From a plasmid: a stretch of 5,749 bases of DNA. The notes under the pieces were generated by a model that had not been told where the DNA came from, did not search any database, and worked only from the letters and a program-made list of their open reading frames with translations. This document shows positions 1 to 5,749 of the stretch, one piece after another. Made by a program: the position numbers and the translations under genes. The stretch lies in the sequence record NZ_CP102537.1; one strand, written 5' to 3'. Position 1 is the first letter of the stretch. Every line of letters begins with the position of its first letter.

Positions 1-196
1 GACACCGAAAGAGCCAACGAAGAACGCGGACGAGGAGGGCCGAAACAATTCCAAAACGAAAGTGCGCAGCTTCAGTGTCCGCCTTGACCTTTGGGAGAAG
101 CTGGACACCTATCGAATCACACACCGCACCAAATCTGGGACAATCCCCTCGGCTTCAAGCATAGTAAACGAAGCCCTTGAAGCCTACCTCAAATGA
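1..196 (+). CDS. 3'-partial CDS entering from before position 1, read in the frame of position 2, stop TGA at 194-196. Translation: ...TPKEPTKNADEEGRNNSKTKVRSFSVRLDLWEKLDTYRITHRTKSGTIPSASSIVNEALEAYLK*. C-terminal ribbon-helix-helix-like fold, with a putative beta-strand (KVRSFSVRL) followed by two helices. Candidate ParG-type partition adaptor/repressor.
   Basis: Hand translation of frame 2 shows no stops from position 2 to 196. The basic-strand/helix/helix pattern is typical of small RHH proteins. It continues in frame the partial ORF at 5688-5749 if the sequence is circular. Confidence 0.5.
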   Translation, partial: TPKEPTKNADEEGRNNSKTKVRSFSVRLDLWEKLDTYRITHRTKSGTIPSASSIVNEALEAYLK

Positions 197-275
197 CTAT
201 GACACTATCAACTATGACACTATGACACTATCAACTATGACACTATCAACTATTACACCATGACACTCATAGTTG
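194..275. repeat. Iteron-like direct-repeat array: five perfect copies of ATGACACT at 199, 214, 222, 237 and 260, and one degenerate copy ATTACACC at 252. Three copies are separated by the 7-bp spacer ATCAACT, giving a 15-bp period. The array is closed by an inverted element TCATAGTTG at 267-275, which is the reverse complement of CAACTATGA.
   Basis: Read directly from the sequence. It lies between two convergent genes, the RHH ORF stop at 194-196 and the rep stop at 253-255, and overlaps the last codons of rep. Confidence 0.85.
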
Positions 276-1737
276 GCAGATAGTCCCCCGGTTTGGCTTC
301 GCCATCAGCTATGGCGTCCTGCTGTTCGTCAGTGAGTATGACGCCACCGGGCAAGAGCCGTGCGACTTCCTGCCAGTCTTCGCGTTCGGCGGCATCCAAT
401 GCGTCGGCCAGTGTCTCAGGCGCACTCTTGCGAATGTCTTTGTAAACCCGATTCGGCACGACATAGCCGACCAGACCGGGCAGTTCGTCGGCTTTCTCCG
501 CCAGCTCCTCGTCTTCCAGTTCCTCGACCTCCATGTCTTCCTTGAGGCCACGCGACCATGTTATGCAGCGGCGGCGCAGAGTGGCCTGCCAGTATTCGAG
601 CCAGAGATCTTCGCGCTGGAAATCGGACAGCCCGAGGCACCCGGAGTCCAGCAATTGGAACGGGTTAACCGACCCCATACGACCATTCTTGATATCGCCG
701 CGCGCGATTTCCTGAGCCAGAGTGACGCCGCCTTTGTCGCCTTGAATCTTGGTGATGTATTCGGCCGCAGCGGTTCCGGCGTCCTTGCCCGACTTGAATT
801 GCAGATCTATGCCGTGTTCGTCGTTCGGGGCGACGTTGTAGGGGTTGCCGTCTTTTTTCTTGTATGCCTTGGCAACGCGCTTGACCATGGTTTTCCAGCG
901 ATCGAGCAGCCATTGCTGCATTGCCTCACGCTGCCCATCGTCCAGATCGCCATCGAGAAACATGACGAAATGAATGTGAGGGTGCCAGCCGTTCACACCG
1001 TAGGTGATTTCAATCGCGCGGACGAAACCCCTGATTTTCCAACGTTCCGAGGCCCGTTGCCAAGGGCTTCCGTTAATCATCTTCGTCCAGCCCTTGAGGA
1101 TTGCGTCAAGGGTCATGGCCAGCGGCATTGTCCGATCATGGCGCAGGGTGAGGGTGCCGAAGATGTAGTTTCCGAAGCTGTCGGACACCATGAGTTCCGG
1201 CGGCAGACGCTGCCCCTCATGTTCTGCCTGCCATTGGTCGGCGGCGGCTTTCCTCAGTTTCTCGGCATGGTTCCCGATGGCGAGGGCGACCTCGTGGGCG
1301 CGTTCGTGGCGAATGATTGCCGAGCAGGTGGGGCATGCCCAGATCGAGCCGCACAGCATGGTGCCTGTAAACCGGGCTTTCTCGCCGTTGGTCATGACAC
1401 CCACGCCGGTGTCCACCGGTTGGCCGCAGCGTGCGCAGCGCGGCAGCTTAATCGGCTCGAATCCGAGCGTTTCGCCACCGGCATGACGGACGAGAATCTT
1501 TCGGCTTTCAGCGCGGCGACCATACGCCAGACGCCGTAAATCGGTGCGGGAGAGGGAGGGGGTTATTTTATTCGTCTTTTCCCAAGGCGGGCCGCTACGC
1601 GCCCCGCTTGCCGCTTCCGCGGCTACGCCTTGAGGCTTCGCCGCTACTGCGGCGTGCAGCCGTTCGGCGGTCTGGTGCTGGGACGGTGAAGGGACACCCA
1701 TCGGGTTCCACTTCGTCCCCTGAGTTGGTACACTCAT
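253..1737 (-). CDS. rep: Rolling-circle replication initiator (HUH endonuclease superfamily Rep), 494 aa.
   Basis: The three RCR motifs occur in canonical order. Motif 1 is FGTLTL at aa 193-198. Motif 2, the HUH motif, is GWHPHIHFVMF (H252/H254/H256, nt 970-984). Motif 3 is AAEYITK with catalytic-Tyr candidate Y327 (nt 757-759). An N-terminal CxxC...C...CxxC cluster (C101, C104, C129, C135, C138) is zinc-ribbon-like. ATG at 1735-1737. The C-terminal tail is acidic. Confidence 0.88.
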   Translation of the reverse strand: MSVPTQGTKWNPMGVPSPSQHQTAERLHAAVAAKPQGVAAEAASGARSGPPWEKTNKITPSLSRTDLRRLAYGRRAESRKILVRHAGGETLGFEPIKLPRCARCGQPVDTGVGVMTNGEKARFTGTMLCGSIWACPTCSAIIRHERAHEVALAIGNHAEKLRKAAADQWQAEHEGQRLPPELMVSDSFGNYIFGTLTLRHDRTMPLAMTLDAILKGWTKMINGSPWQRASERWKIRGFVRAIEITYGVNGWHPHIHFVMFLDGDLDDGQREAMQQWLLDRWKTMVKRVAKAYKKKDGNPYNVAPNDEHGIDLQFKSGKDAGTAAAEYITKIQGDKGGVTLAQEIARGDIKNGRMGSVNPFQLLDSGCLGLSDFQREDLWLEYWQATLRRRCITWSRGLKEDMEVEELEDEELAEKADELPGLVGYVVPNRVYKDIRKSAPETLADALDAAEREDWQEVARLLPGGVILTDEQQDAIADGEAKPGDYLPTMSVMV

Positions 1738-1789
1738 AGTGACGACTTTCTAAAGTTGTAGCCAGCGGTGCAAAGTTTGGCGACCTAGA

Positions 1790-1799
1790 CCGCTAGCGG
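1790..1799. promoter_or_regulatory. Perfect 10-bp palindrome CCGCTAGCGG in the rep upstream region. Possible operator or Rep/regulator binding site.
   Basis: Self-complementary 10-mer lying 53 bp upstream of the rep ATG, between the candidate -35 (TTGAAA, complement of 1802-1807) and -10 elements of a leftward promoter. Confidence 0.3.
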
Positions 1800-1811
1800 A
1801 CTTTCAAGATT

Positions 1812-1848
1812 CCCCCCGGGGTTCCAGCCCCGGGGGGTTTCCTTTTAT
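1812..1848 (+). terminator. GC-rich hairpin: CCCCCCGGGG (1812-1821), loop TTCCAG, CCCCGGGGGG (1828-1837), followed on the + strand by TTTCCTTTTAT. It has intrinsic-terminator geometry on the + strand. It also lies 16 nt downstream of the stop of the leftward FtsK-like gene, so it may act as a terminator or insulator for that operon.
   Basis: Perfect 10-bp stem with a 6-nt loop read from the sequence. The U-tract is present only on the + strand side; the - strand side reads AAUCUUGAAAG. Confidence 0.5.
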
Positions 1849-1863
1849 CAGCTGTGACTCAGT

Positions 1864-2724
1864 TTAAATTACACCCTTGTGATTCGCAACAACGGCCCTT
1901 TCTGCCTCCTCTTCGCTCACGTACGCGAATCGGCACATCACGTCTTCGCCGGTGGCCAGTCCGATGATGGCGCCACCACGACGGGCCGGTGGTATGTCGG
2001 TCGGGGAGGGGGAACCGTCCGGCATGTCGCCCAGTACGGCTCGTGCTGCTTCCGGTGTCTTGACGCGGAAGCAGATACGGTTCTCGCAGTTCTCGCGTAG
2101 TGCCGATGGCAGCGAATCGGTGGTAGGTTTCTGGGTGATGGCGAACAGGAGGAAGCCTCCCGACCGGCCTTTCTGCACTATCTCCGTGGCGGCGGCGGTG
2201 ATTTCCTCGGCCTTGTCTTTCGCCGGCTTGCCGCCCAGTATGCCTTTGGCGTTGAAGAAGCTCTGGCATTCATCGATGATGATCACTTCGAGTGGCGGGC
2301 GTTTATCGGGTTGGACGTTCCAATAGTTCGCGGAACCATACCGCTGACGCATAGAGGCTATACGACATTTCATTTCGTCATCGAGCCTCAGGAGGGTGTC
2401 ATGCACAGTATCAAGATCGCCACGAACGAATGTCGTGGCGTGTTCCGAGAACCAGCCCCAATCGTCGCCGCCCTTGCCGTCAATCACGTGGATATTGCAG
2501 CAGCCGGACAGGTACAGAGCCAATACGATGACCATCATTCCAGCGGTTTTGCCGCTTCCGGGAATGCCTCCCACAACGACTCCGGACGTGTTGGTGACAA
2601 TCAGTGTGGCGTCGTTTCCGTTGGCGAGTTTTCCCACCGTGATCCCGCCGGTTGCTGGGTCGAACGGCCGAAGCCGGAACGGTAGTGGTTCCGGCTTCGT
2701 GTTGTGGTTCCATGGCCATTTCAT
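1864..2724 (-). CDS. FtsK/SpoIIIE-family DNA-translocase ATPase, 286 aa from ATG 2722-2724. Resembles the TraB/TraSA/Tra main transfer proteins of actinomycete plasmids and AICEs. The frame stays open upstream to 2949, but that extension is Arg-rich and probably not coding.
   Basis: Walker A GGIPGSGKTAG. Walker B EVIIIDECQSF. FtsK signature block FLLFAITQKPTTDSLPSALRENCENRICFRVKTPEAARAVLGD, compare the FtsK motif ATQRPS...IKANIPTRIAFQV..DSR.IL. The ATG overlaps the upstream gene's TGA as ATGA (2721-2724). Confidence 0.85.
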   Translation of the reverse strand: MKWPWNHNTKPEPLPFRLRPFDPATGGITVGKLANGNDATLIVTNTSGVVVGGIPGSGKTAGMMVIVLALYLSGCCNIHVIDGKGGDDWGWFSEHATTFVRGDLDTVHDTLLRLDDEMKCRIASMRQRYGSANYWNVQPDKRPPLEVIIIDECQSFFNAKGILGGKPAKDKAEEITAAATEIVQKGRSGGFLLFAITQKPTTDSLPSALRENCENRICFRVKTPEAARAVLGDMPDGSPSPTDIPPARRGGAIIGLATGEDVMCRFAYVSEEEAERAVVANHKGVI

Positions 2725-3293
2725 GCGACCACTCCCGTGATGGGGCGATCTAGAGCGGTCTGGACGGTTTCGCCTGGCGAAAGCTGCAATGTGATTCTGC
2801 CAGGCCTTTTGCTGTCCTCGCTGATTGCGAACGAACGGCAGCGCCATACGCGGGCGTTCAATTGCAATAGTTCCTTGAGATGGTCCGGAGCCATTCCGGC
2901 TTCGCCGCCTCCGTCGAAAAACACGTAGGTGTCGCCCCGTTGCTTCCATGTGGTTGCGGGAATGACGTGTGTCTTGTCCGGGTCGTTGTAAATCTTCGCG
3001 GTACGCAGCGCGGCGCAGGTGTCCACCCGATCAGCTCGGGCGACCATGCCCCAGACGGGCACCATGTACACGATGGCGGGCGAGGCTCCCGACCTTATCG
3101 GACGCCAGAAGATTCCGACGACGAACAAGGCAGCAACGAGGGCGGTGAGTCCCCAGCCGATTGTTTTATAGCCGGCCATGAACAGGACGGCGATCAGTGC
3201 GGCGGGCAGCAGAATGCTGAGGGCAAACGCCGTGCCATAGTCCGGCGACTGCTTCCGCTCTTCAATCTTCTGCTGATCTTGCGTGCTAGTCAT
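2721..3293 (-). CDS. Small membrane protein, 190 aa from ATG 3291-3293. It has two N-terminal transmembrane helices (GTAFALSILLPAALIAVLFMAGY and GWGLTALVAALFVVGIFW) and a roughly 110-aa soluble C-terminal domain. Candidate Spd-like spread protein or membrane partner of the FtsK-like ATPase.
   Basis: Hydrophobic helices read from the translation. GGAGG lies 6 nt upstream of ATG 3293. The alternative GTG start at 3332 would overlap the upstream gene by 47 nt. The stop TGA overlaps the ATG of the ATPase gene. Confidence 0.6.
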   Translation of the reverse strand: MTSTQDQQKIEERKQSPDYGTAFALSILLPAALIAVLFMAGYKTIGWGLTALVAALFVVGIFWRPIRSGASPAIVYMVPVWGMVARADRVDTCAALRTAKIYNDPDKTHVIPATTWKQRGDTYVFFDGGGEAGMAPDHLKELLQLNARVWRCRSFAISEDSKRPGRITLQLSPGETVQTALDRPITGVVA

Positions 3294-3657
3294 TGTCCGC
3301 CTCCGTGAGGTCGAACGAGGCCGAGAGGTCACGCATATACTGTGCCTGCGCGTGACGGGTCATGTAGCGGTCGTGCAGGTACTCCCACGCTGTGGCGGTG
3401 ACGCGCAGCTCATACCATTCGGCACCGTAGACATCGCGGTCGATTATGGTCAGCCAGCGAGGCCAGTCGTCACCGAGGAGATCGCGGGCGACCTGAGCGG
3501 CATCGCCGCGAGTCTCAAAGCTGATTCCGACCATGTTGGCGAGAATCCCATAGCGCACGGCCTTTTCGCCGTCACAGGTGAGATCGAAGCCACAGCGAAG
3601 CGCGTAGTCGAGGAGCTTTCGGTCGAGCTCCAATGTGAACGTGTCTTCTTTTTCCAT
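3286..3657 (-). CDS. Hypothetical protein, 123 aa, with no motif I can recognise.
   Basis: ATG at 3655-3657 preceded by GGAGG, 5-nt spacing. It directly abuts the stop of the upstream RHH gene (TGA at 3658-3660). Its stop TAG at 3286-3288 lies 2 nt before the next ATG. Coding-like composition. Confidence 0.55.
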   Translation of the reverse strand: MEKEDTFTLELDRKLLDYALRCGFDLTCDGEKAVRYGILANMVGISFETRGDAAQVARDLLGDDWPRWLTIIDRDVYGAEWYELRVTATAWEYLHDRYMTRHAQAQYMRDLSASFDLTEADND

Positions 3658-3825
3658 TCATTCCTCCATTCGAGCGAGCATTGCGGGCACTTCCGCTTCC
3701 ACAAGACGGTTGATGATGCTGGAGCGCGAAGTGTTGGTGTACCCCTCACGCTTGGCCCTATAGACGGCATCGTCCAGAGCGGCGACGGTGGTGCAGGGCA
3801 ATGTGATGCAGATACGGCGAAGCAT
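3658..3825 (-). CDS. Ribbon-helix-helix (CopG/Arc/MetJ-type) DNA-binding protein, 55 aa: MLRRICITLPCTTVAALDDAVYRAKREGYTNTSRSSIINRLVEAEVPAMLARMEE. Likely operon repressor.
   Basis: An N-terminal beta-strand (RICITLP) followed by two helices is the typical RHH layout. ATG at 3823-3825 preceded by GGAGGAGGAG, 5-nt spacing. The longer ORF-track start at 3930 lacks this RBS and would overlap the upstream gene. Confidence 0.6.
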   Translation of the reverse strand: MLRRICITLPCTTVAALDDAVYRAKREGYTNTSRSSIINRLVEAEVPAMLARMEE

Positions 3826-3827
3826 TT

Positions 3828-4223
3828 TCACTCCTCCTCCAACGACGGCATGATGGGCGCTGTATCCAGCTGCATGACCCGTACGGAATCGGCGGTCAGA
3901 GACCATGCGACGCGGCCGTTCCTGACCCACGGAACGACGTGAACGGAGCCGGTCAGCTGGATACGGGAGAGCGGCGGAACAGGCGAGATAGGCGCAGTGA
4001 ACACGGCAAGGCTGACGTTGCTATCCACACCGTTTTCGTCGATGTACTGGCAGGGAATCTGGAAAACCGGGCGACCGTCAACGAGTTTTGGCGTGGTTGT
4101 CACGTGCCCCTGATCGTCGTACGTCATCTTCTGCCGGATAGTGGCGGGGTCGATTCCCCGCGTCGTCTGAAACGCGCCGGGAATGTCGGCGGCGTTCATG
4201 GCGAGGTTCGGACTGAATGGCAT
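3828..4223 (-). CDS. Hypothetical protein, 131 aa from ATG 4221-4223. Composition suggests a beta-rich fold. First gene of the leftward operon.
   Basis: GGGAG RBS 6 nt upstream of ATG 4223. The longer GTG start at 4337 would lie inside the promoter/operator region, upstream of the predicted -10. Stop TGA at 3828-3830 lies 2 nt before the RHH ATG. Confidence 0.5.
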   Translation of the reverse strand: MPFSPNLAMNAADIPGAFQTTRGIDPATIRQKMTYDDQGHVTTTPKLVDGRPVFQIPCQYIDENGVDSNVSLAVFTAPISPVPPLSRIQLTGSVHVVPWVRNGRVAWSLTADSVRVMQLDTAPIMPSLEEE

Positions 4224-4246
4224 GAAAGCTCCCTTCGTGAGTTGTA

Positions 4247-4329
4247 GCTGGGGCACGGGATTGCGCCCCAGCGGACTTTCACCAAACAGCATACAGGCAT
4301 ACCTGTATATTGTCAACAGTTTAAACTGT
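4247..4329. promoter_or_regulatory. Cluster of dyad symmetries in the divergent intergenic region. An 8-bp-stem hairpin GCTGGGGC...GCCCCAGC (4247-4272) falls in the 5'UTR of the leftward operon. The inverted repeat ATACAGGcataCCTGTAT (4291-4308) sits inside the promoter spacer. A perfect 14-bp palindrome ACAGTTTAAACTGT lies at 4316-4329. CTGTAT/ACTGTA motifs recur at 4303-4308, 4325-4330 and 4344-4349. Likely operator sites.
   Basis: Read directly from the sequence. The sites overlap the candidate promoters of both divergent transcription units. Confidence 0.5.
4288..4316 (-). promoter_or_regulatory. Candidate sigma-70-type promoter for the leftward five-gene operon. The -35 TTGACA is the complement of 4311-4316, followed by a 17-nt spacer. 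The -10 TATGCT is the complement of 4288-4293.
   Basis: Perfect -35 hexamer with canonical spacing, read on the minus strand. The spacer contains the inverted repeat ATACAGG-n4-CCTGTAT (4291-4308). Confidence 0.4.
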
Positions 4330-4358
4330 AGGTACACCCTAGACTGTATGATTTAAAC

Positions 4359-4862
4359 ATGAATCAGCCAAAATTCGACATCATTCCCGACGAAACGAAC
4401 CGGGAACACAACACCAGAACCAAAGCGGCACTGGAGCTGCTGGAAAGCAACAAAGAATTACGCGACTGGGCAAAAACCCACTTCCTCGCAGAATTACGCA
4501 ACATGATTACCAATCAGATAGTCGAGGAAGGTCATGAACTCTCAGACGAACTCATGAAGTACGGCGTACGACTGTGCCCCAAAGTCGCCATGGTTTGGAT
4601 CGCCAATGAATTGGAGAACAACGTGGGCGCGATTACAGAATGGCTTGCCGGTTTTGCCTACTGGGAGGGCGACAGCAAGGCAAATCTTGCAAGGGCTGTA
4701 GGAATACGCCAACAAAGCTACGCCACCCATTTCCGGCAGCTAGAAGAAATCGCAGCAGCCCAAAACAAGGCCGACGAAACCGGACAAGACCAAACAATCA
4801 GCCTCCGAGGGGCACCATTCATAATTCACCCCGGACCCAGCGAAGAAGAAGACCAGGAATAA
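4359..4862 (+). CDS. Hypothetical protein, 167 aa, with a helix-turn-helix-like segment (SKANLARAVGIRQQSYATHFRQL) and an acidic C-terminus. Possible regulator. Lower-GC module.
   Basis: Long ORF with coding-like composition and no SD. A TATGAT -10-like hexamer (4347-4352), preceded by TG, ends 6 nt before the ATG, which suggests a leaderless mRNA. Confidence 0.55.
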   Translation: MNQPKFDIIPDETNREHNTRTKAALELLESNKELRDWAKTHFLAELRNMITNQIVEEGHELSDELMKYGVRLCPKVAMVWIANELENNVGAITEWLAGFAYWEGDSKANLARAVGIRQQSYATHFRQLEEIAAAQNKADETGQDQTISLRGAPFIIHPGPSEEEDQE

Positions 4863-4910
4863 GTGTTCTTGTTTTCTTTCATGCGGGATTGTGCGTTCCG
4901 GCCACCGGAG

Positions 4911-4973
4911 AGTCAAATCTTCAAACCGCGAGGCGGTTTGGTGTGTCTATATAGACACACATCAGATTTGACT
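4911..4973. repeat. Nested dyad-symmetry element. Outer 10-bp arms AGTCAAATCT (4911-4920) and AGATTTGACT (4964-4973) enclose a hairpin CAAACCGC-gag-GCGGTTTG (4922-4940) and a perfect 20-bp palindrome GTGTGTCTATATAGACACAC (4941-4960). Candidate centromere/operator for the par module, and/or terminator of the upstream ORF.
   Basis: All symmetries are perfect and were read from the sequence. The element lies 49 bp after the stop of ORF 4359-4862 and about 120 bp before parA. Confidence 0.55.
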
Positions 4974-5079
4974 ATCCGGCGTCCTCCACTGGGATTTCGC
5001 ATTTAGAAAGAAAACCAGAACCGGAAAACATTCGTCAGCGAACCACCAAAACTATTACACTATCAGAATATTAGTGCGA

Positions 5080-5085
5080 TAGAAT
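5080..5085 (+). promoter_or_regulatory. Candidate -10 hexamer TAGAAT, 6 nt upstream of the parA ATG, with no SD. This implies a leaderless parA transcript.
   Basis: Same -10-to-ATG geometry as at ORF 4359-4862. An iteron-like segment ACTATTACACTATCA (5051-5065) lies just upstream. Confidence 0.3.
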
Positions 5086-5091
5086 AACGGC

Positions 5092-5691
5092 ATGATACTT
5101 AGCATTATCGCGTCAAAAGGCGGAACCGGGAAAACGACCAGCAGCATATTCCTAGCCTGCGCCGCTCATACCGCAGACCCGTCACTGTCAATCACCCTCT
5201 TGGACGCCGACCCACAGCAAAGCGCCACGGACTGGGCGGAAGAAGCCGAGCAAAACAAAGACCCGCTCCCTTTCATGGTCAAATACGCCGGAGAATCGGA
5301 CATCGAAAACCTAAAGGACAACGAGGGCCTGACCATCATCGACACGGCACCGGGATTCACCGACCTCACCCAGACAATCATCGCCAAATCAGATCTGTGC
5401 ATCATCACCACCTCACCAACCCAGATTGACGCCCGGAGGGCTTGGAAGACGTTCGAAGCAATCCAAAGAGCAGGCGGAACCTCGGCAATCCTCATCACAC
5501 GAGCCAATACGCGCACGAAGGATTTCAGGGATATGATCGACGACCTGCACAACGACGACGCGAACAATGGAATCCTCTTCGATACCGTCATCAGACAATC
5601 GACCAGATACTCGAAGCCGTTCGGACACACGCCAAAGAAAACCTACGACTATGCAGACGCATGGCAAGAGATACAGAAAGCAGGGGAATGA
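5092..5691 (+). CDS. parA: ParA/Soj-family partition ATPase, small type Ib form, 199 aa.
   Basis: Deviant Walker A KGGTGKTT at the extreme N-terminus (MILSIIASKGGTGKTTS). Walker A' is DADPQ and Walker B is IIDTAPG. Its size and the absence of an N-terminal HTH fit the ParF-like subclass. Confidence 0.88.
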   Translation: MILSIIASKGGTGKTTSSIFLACAAHTADPSLSITLLDADPQQSATDWAEEAEQNKDPLPFMVKYAGESDIENLKDNEGLTIIDTAPGFTDLTQTIIAKSDLCIITTSPTQIDARRAWKTFEAIQRAGGTSAILITRANTRTKDFRDMIDDLHNDDANNGILFDTVIRQSTRYSKPFGHTPKKTYDYADAWQEIQKAGE

Positions 5692-5749
5692 TGGCACTCG
5701 GAAAATTCAGCAGGAAAGCAGCCGAACAGGCACCCGGCGACATCTCAAT
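5688..5749 (+). CDS. 5'-partial CDS, MMALGKFSRKAAEQAPGDIS..., that runs off the window end. Its start overlaps the parA stop as ATGA. Candidate N-terminal flexible tail of a ParG-like centromere-binding partner. It is in frame with the partial ORF at 1-196 across the end-to-start junction.
   Basis: ATG 5688-5690 overlaps TGA 5689-5691. The frame is open to the end. The last two bases AT plus base 1 G form ATG, and the frame continues into the frame-2 ORF ending at 196. Confidence 0.45.
   Translation, partial: MMALGKFSRKAAEQAPGDIS

Follow-up and report, generated by a model that had tools for sequence, protein, structure and literature searches.

A complete circular plasmid of 5,749 bp opened within the small gene that follows parA

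The stretch of DNA analyzed here (the window, 5,749 nucleotides in all) is a complete circular replicon of 5,749 bp. The joint explanation that we favor, with high confidence, is that of a complete rolling-circle plasmid from the gut bacterium Bifidobacterium breve, which was opened within a small gene and carries a cassette for which a type Ib partition model can be proposed. The earlier note had already suggested a small plasmid linearized in the gene after parA, and the circularly permuted, overlap-ended contigs described below bear this out. The gene content proposed there also holds: a replication gene (Rep_1), a transfer operon (FtsK/TraB-like), a par module and a divergent 167-aa gene, a candidate regulator. 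In order of position, the features of the window are the following.

1..196, plus strand: 3' part of the split gene, base 1 completing the ATG begun at 5748; stop TGA at 194-196
196..272, plus strand: repeat array, with about 10 units of 7-8 bp, ACTAT(G/C/T)A(C), set end to end and the final one inverted; candidate centromere and site for the small protein
253..1737, minus strand: rep, encoding a rolling-circle initiator that belongs to the Rep_1 (pC194/pIJ101) family and has an HPHIH motif
1560..1592, minus strand: candidate double-strand origin GCCTTGGGAAAAGACGAATAAAATAACCCCC, conserved at the nucleotide level in four lineages with diverging flanks
1864..2724, minus strand: 286-aa FtsK/SpoIIIE/TraB-like DNA translocase (transfer), from weak family matches and PDB
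2721..3293, minus strand: predicted membrane protein of 190 aa, its gene translationally coupled to that of the translocase
3286..3657, minus strand: 123-aa ORF in the same operon as the translocase
3658..3825, minus strand: 55-aa ORF, possibly a second regulator of the ribbon-helix-helix (RHH) type as read from its sequence
3828..4223, minus strand: 131-aa ORF (154 aa if an upstream start is used), the gene that opens the minus-strand operon
4359..4862, plus strand: 167-aa ORF divergent from the transfer operon; candidate regulator
4865..5021, no strand assigned: candidate single-strand origin, a 157-nt imperfect palindrome
5051..5066, plus strand: two further units, ACTATTAC ACTATCA, placed 26-41 nt before the ATG of parA; candidate operator
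5092..5691, plus strand: parA, 199-aa small Walker-type partition ATPase without N-terminal DNA-binding domain
5691..5749, plus strand: 5' part of the split gene, probable ParA partner of 84/85 aa; alternative ATG at 5688; homologues begin MAL

Joining base 5749 to base 1 produces an uninterrupted ORF of 85 aa (84 aa from the likelier start at 5691), whose product is MMALGKFSRKAAEQAPGDISMTPKEP...NEALEAYLK. The 20 codons from the ATG at 5688-5690 up to 5747 contain no stop, the AT at 5748-5749 forms an ATG codon with the G at position 1, and the frame is open from position 2 to the TGA at 194-196. The remaining five frames over the junction run into stops within about 100 codons. Internally, 12 of 13 independent contigs contained both the exact joined ORF and the exact 80-bp junction (40 bases from each end of the window), and the exact 85-aa protein is present in NCBI, so that the end-to-end join in frame pointed out in the earlier note is not a chance match. 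A check for terminal overlap had also been advised there, and ten contigs of metagenome or SRA origin, from ten samples, ended in direct overlaps of 29-30, 55 or 141 nt. These lengths equal the k of the assembler, the assemblers belonging to three families (MEGAHIT with k141, SPAdes-type with k55 and Logan with k31). Each of the ten had its own break point, scattered round the circle, and all of them aligned end to end to the doubled window with identities of 99.5-99.98%. Their unit lengths were between 5,726 and 5,756, and exactly 5,749 bp in six. Since independent samples give circularly permuted contigs terminated by overlaps, the window is the whole plasmid. Besides, a replication initiator (Rep_1, exceeding the Pfam cutoff) and candidate origins are present on the replicon itself.

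Two other explanations of the join have to be weighed. The window might be a piece of a larger replicon or of an integrated element, the in-frame join being coincidental. Actually, a frame match alone has a prior of about 1/3, a distant relative of the cassette is located within a 165-kb contig of B. boum, and in one 10.9-kb scaffold a close variant is fused to another replicon, which has MobA and Rep3 genes. However, the exact ParA, found in 312 database collection blocks (249 in the 5-10 kb class) and thus marking a plasmid very common in public metagenomes, was not on a contig larger than 10 kb in any of the 312. Every full-length contig was a circular permutation with an overlap of the assembler's k and the exact junction, the protein is assigned by NCBI to a B. 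breve plasmid, and an integrase gene is absent from the window. A larger replicon is already contradicted by these data and we regard it as extremely improbable. The same can be said of the circle as an assembly artefact, either a collapsed repeat or the monomer of a larger tandem structure. The unit length does vary between assemblies, the differences falling in a short tandem array that may be wrongly resolved from short reads, but three assembler families gave one and the same circle, with six assemblies of identical length, and the size agrees with that of a 5.75 kb plasmid isolated and sized in the laboratory (going by the title of reference 19 in PMC4007704). This possibility is likewise already contradicted, with next to no probability left to it, and the complete circle stands.

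The plasmid is probably pCIBb1, or else a nearly identical copy, matched on species, size and protein accessions. pCIBb1 is a 5.75-kb cryptic plasmid of B. breve NCFB 2258 whose mode of replication, according to the title of the original paper, was determined (O'Riordan and Fitzgerald, 1999, cited in PMC4007704). The host species is the same, the 5,749 bp found here fit the published size, and NCBI assigns the proteins of the window to B. breve plasmids. For the joined protein the entry is UUY18121.1 / WP_257819521.1, 'hypothetical protein (plasmid) [Bifidobacterium breve]', and for ParA it is WP_010891329.1, an old RefSeq accession. In PLSDB, a megablast with the whole window retrieved no more than a 33-bp match, so the plasmid is not identifiable in this way. 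It is already in public databases, and its circularity is a correct but ordinary finding. That the window is a finished plasmid, with a single gene split into the partial ORFs at its two ends, is mainly a matter of bookkeeping.

Replication of pCIBb1 is reportedly of the rolling-circle type, and single-stranded replication intermediates are said to have been found for it. The Rep of the window matched Pfam Rep_1 with 45.2 bits (cutoff 33.2, E 1e-11), its translation contains the HUH-type motif WHPHIHFVM, and it was 85% identical to the Rep of a B. olomucense plasmid, 52% to that of pASV479 (B. pseudolongum) and 31% to that of pIJ101; the annotated start of rep may be over-extended. In support of the candidate double-strand origin, pIJ101 has CTTGGGAAAG upstream of its rep gene. 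The palindrome proposed as single-strand origin folds as single-stranded DNA with -49.9 kcal/mol and a z of -11.4 on the minus strand (-9.1 on the plus strand). With pASV479 the window has in common a backbone of rep and the genes for the TraB-like, membrane, 131-aa and 167-aa proteins, and with the pASV479/pIJ101 family in general a Rep_1 initiator and a CTTGGGA-containing block near the 5' end of rep. In contrast, both pASV479 and pIJ101 are devoid of the cassette of parA plus small gene and of the ACTATNA(C) array. In the transfer operon, the 286-aa protein retrieved from PDB a 'DNA translocase coupling protein' (6o1w, E 8.5e-8) and FtsK. The 190-aa membrane protein is conserved in pASV479 and the B. 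olomucense plasmid, and the 131-aa ORF is 50-79% identical in related plasmids. The 55-aa ORF had no family match in Pfam or NCBIfam; the searches with the 167-aa ORF, weakly conserved in related plasmids, gave no informative match.

ParA has a deviant Walker A motif (SKGGTGKT, residues 7-14) and matched CbiA, VirC1 and AAA_31 in Pfam. The match to ParA_partition of NCBIfam (E 4.9e-30) reached 104.6 bits, under the curated cutoff of 180. Its closest solved relative is ParF of TP228 (4dzz, E 9e-11, over residues 2-175). Five relatives of the small protein (32-56% identity) are all encoded directly 3' of a ParA of 193-200 aa, with overlapping stop and start; this arrangement is seen in L015, L016, L018, L020/21 and L022. 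The coupled cassette is kept on at least four different backbones with different Rep families. A small ParA without DNA-binding domain, an adjacent co-translated partner and a conserved synteny are features of type Ib systems that are present here. A promoter scan gave no more matches than shuffled sequence and was not used as evidence for a parA promoter.

The start of the small gene can be placed at either of two ATGs, both overlapping the parA TGA at 5689-5691: the one at 5688-5690 as ATGA and the one at 5691 as TGATG. All 17 of 17 homologues have the N-terminus M-A-(L/I/A) or M-I-A, and a Shine-Dalgarno-like GGGG run (5683-5686) lies 4 nt from the second ATG. The start at 5691, with a product of 84 aa and the TGATG overlap, is therefore the more likely one judging from sequence. 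Gene callers also begin there, and the RefSeq version begins at 5661 (94 aa). The protein has three parts: a conserved N-terminal peptide (MAL..FSRKSAE.APG.I.), a disordered linker that varies in length and sequence among homologues, and an RHH-like domain at residues 42-85. AlphaFold gave residues 1-40 a pLDDT of 50-59 and no secondary structure, so the tail is predicted to be flexible. Of the 'disordered basic N-tail' that the earlier note described, the disorder agrees with this prediction, and the charge turned out to be mildly basic only (8 K/R vs 6 D/E in residues 1-41). For the C-terminal domain the mean pLDDT was 89.7, the model showing an extended segment of alternating polar and hydrophobic residues (SFSVRL) and then two helices of 13 residues.

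Searching with the 85-aa sequence alone retrieved nothing from Pfam, NCBIfam or PDB. With a profile, the sole natural proteins near the top of the PDB matches were RHH proteins aligned on the C-terminal domain (a CopG-family protein, 9kkd, E 0.0039, the EndoAI antitoxin and NikR). The top matches themselves, artificial alphaRep proteins, were discarded as an artefact, in which many sub-threshold matches between the short N-terminal motif and a repeat protein add up. Members of the family matched RHH_1, RHH_3, RHH_5, Arc and VapB in Pfam, each of them weakly. These matches, weak and mutually consistent, and the helix-loop-helix of the AlphaFold model suggest that the domain is likely RHH. The comparison with ParG by hhalign (its sequence checked against 1p94) covered 20 columns of helix 2 only, with a probability of 12%, which is not significant. 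The search against ParG and RHH profiles suggested in the earlier note gave no significant match to ParG, either of sequence or of fold, and at the level of sequence the protein cannot be recognized as belonging to the ParG family. What survives of its assignment as ParG-type is the architecture: a disordered tail, a likely RHH domain and the coupling to a ParF-like ParA. The gene probably encodes the DNA-binding partner of the partition ATPase. Its family comprises about 17 sequence clusters, found almost only on Bifidobacterium-type plasmids of 3-8 kb; it has no Pfam model and no database annotation, the products being called hypothetical.

The repeat array is located 3' of the small gene and overlaps the last 6 codons of rep. 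ACTATBA occurs 12 times in the window vs 1.2 expected (about 10-fold), clustered at 196-273 and 5051-5065, with one more ACTATGA on the rep start codon at 1740. The length of the array varies by whole units among copies. The motif ATGACACTAT also flanks related cassettes, that is, the repeats travel with the cassette, and cassettes that are less closely related carry other repeats. In pASV479, with the same backbone and no par genes, the array is absent. Rep_1 initiators are not known to use iterons; for this reason, and because of the absence from pASV479 and the separate, conserved CTTGGGA block, a better origin candidate, we rejected iterons or a Rep origin as the main reading of the array. 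Given its position over the last codons of rep, some role in replication is conceivable.

Our model of the cassette is that dimers of the small protein would bind the contiguous ACTATNA(C) units at 196-272 to form a partition complex, and would repress the operon from the pair of units upstream of parA. The N-terminal tail would contact and stimulate the ParF-like ATPase, which in turn would position the plasmid copies over the nucleoid in a type Ib fashion. Circularity, gene order, synteny and repeats are observed here, and we infer the DNA binding, the autoregulation and the ATPase stimulation. The ParF-ParG-parH system of TP228 is similar in its small ParA without DNA-binding domain, ParF being the closest solved relative, in the adjacent partner of 75-90 aa with a flexible N-tail followed by a strand-like segment and a two-helix C-terminal domain (predicted in our case), and in a likely site made of short repeats about 8 bp apart. 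ParG recognizes arrays in which ACTC boxes alternate with 4-bp spacers; an arginine of its tail stimulates ParF. Here, however, the main array is downstream of the operon and not upstream, and the repeat sequence is different. Omega of pSM19035 is a repressor of 71 aa with an RHH fold and a disordered N-tail. It also binds the centromere, recognizing contiguous 7-bp heptads, direct and inverted, and it activates delta, an ATPase of the ParA type. The contiguous units of 7-8 bp found here, one of them inverted, have the same site architecture, but the ATPase is a smaller, ParF-like ParA, the plasmid belongs to an actinobacterial host, and the PDB searches with the small protein retrieved no match to omega.

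We lean, by a modest degree, towards a family of RHH centromere-binding proteins that act with ParF-like ATPases on downstream centromeres of 7-8-bp units, providing active partition to small rolling-circle plasmids, for which random segregation is the usual assumption. Against partition speaks the fact that rolling-circle plasmids are usually multicopy and often have no active partition. The small protein could instead be a transcriptional repressor only (CopG- or omega-like, or an orphan antitoxin), with the array serving in replication control or as Rep origin and ParA working with another factor or being vestigial. Many RHH proteins of this size simply act as repressors or antitoxins, VapB and EndoAI are among the weak matches, the array abuts and overlaps the 3' end of rep while an extra unit sits on its start codon, and in several relatives the par cassette converges on rep. 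But the translational coupling to a ParF-like ParA persists on at least four backbones, the window has no toxin gene, and pASV479 is missing the array in spite of its related Rep. Furthermore, L016 has another Rep type and the same motif upstream of parA, and a better origin candidate exists at 1560-1592. We consider a mere repressor unlikely. If the small protein is the centromere-binding partner, the plasmid is one more example of a small rolling-circle replicon with active partition, and recognizing this partner could aid the design of stabler cloning vectors for Bifidobacterium. Near-identical copies of the plasmid are many, and they differ in few SNPs and in the number of array units.

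When the window was read across its ends, the stop codon of parA (TGA, 5689-5691) was found overlapped by an ATG at 5688, with a second ATG at 5691. The frame from the parA-overlapping ATG is open to 5747, the AT at 5748-5749 forms an ATG codon with the G at position 1, and from position 2 the frame remains open until the TGA at 194-196. Translation across this junction reproduced exactly the joined 85-aa protein that the earlier note had proposed. It has an exact match in NCBI (UUY18121.1 / WP_257819521.1, 'hypothetical protein NUU00_10035 (plasmid) [Bifidobacterium breve]'). The form of 84 aa that starts at the second ATG is present on 255 contigs, and RefSeq also lists one of 94 aa that begins further upstream.

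The window sequence has no terminal self-overlap and therefore circularity was tested on outside data. Public assemblies were searched for exact copies of ParA (in NCBI WP_010891329.1, 'ParA family protein (plasmid) [Bifidobacterium breve]'). These were present in 312 collection blocks; in 249 the longest contig fell within the 5-10 kb class, and none of the 312 had a contig larger than 10 kb. Ten contigs were retrieved from 10 different samples (assemblers of MEGAHIT type, k141, SPAdes type, k55, and Logan, k31). All were 5.78-5.87 kb long and ended in a direct repeat equal to the overlap of their own assembler (141, 55 or 29-30 nt). Once the repeat was subtracted, the unit was 5,726-5,756 bp, exactly 5,749 in six of them. 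All ten aligned end to end to the doubled window at 99.5-99.98% identity, and their break points fell at window positions 191, 1531, 1580, 1707, 2701, 3101, 3626, 3955, 4369 and 4708. Of the 13 contigs obtained with ParA or Rep as query, 12 contained both the 80-bp junction and the joined ORF internally as exact copies; the other was cut within the split gene itself. Such permuted contigs are the signature of a single circular molecule opened at arbitrary points. Flanking sequence other than the opposite end of the window, named beforehand as the observation that would speak against circularity, was looked for in the contigs and not found, and the overlap-ended contigs with scattered breaks support the proposal that the window is a whole small circular plasmid opened in the gene after parA.

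Two papers mention pCIBb1, a 5.75-kb cryptic plasmid of B. breve NCFB 2258 described in 1999 (PMC4007704) and seen again in the genome of that strain (PMC12724246). The window is very likely pCIBb1 or a near-identical copy, since size, species and old RefSeq accession agree; the element is an already known, very common B. breve plasmid. The closest Rep proteins in PLSDB were those of pASV479 from B. pseudolongum (52%), pB21a from B. breve (36.5%) and the actinobacterial rolling-circle plasmid pIJ101 (31%), and among GTDB genomes a circular 7.3-kb B. olomucense contig codes for a Rep 85% identical. In close variants (contig L024, 10,869 bp; contigs L025 and L026, 6,571 bp) an additional 154-aa gene separates rep from the translocase gene. 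In one scaffold a plasmid variant is joined to another replicon, which has genes for MobA_MobL and Rep3; this reflects either a cointegrate or an error of scaffolding.

Features of the plasmid, in window coordinates
196-272, directly past the split-gene stop: array of about 10 contiguous 7-8-bp units, ACTAT(G/C/T)A(C), the last inverted
253-1737, minus strand: rep, 494-aa ORF with a Pfam Rep_1 match above cutoff
1560-1592, minus strand: 31-nt block GCCTTGGGAAAAGACGAATAAAATAACCCCC, candidate double-strand origin
4223-1864, minus strand: transfer operon, its last gene coding for a 286-aa FtsK/TraB-like translocase
preceding the translocase gene in the minus-strand operon: gene of a predicted 190-aa membrane protein
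4359-4862, divergent from the transfer operon: 167-aa gene
4865-5021, between the 167-aa gene and parA: 157-nt imperfect palindrome, candidate single-strand origin
5051-5065, 26-41 nt ahead of the parA ATG: two further units of the array
5092-5691, plus strand: parA

The gene list of the earlier note (rep, a transfer operon, a par module and one more gene) was right, judging by the Rep_1, FtsK/TraB-like and ParA matches. The translocase matched Pfam and NCBIfam models weakly and the 'DNA translocase coupling protein' 6o1w in PDB (E 8.5e-8), while family and database searches gave no informative match for the 167-aa product. Plasmid pASV479 has the rep, translocase, membrane-protein, 131-aa and 167-aa genes in common with the window but lacks the par genes. 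Within the transfer operon, a 55-aa ORF (3658-3825, minus strand; MLRRICITLPCTTVAALDDAVYRAK...SIINRLVEAE) resembles a second ribbon-helix-helix (RHH) protein and had no family match. The strongest promoter-like site of the window (TTGACA-17-TATGCT, 4288-4316, minus strand) overlaps an 8-bp-stem palindrome (4290-4309) between this operon and the divergent 167-aa gene, a layout reminiscent of korA/tra control in pIJ101.

The claim that the split gene codes for a ParG-type protein held in part. By sequence the protein does not belong to the ParG family; its architecture and the coupling to a ParF-like ATPase agree with a ParG-like way of working. Pfam and NCBIfam searches of the 85-aa protein gave no match, and profile comparison with ParG (query sequence verified against 1p94) reached 12% probability, over the last helix only. 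The protein belongs to a small family, with nine proteins detected among 1.8 billion representatives by exhaustive HMMER search and 16 clusters in the 5.8-billion set by profile search; none of the 16 has a Pfam domain, and almost all lie on 1-14 kb contigs. Individual members gave weak Pfam matches to RHH_1, RHH_3, RHH_5, Arc and VapB. The natural PDB proteins matched by profile, each weakly, were all RHH and aligned on the C-domain (CopG-family 9kkd, E 0.0039, EndoAI and NikR). AlphaFold modeled residues 1-40 with low confidence and without secondary structure, and the C-domain alone (mean pLDDT 89.7) as an extended S-F-S-V-R-L segment of alternating polar and hydrophobic residues followed by helices 49-61 and 72-84.

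The best solved relative of ParA is ParF, the partner of ParG (4dzz, E 9e-11). Four relatives of the small gene (34-56% identity) and its B. olomucense homologue each follow immediately on the gene of a 193-200-aa ParA, stop and start overlapping. Their backbones code for a Rep_1, an RNA-helicase-like Rep, a RepSA or for no Rep that could be recognised, and one of them is located in a 165-kb B. boum contig. The ATPase relationship, the synteny and the architecture support that the small protein works like ParG. By analogy with ParG and omega, the N-terminal peptide MAL..FSRKSAE.APG.I, the most conserved part outside the C-domain, is likely the ParA-contacting, ATPase-stimulating element. The small protein, which databases name hypothetical, is most likely the founding member of a family that has no annotation as yet: RHH-type partners of ParF-like ATPases, encoded by small rolling-circle plasmids.

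The ACTATBA motif occurs 12 times in the window, 1.2 being expected. The ATGACACTAT motif, common to the window array, is found upstream of parA in L016 and just 3' of the small gene in L020/L021 (all contigs with the small gene after ParA), and the ACTATNA(C)-type array is absent from the par-less pASV479. For these reasons we infer that the array (196-272) is the centromere and the upstream pair (5051-5065) the operator. More distant cassettes have other repeats in equivalent places, the pattern expected if protein and site co-evolve. Near-identical copies (L001, L002, L004, L005 and L024 compared; otherwise 99.5-99.9% identical) differ in the array by whole units (-8, -23 or +7 nt) and a 6.5-kb variant has about six, which could reflect genuine slippage or short-read assembly collapse. 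An isolated ACTATGA unit, at 1740 on the minus strand, overlaps the start codon annotated for rep (CACTATGAGTG). Its position could be accidental, or it could link rep expression to the par regulator.

The parA and small-gene cassette converges on the rep 3' end in four plasmid types (window 5092-253, L016 2917-5014, L021 3427-5549, and L022, another contig of this kind, 570-2562). The Reps that these convergent cassettes face are not of one family (Rep_1, RNA-helicase-like, RepSA); the B. olomucense cassette is downstream of rep and in the same direction. By eye, no Shine-Dalgarno sequence precedes parA (start region, 5080-5094), and a TAGAAT hexamer stops 6 nt short of its ATG, a site that the promoter scan did not call. 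From these sequence features, the mRNA of the par operon may be leaderless.

Regarding replication, the nucleotide sequence of the GCCTTGGGAAAAGACGAATAAAATAACCCCC block is conserved across four plasmid lineages, including the pASV479, B. boum and B. olomucense relatives, between flanks that diverge. In the contigs compared it is located at L015 5727-5753, L021 5564-5590, L014 about 1890 and L027 about 1337, and pIJ101 has a similar CTTGGGAAAG a short way upstream of rep. The block is likely the double-strand origin or nick region, for which no better candidate was seen. It falls within codons 49-59 of the 494-aa rep ORF, in its 5' part, so either the origin may be intragenic or the start annotated for rep (1737) may lie too far upstream. 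The palindrome at 4865-5021, folded as ssDNA, gave -49.9 kcal/mol (z -11.4). Between the translocase gene and rep there is an 11-bp GC-rich hairpin (1812-1837, CCCCCCGGGG..CCCCGGGGGG), terminator-like on the plus strand only, where no gene ends; it is kept in the plasmid of B. olomucense and, in part, in pASV479.

Follow-up and report, generated by a model that had tools for sequence, protein, structure and literature searches.

A repeat array beside the parA/parG-like genes of a small Bifidobacterium plasmid is probably a type Ib centromere

In textbook type Ib partition systems, the centromere lies upstream of the operon (PMC5016525). The binding sites of the TP228 system are 4-bp boxes with 4-bp spacers, eleven of them direct and one inverted, and each box is bound by one ParG dimer (PMC3130281). 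In the pSM19035 delta/omega system, the omega protein recognises 7-bp heptads, placed end to end, in several parS sites (PMC5016525), and a pB171 par2 construct has the order parC1-parA-parB-parC2 (PMC4270457).

The window analysed here, 5,749 nucleotides in length, is a complete circular Bifidobacterium plasmid (sequence record NZ_CP102537.1) with a 30-nt terminal overlap in the assembly, and its parG-like gene spans the window ends. An initial annotation drew attention to an array of short repeats between the convergent parG-like and rep genes and suggested three possible users, namely the Rep protein, the ParA/ParG-like pair and an FtsK/TraB-like ATPase. Comparison with related plasmids supports the second of these, since the motif tracks the par cassette and is absent from par-less relatives. 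The array is probably the main binding cluster for the ParG-like protein and thereby a type Ib (ParF/ParG-type) centromere, with the cluster in the parA promoter as the operator. The features are listed in Table 1.

Table 1. Features of the plasmid discussed in the text (window coordinates).
Feature	Position	Strand	Remarks
Main repeat array, proposed centromere	197..275	+	Five exact ATGACACT, ATTACACC at 252, inverted CATAGTTG at 268-275
7-bp degenerate units ATCAACT	207, 230, 245	+	Inside the main array
Partial unit ATGACT	193-198	+	Includes the stop codon of the parG-like gene
rep, rolling-circle initiator, Rep_1 / pIJ101-like	253..1737	-	Last seven codons (PTMSVMV) and stop lie in the array
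FtsK/TraB-like ATPase, 286 aa	1864-2724		Weak NCBIfam TraB match (E = 1.7e-6)
Proposed operator, parA promoter	5054..5085	+	Unit ATTACACT at 5054-5061; inverted degenerate unit AGTGCGAT at 5073-5080
parA, 199 aa, ParF-like type Ib Walker-type ATPase	5092..5691	+	Pfam, NCBIfam, solved homologue
parG-like gene, 5' part	5691..5749	+	Start overlaps parA stop (ATGATG/TGA); encodes conserved N-terminal tail MALGKFSRKAAEQAPGDI
parG-like gene, 3' part	1..196	+	Encodes predicted strand-helix-helix C-terminal domain

The array contains five exact copies of ATGACACT, all on the + strand within 199-267 (starts at 199, 214, 222, 237 and 260). The count expected from dinucleotide shuffles is 0.09 and none of 200 shuffles reaches five, so that the five perfect units originally described are real, as is the degenerate unit, which is ATTACACC at 252-259. 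The uniform 15-bp period that had been ascribed to the array is not found: the start-to-start spacings are 15, 8, 15, (15) and 8, and each 15-bp step is composed of an 8-bp unit and the 7-bp degenerate unit ATCAACT. Nine ACAC/CAAC boxes (at 202, 209, 217, 225, 232, 240, 247, 255 and 263) thus follow each other at 7-8 bp, and once these sub-units are recognised the supposedly unusual period disappears. The terminal inverted copy was correctly placed, in that an inverted element, CATAGTTG, closes the array at 268-275, but this element is the reverse complement of the junction CAACTATG (the end of a 7-bp unit plus the start of an 8-bp unit) and not of the 8-mer. The G+C content of the array is 35%, against 57% for the plasmid. 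Three assemblies made independently, each from its own sequencing run, share the same array sequence, which excludes an assembly artefact, and Rfam has no match anywhere in the window. Theta-type iterons are 17-22-bp repeats with helical phasing, bound by a Rep3/RepA-type initiator that is encoded alongside; the units described here are 7-8 bp long and contiguous, and the initiator is of the Rep_1 rolling-circle type.

The ParA of this plasmid is ParF-like. It has the type Ib length of about 200 aa with no N-terminal DNA-binding domain, matches the Pfam families CbiA, VirC1 and AAA_31, and matches NCBIfam ParA_partition with E = 4.9e-30 (104.6 bits, below the curated cut-off of 180). Among proteins of known structure it is closest to ParF of TP228 (4dzz, E = 9e-11), and it also matches 5u1g, a TP228-type ParA. 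An exactly identical ParA has the older RefSeq entry WP_010891329.1, from B. breve, and the plasmid appears to be pCIBb1 or a close relative. The small-protein gene directly follows parA, as in type Ib systems generally, and the same pairing occurs in 11 of 11 related loci; the 84-aa gene is also called in loci L002 and L003.

The small protein is predicted to have a tail plus strand-helix-helix architecture. AlphaFold2 models residues 1-40 with low confidence (block means 48-56), followed by an extended segment and two helices (48-60 and 71-83, pLDDT 79-86). The tail motif MAxxxFSRxxAExAPG is conserved, and R8 is invariant in 12 homologues. The protein and its close family have no Pfam match, and five of ten distant family members match only RHH_1, RHH_3 or RHH_5, below threshold. 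A profile search of PDB sequences gave only weak matches (E = 0.2-0.7), including a CopG-family chain (E = 0.66). With hhalign, the omega ribbon-helix-helix domain aligns in register (E = 0.0014, with a probability of only 18%), and the alignment with ParG covers the last helix only. The family is small, with 25 representatives among 1.84 billion proteins.

The resemblance to TP228 parFGH extends from the small ParA to the small downstream protein, with its putative flexible N-terminal tail and predicted C-terminal strand-helix-helix, and to the sites themselves, which are short boxes recurring about every 8 bp, chiefly in direct orientation plus an inverted one, in an array of about 80-100 bp accompanied by a promoter operator (PMC3130281). 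There are also differences: the 84-aa protein resembles ParG in sequence at the last helix only, the boxes are ACTC in TP228 and ACAC/CAAC here, the main array is upstream of the genes in TP228 and downstream here, and the present host is a Gram-positive actinobacterium with a rolling-circle replicon. With pSM19035 the system shares contiguous 7-8-bp units, direct and inverted and without helical phasing, and the presence of more than one separate site cluster per plasmid. Among the profile alignments of the small-protein family, that with the omega ribbon-helix-helix domain is the best, though weak, and a single protein serves as repressor and centromere binder in pSM19035 (PMC5016525), as is proposed here. 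However, omega and delta are transcribed separately whereas parA overlaps parG, and pSM19035 replicates by the theta mode and has a small protein that also controls copy number, a role that is only conceivable for the present one.

The pB171 par2 system is likewise a type Ib cassette with site clusters at the promoter and after the second gene (PMC4270457, for the order), but its repeats differ in length and sequence and its host is enterobacterial. The pCXC100 ParA/ParB system of Leifsonia xyli, also of type Ib and likened here by its description, comes from a small actinobacterial plasmid and combines a ribbon-helix-helix binder with a centromere of direct repeats only (PMC5016525); that centromere, unlike the present array, is upstream. 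The array and cassette appear to form a further type Ib partition system, a class already known. Details of the site clusters that flank pB171 par2 are reportedly to be found in Ebersbach and Gerdes (2001) and Ringgaard et al. (2007).

The comparative evidence comes from asking which gene the motif follows in related plasmids, a check that had been suggested with the original description and that came out in favour of the parA/parG-like cassette. In a set of nine loci, with the window and its near-identical relatives left out, the par flanks (up to 300 bp upstream of parA or up to 90 bp downstream of parG) make up 6% of the sequence and contain 28 of the 38 exact matches to AT[GT]ACA[CG]T, a 42-fold density (binomial P = 5e-26), with the statistics somewhat inflated by the location of AT-rich flanks in a GC-rich plasmid. 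An unbiased 6-mer enrichment, again leaving out the window, placed TATGAC, ACACTA, ATGACA and GACACT at the top, in 7-8 of 8 loci. The motif occurs in the parA promoter region of all relatives, in direct and inverted orientation and with units 10-100 bp ahead of parA, the pattern to be expected if a centromere binder controls its own operon; it is also found often, not always, just downstream of parG. A repeat cluster that co-varies with the cassette is a type Ib trait, and so, at the sequence level, are the sites that overlap the promoter.

The cassette and the motif travel together among different replicons, with replication genes of at least four kinds. They are found with Rep_1 (the window, L006, L010, L014 and L023), with Rep3 (L019), with a helicase-type gene (L016, a closed circle, L021 and L028) and in the context of an HTH protein (L020); with RepA_C (L018), the cassette is accompanied by a diverged motif. 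In L027, Rep_1 and par are apart on one contig and the motif is beside par. The par-less Rep_1 plasmids pASV479, pB21a and pIJ101 have no motif match at all. The array is therefore strictly associated with the parA/parG-like cassette across different replicons, and is absent from par-less relatives. Among the motif-sharing plasmids, ParA identity is only 51-66%, and the motif is nonetheless kept at the same two positions. The arrays of close relatives have conserved flanks but are unequal in length by 30 bp, or four sub-units, which fits an elastic, number-dependent site.

Wider searches returned little. In PLSDB, a search for sequences nearly identical to the whole window gave a 33-bp match only, and scans of genome collections, first with the single ParA sequence and later with a ParA alignment, found only distant proteobacterial ParAs (25-32% identity). 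The alignment of the ParG-like family has no stretch conserved enough to serve as a search query. The exact 16-mer ATGACACTATGACACT occurs at 160 loci in metagenome and viral collections, none of which encodes a relative of ParA or of the ParG-like protein; the clustered loci are unrelated arrays beside primase/helicase-like genes, or satellites. Because GTGTCAT-type arrays occur in such unrelated contexts, the motif alone is not diagnostic of this system.

One candidate correlation was not counted. The predicted beta-strand reads KTFNVE in L018 and KSFS[IV]R elsewhere, and the motif is ATGACG[GT]T there as against ATGACA[CG]T; this co-variation involves a single lineage and a weak motif count (three matches, 0.32 expected).

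The putative parA promoter shows how binding might regulate the cassette. A -10-like hexamer, TAGAAT (5080-5085), is overlapped by the inverted unit AGTGCGAT, whose counterpart in L006 is AGTGTGAT. This hexamer ends 6 nt before the parA ATG, which suggests that the parA transcript may be leaderless, and a TA(C/G)AAT or TACAGT hexamer also lies 6-7 nt before the start codon in L006, L010, L014 and L023. A simple promoter scan found no canonical promoter on the parA strand.

Taken as a partition system, the cassette would work as follows. Each 7-8-bp sub-site, with ACAC/CAAC as the core of AT[G/T]ACA[C/G]T, would be recognised by a dimer of the small protein through a two-stranded beta-ribbon lying in the major groove, and about nine to ten dimers would coat the array of about 80 bp co-operatively. 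Their disordered N-terminal tails, with the invariant arginine at position 8, would touch nucleoid-bound ParA-ATP and stimulate its ATPase, and plasmid copies would thereby be set apart before division. Occupancy of the pair of units over the parA -10 region would repress parA-parG. We infer DNA binding, the ratio of one dimer per sub-site, ATPase stimulation, repression and partition activity. One general consideration counts against a centromere: rolling-circle plasmids are usually multicopy, and active partition is not expected to be needed.

The downstream array might not be the centromere but an accessory site, because the textbook type Ib centromere is upstream and because every site in L019 and L020 is upstream of parA. 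In one form of this idea, which we consider unlikely, the ParG-like protein does bind the array, yet the array acts as a second operator or as a roadblock to convergent transcription, and the upstream site is the centromere. There is no terminator-like hairpin between parG and rep, and the single-strand fold of the array is not significant (-6.6 kcal/mol, z = -1.08), as would suit a protein roadblock; moreover, L019 and L020 have only a GC-rich hairpin in place of the downstream array, the downstream site of L016 and L021 is a long palindrome, and the classical location is upstream (PMC5016525). However, the upstream site has just two units, one of them degenerate, against nine to ten in the downstream array, and in TP228 the centromere becomes more active as boxes are added, one pair of boxes giving only weak binding (PMC3130281). 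The pB171 par2 system provides a type Ib precedent for a second centromere site after the genes (PMC4270457, for the order), and the roles of roadblock and centromere are not mutually exclusive. It is indeed conceivable, if rather improbable, that the site serves both purposes, being a centromere as well as a barrier of ParG-like protein between the converging parAG and rep genes, over the rep stop codon. If so, centromere occupancy would tune Rep expression or the formation of the rep mRNA 3' end, and partition would be linked to copy-number control on a rolling-circle plasmid, much as with omega in pSM19035. In a weaker variant of this idea, the narrowly distributed small-protein family would be a previously undescribed lineage of centromere binders that gives rolling-circle plasmids active partition.

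A clt-like site for the FtsK/TraB-like ATPase, used in conjugal transfer of double-stranded DNA as in Streptomyces, is very unlikely. The suggestion had some basis: Streptomyces TraB proteins read 8-bp repeat arrays, and the clt/TRS loci of pSVH1, pJV1 and pWTY27 are arrays of 7-9-bp direct repeats on plasmids that encode an FtsK-like ATPase. In pWTY27, the clt to which TraA binds contains TGACACC four times, a repeat that bears a striking resemblance to ATGACAC(T/C) here (PMC3583192). The window ATPase also matches NCBIfam TraB, if weakly. That match, however, covers only model positions 251-421 of 639, which is the ATPase core; the 286-aa protein has no other domain match and no recognisable C-terminal winged-helix DNA-reading domain. 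In the relatives, moreover, motif and ATPase gene do not go together. The ATPases of pASV479 and pB21a are 61% and 63% identical to that of the window, and neither plasmid has a motif copy; conversely, the motif is present on contigs (not closed) of L019, L020 and L018 that have no FtsK-like gene. The motif is also found within the parA promoter, and the whole rep gene separates the array from the ATPase gene.

That Rep binds the array, or that the array belongs to the rolling-circle double-strand origin, is more improbable still. The idea arose from the location of the array, which was correctly described: the array follows the parG-like stop codon (TGA at 194-196, within the first partial repeat) and abuts and overlaps the rep 3' end, with 253-255 complementary to the rep stop codon, and certain rolling-circle plasmids have their origin in or near rep. 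The inference that Rep and the site must evolve together was overstated, since the conserved Rep region ends at GD[Y/F]L and only a non-conserved tail of 4-7 codons and the stop read through into the array. This overlap is a by-product of tight convergent packing, in which both genes take their stop codons from the array. Par-less plasmids with the same Rep family lack the motif (Rep is 52% identical to that of the window in pASV479 and 37% in pB21a; pIJ101 is the third), whereas Rep3, RepA_C and helicase-type replicons have it, and in L027 it stays beside par, away from Rep_1.

The array itself has no nick-site-like CTTGATA and no stable hairpin. Across six Rep_1 plasmids, no pC194-type nick sequence (CTTGATA or CTTGGCG) is conserved in non-coding DNA; a hairpin upstream of rep is found in all six, with par or without, and is a better candidate for a Rep-linked element, with pIJ101 having no counterpart of the conserved hairpin loop. 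On this evidence rep appears to be a neighbour of the par system and not the user of the array. The rep start, ACTATGAGTGTACCAACT (1723-1740, minus strand), was considered as a third, rep-controlling binding site because it resembles the array, and was dropped for want of support; this stretch codes for the conserved Rep N-terminus MSVPTQ, and the par-less pB21a has MSIATQ, with the core motif lost. Finally, that the array is a non-functional product of slippage in an AT-rich intergenic spacer is scarcely credible, for although close relatives differ in unit number, the 8-bp motif is kept at the same two positions between plasmids whose ParAs are only 51-66% identical, occurs in both orientations and is also present in the promoter.

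Most likely, then, the array belongs to an ordinary type Ib arrangement and is neither a replication origin nor a transfer origin. Conceptually this adds little beyond another type Ib system, with the downstream location of the main array and the rolling-circle host replicon as mildly unusual points. Plasmids of the pCIBb1 group serve as backbones for Bifidobacterium cloning vectors, and the repeats should not be taken as a replication origin or transfer site in the design of minimal replicons. A stability cassette of about 1.1 kb (operator, parA, parG and array) could improve vector retention, and the array would be an incompatibility determinant, to be avoided. If confirmed, the centromere reading would identify both the cis site and the protein that binds it in a partition module that a set of small Bifidobacterium plasmids have in common and that moves between unrelated replicons.

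The AT[G/T]ACA[C/G]T motif of the short-repeat array follows parA and the 84-aa parG-like gene downstream of it from one replicon type to another. Relatives were gathered through ParA homologues (51-97% identity) and a profile of the small protein, and every relative contig then fetched carries the parA and small-gene pair. This cassette is found with Rep_1 in the present plasmid and in L006, L010, L014 and L023, with Rep3 in L019, with RepA_C in L018, with an HTH protein in L020, and with a 401-417-aa protein bearing a superfamily-3 helicase domain in L016 (a closed circle), L021 and L028. With the exception of L018, all of these loci have motif units, both direct and inverted, in the 300 bp that precede parA, although in L023 that region holds degenerate units only. 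Units are also found directly downstream of the small gene in the Rep_1 clade, L021 and L016, those of L016 being degenerate (CATACAGT). Across nine loci, with the present plasmid and near-identical relatives left out, 28 of the 38 exact matches fall in the cassette flanks, which make up 6% of the sequence (42-fold density, P = 5e-26). A motif-free 6-mer enrichment on cassette flanks, again excluding this plasmid, gave TATGAC, ACACTA, ATGACA and GACACT as its top words. On the L027 contig, about 1 kb separates Rep_1 from par, and the motif is found with par; units still surround the cassette in L028, where a methylase gene rather than rep lies downstream. Conversely, the Rep_1 plasmids pASV479, pB21a and pIJ101, none with par genes, have no match. 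The initial annotation had named three possible users of the array and recommended comparing related plasmids for the gene that co-varies with it; that comparison argues for the ParA/ParG-like pair and hence for a centromere, rather than for Rep or the FtsK-like ATPase.

Some of these relatives have features of their own. The par cassettes of L016 (7798 bp), L027 and L028 accompany an EcoRI-type methylase and a GmrSD/HNH nuclease gene, and the replication gene of these plasmids encodes the superfamily-3 helicase-domain protein; the 14-kb L027 has the appearance of a cointegrate between a plasmid of this kind and one of the Rep_1/FtsK type. L023 is part (113897-126127) of a 165,684-bp contig of Bifidobacterium boum (GCA_021531155.1) and contains the backbone of FtsK-like operon, parA, parG-like gene and Rep_1, which may have integrated there or may reflect a mis-join. 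In the array downstream the units are inverted, with AGTGTCAT twice and then ATGACACT.

The 5749-bp sequence is a complete circular plasmid, recovered identically from three independent sequencing runs, one of which gave a 5779-bp contig whose ends overlap by 30 nt. RefSeq accessions from B. breve exist for the exact ParA sequence. Among the Rep proteins of PLSDB, B. pseudolongum pASV479 ranks first (52% identity), with B. breve pB21a and the Streptomyces pIJ101 group next. Its size and host fit pCIBb1, a plasmid of B. breve NCFB 2258 (O'Riordan and Fitzgerald 1999, as cited in PMC4007704), with which it may be identical.

Genes and sequence elements of the plasmid
Feature	Position	Strand	Remarks
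parA, 199 aa	5092-5691	+	
84-aa parG-like gene	5691-5749 and 1-196	+	start overlaps parA stop; spans the ends of the sequence
short-repeat array	197-275		
rep, Rep_1 family	253-1737	-	Pfam E = 1e-11
hairpin upstream of rep	1745-1800	-	
FtsK/TraB-like ATPase	1864-2724	-	heads operon with five further genes
55-aa ORF	3658-3825	-	within FtsK-like operon
second hairpin element	4240-4290		ahead of minus-strand operon starting at 4223
167-aa gene	4359-4862	+	
nested inverted repeats	4905-4980	+	between 167-aa gene and parA
unit pair before parA	5054-5061 / 5073-5080		

ParA is a Walker ATPase whose best solved relative is TP228 ParF (E = 9e-11); its match to the NCBIfam ParA_partition model (E = 4.9e-30) is under the curated cut-off. 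The 84-aa protein has no match in Pfam or NCBIfam. An exhaustive profile search of 1.84 billion proteins found only 25 representatives of its family. The small proteins of the relatives described above align at the N-terminus (MAxxxFSRxxAExAPG, with R8 invariant) and over 45 conserved residues at the C-terminus. With 12 homologues as input, AlphaFold2 gives 40 low-confidence N-terminal residues, then an extended segment and helices at 48-60 and 71-83 (pLDDT about 80-86), as in a ribbon-helix-helix monomer that has a flexible tail. By hhalign, the family is in register with the omega ribbon-helix-helix domain (E = 0.0014, probability 18%, with omega and ParG sequences that may be inexact). Five of ten distant representatives tested matched RHH_1, RHH_3 or RHH_5 just under threshold. 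The ribbon-helix-helix fold is thus likely but not established. The FtsK-like operon contains a 55-aa ORF (MLRRICITLPCTTVAALDDAVYRAKREGYTNTSRSSIINRLVEAEV...) with the strand-helix-helix look of a second small regulator of this type; it has no family match in Pfam or NCBIfam.

The array contains five exact copies of ATGACACT, all on the plus strand (starts 199, 214, 222, 237 and 260); the mean count in shuffled sequence is 0.09, and five was never reached. A degenerate unit, ATTACACC, lies at 252, and CATAGTTG at 268-275 is the reverse complement of CAACTATG. The five perfect units and the degenerate one had been recognized from the start, but the fixed 15-bp period then assigned to them does not hold, as the start-to-start spacings are 15, 8, 15, 15 and 8. 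The 15-bp step is the 8-bp unit plus a 7-bp degenerate unit, ATCAACT, and nine ACAC/CAAC boxes (202, 209, 217, 225, 232, 240, 247, 255 and 263) follow one another at 7 or 8 bp. The supposedly unusual non-helical period was therefore an artefact of counting perfect units only. The array is 35% G+C, compared to 57% for the plasmid, and has no significant single-strand fold (z = -1.08). Compared with the L006 and L010 types, the array of this plasmid differs in length by exactly 30 bp, equal to four sub-units, with conserved flanks, consistent with a site that would work by unit number rather than exact geometry.

In type Ib partition systems, as defined in PMC5016525, ParA is small and its partner is a small dimeric ribbon-helix-helix protein whose flexible N-terminal tail bears an arginine. 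This partner acts as repressor and also binds the centromere, which is made up of short repeats in direct and inverted orientation. The arrangement found here matches that definition. The closest architectural parallel is TP228, where removal of boxes lowers activity and a separate set of boxes is the promoter operator (PMC3130281). Omega, whose 7-bp heptads adjoin one another (PMC5016525), provides a precedent for contiguous units that are not helically phased, and pB171 par2, arranged parC1-parA-parB-parC2 (PMC4270457), is one for a site after the genes. Based on this match and these precedents, we infer binding, stoichiometry, ATPase stimulation, repression and partition for the 84-aa protein as follows. 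Its dimers would coat nine to ten sub-sites of the array to form a partition complex, in which their N-terminal tails would engage ParA, while the unit pair before parA would mediate autorepression. This pair overlaps a TAGAAT hexamer 6 nt ahead of the parA ATG. A TACAAT, TAGAAT or TACAGT hexamer at a similar position in four relatives suggests a leaderless parA mRNA, although a simple scan called no canonical promoter there.

The downstream array could instead be an accessory operator or transcription barrier, and this is the chief uncertainty. Classical type Ib centromeres lie upstream, and in L019 and L020 all sites are upstream of the cassette, with a GC-rich hairpin downstream. In this plasmid, however, many units are downstream and two upstream, and these numbers favour the downstream array as its centromere. 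A clt site for the FtsK/TraB-like ATPase gains some colour from pWTY27 TraA, which binds TGACACC repeats (PMC3583192), but the motif is absent from pASV479 and pB21a, whose ATPases are 61% and 63% identical to this one, and the 286-aa ATPase matches just the motor core of the TraB model. A Rep-binding site or double-strand origin is contradicted by the comparison: the Rep proteins are homologous and yet Rep_1 occurs without the motif in pASV479 (where the rep 3' end has no repeats at all), pB21a and pIJ101, and the array has neither a nick-site consensus nor a hairpin.

Dense (A)GTGTCAT / ATGACA(C/G)T arrays also lie beside large primase/helicase-like genes in five unrelated low-GC and mid-GC metagenome and viral contigs (L093, L122, L176, L196 and L201), which encode no relative of ParA or the ParG-like protein. 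These look like iterons of other replication systems. The motif alone therefore proves nothing, and the argument rests on its family-specific association.

The parG-like stop codon falls within a partial unit, ATGACT (193-198), and rep ends at the complement of the TTA contained in the ATTACA unit at position 252. The overlap had been taken to couple the evolution of Rep and site. Clade Rep proteins align as far as ...DGEAKPGD[Y/F]L, beyond which par-bearing plasmids have PTMSVMV, PTMSVIV, PCNTVVL, SVIV and SVIV, whereas pASV479 has PKRE. This variable tail is simply the array read through to the first stop codon, so there is no demonstrable functional coupling. An 11-mer, ACTATGAGTGT (minus strand), occurs at both the rep start codon (1723-1740) and the rep 3' end in the array (263-273), and thus Rep starts MSVPT and finishes PTMSVMV. 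The conserved Rep N-terminus, which par-less pB21a has too, accounts for the start-codon copy, and the match is probably a coincidence.

Other structured elements were noted. The hairpin upstream of rep (GAAAGTCCGCTAGCGGTC - loop - CCGCTGGCTACAACTT on the rep-coding strand) is kept in all six Rep_1 plasmids, with par or without (this plasmid, L006, L010, L014, pB21a and pASV479), and is a candidate Rep-linked cis element, either origin or control region. Its loop is GTCGCCAAACTT here and in L014 and pB21a; L006 and L010, which are closely related, have it reverse-complemented (AGTTTGGCGAC), so it has flipped between relatives. The other minus-strand operon is preceded by an element built in the same way (GAAAGTCCGCT - GC-rich hairpin - AGCTACAACT); both operons thus share one hairpin-containing leader or promoter module. 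The nested inverted repeats between the 167-aa gene and parA comprise an outer stem (CCGGAGAGTCAAATCT / AGATTTGACTATCCGG) and inner hairpins (AAACCGCGAGGCGGTTT and the perfect palindrome GTGTGTCTATATAGACACAC), with a single-stranded DNA fold of -31.3 kcal/mol (z = -7.3). All three helices are kept in L010 through at least six compensatory pair changes, and the element is a candidate rolling-circle single-strand origin or other structured cis site. In pASV479, a TCTATCGATAG-type palindromic repeat array (4743-4815 and 1-70) precedes a 193-aa gene that occupies the parAG position, convergent with rep, and has further copies inside (within orf 72-653). Gene and array may together form another kind of stability or regulatory module in the parAG slot.

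No description of partition sites on these plasmids was found in the literature searched, coverage of which was incomplete. A type Ib system would be unsurprising to a specialist; the mildly unusual features are that a rolling-circle plasmid would have active partition and that the main array follows the genes and supplies both stop codons. We propose, from sequence comparison, that these repeats form the centromere and operator of a type Ib system, whose centromere-binding protein belongs to a small family, as yet unannotated, found on Bifidobacterium-type plasmids.

Follow-up and report, generated by a model that had tools for sequence, protein, structure and literature searches.

The rep region and its relatives

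The stretch of DNA analysed here (5,749 nucleotides; the window) is a complete circular rolling-circle plasmid of Bifidobacterium breve, probably pCIBb1. Its replication initiator matches the Pfam family Rep_1 (E = 1e-11), is 100% identical to a B. breve plasmid Rep held at NCBI, and counts the Rep proteins of pASV479, pB21a and pIJ101 among its relatives. The gene and the hairpin upstream of it are placed as follows:

253-1737, - strand: rep, the rolling-circle initiator gene, with its start ATG at 1737; proposed target of an antisense RNA
1812-1837, + strand: hp1, a G+C stem-loop and predicted terminator hairpin of that antisense RNA (fold, covariation, present in 16/16 relatives)
1838-1848, + strand: T-rich tail TTTCCTTTTAT, predicted to serve as the terminator's U tract (T bias in 16/16 relatives)

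The gene upstream of rep is an ORF on the - strand with its stop codon at 1866-1864, so that the genes on either side of the hairpin both run on the - strand, as originally described. Its designation as FtsK-like relies on Pfam matches below threshold. The pB21a counterpart is annotated as FtsK/SpoIIIE, and in L180 and L170 the genes occupying this position give weak or faint matches to FtsK_SpoIIIE and AAA_10. In L087, whose Rep is 99% identical, a MobA/MobL relaxase gene replaces the FtsK-like gene and the hairpin is still present; homology with the window starts at 1901, just upstream of the predicted rep promoter. The GenBank protein AAD34709.1, the original entry of the cluster to which the window's Rep belongs, has an annotated length of 380 aa. 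If a translation start downstream of 1737 were the real one, occlusion of the ribosome-binding site (RBS) discussed below would not be the mechanism; complementarity of the predicted RNA to the rep transcript would be unaffected.

Compared as a whole against PLSDB (megablast), the window gave a single 33-bp match and nothing more. Relatives were therefore reached through the Rep protein and then through contigs encoding Rep homologues. The resulting set holds 16 related plasmids (Rep 35-99% identical) from Bifidobacterium isolates or from gut and other metagenome contigs, which through shared ancestry amount to perhaps 8-10 independent lineages. Close relatives also occur in public DNA read sets, for example SRR30170011, SRR30169999 and ERR6153544.

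A conserved hairpin with a one-sided T-rich tail

The stem of hp1 is a perfect 10 bp, its arms CCCCCCGGGG (1812-1821) and CCCCGGGGGG (1828-1837) enclosing the 6-nt loop TTCCAG (1822-1827); counting a U.G closing pair on the + strand, there are 11 pairs and a 4-nt loop, UCCA. As + strand RNA it folds at -29.3 kcal/mol (z = -4.8; 0/200 shuffles as stable), and the - strand folds equally well (-28.1 kcal/mol). The strands differ in their tails: directly 3' of the hairpin the + strand is U-rich (TTTCCTTTTA), TTTCCTTTTAT having 7 T per 10 nt against 3 T per 10 nt in the - strand tail, AATCTTGAAA. The description of a GC stem followed by a U tract on the + strand alone is thus borne out. Read on the rep strand, the tail of hp1 is the purine-rich 5' end of the predicted rep leader.

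In its stable, G+C-rich stem (10-11 bp), its short loop and the U-rich tail on its 3' side, hp1 resembles canonical Rho-independent terminators; it differs from them in that its U tract is broken by two C (an internal CC) and the transcript to be ended is itself predicted. A terminator scan of the window ranked hp1 on the + strand as its top terminator-like site, while such sites are not enriched there as a class (7 found vs 5.5 expected).

A hairpin lies 71-81 nt upstream of the rep ATG in all 16 related plasmids, with eight different stem sequences among them. Because MAFFT put some hairpin arms in the wrong place, the hairpins were located by direct search and pairs were counted on an RNAalifold alignment. 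Double compensatory changes occur at 7 of the 11 pairs, 97.7% of the alignment cells pair (35-43% with slid partners), and the covariation score was reached by none of 500 shuffles. The tail behaves similarly in that its composition is conserved and its sequence is not: every relative has 5-8 T per 10 nt after the hairpin on the antisense strand, compared to 1-4 on the rep-sense strand. The recurrence of the hairpin with this one-sided T run in all 16 relatives is the strongest support for the original description. Read-through from the par operon does not explain the terminator, which is kept whichever way par is oriented (co-oriented with rep in L168, L170, L171 and L180, on the opposite strand in the window).

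The orientation extends beyond this set. Of the canonical terminators that precede rep across 143 non-redundant Rep_1 loci, 21 are antisense-oriented and two sense-oriented. In three distant proteobacterial loci (L040, L042 and L060), an antisense TAGAAT lies over rep codons 2-4 and is followed, after 71-75 nt, by a terminator hairpin; the loop of this hairpin is UUGGCG in L060, its complement in L040 and different in L042.

Predicted promoters and a predicted antisense RNA

The hairpin can be placed within a set of promoter-like elements and further stem-loops, as follows:

1726-1734, + strand: extended -10 TGGTACACT of the predicted antisense promoter; TGNTAYACT invariant in 16/16 relatives
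1861-1889, - strand: predicted rep promoter TTGCGA-17-TAAACT (-35 at 1889-1884, -10 at 1866-1861)
1741-1846, + strand: predicted ctRNA (countertranscript), about 105 nt long and folding into three stem-loops, its ends deduced from promoter/terminator geometry
1742-1759, no strand assigned: SL1 (hp3), a small hairpin over the rep ribosome-binding region (RBS AGAAAG, - strand 1751-1746)
1761-1797, no strand assigned: SL2 (hp2), the proposed kissing loop, with stem GCCAGCGGT/ACCGCTAGC and a 19-nt loop containing GTTTGGCGAC
1812-1837, + strand: SL3 of the predicted ctRNA, i.e. hp1, the terminator hairpin
1795-1806, - strand: 12-mer box TGAAAGTCCGCT between hp1 and hp2, with a second copy at 4270-4281

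The extended -10 is a candidate promoter lying opposite the 5' end of rep. Judged in one sequence alone, a motif of the TGNTAYACT type is not significant; across the relatives it is the best + strand promoter-like site in 13 of 16. Its -35 candidate is a weak TTCCAC (1706-1711, 17-nt spacer), and promoter activity would therefore rest on the TG extension. The element is made of rep codons 2-4 (AGT-GTA/ATA-NCA), which include rare codons (AGT makes up 2.7% of the Ser codons and GTA 9.8% of the Val codons). In the NCA codon the first base varies and CA is fixed, the amino acid being P, S or A. A/T-rich rare codons are common at gene starts for translation-initiation reasons, and such a preference could lie behind part of this pattern.

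On the - strand, the predicted rep promoter places its -10, TAAACT, over the stop codon of the upstream gene, with a transcript start predicted near 1854. A pair of the form TTGCAA/TTGCGA -16/17- TAGACT/TACACT/TAGGCT/TAAACT is kept in 12 of the 16 relatives, matching the consensus at 8 of 12 positions in nine of them and at 7 of 12 in three pB21a-type sequences. Three pASV479-type sequences have another, weaker pair (GACACG/GCGACA with TATGAT), and the best-scoring pair of L181 also differs. The predicted -10 always stands 15-24 nt upstream of hp1, and the -35 occupies differing reading frames of the upstream gene across relatives. Because this predicted promoter lies upstream of hp1, the hairpin would fall inside the rep leader, whose predicted length of about 115 nt would be fully covered by the predicted antisense RNA (the promoter pair being clear in 12 of 16 relatives and weaker or different in four). 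The stretch separating hp1 from hp2 yielded no convincing rep-sense promoter. We also weighed an alternative in which the hp2 loop supplies the -35 of rep and TACAAC the -10, and dropped it in favour of the better-placed promoter upstream of hp1; hp2 moreover has a conserved U.G pair on the rep-sense strand, which would fit a transcribed leader and spoke against this alternative.

The predicted ctRNA folds at -46.9 kcal/mol (z = -4.1), and its three-hairpin layout and predicted length (102-113 nt) are common to the 16 relatives. In hp3, the pairs never vary and so give no covariation signal; an invariant + strand G.U pair would be an A/C mismatch on the rep-sense strand. By contrast, hp2 shows compensatory changes at five pairs, and it carries a loop that would suit rapid loop-loop contact. 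The core of that loop, UUGGCG (1777-1782 on + strand RNA), is kept on one strand or the other in 16/16 relatives, having flipped to the other strand in L003, pASV479, L174 and L176. A permissive Rfam search returned no relevant family.

Within the predicted leader, the AAAGU of the box TGAAAGTCCGCT pairs with an ACUUU across hp2. The same 12 nt would form the start of the transfer-operon mRNA (4270-4281), and across the plasmids a change in one copy is matched by a change in the other. RNAduplex could not separate the cognate pairing of the predicted antisense RNA and the transfer-operon leader from non-cognate or shuffled pairings (z about -1.6), so that the idea of a trans target stands on the shared 12-mer.

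The original prediction proposed a + strand transcript that ends at the hairpin and is antisense to the rep leader. The in silico evidence supports such a countertranscript and gives it a comparative basis (an antisense -10, a fixed distance, a covarying stem, a + strand T run, an upstream rep promoter and the UUGGCG loop); the transcript itself is a prediction. We consider it fairly probable that a + strand RNA of about 105 nt, antisense to the rep leader, has hp1 and its T run as its Rho-independent terminator. In such a scheme, rep would be transcribed on the - strand from TTGCGA-17-TAAACT at the end of the upstream gene, with a leader presenting the hp1 complement, hp2 and the RBS in that order. 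The antisense RNA would initiate at TGGTACACT over rep codons 2-4, cross the RBS and hp2 and end at hp1. Its first contact with the leader would probably be made through the UUGGCG-bearing loop of hp2; pairing would then spread over the RBS and reduce Rep synthesis in proportion to copy number. The complement of hp1 should also fold near the 5' end of the rep mRNA and could further stabilise that mRNA.

Competing readings, known systems and significance

The hairpin could instead act on - strand RNA only, without any antisense RNA, either as a terminator or attenuator lacking a U tract, which would stop or reduce transcription of the transfer operon in front of rep, or as a stabiliser of the rep mRNA 5' end. 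Its place 26 nt beyond the upstream gene's stop codon and its equally good - strand fold agree with this, as does its distance of about 17 nt from the predicted rep mRNA 5' end, a typical place for a stabilising stem-loop. U-tract-less terminators have, in addition, been reported in high-G+C Actinobacteria. Yet a role confined to the - strand leaves unexplained both the one-sided T-rich run on the opposite strand in 16/16 relatives and the antisense extended -10 at its fixed distance. Moreover, hp1 stays with rep in L087 despite the change of neighbouring gene, and a strong - strand terminator at this place would block rep transcription from the predicted promoter. These same two points, the predicted promoter upstream of hp1 and the hairpin retained beside a relaxase, weaken the earlier suggestion that the hairpin insulates rep from the transfer operon. 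We judge a purely - strand role unlikely. A stabilising function at the 5' end and a terminator function on the antisense strand can coexist. Another notion is that the region is the clt locus of FtsK-type actinomycete conjugation. In Streptomyces plasmids (PMC3583192), clt adjoins tra at its 3' end and includes repeats both direct and inverted; here the - strand carries three copies of GAAAGTC (1804-1798, 1750-1744 and 4279-4273). Against this, hp1 is not conserved in sequence, its region travels with rep, and the neighbouring FtsK-like transfer gene does not accompany it in L087, where hp1, hp2 and the 12-mer box are all kept next to a MobA/MobL relaxase gene. A clt at this site seems very improbable.

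The two replication origins were also candidate functions for the hairpin, and better places for both were found elsewhere in the plasmid:

1557-1611, - strand: CTTGGGAA block inside rep, best double-strand-origin candidate; a small covarying hairpin, then CCTTGGGAAAAGACGAATAAAATAACCCCC
4864-5021, no strand assigned: palindrome of about 160 nt, best single-strand-origin candidate (DNA fold, identity island)

A double-strand origin at hp1 would have Rep nick at the adjoining CTTG/A (- strand 1809-1805). The initiator is of the Rep_1 (pC194/pIJ101) type, and the - strand reads hairpin-AATCTTGAAAG, resembling CTTG/ATA, the motif at which pC194 and phiX174 are nicked. PMC11600335 places the origins of this family upstream of rep. 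We initially favoured this origin, with its nick at CTTGAAAG, and dropped it once the motif proved to be missing from the 99%-Rep relative and the CTTGGGAA block was found. Next to hp1, CTTG is absent from L087 (which has ATCTGAAAG), pB21a (ATCTGAAGC), L180, L089, L181 and the pASV479 group, pASV479 having nothing similar. The hairpin also changes sequence freely while keeping its pairing, which is not how a Rep-binding site behaves; its eight stem sequences lack the conservation expected of a Rep recognition region. The block at 1557-1611, on the other hand, is the most conserved stretch of the rep region (0.89-0.94 vs 0.24-0.37 in its flanks; peak at 1572-1614), with CTTGGGAA conserved at 1579-1586, and it shares CCTTGGGAAAG with pIJ101 and pSN22. 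In L173 this origin-like block of rep is kept and hp1 is absent. Relative to pC194 and pIJ101/pJV1-type origins, then, the Rep family and a hairpin near CTTG are alike, while the nick motif is conserved not at hp1 but 230 nt away inside rep. We see very little chance that hp1 belongs to the double-strand origin. That hp1 and hp2 form a single-strand origin for lagging-strand synthesis we find scarcely credible. In favour, both hairpins are stable and lie in non-coding DNA of a plasmid that replicates by rolling circle. Single-strand origins are, however, usually long imperfect palindromes; hp1 has only 26 nt, and such a palindrome exists at 4864-5021, an island of 85-89% identity in L003 and L004 (the 176-nt stretch 4855-5030 folds as DNA at -49.9 kcal/mol, z = -11). 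Both origin readings of hp1, raised as alternatives in the original prediction, are thus unsupported in view of these much better candidates.

The preferred reading, an antisense RNA ending at hp1, has parallels in known systems. It had earlier been coupled to a ribbon-helix-helix (RHH) repressor thought to be encoded in the window. Pfam detected no RHH domain in either of the two small candidate proteins (E up to 5); the gene of one follows parA, as that of a partition protein would, the other is buried in the transfer operon, and neither adjoins rep. The RHH gene is therefore not confirmed, and its pairing with the antisense RNA is unsupported. In pMV158, the CopG RHH repressor gene lies just upstream of repB and is co-transcribed with it (PMC5717011). 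The RNAII of pMV158/pLS1 resembles the RNA predicted here in being an antisense RNA of a rolling-circle plasmid whose target is the translation-initiation region of rep and whose 3' end is set by an intrinsic terminator; the window differs in its Rep family, in having no detected RHH domain, and in the gene upstream of rep, which encodes an FtsK-like ATPase (a relaxase in L087). Another parallel is the rolling-circle plasmid pGA1 of Corynebacterium glutamicum, whose ctRNA overlaps the rep start and controls the plasmid (Venkova-Canova et al. 2003, as described in PMC9592669). The likeness is one of description: in both actinobacterial rolling-circle plasmids a small RNA against the rep start limits, or in the window is predicted to limit, Rep and copy number. 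The nick site of pGA1 is reported to lie in the 3' part of rep, whereas the origin-like block of the window lies in the 5' part.

ColIb-P9-type systems belong to enterobacterial theta-type plasmids and use pseudoknot-based translational control. The title of Asano et al. (1998) names the hexamer 5'-rUUGGCG-3' as an antisense-RNA loop motif, and the predicted RNA of the window shares with ColIb-P9 Inc RNA and related RNAs the presence of UUGGCG in the loop of an interacting antisense/target stem-loop. The window differs in being a Gram-positive rolling-circle replicon, with the hexamer on the antisense RNA or on the mRNA depending on the relative. Antisense-RNA copy control is a classical mechanism, and we found no description of it in the literature for this plasmid group; O'Riordan and Fitzgerald (1999) and Lee and O'Sullivan (2010) may discuss the hairpin.

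A broader proposal, which we regard as rather doubtful, is that these RNAs form an undescribed antisense class for Rep_1 initiators, ranging from Bifidobacterium to Proteobacteria. Its members may combine an antisense -10 lying over rep codons 2-4 with a terminator at a distance of 70-110 nt and a kissing loop that contains UUGGCG. Inversion between the stem arms may flip this loop, putting the U-turn motif on the antisense RNA or on the mRNA according to the plasmid. In Bifidobacterium plasmids, the transfer-operon mRNA might be a further target of the antisense RNA, reached in trans; if so, copy-number sensing would be coupled to the expression of transfer genes. Should the antisense prediction be wrong, something else would have to account for the strict one-sided T run and the conservation of TGNTAYACT.

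Cloning vectors for bifidobacteria, which are gut commensals, are built from their small plasmids. Knowing the copy-number and incompatibility element would show those who design such vectors which 130 bp they should retain, alter or delete, and the model specifies the exact positions of both promoters, of the terminator and the kissing loop, and of a likely nick site. More widely, the pattern of an antisense -10 over the first rep codons combined with a strand-flipping loop suggests that, compared with what the small number of characterised examples indicates, UUGGCG-based antisense control is older and more widespread among Rep_1 replicons.

The plasmid and its initiator

Rep, encoded on the minus strand at 253-1737, matches Pfam Rep_1 (E = 1e-11) and is a rolling-circle initiator of the pC194/pIJ101 type. 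It is 100% identical to the NCBI entry 'protein rep (plasmid) [Bifidobacterium breve]', and its 90% cluster contains AAD34709.1, a B. breve replication protein from 1999. The plasmid of B. breve NCFB 2258, pCIBb1, measures 5.75 kb (PMC4007704); the window (5749 bp) is probably pCIBb1 or a near copy. We regard it as a complete circular plasmid because an 84-aa ORF starts at 5691, runs off the window's end and continues in frame through 1-196 (5691-5749 plus 1-196), and because the two ends of the window abut in a related contig, L087 (4708 and 4707). In PLSDB the closest sequenced plasmids are pASV479 (Rep 52%) and pB21a (36%), with pIJ101-like Streptomyces plasmids next; the sole megablast match there is an exact 33-bp match of 3636-3668 to the 184-kb B. 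longum plasmid NZ_CP143940.1. Annotated Rep lengths vary: AAD34709.1, the cluster's original GenBank protein, has 380 aa versus 494 aa in the current annotation, and the RefSeq annotation of pASV479 rep is likewise short. The open frame and the Cys residues conserved in all relatives favour the long form, with a predicted start codon.

A stem-loop ahead of rep and its predicted transcripts

Features discussed (window coordinates unless a contig is named)
1726-1734, plus strand: predicted antisense extended -10, TGGTACACT; TGNTAYACT is invariant in relatives
1889-1884 (-35) and 1866-1861 (-10), minus strand: predicted rep promoter, from recurrent hexamers
1761-1797: second stem-loop, hp2, between the first (hp1) and rep; five covarying pairs, 19-nt loop
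1611-1557, minus strand: candidate double-strand origin, GCGAGCGGGGCGCGTAGCGGCCCGCCTTGGGAAAAGACGAATAAAATAACCCCC, inside rep, about 150 nt past the ATG
4864-5021: candidate single-strand origin, an imperfect palindrome (about 160 nt long) located between a 167-aa ORF and parA, from DNA folding
L040 344-363, L060 2086-2105, L042 4068-4089: proteobacterial sites antisense to rep

On the plus strand, hp1 consists of CCCCCCGGGG (1812-1821), the loop TTCCAG (1822-1827) and CCCCGGGGGG (1828-1837), followed by TTTCCTTTTAT. It lies between two minus-strand genes, the upstream ORF ending with TAA at 1866-1864 and rep starting with ATG at 1737. The plus-strand RNA folds at -29.3 kcal/mol (z = -4.8; none of 200 shuffles was as stable) and the minus-strand RNA at -28.1 kcal/mol. 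A consensus scanner ranks hp1 as the window's top terminator-like site, on the plus strand, although such sites are not enriched as a class (7 found versus 5.5 expected). Sequence, fold and scanner thus bear out the original prediction's account of the hairpin, its plus-strand T run and the two flanking genes.

We compared, in rep-sense orientation, 16 plasmid sequences whose Rep is 35-99% identical to that of the window, drawn from genome, metagenome and read-archive assemblies (Bifidobacterium isolates, and contigs from gut and other metagenomes or read archives). All 16 carry a counterpart of hp1, a perfect stem of 8-12 bp whose end lies 71-81 nt upstream of the rep ATG. The stems have eight different sequences, including that of the window, ATCCCCCGGA/TCCGGGGGAT, CCCTCGGGG/CCCCGAGGG, GCTCTCGGAG/CTCCGAGAGC and AAGCCCCC/GGGGGCTT. 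In an RNAalifold alignment of 12 distinct sequences, two-sided changes that keep the pair occur at 7 of 11 pairs, 97.7% of alignment cells are paired (35-43% with slid partners), and the observed covariation was reached in none of 500 shuffles, a pattern indicating selection on the structure of hp1, not on its sequence. The 10 nt after hp1 contain 5-8 T on the window's plus strand versus 1-4 on the rep-sense strand in every relative; the run varies in sequence (TTTCCTTTTA, TTCTTCATTT, TTTTCTTCTT, TTTCTTCTTT) at constant composition, as terminator tails do. hp1 is real, conserved and structurally selected.

A promoter-like site that would serve a plus-strand RNA is also conserved. The extended -10 is present in 16/16 relatives, and the best plus-strand sigma-70-like site falls at the same place in 13 of them; tested alone in a single sequence, the motif was not significant. 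In reverse complement it spells rep codons 2-4 (3-5 in the pASV479 group), AGT GTA/ATA NCA. AGT supplies 2.7% of Ser codons in the window's own genes, GTA 9.8% of Val and CCA 14.5% of Pro, and the fourth rep codon (CCA, TCA or GCA) changes its amino acid between Pro, Ser and Ala while retaining the final CA that forms the TG of the extended -10. Rare codons, together with a fixed CA under a changing amino acid, point to a constraint on DNA rather than protein. If it started about 7 nt past the -10, near 1741, and stopped within the T run, near 1846, the predicted RNA would be about 105 nt long, and 102-113 nt in the relatives.

A rep-sense hexamer pair recurs at the extreme end of the upstream gene. 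In 12/16 relatives it reads TTGCAA or TTGCGA, then, after 16-17 nt, TAGACT, TACACT, TAGGCT or TAAACT; three pASV479-type sequences have a weaker pair (GACACG or GCGACA with TATGAT), and the best pair in L181 is a different one. The distance from the predicted -10 to hp1 is always 15-24 nt. The reading frame of the upstream gene into which the -35 falls differs among plasmids, as do the C-terminal protein sequences, so the constraint looks to be at the DNA level. Such a promoter would place hp1 about 17 nt inside a rep leader of roughly 115 nt, and the antisense RNA would span that whole leader.

The role of hp1

The most likely role of hp1, and in our judgement a moderately probable one, is as terminator of a replication-control antisense RNA; it may additionally serve as a 5' stem-loop in the rep mRNA. 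All statements on transcripts of this region are predictions. The suggestion that hp1 is a U-tract-independent terminator insulating rep from the transfer operon fits poorly, since with the predicted rep promoter upstream of hp1 a strong minus-strand terminator there would make no sense. In L087 (Rep 99%), moreover, a MobA/MobL relaxase (E = 3.5e-62) takes the place of the FtsK-like gene, homology with the window begins at 1901, immediately ahead of the predicted rep -35, and hp1 stays with rep. By this comparison, transfer type is exchanged as a module with its breakpoint just upstream of the predicted promoter, so that promoter, hp1, leader and rep move as one unit. The replaced stretch (982-2184 in L087, 1902-3041 in the window) covers both the FtsK-like ATPase and its membrane partner. 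We also rejected hp1 as a stop for par transcripts reading through: parA and its partner gene, on the plus strand here, are co-oriented with rep in L168, L170, L171 and L180, and all four retain hp1 and the T run.

Nor do origins of replication account well for hp1. The 99%-Rep relative lacks the adjacent CTTG expected of a double-strand origin, as do the pB21a and pASV479 groups, and a far better-conserved block lies inside rep. This block (1557-1611) is present in every Bifidobacterium relative checked outside the pB21a type, among them L173 (56% Rep identity), which lacks hp1. It is the conservation peak of the 1.65-kb rep alignment (0.89-0.94 versus 0.24-0.37 in the flanks), has a small covarying hairpin just ahead of CTTGGGAA (1579-1586, minus strand), and shares CCTTGGGAAAG with pIJ101 and pSN22, where that motif lies either ahead of rep or within its 5' part. 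Presumably it matches the published nick site, and it is probably the double-strand origin with its nick site, embedded in coding sequence. The 55-nt block's hairpin has a GTA loop and is followed by CCTTGGGAAAAGACGAATAAAATAACCCCC. As a single-strand origin, hp1 is surpassed by the palindrome at 4864-5021: the 176-nt stretch containing it (4855-5030) folds as DNA at -49.9 kcal/mol (z = -11), and it forms an island of 85-89% identity in contigs L003 and L004 whose flanks do not align. It is likely the single-strand origin.

The original prediction paired an antisense RNA with a ribbon-helix-helix (RHH) repressor. The RNA gains from the conserved promoter-like site and hairpin; the repressor finds no support, as Pfam found no RHH domain in either the 55-aa ORF (3658-3827) or the 84-aa end-spanning protein, and neither adjoins rep, so that dual control of the pMV158 type is not supported. 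The 84-aa protein follows parA and precedes direct repeats, as in partition proteins. These repeats (ACTATGACACT/ATCA, 196-270), with a related copy upstream of parA (5050-5075), probably serve the partition module as centromere or operator, rather than Rep as iterons.

The second stem-loop, the leader and known systems

In every relative the hp2 loop carries GTCGCCAAACT on one strand or the other; on the window's plus strand it reads GUUUGGCGAC. UUGGCG is reportedly, from the title of Asano et al. 1998, the loop hexamer of the ColIb-P9 antisense Inc RNA. The hexamer folds into a U-turn, which accelerates contact between loops. Four relatives (L003, pASV479, L174 and L176) have the loop in inverted orientation within unchanged stem arms, which would move the hexamer from the antisense RNA to the mRNA; the close relatives L003 and L004 differ by exactly this inversion. 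A kissing pair would tolerate the flip because either partner can bear the motif. The loop spans 1770-1788 in the window and 5522-5541 in L003, the conserved UUUGGCGA motif switching strand. The small hairpin that covers the ribosome-binding region (1742-1759) contains a G.U pair, invariant on the plus strand, whose counterpart on the opposite strand would be A/C, and in hp2 a U.G is conserved on the rep-sense strand; together these weakly support transcription of both strands. AGAAAG is left free in the predicted rep leader fold.

The 12-mer between hp1 and hp2 (1795-1806) recurs at 4247-4281 (minus strand) as TGAAAGTCCGCT plus a hairpin with loop AATCCC. This element lies directly past the -10 of a promoter-like site of the transfer operon (4316-4288) and would be the 5' end of its mRNA. 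The two copies co-vary in relatives (TCCGC in both, or CTTGC in both), which suggests that they share a trans-acting factor or that the antisense RNA has a second target; duplex energies for the RNA against this transfer-operon leader were uninformative. The palindrome ATACAGGTATGCCTGTAT (4290-4309, minus strand) fills the spacer of that TTGACA-17-TATGCT site, opposite the divergent 167-aa ORF, and is likely an operator.

By analogy, the arrangement would function as countertranscript control does in rolling-circle plasmids. Its closest known parallel is pGA1 of Corynebacterium glutamicum, where, according to PMC9592669, a countertranscript overlaps the rep start, as the RNA predicted here would. 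RNAII of pMV158 is similarly arranged but has a CopG partner that the window lacks, and the UUGGCG loop is common to the enterobacterial Inc RNA. Rfam held no matching family, and no description of an antisense RNA for pCIBb1-type plasmids was found in literature other than the primary papers.

Across 143 non-redundant loci encoding Rep_1 relatives, canonical terminators in the roughly 330 nt upstream of rep were antisense in 21 cases and sense in 2, counted irrespective of the upstream gene's orientation; the Bifidobacterium clade accounts for 13 of the 21. The proteobacterial contigs L040, L042 and L060 (Rep 27-29%) carry TAGAAT on the antisense strand across rep codons 2-4, followed at a distance of 71-75 nt by GGGCAG-loop-CTGCCC-TTTTTTATT, a canonical antisense-oriented terminator; its loop is TTTGGCGA (UUGGCG) in L060, the complement in L040 and different in L042. 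The antisense-RNA layout may be widespread in the Rep_1 family.

Follow-up and report, generated by a model that had tools for sequence, protein, structure and literature searches.

An FtsK-Family Motor and Its Predicted Detached Membrane Anchor in the Probable Transfer Region of a Bifidobacterium breve Rolling-Circle Plasmid

Gene Organization of the Plasmid

The window, which is the whole stretch of DNA analyzed here, is a complete circular plasmid of 5749 bp from Bifidobacterium breve. All of the proteins tested match one 5749-bp B. breve plasmid record, and OrfE is 100% identical to GenBank AAD34710.1/WP_010891331.1. Based on accession age, host, and size, the plasmid is almost certainly pCIBb1 (published in 1999), which PMC4007704 gives as a 5.75 kb plasmid of B. 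breve NCFB 2258. The plasmid appears to be already known rather than new, and it is absent from the PLSDB copy searched. Related rolling-circle (RCR) plasmids of Bifidobacterium are pB21a (NC_010930; Rep 36% and OrfE 65% identical) and pASV479 (NC_010877; Rep 52% and OrfE 58% identical). Both share OrfD and OrfA with this plasmid, and both lack orfC and the ParA/ParG system. The latter, consisting of ParA and a ParG-like protein, provides the stability functions of the B. breve plasmid. The 5.7-kb plasmid has neither a relaxase from the canonical Mob families nor any gene of a type IV secretion system (T4SS).

Table 1. Positions of genes and sites discussed in the text
Feature	Position	Strand	Description
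rep	253..1737	-	Rolling-circle initiator (Rep_1, PF01446) located immediately 3' of orfE; Pfam Rep_1 1e-11
tra-rep spacer	1738..1863	-	GC hairpin CCCCCCGGGG-N6-CCCCGGGGGG (1812-1837), then AATCTTGAAAGTCCGCTAGC
orfE	2724..1864	-	286 aa; ATGA overlap with orfD
orfD	3293..2721	-	190 aa; start overlaps orfC stop by 8 nt
orfC	3657..3286	-	123 aa
orfB	3825..3658	-	55 aa
orfA	4223..3828	-	131 aa; SD GAAGGGAG
Promoter-like site	4288..4348	-	TTGACA 4316-4311, 17 nt, TATGCT 4293-4288
orfF	4359..4862	+	167 aa, divergent from operon; kept in pASV479 (29%) and L021 (63%)

The minus strand from 4223 to 1864 is occupied by five genes, orfA–orfE (Table 1). Read directly on that strand, the successive spacings are +2, 0, -8, and -4 nt, bearing out the view of a compact, translationally coupled unit put forward in a sequence-only reading of this DNA. 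Three of the junctions given in that reading (TGA-AA-ATG at 3830-3823, TGA-ATG at 3660-3655, and ATGA at 2724-2721) are as described, but the one given as TAG-nn-ATG (3288-3291) is an 8-nt overlap, ATGACTAG, formed by the orfD ATG (3293-3291) and the orfC TAG (3288-3286). An SD-like GGAG motif lies 4-9 nt upstream of all five genes, each of which has a GC3 of 0.68-0.76 versus a GC2 of 0.40-0.50, and independent gene callers report identical products of 131, 55, 123, 190, and 286 aa from eight metagenome copies. Comparison with the diverged sister plasmid L025 yields dN/dS values of 0.05-0.21 across the five genes, indicating that all of them, including the orphan orfC, are real. The cluster is probably the DNA-transfer (tra) region of a rolling-circle plasmid of the pCIBb1/pB21a/pASV479 type, a function suggested by the sequence relationships described below.

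The Motor Protein OrfE

OrfE contains a Walker A motif (GIPGSGKT, residues 53-60) and a Walker B motif (VIIIDE, residues 147-152), together with the downstream TQKPT and NRICFRV block that had been noted previously. The earlier identification of this protein as an FtsK-family motor is upheld by a match to PHROG 1358 (FtsK/SpoIIIE-like; 1e-31), by pairwise and profile matches, and by the fold of a 40%-identical homologue, on which the family assignment rests. The best NCBIfam match is plasmid_TraB, with a score below the curated cut-off (25.9 vs 800 bits), as is that for Pfam FtsK_SpoIIIE (16.9 vs 24 bits). On a single phmmer scale, OrfE scores 182 bits against a Microbacterium 'TraB', 72 against Streptomyces TraB (pSVH1), 35 against TcpA, 25 against FtsK, and 6.7 against pIJ101 Tra. 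The PDB sequence matches include TcpA (8e-8) and FtsK (6e-5), TcpA being the best match among solved structures. Because OrfE is most closely related to transfer proteins encoded by actinobacterial plasmids and integrative elements, the motor does not cluster with a non-conjugative FtsK-like family, an outcome that had been proposed as evidence against a transfer module. Chromosomal FtsK and EccC of the type VII secretion system were considered as nearest kin and rejected, as the transfer proteins are closer.

No N-terminal transmembrane (TM) segment was found in OrfE, in which the sole hydrophobic window (residues 60-83) sits in the P-loop core. The chain stops ~13 residues past the end of the TraB-motor alignment, and consequently has no C-terminal winged helix-turn-helix (wHTH) domain. 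Hydrophobicity and the end of this alignment thus agree with the initial description of a motor with neither a TM segment of its own nor a wHTH.

OrfD and the Split Translocase

OrfD begins with a short N-terminal helix, followed by two hydrophobic TM helices (at about residues 19-39 and 43-62), two additional helices, and a beta-beta-alpha-beta-beta domain. The closest relatives of OrfE outside Bifidobacterium are ~450-490-aa Tra proteins (35-41% identity, E values to 1e-52) of integrative AICE-like elements and small RepSA plasmids, such as the 'TraB' of Microbacterium esteraromaticum (P0049). These proteins possess the same motor, likewise without a wHTH, preceded by an N-terminus with the layout of OrfD (two TM helices, helices, and a beta-beta-alpha-beta-beta domain). 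OrfD is accordingly predicted to correspond to the two-TM anchor and linker domain of a single-chain Tra of ~476 aa, and the lengths of OrfD and OrfE sum to the same value (190 + 286 = 476). A search of 1.8 billion proteins with an OrfD HMMER profile failed to recover the long Tra proteins; the evidence for homology therefore comes from profile-profile comparison, from a reverse-HMM search, and from the predicted structure.

The match of OrfD to the Tra N-terminal domain indicates that a translocase encoded by two translationally coupled cistrons has been conserved. While the ~450-490-aa Tra proteins are single polypeptides, the Bifidobacterium clade has two cistrons throughout. The 4-nt overlap of the anchor and motor cistrons is kept in pB21a, L021, L025, L027, and L022, whereas 50 nt separate the two genes in pASV479, and purifying selection acts on both halves (dN/dS of 0.13 and 0.21 vs L025). 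The 190-aa membrane partner described previously is a two-helix anchor as stated, but it is neither independent nor Spd-like; it appears to be the detached N-terminal part of Tra, and hence a piece of the translocase itself. The accompanying Spd proteins that had been anticipated are missing, as no Spd homologues were found on the plasmid. A precedent for the split OrfD/OrfE arrangement is provided by EccCa/EccCb of ESX-1, an FtsK-family machine in which a membrane-anchored part and a downstream ATPase are encoded by adjacent genes.

Companion Proteins and Distribution of the Module

OrfA is a soluble, conserved companion of the translocase with homologues only on Bifidobacterium plasmids and elements, including pASV479 and pB21a. 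The OrfA-family profile matches the product of a ~125-aa gene located directly upstream of the single-chain Tra genes on the RepSA plasmids L016 and L017 (E 5e-6; hhalign 91.5%), with weaker matches in L015 and L020. Searches of Pfam, NCBIfam, PHROG, PADLOC, and the PDB gave no match to OrfA, and no similarity was found to the Spd, Orf108, or KilB proteins of pSVH1 or pIJ101.

OrfB is kept in L021 (37-38% identity), pB21a (40%), and L025 (96%) and has no match in Pfam. The proposal that this protein is a ribbon-helix-helix (RHH) regulator is in keeping with the two top PDB matches of the OrfB-family profile, the RHH domains of NikR (E 0.47) and MazE9 (E 0.78), which align in register from residue 1 but fall below significance. 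These matches are suggestive of a plausible RHH DNA-binding protein that may serve as a repressor or as a transfer accessory factor.

OrfC is an acidic orphan with no relatives in PLSDB or in GTDB species genomes and no match in the PDB. The sister plasmid L025 encodes a counterpart (97.5% amino acid identity, dN/dS 0.05), and the gene is missing from pB21a, pASV479, L020, L021, and L027. The module previously described as five genes is thus conserved as orfA, orfB, orfD, and orfE, while orfC, located between orfB and orfD, is an insertion specific to its lineage. The four-gene module also occurs in the integrated tra-rep-xis-int element L020, and in part in L019 and L022. Since these elements carry a different Rep family, the module is portable between Rep types. 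The gene for the Microbacterium 'TraB' likewise lies within a RepSA...Tra-Xis-Int element, whose gene content is canonical for an AICE.

Regulatory Sites and the tra-rep Spacer

Three palindromes of the TACAG-N(6-8)-CTGTA type (4348-4333, imperfect; 4329-4316; and 4308-4291) overlap the promoter-like site upstream of orfA, and the promoter and repeated TACAGG motifs are kept in the related plasmid L021. The palindromes are a candidate operator for OrfB and/or OrfF. Family searches with OrfF returned no significant match, and its position makes it a candidate Kor/TraR-like regulator. As a separate observation, an HTH-like stretch, NLARAVGIRQQSYATHF, can be read by eye in orfF; the position of orfF, which is the more TraR/KorA-like one, lies outside the interval covered by the sequence-only reading.

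The spacer between orfE and rep is almost invariant among plasmids in which the flanking proteins are just 36-74% identical, and a TCTTGA core also occurs in the tra-rep interval of L019 and L020, two elements with a different Rep family. No U-tract follows the spacer hairpin on the minus strand. The spacer is probably the rolling-circle double-strand origin, with an oriT/clt site or an attenuator as additional candidates. No clt-like array of 8-bp repeats tied to tra was found.

Comparison with Known Transfer Systems

The region shares an FtsK-type motor with Streptomyces TraB (pSVH1), as OrfE residues 4-273 align to TraB residues 387-648 (29% identity, spanning all of OrfE). Similar to Streptomyces pIJ101, the plasmid is a small RCR replicon, and the Reps are related (~31% identity). 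Overlapping stop/start codons and a divergent candidate regulator are also features of Streptomyces tra operons (PMC4447253). In contrast to this plasmid, with its 286-aa motor and separate anchor protein and its lack of Spd homologues and a GntR regulator, TraB is a 772-aa single chain that has an extended N-terminal region and recognizes 8-bp clt repeats through a wHTH at its C-terminus.

In the TcpA protein of Clostridium perfringens pCW3, as here, an FtsK-like motor without a gamma domain comes after a pair of N-terminal TM helices. The genes for TcpA-family proteins of Tn916/ICEBs1-type ICEs and streptococcal IMEs are located 5' of an RCR-type initiator/relaxase (PMC5357655), which is also the arrangement of orfE and rep. 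TcpA differs in its low similarity to OrfE, in being a single chain, and in working with a T4SS, a system that is not encoded on this plasmid.

Proposed Mechanism and Alternatives

The reading that is tentatively favored, with somewhat less than even confidence, is autonomous transfer of double-stranded DNA of the TraB/AICE type, in line with the previous suggestion of a candidate self-transmissible minimal element. OrfD would anchor the machine in the membrane via its two TM helices and cytoplasmic beta-beta-alpha-beta-beta linker. OrfE is a RecA-type motor whose Walker A/B and arginine-rich motifs are intact; it would assemble on OrfD to form a hexameric ring, and this OrfD-OrfE ring would pump the double-stranded plasmid into a contacting cell without a T4SS. 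Given the lack of a wHTH in the motor, recognition of the plasmid would fall to its small conserved partners OrfA and/or the RHH-like OrfB. A single promoter would drive expression (~4316-4288), under the control of the three palindromic operators, with OrfB and/or the divergent OrfF acting as repressor in a kil-kor-like circuit, and OrfC would be an accessory insert.

A single FtsK-like Tra suffices for the transfer of Streptomyces plasmids and AICEs (PMC3218068, PMC4447253), and the phmmer ranking, the AICE context, the portability of the module, and the lack of a canonical relaxase and T4SS all count in favor of autonomous transfer. The absence of both a wHTH and a clt-like array counts against a TraB-type process, as do the OrfE scores below the curated TraB and Pfam cut-offs. 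Furthermore, TraB-type transfer has been demonstrated solely in mycelial actinomycetes, and FtsK/Tra-type ICEs are essentially absent from Bifidobacteriales in a survey of 275 actinobacterial genomes (PMC3218068, PMC3429521), both of which argue against autonomous transfer.

The TM-TM-motor layout, the structure match, and the gene order would suit a TcpA-type protein equally well or better. OrfD and OrfE may therefore constitute a TcpA-type (FtsK-like) type IV coupling protein, an alternative that is only a little less likely than autonomous transfer. In such a system, the Rep_1 initiator would function as relaxase by nicking the conserved site between orfE and rep, the RHH OrfB would be a relaxosome accessory factor, and the Rep-bound single strand would be delivered to the T4SS (MPF-FA type) of a co-resident ICE or megaplasmid. 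A TcpA-type coupling protein used with an RCR Rep relaxase, a scheme already put forward in print for the pB21a protein (65% identical to OrfE), would make the plasmid mobilizable rather than self-transmissible. According to PMC5357655, which cites a Bifidobacterium plasmid study that included pB21a, FtsK-like proteins encoded by small RCR plasmids are assigned to TcpA by CONJscan, and a dual role as relaxases is proposed there for PF01446 Rep proteins. The absence of a wHTH is expected if the relaxase decides the substrate, and the tra-rep-xis-int order in relatives is the compact order of streptococcal IMEs (PMC5357655). However, the OrfE score against Streptomyces TraB is about twice that against TcpA, and OrfE is closest to the Tra of a RepSA-Xis-Int integrative element that has no T4SS genes. 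A tight coupling protein/relaxase partnership is also disfavored because close relatives of the module are paired with unrelated Reps (Rep_1, REP_ORF2-G2P/RepSA, and Viral_Rep), and a T4SS partner is not visible within this plasmid.

It is unlikely that the split pump serves a purpose other than conjugative transfer, such as removing copies or multimers of the plasmid from the septum as it closes, or acting as a donor-only DNA 'pusher' that feeds recipient competence. Segregation is a known job of FtsK-family motors, the plasmid invests in stability, transfer has not been reported for this plasmid family, and PMC5365140 documents DNA donation by an FtsK/HerA-like ATPase in Thermus TdtA transjugation. 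Nevertheless, the nearest kin of OrfE are mobile-element transfer proteins rather than FtsK or SftA, a dedicated Par system is already present, and the module is found alongside integrases in tra-rep-xis-int elements, a setting in which septal segregation is implausible. A Zot/pI-type filamentous-phage assembly ATPase or an FtsK-domain defense ATPase (mad8/SspH-like) is highly improbable: despite the small RCR replicon and weak matches to Pfam Zot (E 0.22), PHROG Zot-like (1.2e-4), PADLOC mad8 (1e-14), and SspH (8e-11), these matches are limited to the shared P-loop core and lie far below those to the FtsK-like PHROG and the Tra homologues (1e-48), the plasmid has neither coat-protein-like small TM ORFs nor the partner genes of defense systems, and the element is a known plasmid that carries ParA/ParG.

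Organization of the five-gene operon

Direct reading of the strand bears out the compact minus-strand cluster of five genes, orfA to orfE, that had been described from the sequence alone. The genes are spaced by +2 nt (orfA/orfB, TGAaaATG), 0 nt (orfB/orfC, TGAATG), -8 nt (orfC/orfD, ATGACTAG), and -4 nt (orfD/orfE, ATGA). Three of these four junctions had been read correctly; the orfC/orfD junction, given earlier as TAG-nn-ATG, is instead an 8-nt overlap. A GGAG-type Shine-Dalgarno motif is found upstream of every one of the five starts. Eight independently assembled metagenome copies of the replicon yielded the same five products with gene callers, all five ORFs follow the order GC3 > GC1 > GC2 seen in the plasmid's other genes, and dN/dS values relative to the diverged sister plasmid L025 are 0.05-0.21. 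These results indicate that all five are real genes under purifying selection, including two that have no known relatives.

Coordinates of the features in the window
Feature	Coordinates	Strand	Length	Remarks
orfA	4223..3828	minus	131 aa	read directly from the strand
orfB	3825..3658	minus	55 aa	read directly from the strand
orfC	3657..3286	minus	123 aa	read directly from the strand
orfD	3293..2721	minus	190 aa	read directly from the strand
orfE	2724..1864	minus	286 aa	read directly from the strand
tra-rep spacer	1738-1863		126 nt	between orfE and rep; GC-rich hairpin at 1812-1837
rep	253-1737	minus		Rep_1 initiator
Promoter-like site	4316-4288			TTGACA-17-TATGCT, 65 nt upstream of orfA
Palindromes	4288-4348			three copies of TACAG-N(6-8)-CTGTA
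orfF	4359-4862			divergent from the operon
ParA gene	5092-5691		199 aa
ParG-like gene	5688-5749 joined to 1-196		84 aa	crosses the window ends
Direct-repeat array	196-267			7-8-bp units, about nine

The palindromes lie within the 135 nt that separate the divergently oriented orfA and orfF, where they span both promoter hexamers (-35 and -10) of the operon. The promoter, together with repeated TACAGG motifs, is kept in the related plasmid L021. Divergence from L025 is mosaic across the operon (window 1864-4223 versus L025:23-2366), with OrfA, OrfB, and OrfC being 96-97.5% identical (dS 0.2-0.3) whereas OrfD and OrfE are 83% and 74% identical, respectively (dS 0.8-1.0). The pattern indicates that recombination had its breakpoint close to where orfC and orfD meet.

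The OrfE motor

The motor motifs of OrfE are all intact and comprise the Walker A sequence GIPGSGKT (residues 53-60), the Walker B sequence VIIIDE (residues 147-152), TQKPT, and NRICFRV, as in Streptomyces-type TraB (Walker A/B and the TQ(K/R)P...R-I-x-F block). OrfE scores below both the gathering threshold of Pfam FtsK_SpoIIIE (PF01580; 16.9 versus 24 bits) and the cut-off of NCBIfam plasmid_TraB (NF041214; 25.9 versus 800 bits). Several OrfE homologues do exceed the PF01580 threshold, and OrfE is matched by the FtsK/SpoIIIE-like PHROG 1358 (1e-31). With all compared proteins placed on one phmmer scale, OrfE scores 182 bits against a 476-aa 'TraB' of Microbacterium, 104 bits against a 477-aa protein of a Staphylococcus plasmid, 93 bits against a 477-aa protein of a 4.4-kb Streptomyces plasmid, 72 bits against pSVH1 TraB, 35 bits against TcpA of pCW3, 25 bits against FtsK, and 7 bits against pIJ101 Tra. 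The affiliation of OrfE is therefore with transfer proteins rather than with non-conjugative FtsK, in agreement with its earlier description as a transfer-type ATPase of the FtsK family.

The relatives of OrfE fall into two length classes of 258-309 aa and 433-489 aa. Most members of the shorter class adjoin OrfD-like genes or sit on small Bifidobacterium-type contigs. The longer class is more distant from OrfE (34-41% identity). With the ~476-aa single-chain Tra proteins of actinobacterial AICE-like elements and RepSA plasmids, OrfE shares 35-41% identity (E 1e-38 to 1e-52), and it scores 319 bits against the HMM of this long Tra family.

Residues 4-273 of OrfE align with residues 387-648 of pSVH1 TraB, a protein studied by experiment, at 29% identity, an alignment that covers the translocase domain only, as TraB has 386 more residues at the N-terminus and 124 more at the C-terminus. 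The C-terminal part of pSVH1 TraB includes the domain that reads clt (PMC4447253), which in Streptomyces-type TraB is a wHTH; in contrast, OrfE terminates 13 residues past the position matching TraB 648 and lacks this domain. OrfE also has no N-terminal TM segment, and its sole hydrophobic window (residues 60-83) is within the P-loop core. Both absences had been noted in the sequence-only reading and are borne out by the sequence and the TraB alignment. The C-terminus of the long homologue is a single helix. TraSA of pSAM2, which is given no weight as evidence, is a naturally short Tra.

OrfD and the probable split of the translocase

In Streptomyces-type TraB the membrane/oligomerization region is part of the same chain as the motor, whereas here the anchor is a separate protein, OrfD. 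Several lines of evidence relate OrfD to the N-terminal half of the long Tra proteins. The lengths of OrfD and OrfE sum to 476 aa, as in the long class. Profile-profile comparison (hhalign, local mode) of the OrfD family with the N-termini (~190 residues) of long Tra proteins gives a probability of 94.8% (E 5e-8), and the soluble OrfD domain, with the TM helices removed, scores 25.7, above both a reversed control (9.7) and eight controls with shuffled columns (8-15). Furthermore, an HMM built from 29 full-length long Tra proteins matches 18 of the 19 OrfD-family members from profile positions ~37-54 to ~165-189, and the match to the truncated, 140-aa family member P0086 stops at position 110. 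The scores are 3.6-22 bits for the family and 12.6 bits for the window's OrfD, compared with -0.4 bits or less for Rep, ParA, OrfB, and OrfF and no reported match for OrfA and OrfC. A virtual OrfD+OrfE fusion is collinear with positions 47-469 of this HMM.

The AlphaFold model of OrfD (pLDDT 75) consists of a helix, two TM helices, a short helix, a long helix, and a beta-beta-alpha-beta-beta domain. The model of the long Tra homologue P0045 (pLDDT 86) has the same order of elements followed by the motor, such that the two TM helices, linker, and motor that occupy one chain in the single-chain Tra are distributed here over two chains in the same order. The 4-nt orfD/orfE overlap recurs in the B. 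breve plasmid pB21a, in L021, L025, and L027, and in the distant L022, and both genes are under purifying selection. The chief observation on the other side is that a search of 1.84 billion representatives with the OrfD-family HMMER profile retrieved OrfD-like proteins (~190-224 aa) and two short fragments and no long Tra, indicating that the homology between OrfD and the long Tra proteins is remote. A match to P0095, a repetitive Ig-like protein, was dismissed as spurious after a Pfam scan. Outside its own family, the sole detectable relatives of OrfD are Tra N-termini.

OrfD is likely the detached N-terminal part of a translocase, with Tra split into an anchor cistron and a motor cistron. 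The separate 190-aa membrane anchor of the sequence-only reading is thus retained, but not its status as an independent partner, as the HMM, profile-profile, and model comparisons point to OrfD as the other half of the same machine. Application of the positive-inside rule to the OrfD sequence predicts that the TM hairpin has its two ends in the cytoplasm, which would place the linker domain on the same side as the motor.

The accompanying gene products

No informative match to OrfA, OrfC, or OrfF was found in Pfam, NCBIfam, PHROGs, PADLOC, or the PDB sequences. In distant RepSA plasmids, a gene resembling orfA lies immediately 5' of the single-chain Tra gene (hmmsearch 5e-6; hhalign 91.5%). 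OrfA and OrfD show no sequence likeness to the Streptomyces spread proteins SpdA, Spd79, Orf108, and KilB. For OrfA the hhalign probabilities were <=0.1%, and an identity with Orf108 of pSVH1 or with other Spd proteins was dismissed. Three small plasmids, one of them from Streptomyces (L029:1452-1859 + 16-1449, L015:65-1931, L016:2473-4336) carry a gene of ~125-135 aa right before a ~477-aa single-chain Tra gene, in what looks like a recurrent two-gene unit. The upstream gene is remotely OrfA-like in L015 and L016, and the Streptomyces one has no detectable OrfA likeness.

OrfB follows the RHH layout of a β-strand and two helices. A Pfam search of OrfB returned nothing at E<=10 except an unrelated DUF, and the top two matches of the OrfB family profile in the PDB are the RHH domains of NikR (E 0.47) and MazE9 (E 0.78), which are in register and sub-significant. 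Based on sequence, OrfB is plausibly an RHH protein. OrfC is confined to this plasmid lineage, where it is strongly conserved; searches of PLSDB (tblastn) and of 185,579 species genomes produced just two chance 20-residue matches and no relatives of orfC. The divergent orfF, which is kept in the B. pseudolongum plasmid pASV479 and in L021, occupies the position of the TraR/KorA repressor gene of Streptomyces plasmids and belongs to no recognizable family.

Distribution of the module

The nearest plasmids in PLSDB are pB21a (OrfE homologue 65% identical, Rep 36% identical) and pASV479 (58% and 52%, respectively). OrfA and OrfB accompany OrfD/OrfE in pB21a, L021, L025, and L027, while in pASV479 only OrfA does. 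Relatives of the module also occur beside integrase genes in chromosomal or integrated elements. In L020 (6653-11431) the order is an OrfA-like gene, a 56-aa gene, OrfD-like, OrfE-like, a RepSA-type Rep, an HTH_17 excisionase, and a tyrosine integrase, and in L019 (312-3964) it is a truncated OrfD-like ORF (77 aa), OrfE-like, Rep, HTH_17, and integrase. In L022 (1-3357), which has no called rep, genes for a TM protein and a short FtsK-like motor (4-nt overlap) precede a 72-aa gene and an integrase gene. The OrfD-like genes of L020 and L019 were found by BLAST, the OrfA-like gene of L020 by a weak hhalign match, and its OrfB-like gene by position and size only. The rep-bearing integrated relatives use a REP_ORF2-G2P/RepSA-like Rep, in contrast to the Rep_1 of the window. 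These three loci resemble AICEs or IMEs, and they come from relatives of Bifidobacterium, in an order where such integrative elements were almost absent in a 2011 survey. The elements that encode single-chain Tra likewise combine an integrase, an excisionase, and an RCR rep; the window has neither int nor xis and is a free plasmid, whereas its module relatives L019 and L020 carry rep-xis-int.

It is already known that this plasmid exists in the literature, that its ATPase is annotated as FtsK-like, and that small FtsK-like transfer genes occur beside RCR rep genes; the first two make the finding only moderately surprising. The literature searched contained no description of this clade's translocase as two coupled cistrons for anchor and motor, no description of the conserved A-B-D-E module, and no account of the module in tra-rep-xis-int integrative elements akin to those of the Bifidobacterium plasmids.

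The 16.5-kb metagenome contig L021 combines two or more related plasmids in one chimeric or multimeric assembly. Its copies have a common A-B-D-E-Rep_1-ParA backbone and differ in cargo, which is an EcoRI-type methylase and a GmrSD/HNH gene in one case and a D12 methyltransferase in the other.

Proposed mechanism of DNA transfer

The module is conserved and co-transcribable, its FtsK-family motor is intact, and its cognate membrane anchor is encoded separately; from these features and the affiliation with transfer proteins we infer a mechanism. In the actinomycete scheme, a membrane-anchored hexameric ring pumps a dsDNA plasmid into a cell in contact with the donor, and no T4SS takes part (PMC3218068, PMC4447253). 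Transfer of this type is tentatively favored for the present module. OrfD and OrfE together would make up the ring, which would pump double-stranded plasmid DNA into the touching cell with no T4SS used. Because the wHTH is missing, selection of the plasmid DNA would be delegated to OrfA and/or OrfB.

The strongest rival, which is a distinct possibility, is that OrfD and OrfE make up a TcpA-family coupling protein with Rep as its relaxase, the plasmid being mobilizable via a helper T4SS. Coluzzi et al. showed that in streptococcal integrative mobilizable elements the genes follow one another compactly in the order tcpA, RCR-type relaxase, xis, int (PMC5357655). These authors also assigned the FtsK-like proteins of small RCR plasmids to the TcpA family by CONJscan, citing the pB21a study, and proposed that PF01446 Rep proteins act as relaxases as well, which would make such plasmids mobilizable through a helper T4SS (PMC5357655). 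This explanation fits a TcpA structural match and the absent wHTH, and it appears to fit the architecture of OrfD/OrfE as well, TcpA-type coupling proteins having two TM helices ahead of an FtsK-like motor and no gamma domain. It also fits the gene order, as genes for TcpA-type coupling proteins lie upstream of a gene for an RCR-initiator-type relaxase (PMC5357655), and here orfE stops at 1864 and rep starts at 1737 on the same strand. However, OrfE is nearer in sequence to TraB than to TcpA (72 versus 35 bits), and close relatives of the module swap Rep families freely, both of which favor the TraB/AICE affiliation over TcpA. Of the proteins on the phmmer scale, the one closest to OrfE is, in addition, the Tra of a RepSA-Xis-Int integrative element. 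TcpA-type proteins work with a T4SS (MPF-FA), and none is encoded on this plasmid.

The tra-rep spacer does not discriminate between the TraB and TcpA models, since under the latter the Rep origin would be the oriT too. It contains the hairpin CCCCGGGG-CTGGAA-CCCCGGGG, followed by AATCTTGAAAGTCCGCTAGC and then GGCTACAACTT..AGAAAGTCGT, and is almost invariant among plasmids whose flanking proteins are just 36-74% identical. No U-tract follows the hairpin on the coding strand, such that read-through into rep is possible. Where tra is followed by a rep of a different family, a TCTTGA core is again present between the two genes. The hairpin was considered as a tra-specific clt and rejected, as a change of Rep family is accompanied by its loss and the TCTTGA core alone is kept. 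Since the hairpin does not follow tra across Rep families, the spacer is better read as the origin of Rep; it is probably the double-strand origin with its nick site, and possibly also an oriT.

A role in maintenance or as a 'DNA-pusher' is much less likely and is considered improbable. Still further down is a phage or defense function, which is very improbable: the inovirus/Zot reading was rejected because the similarity is limited to the P-loop (Pfam Zot E 0.22; PHROG Zot-like 1.2e-4 versus 1e-31 for FtsK-like), and the defense (mad8/SspH) reading was rejected on the same grounds.

A bolder reading, less likely than not, is that the 5.7-kb plasmid encodes a complete, self-sufficient dsDNA conjugation system, in which OrfD/OrfE would form a pump without a DNA-reading domain and OrfA and/or the RHH protein OrfB would provide targeting. 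If it does, Streptomyces-type T4SS-free conjugation would extend to the non-mycelial Bifidobacteriales, here a unicellular gut commensal, and the same module would drive an unrecognized family of tra-rep-xis-int integrative elements in this order.

FtsK-like genes on small rolling-circle replicons are treated in the actinomycete work as stand-alone dsDNA pumps and in the firmicute work as TcpA proteins that feed a Rep-nicked strand to a foreign T4SS. This plasmid stands between the two, nearer to TraB in sequence and nearer to TcpA in architecture and gene order. The plasmid is tiny, human-gut metagenomes contain it in abundance, and the host B. breve is genetically tractable. Its main value is as a very small, tractable system in which to decide between the TraB and TcpA types, a decision that bears on how small cryptic plasmids spread in bifidobacteria, including probiotic strains. 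The anchor/motor split also offers a natural handle on the membrane recruitment of FtsK-like rings.

Replicon and partition cassette

The window represents an entire circular plasmid. The ParG-like gene crosses the window ends, indicating that the window is a circular permutation of the whole, and the window recurs in circularly permuted form as metagenome contigs of 5.78-5.87 kb. The ParA and ParG-like genes overlap by ATGA, and the C-terminus of the 84-aa protein is RHH-like. Immediately after the stop of the ParG-like gene is the direct-repeat array, with units of ACTATGAC/ACTATCA. Judged by sequence, the two genes and the array resemble a type Ib-like partition cassette in which the array is probably the centromere. 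As the sole repeat array abuts the ParG-like gene, a partition site is a simpler reading than a clt, which for Streptomyces-type TraB is made of direct 8-bp repeats. No repeat array or clt-like repeat common with pB21a, pASV479, or L027 was found, and an Rfam scan of the window gave no match.

Megablast of the whole window against PLSDB returned a 33-bp chance match alone, the plasmid being absent from that copy of the database. By exact protein look-up, OrfA, OrfC, and OrfD have identical counterparts in a 5749-bp record, 'Bifidobacterium breve plasmid', in which the OrfE homologue is annotated as a shorter protein of 257 aa; OrfE has exactly the sequence of AAD34710.1 / WP_010891331.1. The plasmid pCIBb1 of B. 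breve NCFB 2258, a cryptic rolling-circle replicon of 5.75 kb, is mentioned in the literature as published in 1999 (PMC4007704), and we infer that the window represents this plasmid or one identical to it.

Rep belongs to the Rep_1 initiators (PF01446) and is a relative of the pIJ101 group. Its start is ambiguous, with 494 aa from the longest ATG ORF versus 482-483 aa by gene callers on other copies, and a zinc-ribbon-like CxxC...CxxC motif at residues ~100-147 is located upstream of the Rep_1 core. Identical copies of plasmid proteins (the OrfA, OrfC, OrfD, and OrfE clusters) are present in a Faecalibacterium prausnitzii MAG (KH315_141xx). This entry is almost certainly a binning error for the present Bifidobacterium plasmid, and it is owing to these misbinned proteins that UniRef labels the clusters 'Bacillati'.

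Follow-up and report, generated by a model that had tools for sequence, protein, structure and literature searches.

The plasmid and its intergenic palindrome

The stretch of DNA analyzed here (the window, 5749 bp) is a complete circular plasmid of Bifidobacterium, with contigs L001-L010 spanning its ends at 97.6-100% identity. Its initiator is a pIJ101-like protein of the Rep_1 family (PF01446, E 1e-11) that carries an HUH-like motif, HPHIHF; this Rep is 52% identical to the Rep of pASV479 and ~31% identical to that of pIJ101, and it is also homologous to the Rep of pB21a. The replicon is a rolling-circle (HUH initiator) plasmid. Rolling-circle plasmids of the Rep_1/pIJ101-like kind require a single-strand origin (sso). 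The plasmid further encodes ParA and ParG, an FtsK/SpoIIIE-like ATPase recognized by a weak Pfam match under the cutoff, and ORF167, a protein of unknown function that is present in all relatives and that, like its homologues, has no Pfam match even at E up to 5. The Pfam search found no recombinase gene among the proteins encoded by the plasmid.

The intergenic region between ORF167 and parA holds a nested palindrome at 4911-4973, and a direct reading of the letters confirms the sequences and coordinates given for it in the original prediction. The outer arms, AGTCAAATCT (4911-4920) and AGATTTGACT (4964-4973), are perfect reverse complements, and they enclose a hairpin, formed by CAAACCGC (4922-4929), gag, and GCGGTTTG (4933-4940), as well as a perfect 20-bp palindrome, GTGTGTCTATATAGACACAC (4941-4960). 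This piece forms only the tip, a three-way junction, of a longer imperfect palindrome that spans 4865-5021 (hereafter the element). The element starts 3 nt past the ORF167 stop codon and is followed 70 nt downstream by parA; in an inverted-repeat search, the outer arms lengthen to 4900-4920/4964-4984 (21 nt, 86%), and the search adds a basal arm pair at 4865-4880/5006-5021 (16 nt, 94%).

Folded as ssDNA, the element reaches -46.7 kcal/mol (z -8.8) on the plus strand and -49.9 kcal/mol (z -11.0) on the minus strand, and none of 200 shuffles was as stable for either strand; folded as RNA, it reaches -75.2 kcal/mol (z -8.3). No other 160-nt segment of the plasmid folds as stably, although the G+C content of the element is below average, and the minus-strand fold is the more stable in all 14 copies described below. 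Both energy and covariation support the fold, and we infer that it forms in vivo.

Pairing and conservation among related plasmids

Fourteen distinct, related plasmids carry the element; they come from human-gut metagenomes, B. aerophilum, and B. olomucense. Across these copies, its 58 base pairs are paired in 97.2% of cells, and 17 of the 58 show changes on both sides (60 cells), including pairs more than 150 nt apart; these pairing and covariation values were reached by none of 500 shuffles, and slid controls gave 1-3 such pairs. Identity to the window copy is 64-85% for the element and 47-70% for the adjacent gene, and single-base indels occur among the copies of the element, which is therefore under no coding constraint. 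Its parts are as follows.

4865-5021, minus strand (rep-sense; presumed functional, displaced strand): whole element, candidate sso; 157-nt branched imperfect palindrome, non-coding
4865-4880: helix 1 (basal stem), 5' arm, pairing with 5006-5021; 14 pairs, 6 compensatory, 96% of cells paired
5006-5021: helix 1 (basal stem), 3' arm, pairing with 4865-4880; from inverted repeat and covariation
4881-4890: helix 2, 5' arm; invariant ATGCG (4881-4885), Watson-Crick with CGCAT (4998-5002)
4993-5005: helix 2, 3' arm (4993-5002), and invariant 3-nt bulge TTA (5003-5005); from alignment columns and structure
4900-4920: helix 4, 5' arm, containing AGTCAAATCT and pairing with 4964-4984; 17 pairs, 4 compensatory
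4964-4984: helix 4, 3' arm, containing AGATTTGACT (4964-4973); from inverted repeat and covariation
4922-4940: helix 5, hairpin CAAACCGC-gag-GCGGTTTG; 8 pairs, 3 compensatory, 100% of cells paired
4941-4960: helix 6, perfect 20-bp palindrome here; conserved stem 4941-4947/4954-4960, 7 pairs, 99% of cells paired

Base pairing has a DNA character: once five loop-side positions are set aside, strict Watson-Crick pairs fill 654 of the 670 cells, and none of these cells is G.T on the plus strand. Plus-strand G.T pairs (26 cells) are confined to the five distal positions of helix 2, which pair only as G.T on the plus strand and are mismatched on the minus strand; a few other pairs are G.T on the minus strand only. 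The loop of helix 5 varies among copies (GAG, AAG, GAA, or a shorter AA), as does that of helix 6, where a conserved stem of 7-8 bp, with one compensatory pair (T-A to C-G in 5 copies), carries loops of 4-6 nt (ATTC, TATTC, ATAC, TGAGG). The perfect 20-bp palindrome with its TATATA core thus holds for this plasmid as first described but is peculiar to this lineage. An invariant block, TCGCATTTAGAA (4997-5008), overlaps the 3' arm of helix 2 and reaches 3 nt into helix 1.

Every distinct relative carries the element in the same orientation with respect to rep and the nick region, although the genes that separate it from rep differ (par cassettes, restriction-modification genes, methyltransferases). 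On the map, the element lies downstream of rep, by the 3' end of a gene divergent from the transfer genes. PLSDB yielded no related plasmid DNA in either near or distant DNA searches, whether the query was the whole window or 4850-5095, and Rfam returned no match to the element at E up to 1. A short pattern, TCGCATTTAGAANGNAAA, gave 13 matches in viral contigs, all judged to be chance, and none of these contigs contains the element. The element is absent from pASV479, the closest characterized relative, where the sequence that follows the ORF167 homologue forms other hairpins that do not align with it; pB21a has a strongly folding region of its own at ~900-1100, which likewise does not align. 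Searched with the covariance model R1, the plasmids pASV479, pB21a, pIJ101, pSN22, pSNA1, pRE8424, and pXT107 yielded nothing beyond weak matches to generic hairpins, the best of which (16.9 bits) fell on an unrelated sequence, the sps palindrome CGTCACGTGACG of pIJ101.

Candidate nick region, promoter-like geometry, and candidate single-strand origin

Three features bear on which strand is displaced during replication and on priming.

1565-1601, minus strand (rep-sense): candidate double-strand origin (nick region), CGCGTAGCGGCCCGCCTTGGGAAAAGACGAATAAAAT; block near-invariant across relatives
4911-4916, minus strand: -35-like hexamer TTGACT, within the perfectly paired outer stem; from promoter scan
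4888-4893, minus strand: -10-like hexamer CACAAT, in an internal loop of the folded minus strand; from promoter scan

The 37-nt block at 1565-1601 is nearly unchanged in all relatives and well conserved in pASV479. Its core, CCTTGGGAAA, recurs in pASV479 and, on the rep-sense strand and 5' to rep, in pIJ101 and pSN22; the pUB110 nick motif, CTTGATA, is likewise on the rep-sense strand upstream of rep. Because CCTTGGGAAA is on the rep-sense strand, the minus strand of the window would be the displaced strand. Based on this motif common to relatives, we regard CCTTGGGAAA, at ~1580-1590 on the rep-sense strand, as a candidate Rep nick site, preferred over CTTGAAA (~1802-1808, minus strand, upstream of the rep start) since the block is common to pIJ101 and pSN22; the first base of CTTGAAA is not conserved, and pB21a deviates from it. 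CTTGATA at 688-694 on the plus strand was judged to be a chance 7-mer within rep. A literature search on the motif CTTGGGA found no relevant paper.

The two hexamers are separated by a 17-nt spacer in all 14 copies. The -35 reads TTGAC[T/G] or TTTAC[T/A] across the copies. The -10 departs from CACAAT in the two relatives that have diverged furthest, where it reads CATCAT and TACCCT; its A2 and T6 are the same in all 14. The -35 is predicted to be paired in every copy (probability unpaired, 0.00-0.19) and the -10 to be mostly unpaired in 13 of 14 (mean probability, 0.54-0.83), the exception being the L021 copy, whose -10 is predicted to be mostly paired; the 7 nt that follow the -10 are predicted to be paired (probability unpaired, 0.04-0.17). 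A promoter-like match of 9/12 is itself not rare by chance (2 found versus 1.0 expected in 1.5 kb).

We propose the following sequence of events. Rep would nick the rep-sense strand (the minus strand of the window) at the conserved CCTTGGGAAA, and leading-strand synthesis would displace that strand as ssDNA. Once single-stranded, the stretch from 5021 to 4865 would fold into a long stem capped by the three-way junction of the nested palindrome, and this fold would rebuild a promoter-like site on ssDNA, with a duplex -35, the 17-nt spacer, a pre-melted -10, and a duplex start region. Host RNA polymerase would then start a short plus-sense RNA around the invariant CGCATTTAGAA (4998-5008), copying the opposite arm, and host DNA polymerases would extend this primer to convert the single-stranded circle to duplex plasmid. 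In this scheme, the invariant block TCGCATTTAGAA is proposed to be the template around the RNA start. The candidate sso would probably be primed by host RNA polymerase; sso activity itself, the strand used, and a role for this enzyme rather than primase are what we infer.

Among the roles that the original prediction offered for the palindrome, the one named last, a secondary-structure signal such as an sso, is the reading that the fold, the covariation, and the fixed orientation favor. We assign a probability of about 0.68 to the element being the sso (lagging-strand origin) of this small rolling-circle Bifidobacterium plasmid, and its best reading is an sso of a new sequence type. Several observations count against this assignment: the distal G.T pairs of helix 2 fit plus-strand RNA or ssDNA better than an sso on the minus strand, the element resembles none of the characterized ssos with which it was compared, pASV479 lacks it, and it always stands at the 3' end of a plus-strand transcription unit.

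Classical ssoA spans ~160 nt, has a large secondary structure, and is primed by RNA polymerase (PMC5703833), the host enzyme reading a promoter-like structure to make a short primer, in one orientation (PMC5703833, PMC4595007). More generally, ssos are active in one orientation only and are often split from rep by gene cassettes (PMC5703833, PMC4595007), and ssoA, ssoU, ssoT, and ssoW have the RS_B sequence in common (PMC5703833). Like the ssoA of pT181, pLS1/pMV158, and pC194, the element is non-coding, ~160 nt long, and forms a large imperfect stem on what would be the displaced strand; it also shares with ssoA a fixed orientation, as judged from comparative evidence, and the promoter-like geometry. 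Other features differ. pC194 carries ssoA and pUB110 carries ssoU, yet a search of both plasmids with an nhmmer profile built from the element gave no match at E up to 10. The CS-6 sequence of ssoA (TAGCGT/A) is absent from 11 of the 14 copies, including that of the window, and never occurs in a terminal loop; where TAGCG is present, it lies in an internal region and is not conserved. The terminal loops of the element are variable and its invariant parts are the basal stems and bulges, and its predicted transcription leaves the loops and exits via the base of the stem, whereas transcription of ssoA heads towards a loop terminator. Finally, the host is a high-G+C actinobacterium, unlike the hosts of the Firmicute plasmids that carry ssoA.

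The Streptomyces plasmids pIJ101, pSN22, pJV1, and pSVH1, whose sso is also called sti, have a Rep of the same family, and the rep-sense strand of pIJ101 and pSN22 carries the same candidate nick motif, CCTTGGGAAA. The order in Streptomyces is rep-spdA-sso-traR, and the element resembles these origins in lying downstream of rep, by the 3' end of a gene divergent from the transfer operon (PMC4170104, PMC11600335). However, Streptomyces sso regions are rich in direct repeats (PMC11600335, PMC4170104), and R1 finds no sequence or structure similarity in pIJ101, pSN22, or pSNA1 beyond the sps match. Priming in pSN22 is described as independent of RNA polymerase in a report cited in PMC4170104, which counts against RNA polymerase priming here. 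The ssoT of pBAA1 and the sso1 of ICEBs1 comprise several stem-loops whose integrity matters and act in one orientation (PMC4595007); compared by description, these three consecutive stem-loops of Bacillus differ from the two hairpins nested within one long stem in the element.

Alternative readings and implications

A variant of the origin reading takes the element to be an Frpo-like ssDNA promoter, whose RNA would both prime the second strand and read in sense into a downstream cargo slot, which is occupied by parA-parG here and, in L016, L044, and L046, by a methyltransferase or other gene in the same orientation. In the Frpo/ssi of F-like conjugative plasmids, an ssDNA stem-loop mimics duplex -35/-10 and host RNA polymerase starts an RNA that can prime the complementary strand and can also extend into genes further downstream (PMC11541004, citing Masai and Arai 1997). 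The element is similar in having a paired -35, a -10 in a mismatched loop, and a predicted plus-sense RNA that exits the base of the stem towards parA. We know of no Frpo counterpart to the apical three-way junction. Frpo is, moreover, a Gram-negative element on a strand transferred in conjugation, whereas ours sits on a rolling-circle plasmid with an FtsK-type transfer protein, and such proteins move duplex DNA in Streptomyces (PMC4170104). We consider the Frpo-like variant unlikely.

Because the plus-strand unit ends with the element in every case, a role at the RNA level is possible: the element could be the 3'-end structure of the ORF167 transcript, either a terminator lacking a U-tract or a 3' exonuclease barrier that stabilizes the mRNA. 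Its start directly behind the ORF167 stop codon fits this view, as do its start in L021-L023, a few bases past the final gene of a restriction-modification cassette inserted in the same orientation, the very stable RNA fold, and the G.U-only pairing of the distal half of helix 2 on the plus strand. However, no T-run follows the stem on either strand (the tails are GGAAAACATTCG on the plus strand and ACTTATTCCT on the minus strand), and a terminator scan of 4865-5030 was negative; the other terminator-like hairpin of the plasmid, at 1812-1837, has a T-run. The earlier suggestion of an intrinsic terminator thus lacks the usual signature. Five of the six helices contain no G.U cell on the plus strand (0 of ~670), which is unusual for a selected RNA, the search of Rfam gave no family, and a 157-nt three-way junction with invariant bulges that is conserved beyond the neighboring gene far exceeds the needs of a terminator, so we regard an RNA 3'-end role as quite unlikely. 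It is very improbable that TTGACT-17-CACAAT is an ordinary duplex promoter on the minus strand, giving antisense RNA to the 3' end of ORF167 with the palindrome incidental: the promoter scan does detect it, and a weak terminator-like site follows ~110 nt downstream on that strand (4783-4771), but the antisense RNA would hold only the basal 5' arm, covariation between the arms over 157 nt would be unexplained, and the 9/12 match is near the chance expectation.

In other readings, a protein recognizes the element as duplex DNA. The site of type Ib par loci is often found upstream of parA, and the palindrome had been proposed as a par operator or centromere; such a site would bind ParA, the ribbon-helix-helix ParG-like protein, or both. 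The location upstream of parA is true of this window but is not a conserved property of the element: par-less relatives (L013-L015) keep it, and so do L016-L023 and L046, whose ParA proteins are of other lengths and encoded on the opposite strand, far off. Repeat arrays travel with the par cassettes and not with the element, in which no array of short repeated binding sites was found; ACTATGACACTATCA repeats occupy 196-270, immediately behind parG, and a related copy is found upstream of parA at 5050-5075, while in L017 8-bp TGTATACA repeats at 756-989 adjoin that plasmid's own parA. Long-range compensatory changes over 58 pairs are also not what a protein site on duplex DNA yields. The comparison with related par loci, which had been suggested as a check, therefore shows an element that is neither specific to the par operon nor travels with it; as it is kept in par-less plasmids and beside other par types placed elsewhere, it is not a partition site, and we give that reading almost no credence. 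A duplex stability locus bound by a plasmid protein, like SpdA2 and sps of pIJ101 (with ORF167 as a possible binder), a multimer-resolution site, or a clt for the FtsK/SpoIIIE-like protein would be in keeping with the short perfect palindromes, the adjoining ORF167, and the encoded ATPase, and in pIJ101 a palindromic motif with a role in stability sits between rep and sso (PMC4170104). On the other hand, clt loci as known so far consist of arrayed 8-bp direct repeats (PMC4170104), of which the element has none. The palindrome half-sites change freely as long as pairing is kept, the 4-6 nt spacer of hairpin 2 is ill-suited to a fixed protein site, and pairs more than 150 nt apart covary. Nothing speaks for the recombination (resolution) site that had been among the suggested roles, the plasmid encodes no recombinase, and we find this group of duplex-site readings distinctly improbable.

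A single-strand origin at 4865-5021 would overturn nothing, and a specialist would expect such an origin on a plasmid of this kind. To our knowledge, the ssos of high-G+C Gram-positive plasmids are poorly characterized, and this plasmid backbone is common in human-gut metagenomes. Cloning vectors for bifidobacteria derive mostly from small cryptic plasmids, and a vector without a single-strand origin accumulates ssDNA and is unstable. The conserved, covarying candidate origin, together with the probable nick site, offers a defined cassette that could be retained or tried out in vector building. If the Frpo-like variant were true, the cargo genes would be expressed from a single-stranded replication intermediate, and the covarying apical three-way junction would represent a new structural class of sso. 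The paired -35 and pre-melted -10 provide a testable model of how RNA polymerase may recognize ssDNA in Actinobacteria.

The plasmid and its genes

The window comprises one whole circular plasmid, whose ends are crossed by ten metagenome contigs (5.78-5.87 kb) with the same genes at 97.6-100% identity. It encodes the following:

253-1737, - strand: Rep (Pfam Rep_1, E 1e-11; motif HPHIHF)
on the - strand: FtsK/SpoIIIE-like ATPase (weak match)
on the - strand: four small ORFs
4359-4862, + strand: ORF167, without family match
5092-5691, + strand: ParA
5691-5749 joined to 1-196, across the junction: 84-aa ribbon-helix-helix-like (ParG-like) ORF

The ParG-like ORF begins within the parA stop region (start at 5691, overlapping the stop codon), and in the metagenome contigs it is called as a single gene immediately after parA. 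The collection has ParA in 312 indexed blocks, nearly all on 5-10 kb contigs. Between the transfer-gene operon and the divergent ORF167, a perfect 14-bp palindrome, ACAGTTTAAACTGT (4316-4329), meets a strong - strand promoter-like site (TTGACA-17-TATGCT, 10/12 match), the two sharing the first base of the -35 (4288-4329); the palindrome is a candidate operator, perhaps a target of ORF167.

The nearest plasmids in PLSDB are Bifidobacterium pseudolongum pASV479 (Rep 52% identical) and B. breve pB21a (36%), followed by Streptomyces pIJ101-family plasmids (Rep ~31%). Judged by its Rep, the plasmid is of the rolling-circle type, within the pIJ101/pC194 Rep superfamily, so that a single-strand origin (sso) must exist somewhere on it.

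Fold and conservation of the element

The nested palindrome of the original prediction, upstream of parA, proved exact in sequence and coordinates on direct reading of the window:

4911-4920 and 4964-4973: outer arms AGTCAAATCT and AGATTTGACT, perfect reverse complements
4922-4940: hairpin 1, inside the arms, CAAACCGC-gag-GCGGTTTG
4941-4960: hairpin 2, inside the arms, perfect 20-bp palindrome GTGTGTCTATATAGACACAC

The palindrome is real but is not the whole object: repeat searches lengthen the arms to 4900-4920/4964-4984 and add a basal pair (4865-4880/5006-5021), giving a larger element, 4865-5021, that folds into one extended stem with a three-way junction at its tip. Predicted energies are -46.7 kcal/mol (z -8.8) for + strand ssDNA, -49.9 kcal/mol (z -11.0) for - strand ssDNA and -75.2 kcal/mol (z -8.3) for + strand RNA; none of the shuffled versions folds equally well in any of these forms. 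This is the replicon's most stable 160-nt window, although its G+C is below average.

Related plasmids were reached through ORF167 homologues (49-99% identity); further contigs, from B. aerophilum, B. olomucense and human-gut metagenomes, came from a DNA pattern scan with two anchors. All carry the element by nhmmer (E 1e-27 to 1e-65), with 64-85% nucleotide identity versus 47-70% for the adjoining gene. Plasmid-sized contigs carrying it occur in the isolate genomes of B. aerophilum TRE17 and B. olomucense DSM 109959 (5.2 and 7.4 kb), strains that we take to be of primate origin, and these contigs fix the host genus as Bifidobacterium; the variant in the window itself is found widely across human-gut metagenomes. 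Between element and rep, relatives L013-L023, L044 and L046 have a variable cargo slot, filled by par cassettes of differing types, an EcoRI-like methylase with a GmrSD/HNH gene, D12 and N6/N4 methyltransferases, DUF7690/DUF7687 genes or a coiled-coil gene. Two differing backbone versions share the 16.6-kb contig behind L020, so this contig must be a cointegrate or else a chimera of assembly. In another relative (L047-L050; short contigs of 2-2.5 kb without the FtsK-like operon), the ORF167 homologue (178 aa) is fused directly to a methyltransferase gene and adjoins the conserved rep-upstream region.

RNAalifold on the 14 distinct copies (mean column identity 84%) returns the same six-helix structure, with standard pairs in 97.2% of 809 cells and both-sided changes in 17 of 58 pairs (60 cells). 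The covariation score, 0.226 versus 0.099 in shuffles, was reached by 0 of 500 shuffles, and only 1-3 pairs with both-sided changes remain when partners are slid by 1-3 columns. Compensatory changes occur, for example, in hairpin 1 (CAAACCGC/GCGGTTTG to CAAACTGC/GCAGTTTG, CAAATTCC/GGAATTTG or CAAACCTC/GAGGTTTG), hairpin 2 (GTGTGTC/GACACAC to GCGTGTC/GACACGC) and the outer arm (AAATCT/AGATTT to AAATCC/GGATTT or AAATAT/ATATTT). Hairpin loops vary, so the TATATA core noted in the original prediction, though present in the window, is specific to its lineage. This covariation indicates selection on the fold, and for that the element must either become single-stranded (as ssDNA or RNA) or be extruded as a cruciform. 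With five loop-side positions of helix 2 set aside, 654 of 670 cells are strictly Watson-Crick and + strand G.T pairs number zero; the pattern looks more DNA-like than RNA-like. An overlapping 47-codon ORF is not real, since single-base indels separate the copies.

Competing roles for the element

The roles first offered were a par site, a terminator, a recombination site and, last, an sso. The par reading is rejected: the element is kept in relatives without par genes (L013-L015) and in others (L016-L023, L046) whose ParA proteins have other lengths and are encoded at other places, on the opposite strand. Repeat arrays, here and in L017, accompany the par cassettes instead. In the window, four to five overlapping ACTATGACACTATCA direct repeats (196-270) immediately follow the parG-like stop codon and a related copy, AACTATTACACTATCA, lies upstream of parA (5050-5075), while in L017 TGTATACA repeats adjoin its own parA; the window's repeats are likely the true par centromere and operator. 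TAGAAT (5080-5085) comes next after the AACTATTACACTATCA copy, with only 6 nt separating it from the parA ATG; the parA transcript may lack a leader.

An intrinsic terminator is not supported: the element has no T-run and a terminator scan was negative there; the plasmid's other terminator-like hairpin (1812-1837) does carry one. Both a Xer-like recombination site and a protein-binding palindrome fit poorly with half-sites that drift, a hairpin 2 spacer of 4-6 nt and covariation between pairs 150 nt apart. The element may have a secondary role at the RNA level, since it lies at the end of the + strand transcription unit in every case, including L021-L023, in which an inserted restriction-modification cassette separates it from the ORF167 homologue. 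An Rfam search with the element gave no family match. We favor the sso, at a probability of roughly two in three.

Probable displaced strand, proposed priming and comparison with known origins

In the literature, plasmids of this kind have their double-strand origin (dso) and nick site upstream of rep (PMC11600335). The window has the following candidate:

1601 to 1565, - (rep-sense) strand: candidate nick region, 37-nt block CGCGTAGCGGCCCGCCTTGGGAAAAGACGAATAAAAT, from sequence conservation

Among all relatives the block hardly varies, and its conservation in pASV479 is good. pIJ101 and pSN22 share its core, CCTTGGGAAA, on the rep-sense strand 5' of rep, at a differing distance from the conserved part of Rep, which makes it a DNA rather than a protein motif; this shared core makes 1565-1601 the probable dso nick region. 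Together with the pUB110 nick motif (CTTGATA, upstream of rep, rep-sense strand), these features point to the - strand as the one nicked and displaced. Element orientation relative to the nick region is identical in every relative, as an sso requires, its activity being orientation-specific (PMC5703833, PMC4595007). The block sits within the 494-codon Rep ORF as called; Rep has 401-402 codons by gene callers in L020-L023 and 353 as annotated in pASV479, leaving the true start uncertain. Upstream of the rep start (1761-1847), two hairpins covary among relatives (1761-1769/1789-1797 and 1812-1837). The latter is G+C-rich and followed on the + strand by TTTCCTTTTA, a terminator-like arrangement antisense to the rep leader that may mark a counter-transcribed copy-control RNA; a simple scan found no + strand promoter for it.

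On the - strand, 4916 to 4888 reads TTGACT, 17 nt, CACAAT. In all 14 copies a 17-nt spacer separates a -35 of TTGAC[T/G] or TTTAC[T/A] from a -10 of CACAAT, CATCAT or TACCCT, which is invariant only at positions 2 (A) and 6 (T), the two bases of greatest importance in a -10 hexamer. In the folded - strand, more stable than the + strand in 14/14 copies, pairing covers the -35 (probability unpaired 0.00-0.19) and the seven bases after the -10 (0.04-0.17), while the -10 itself is for the most part unpaired (0.54-0.83 in 13/14 copies; 0.25 in L021). This geometry matches that of ssDNA promoters such as ssoA and Frpo, whose hairpins stand in for the promoter elements of duplex DNA (PMC5703833, PMC11541004). 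A primer RNA would start around the invariant CGCATTTAGAA (4998-5008), copy the opposite arm and exit the stem base in + sense, to be extended by host DNA polymerases. Priming by primase is a live alternative, RNA polymerase-independent priming being reported for pSN22 in work cited in PMC4170104.

The element is favored as an sso in kind and, by sequence and model comparison, falls outside every characterized sso family. CS-6 is not conserved among its copies, no similarity to pC194 (ssoA) or pUB110 (ssoU) was found, and a covariance model built from the 14 copies had no real match in pIJ101, pSN22, pSNA1, pRE8424, pXT107, pASV479 or pB21a, the best hit being the unrelated sps palindrome of pIJ101. 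Its position (downstream of rep, adjoining the gene divergent from the transfer operon and separated from rep by variable cassettes) parallels both the layout seen in Streptomyces (PMC4170104, PMC11600335) and the Firmicute rule that places cassettes between the origins of the leading and lagging strands (PMC5703833). To a plasmid specialist an sso on this plasmid would come as no surprise, and the sso is already known as a class of element; what is new is the sequence and structure variant. Because its structure is backed by covariation and its geometry is that of an ssDNA promoter, the element can be tested directly and is of use in bifidobacterial vector design.
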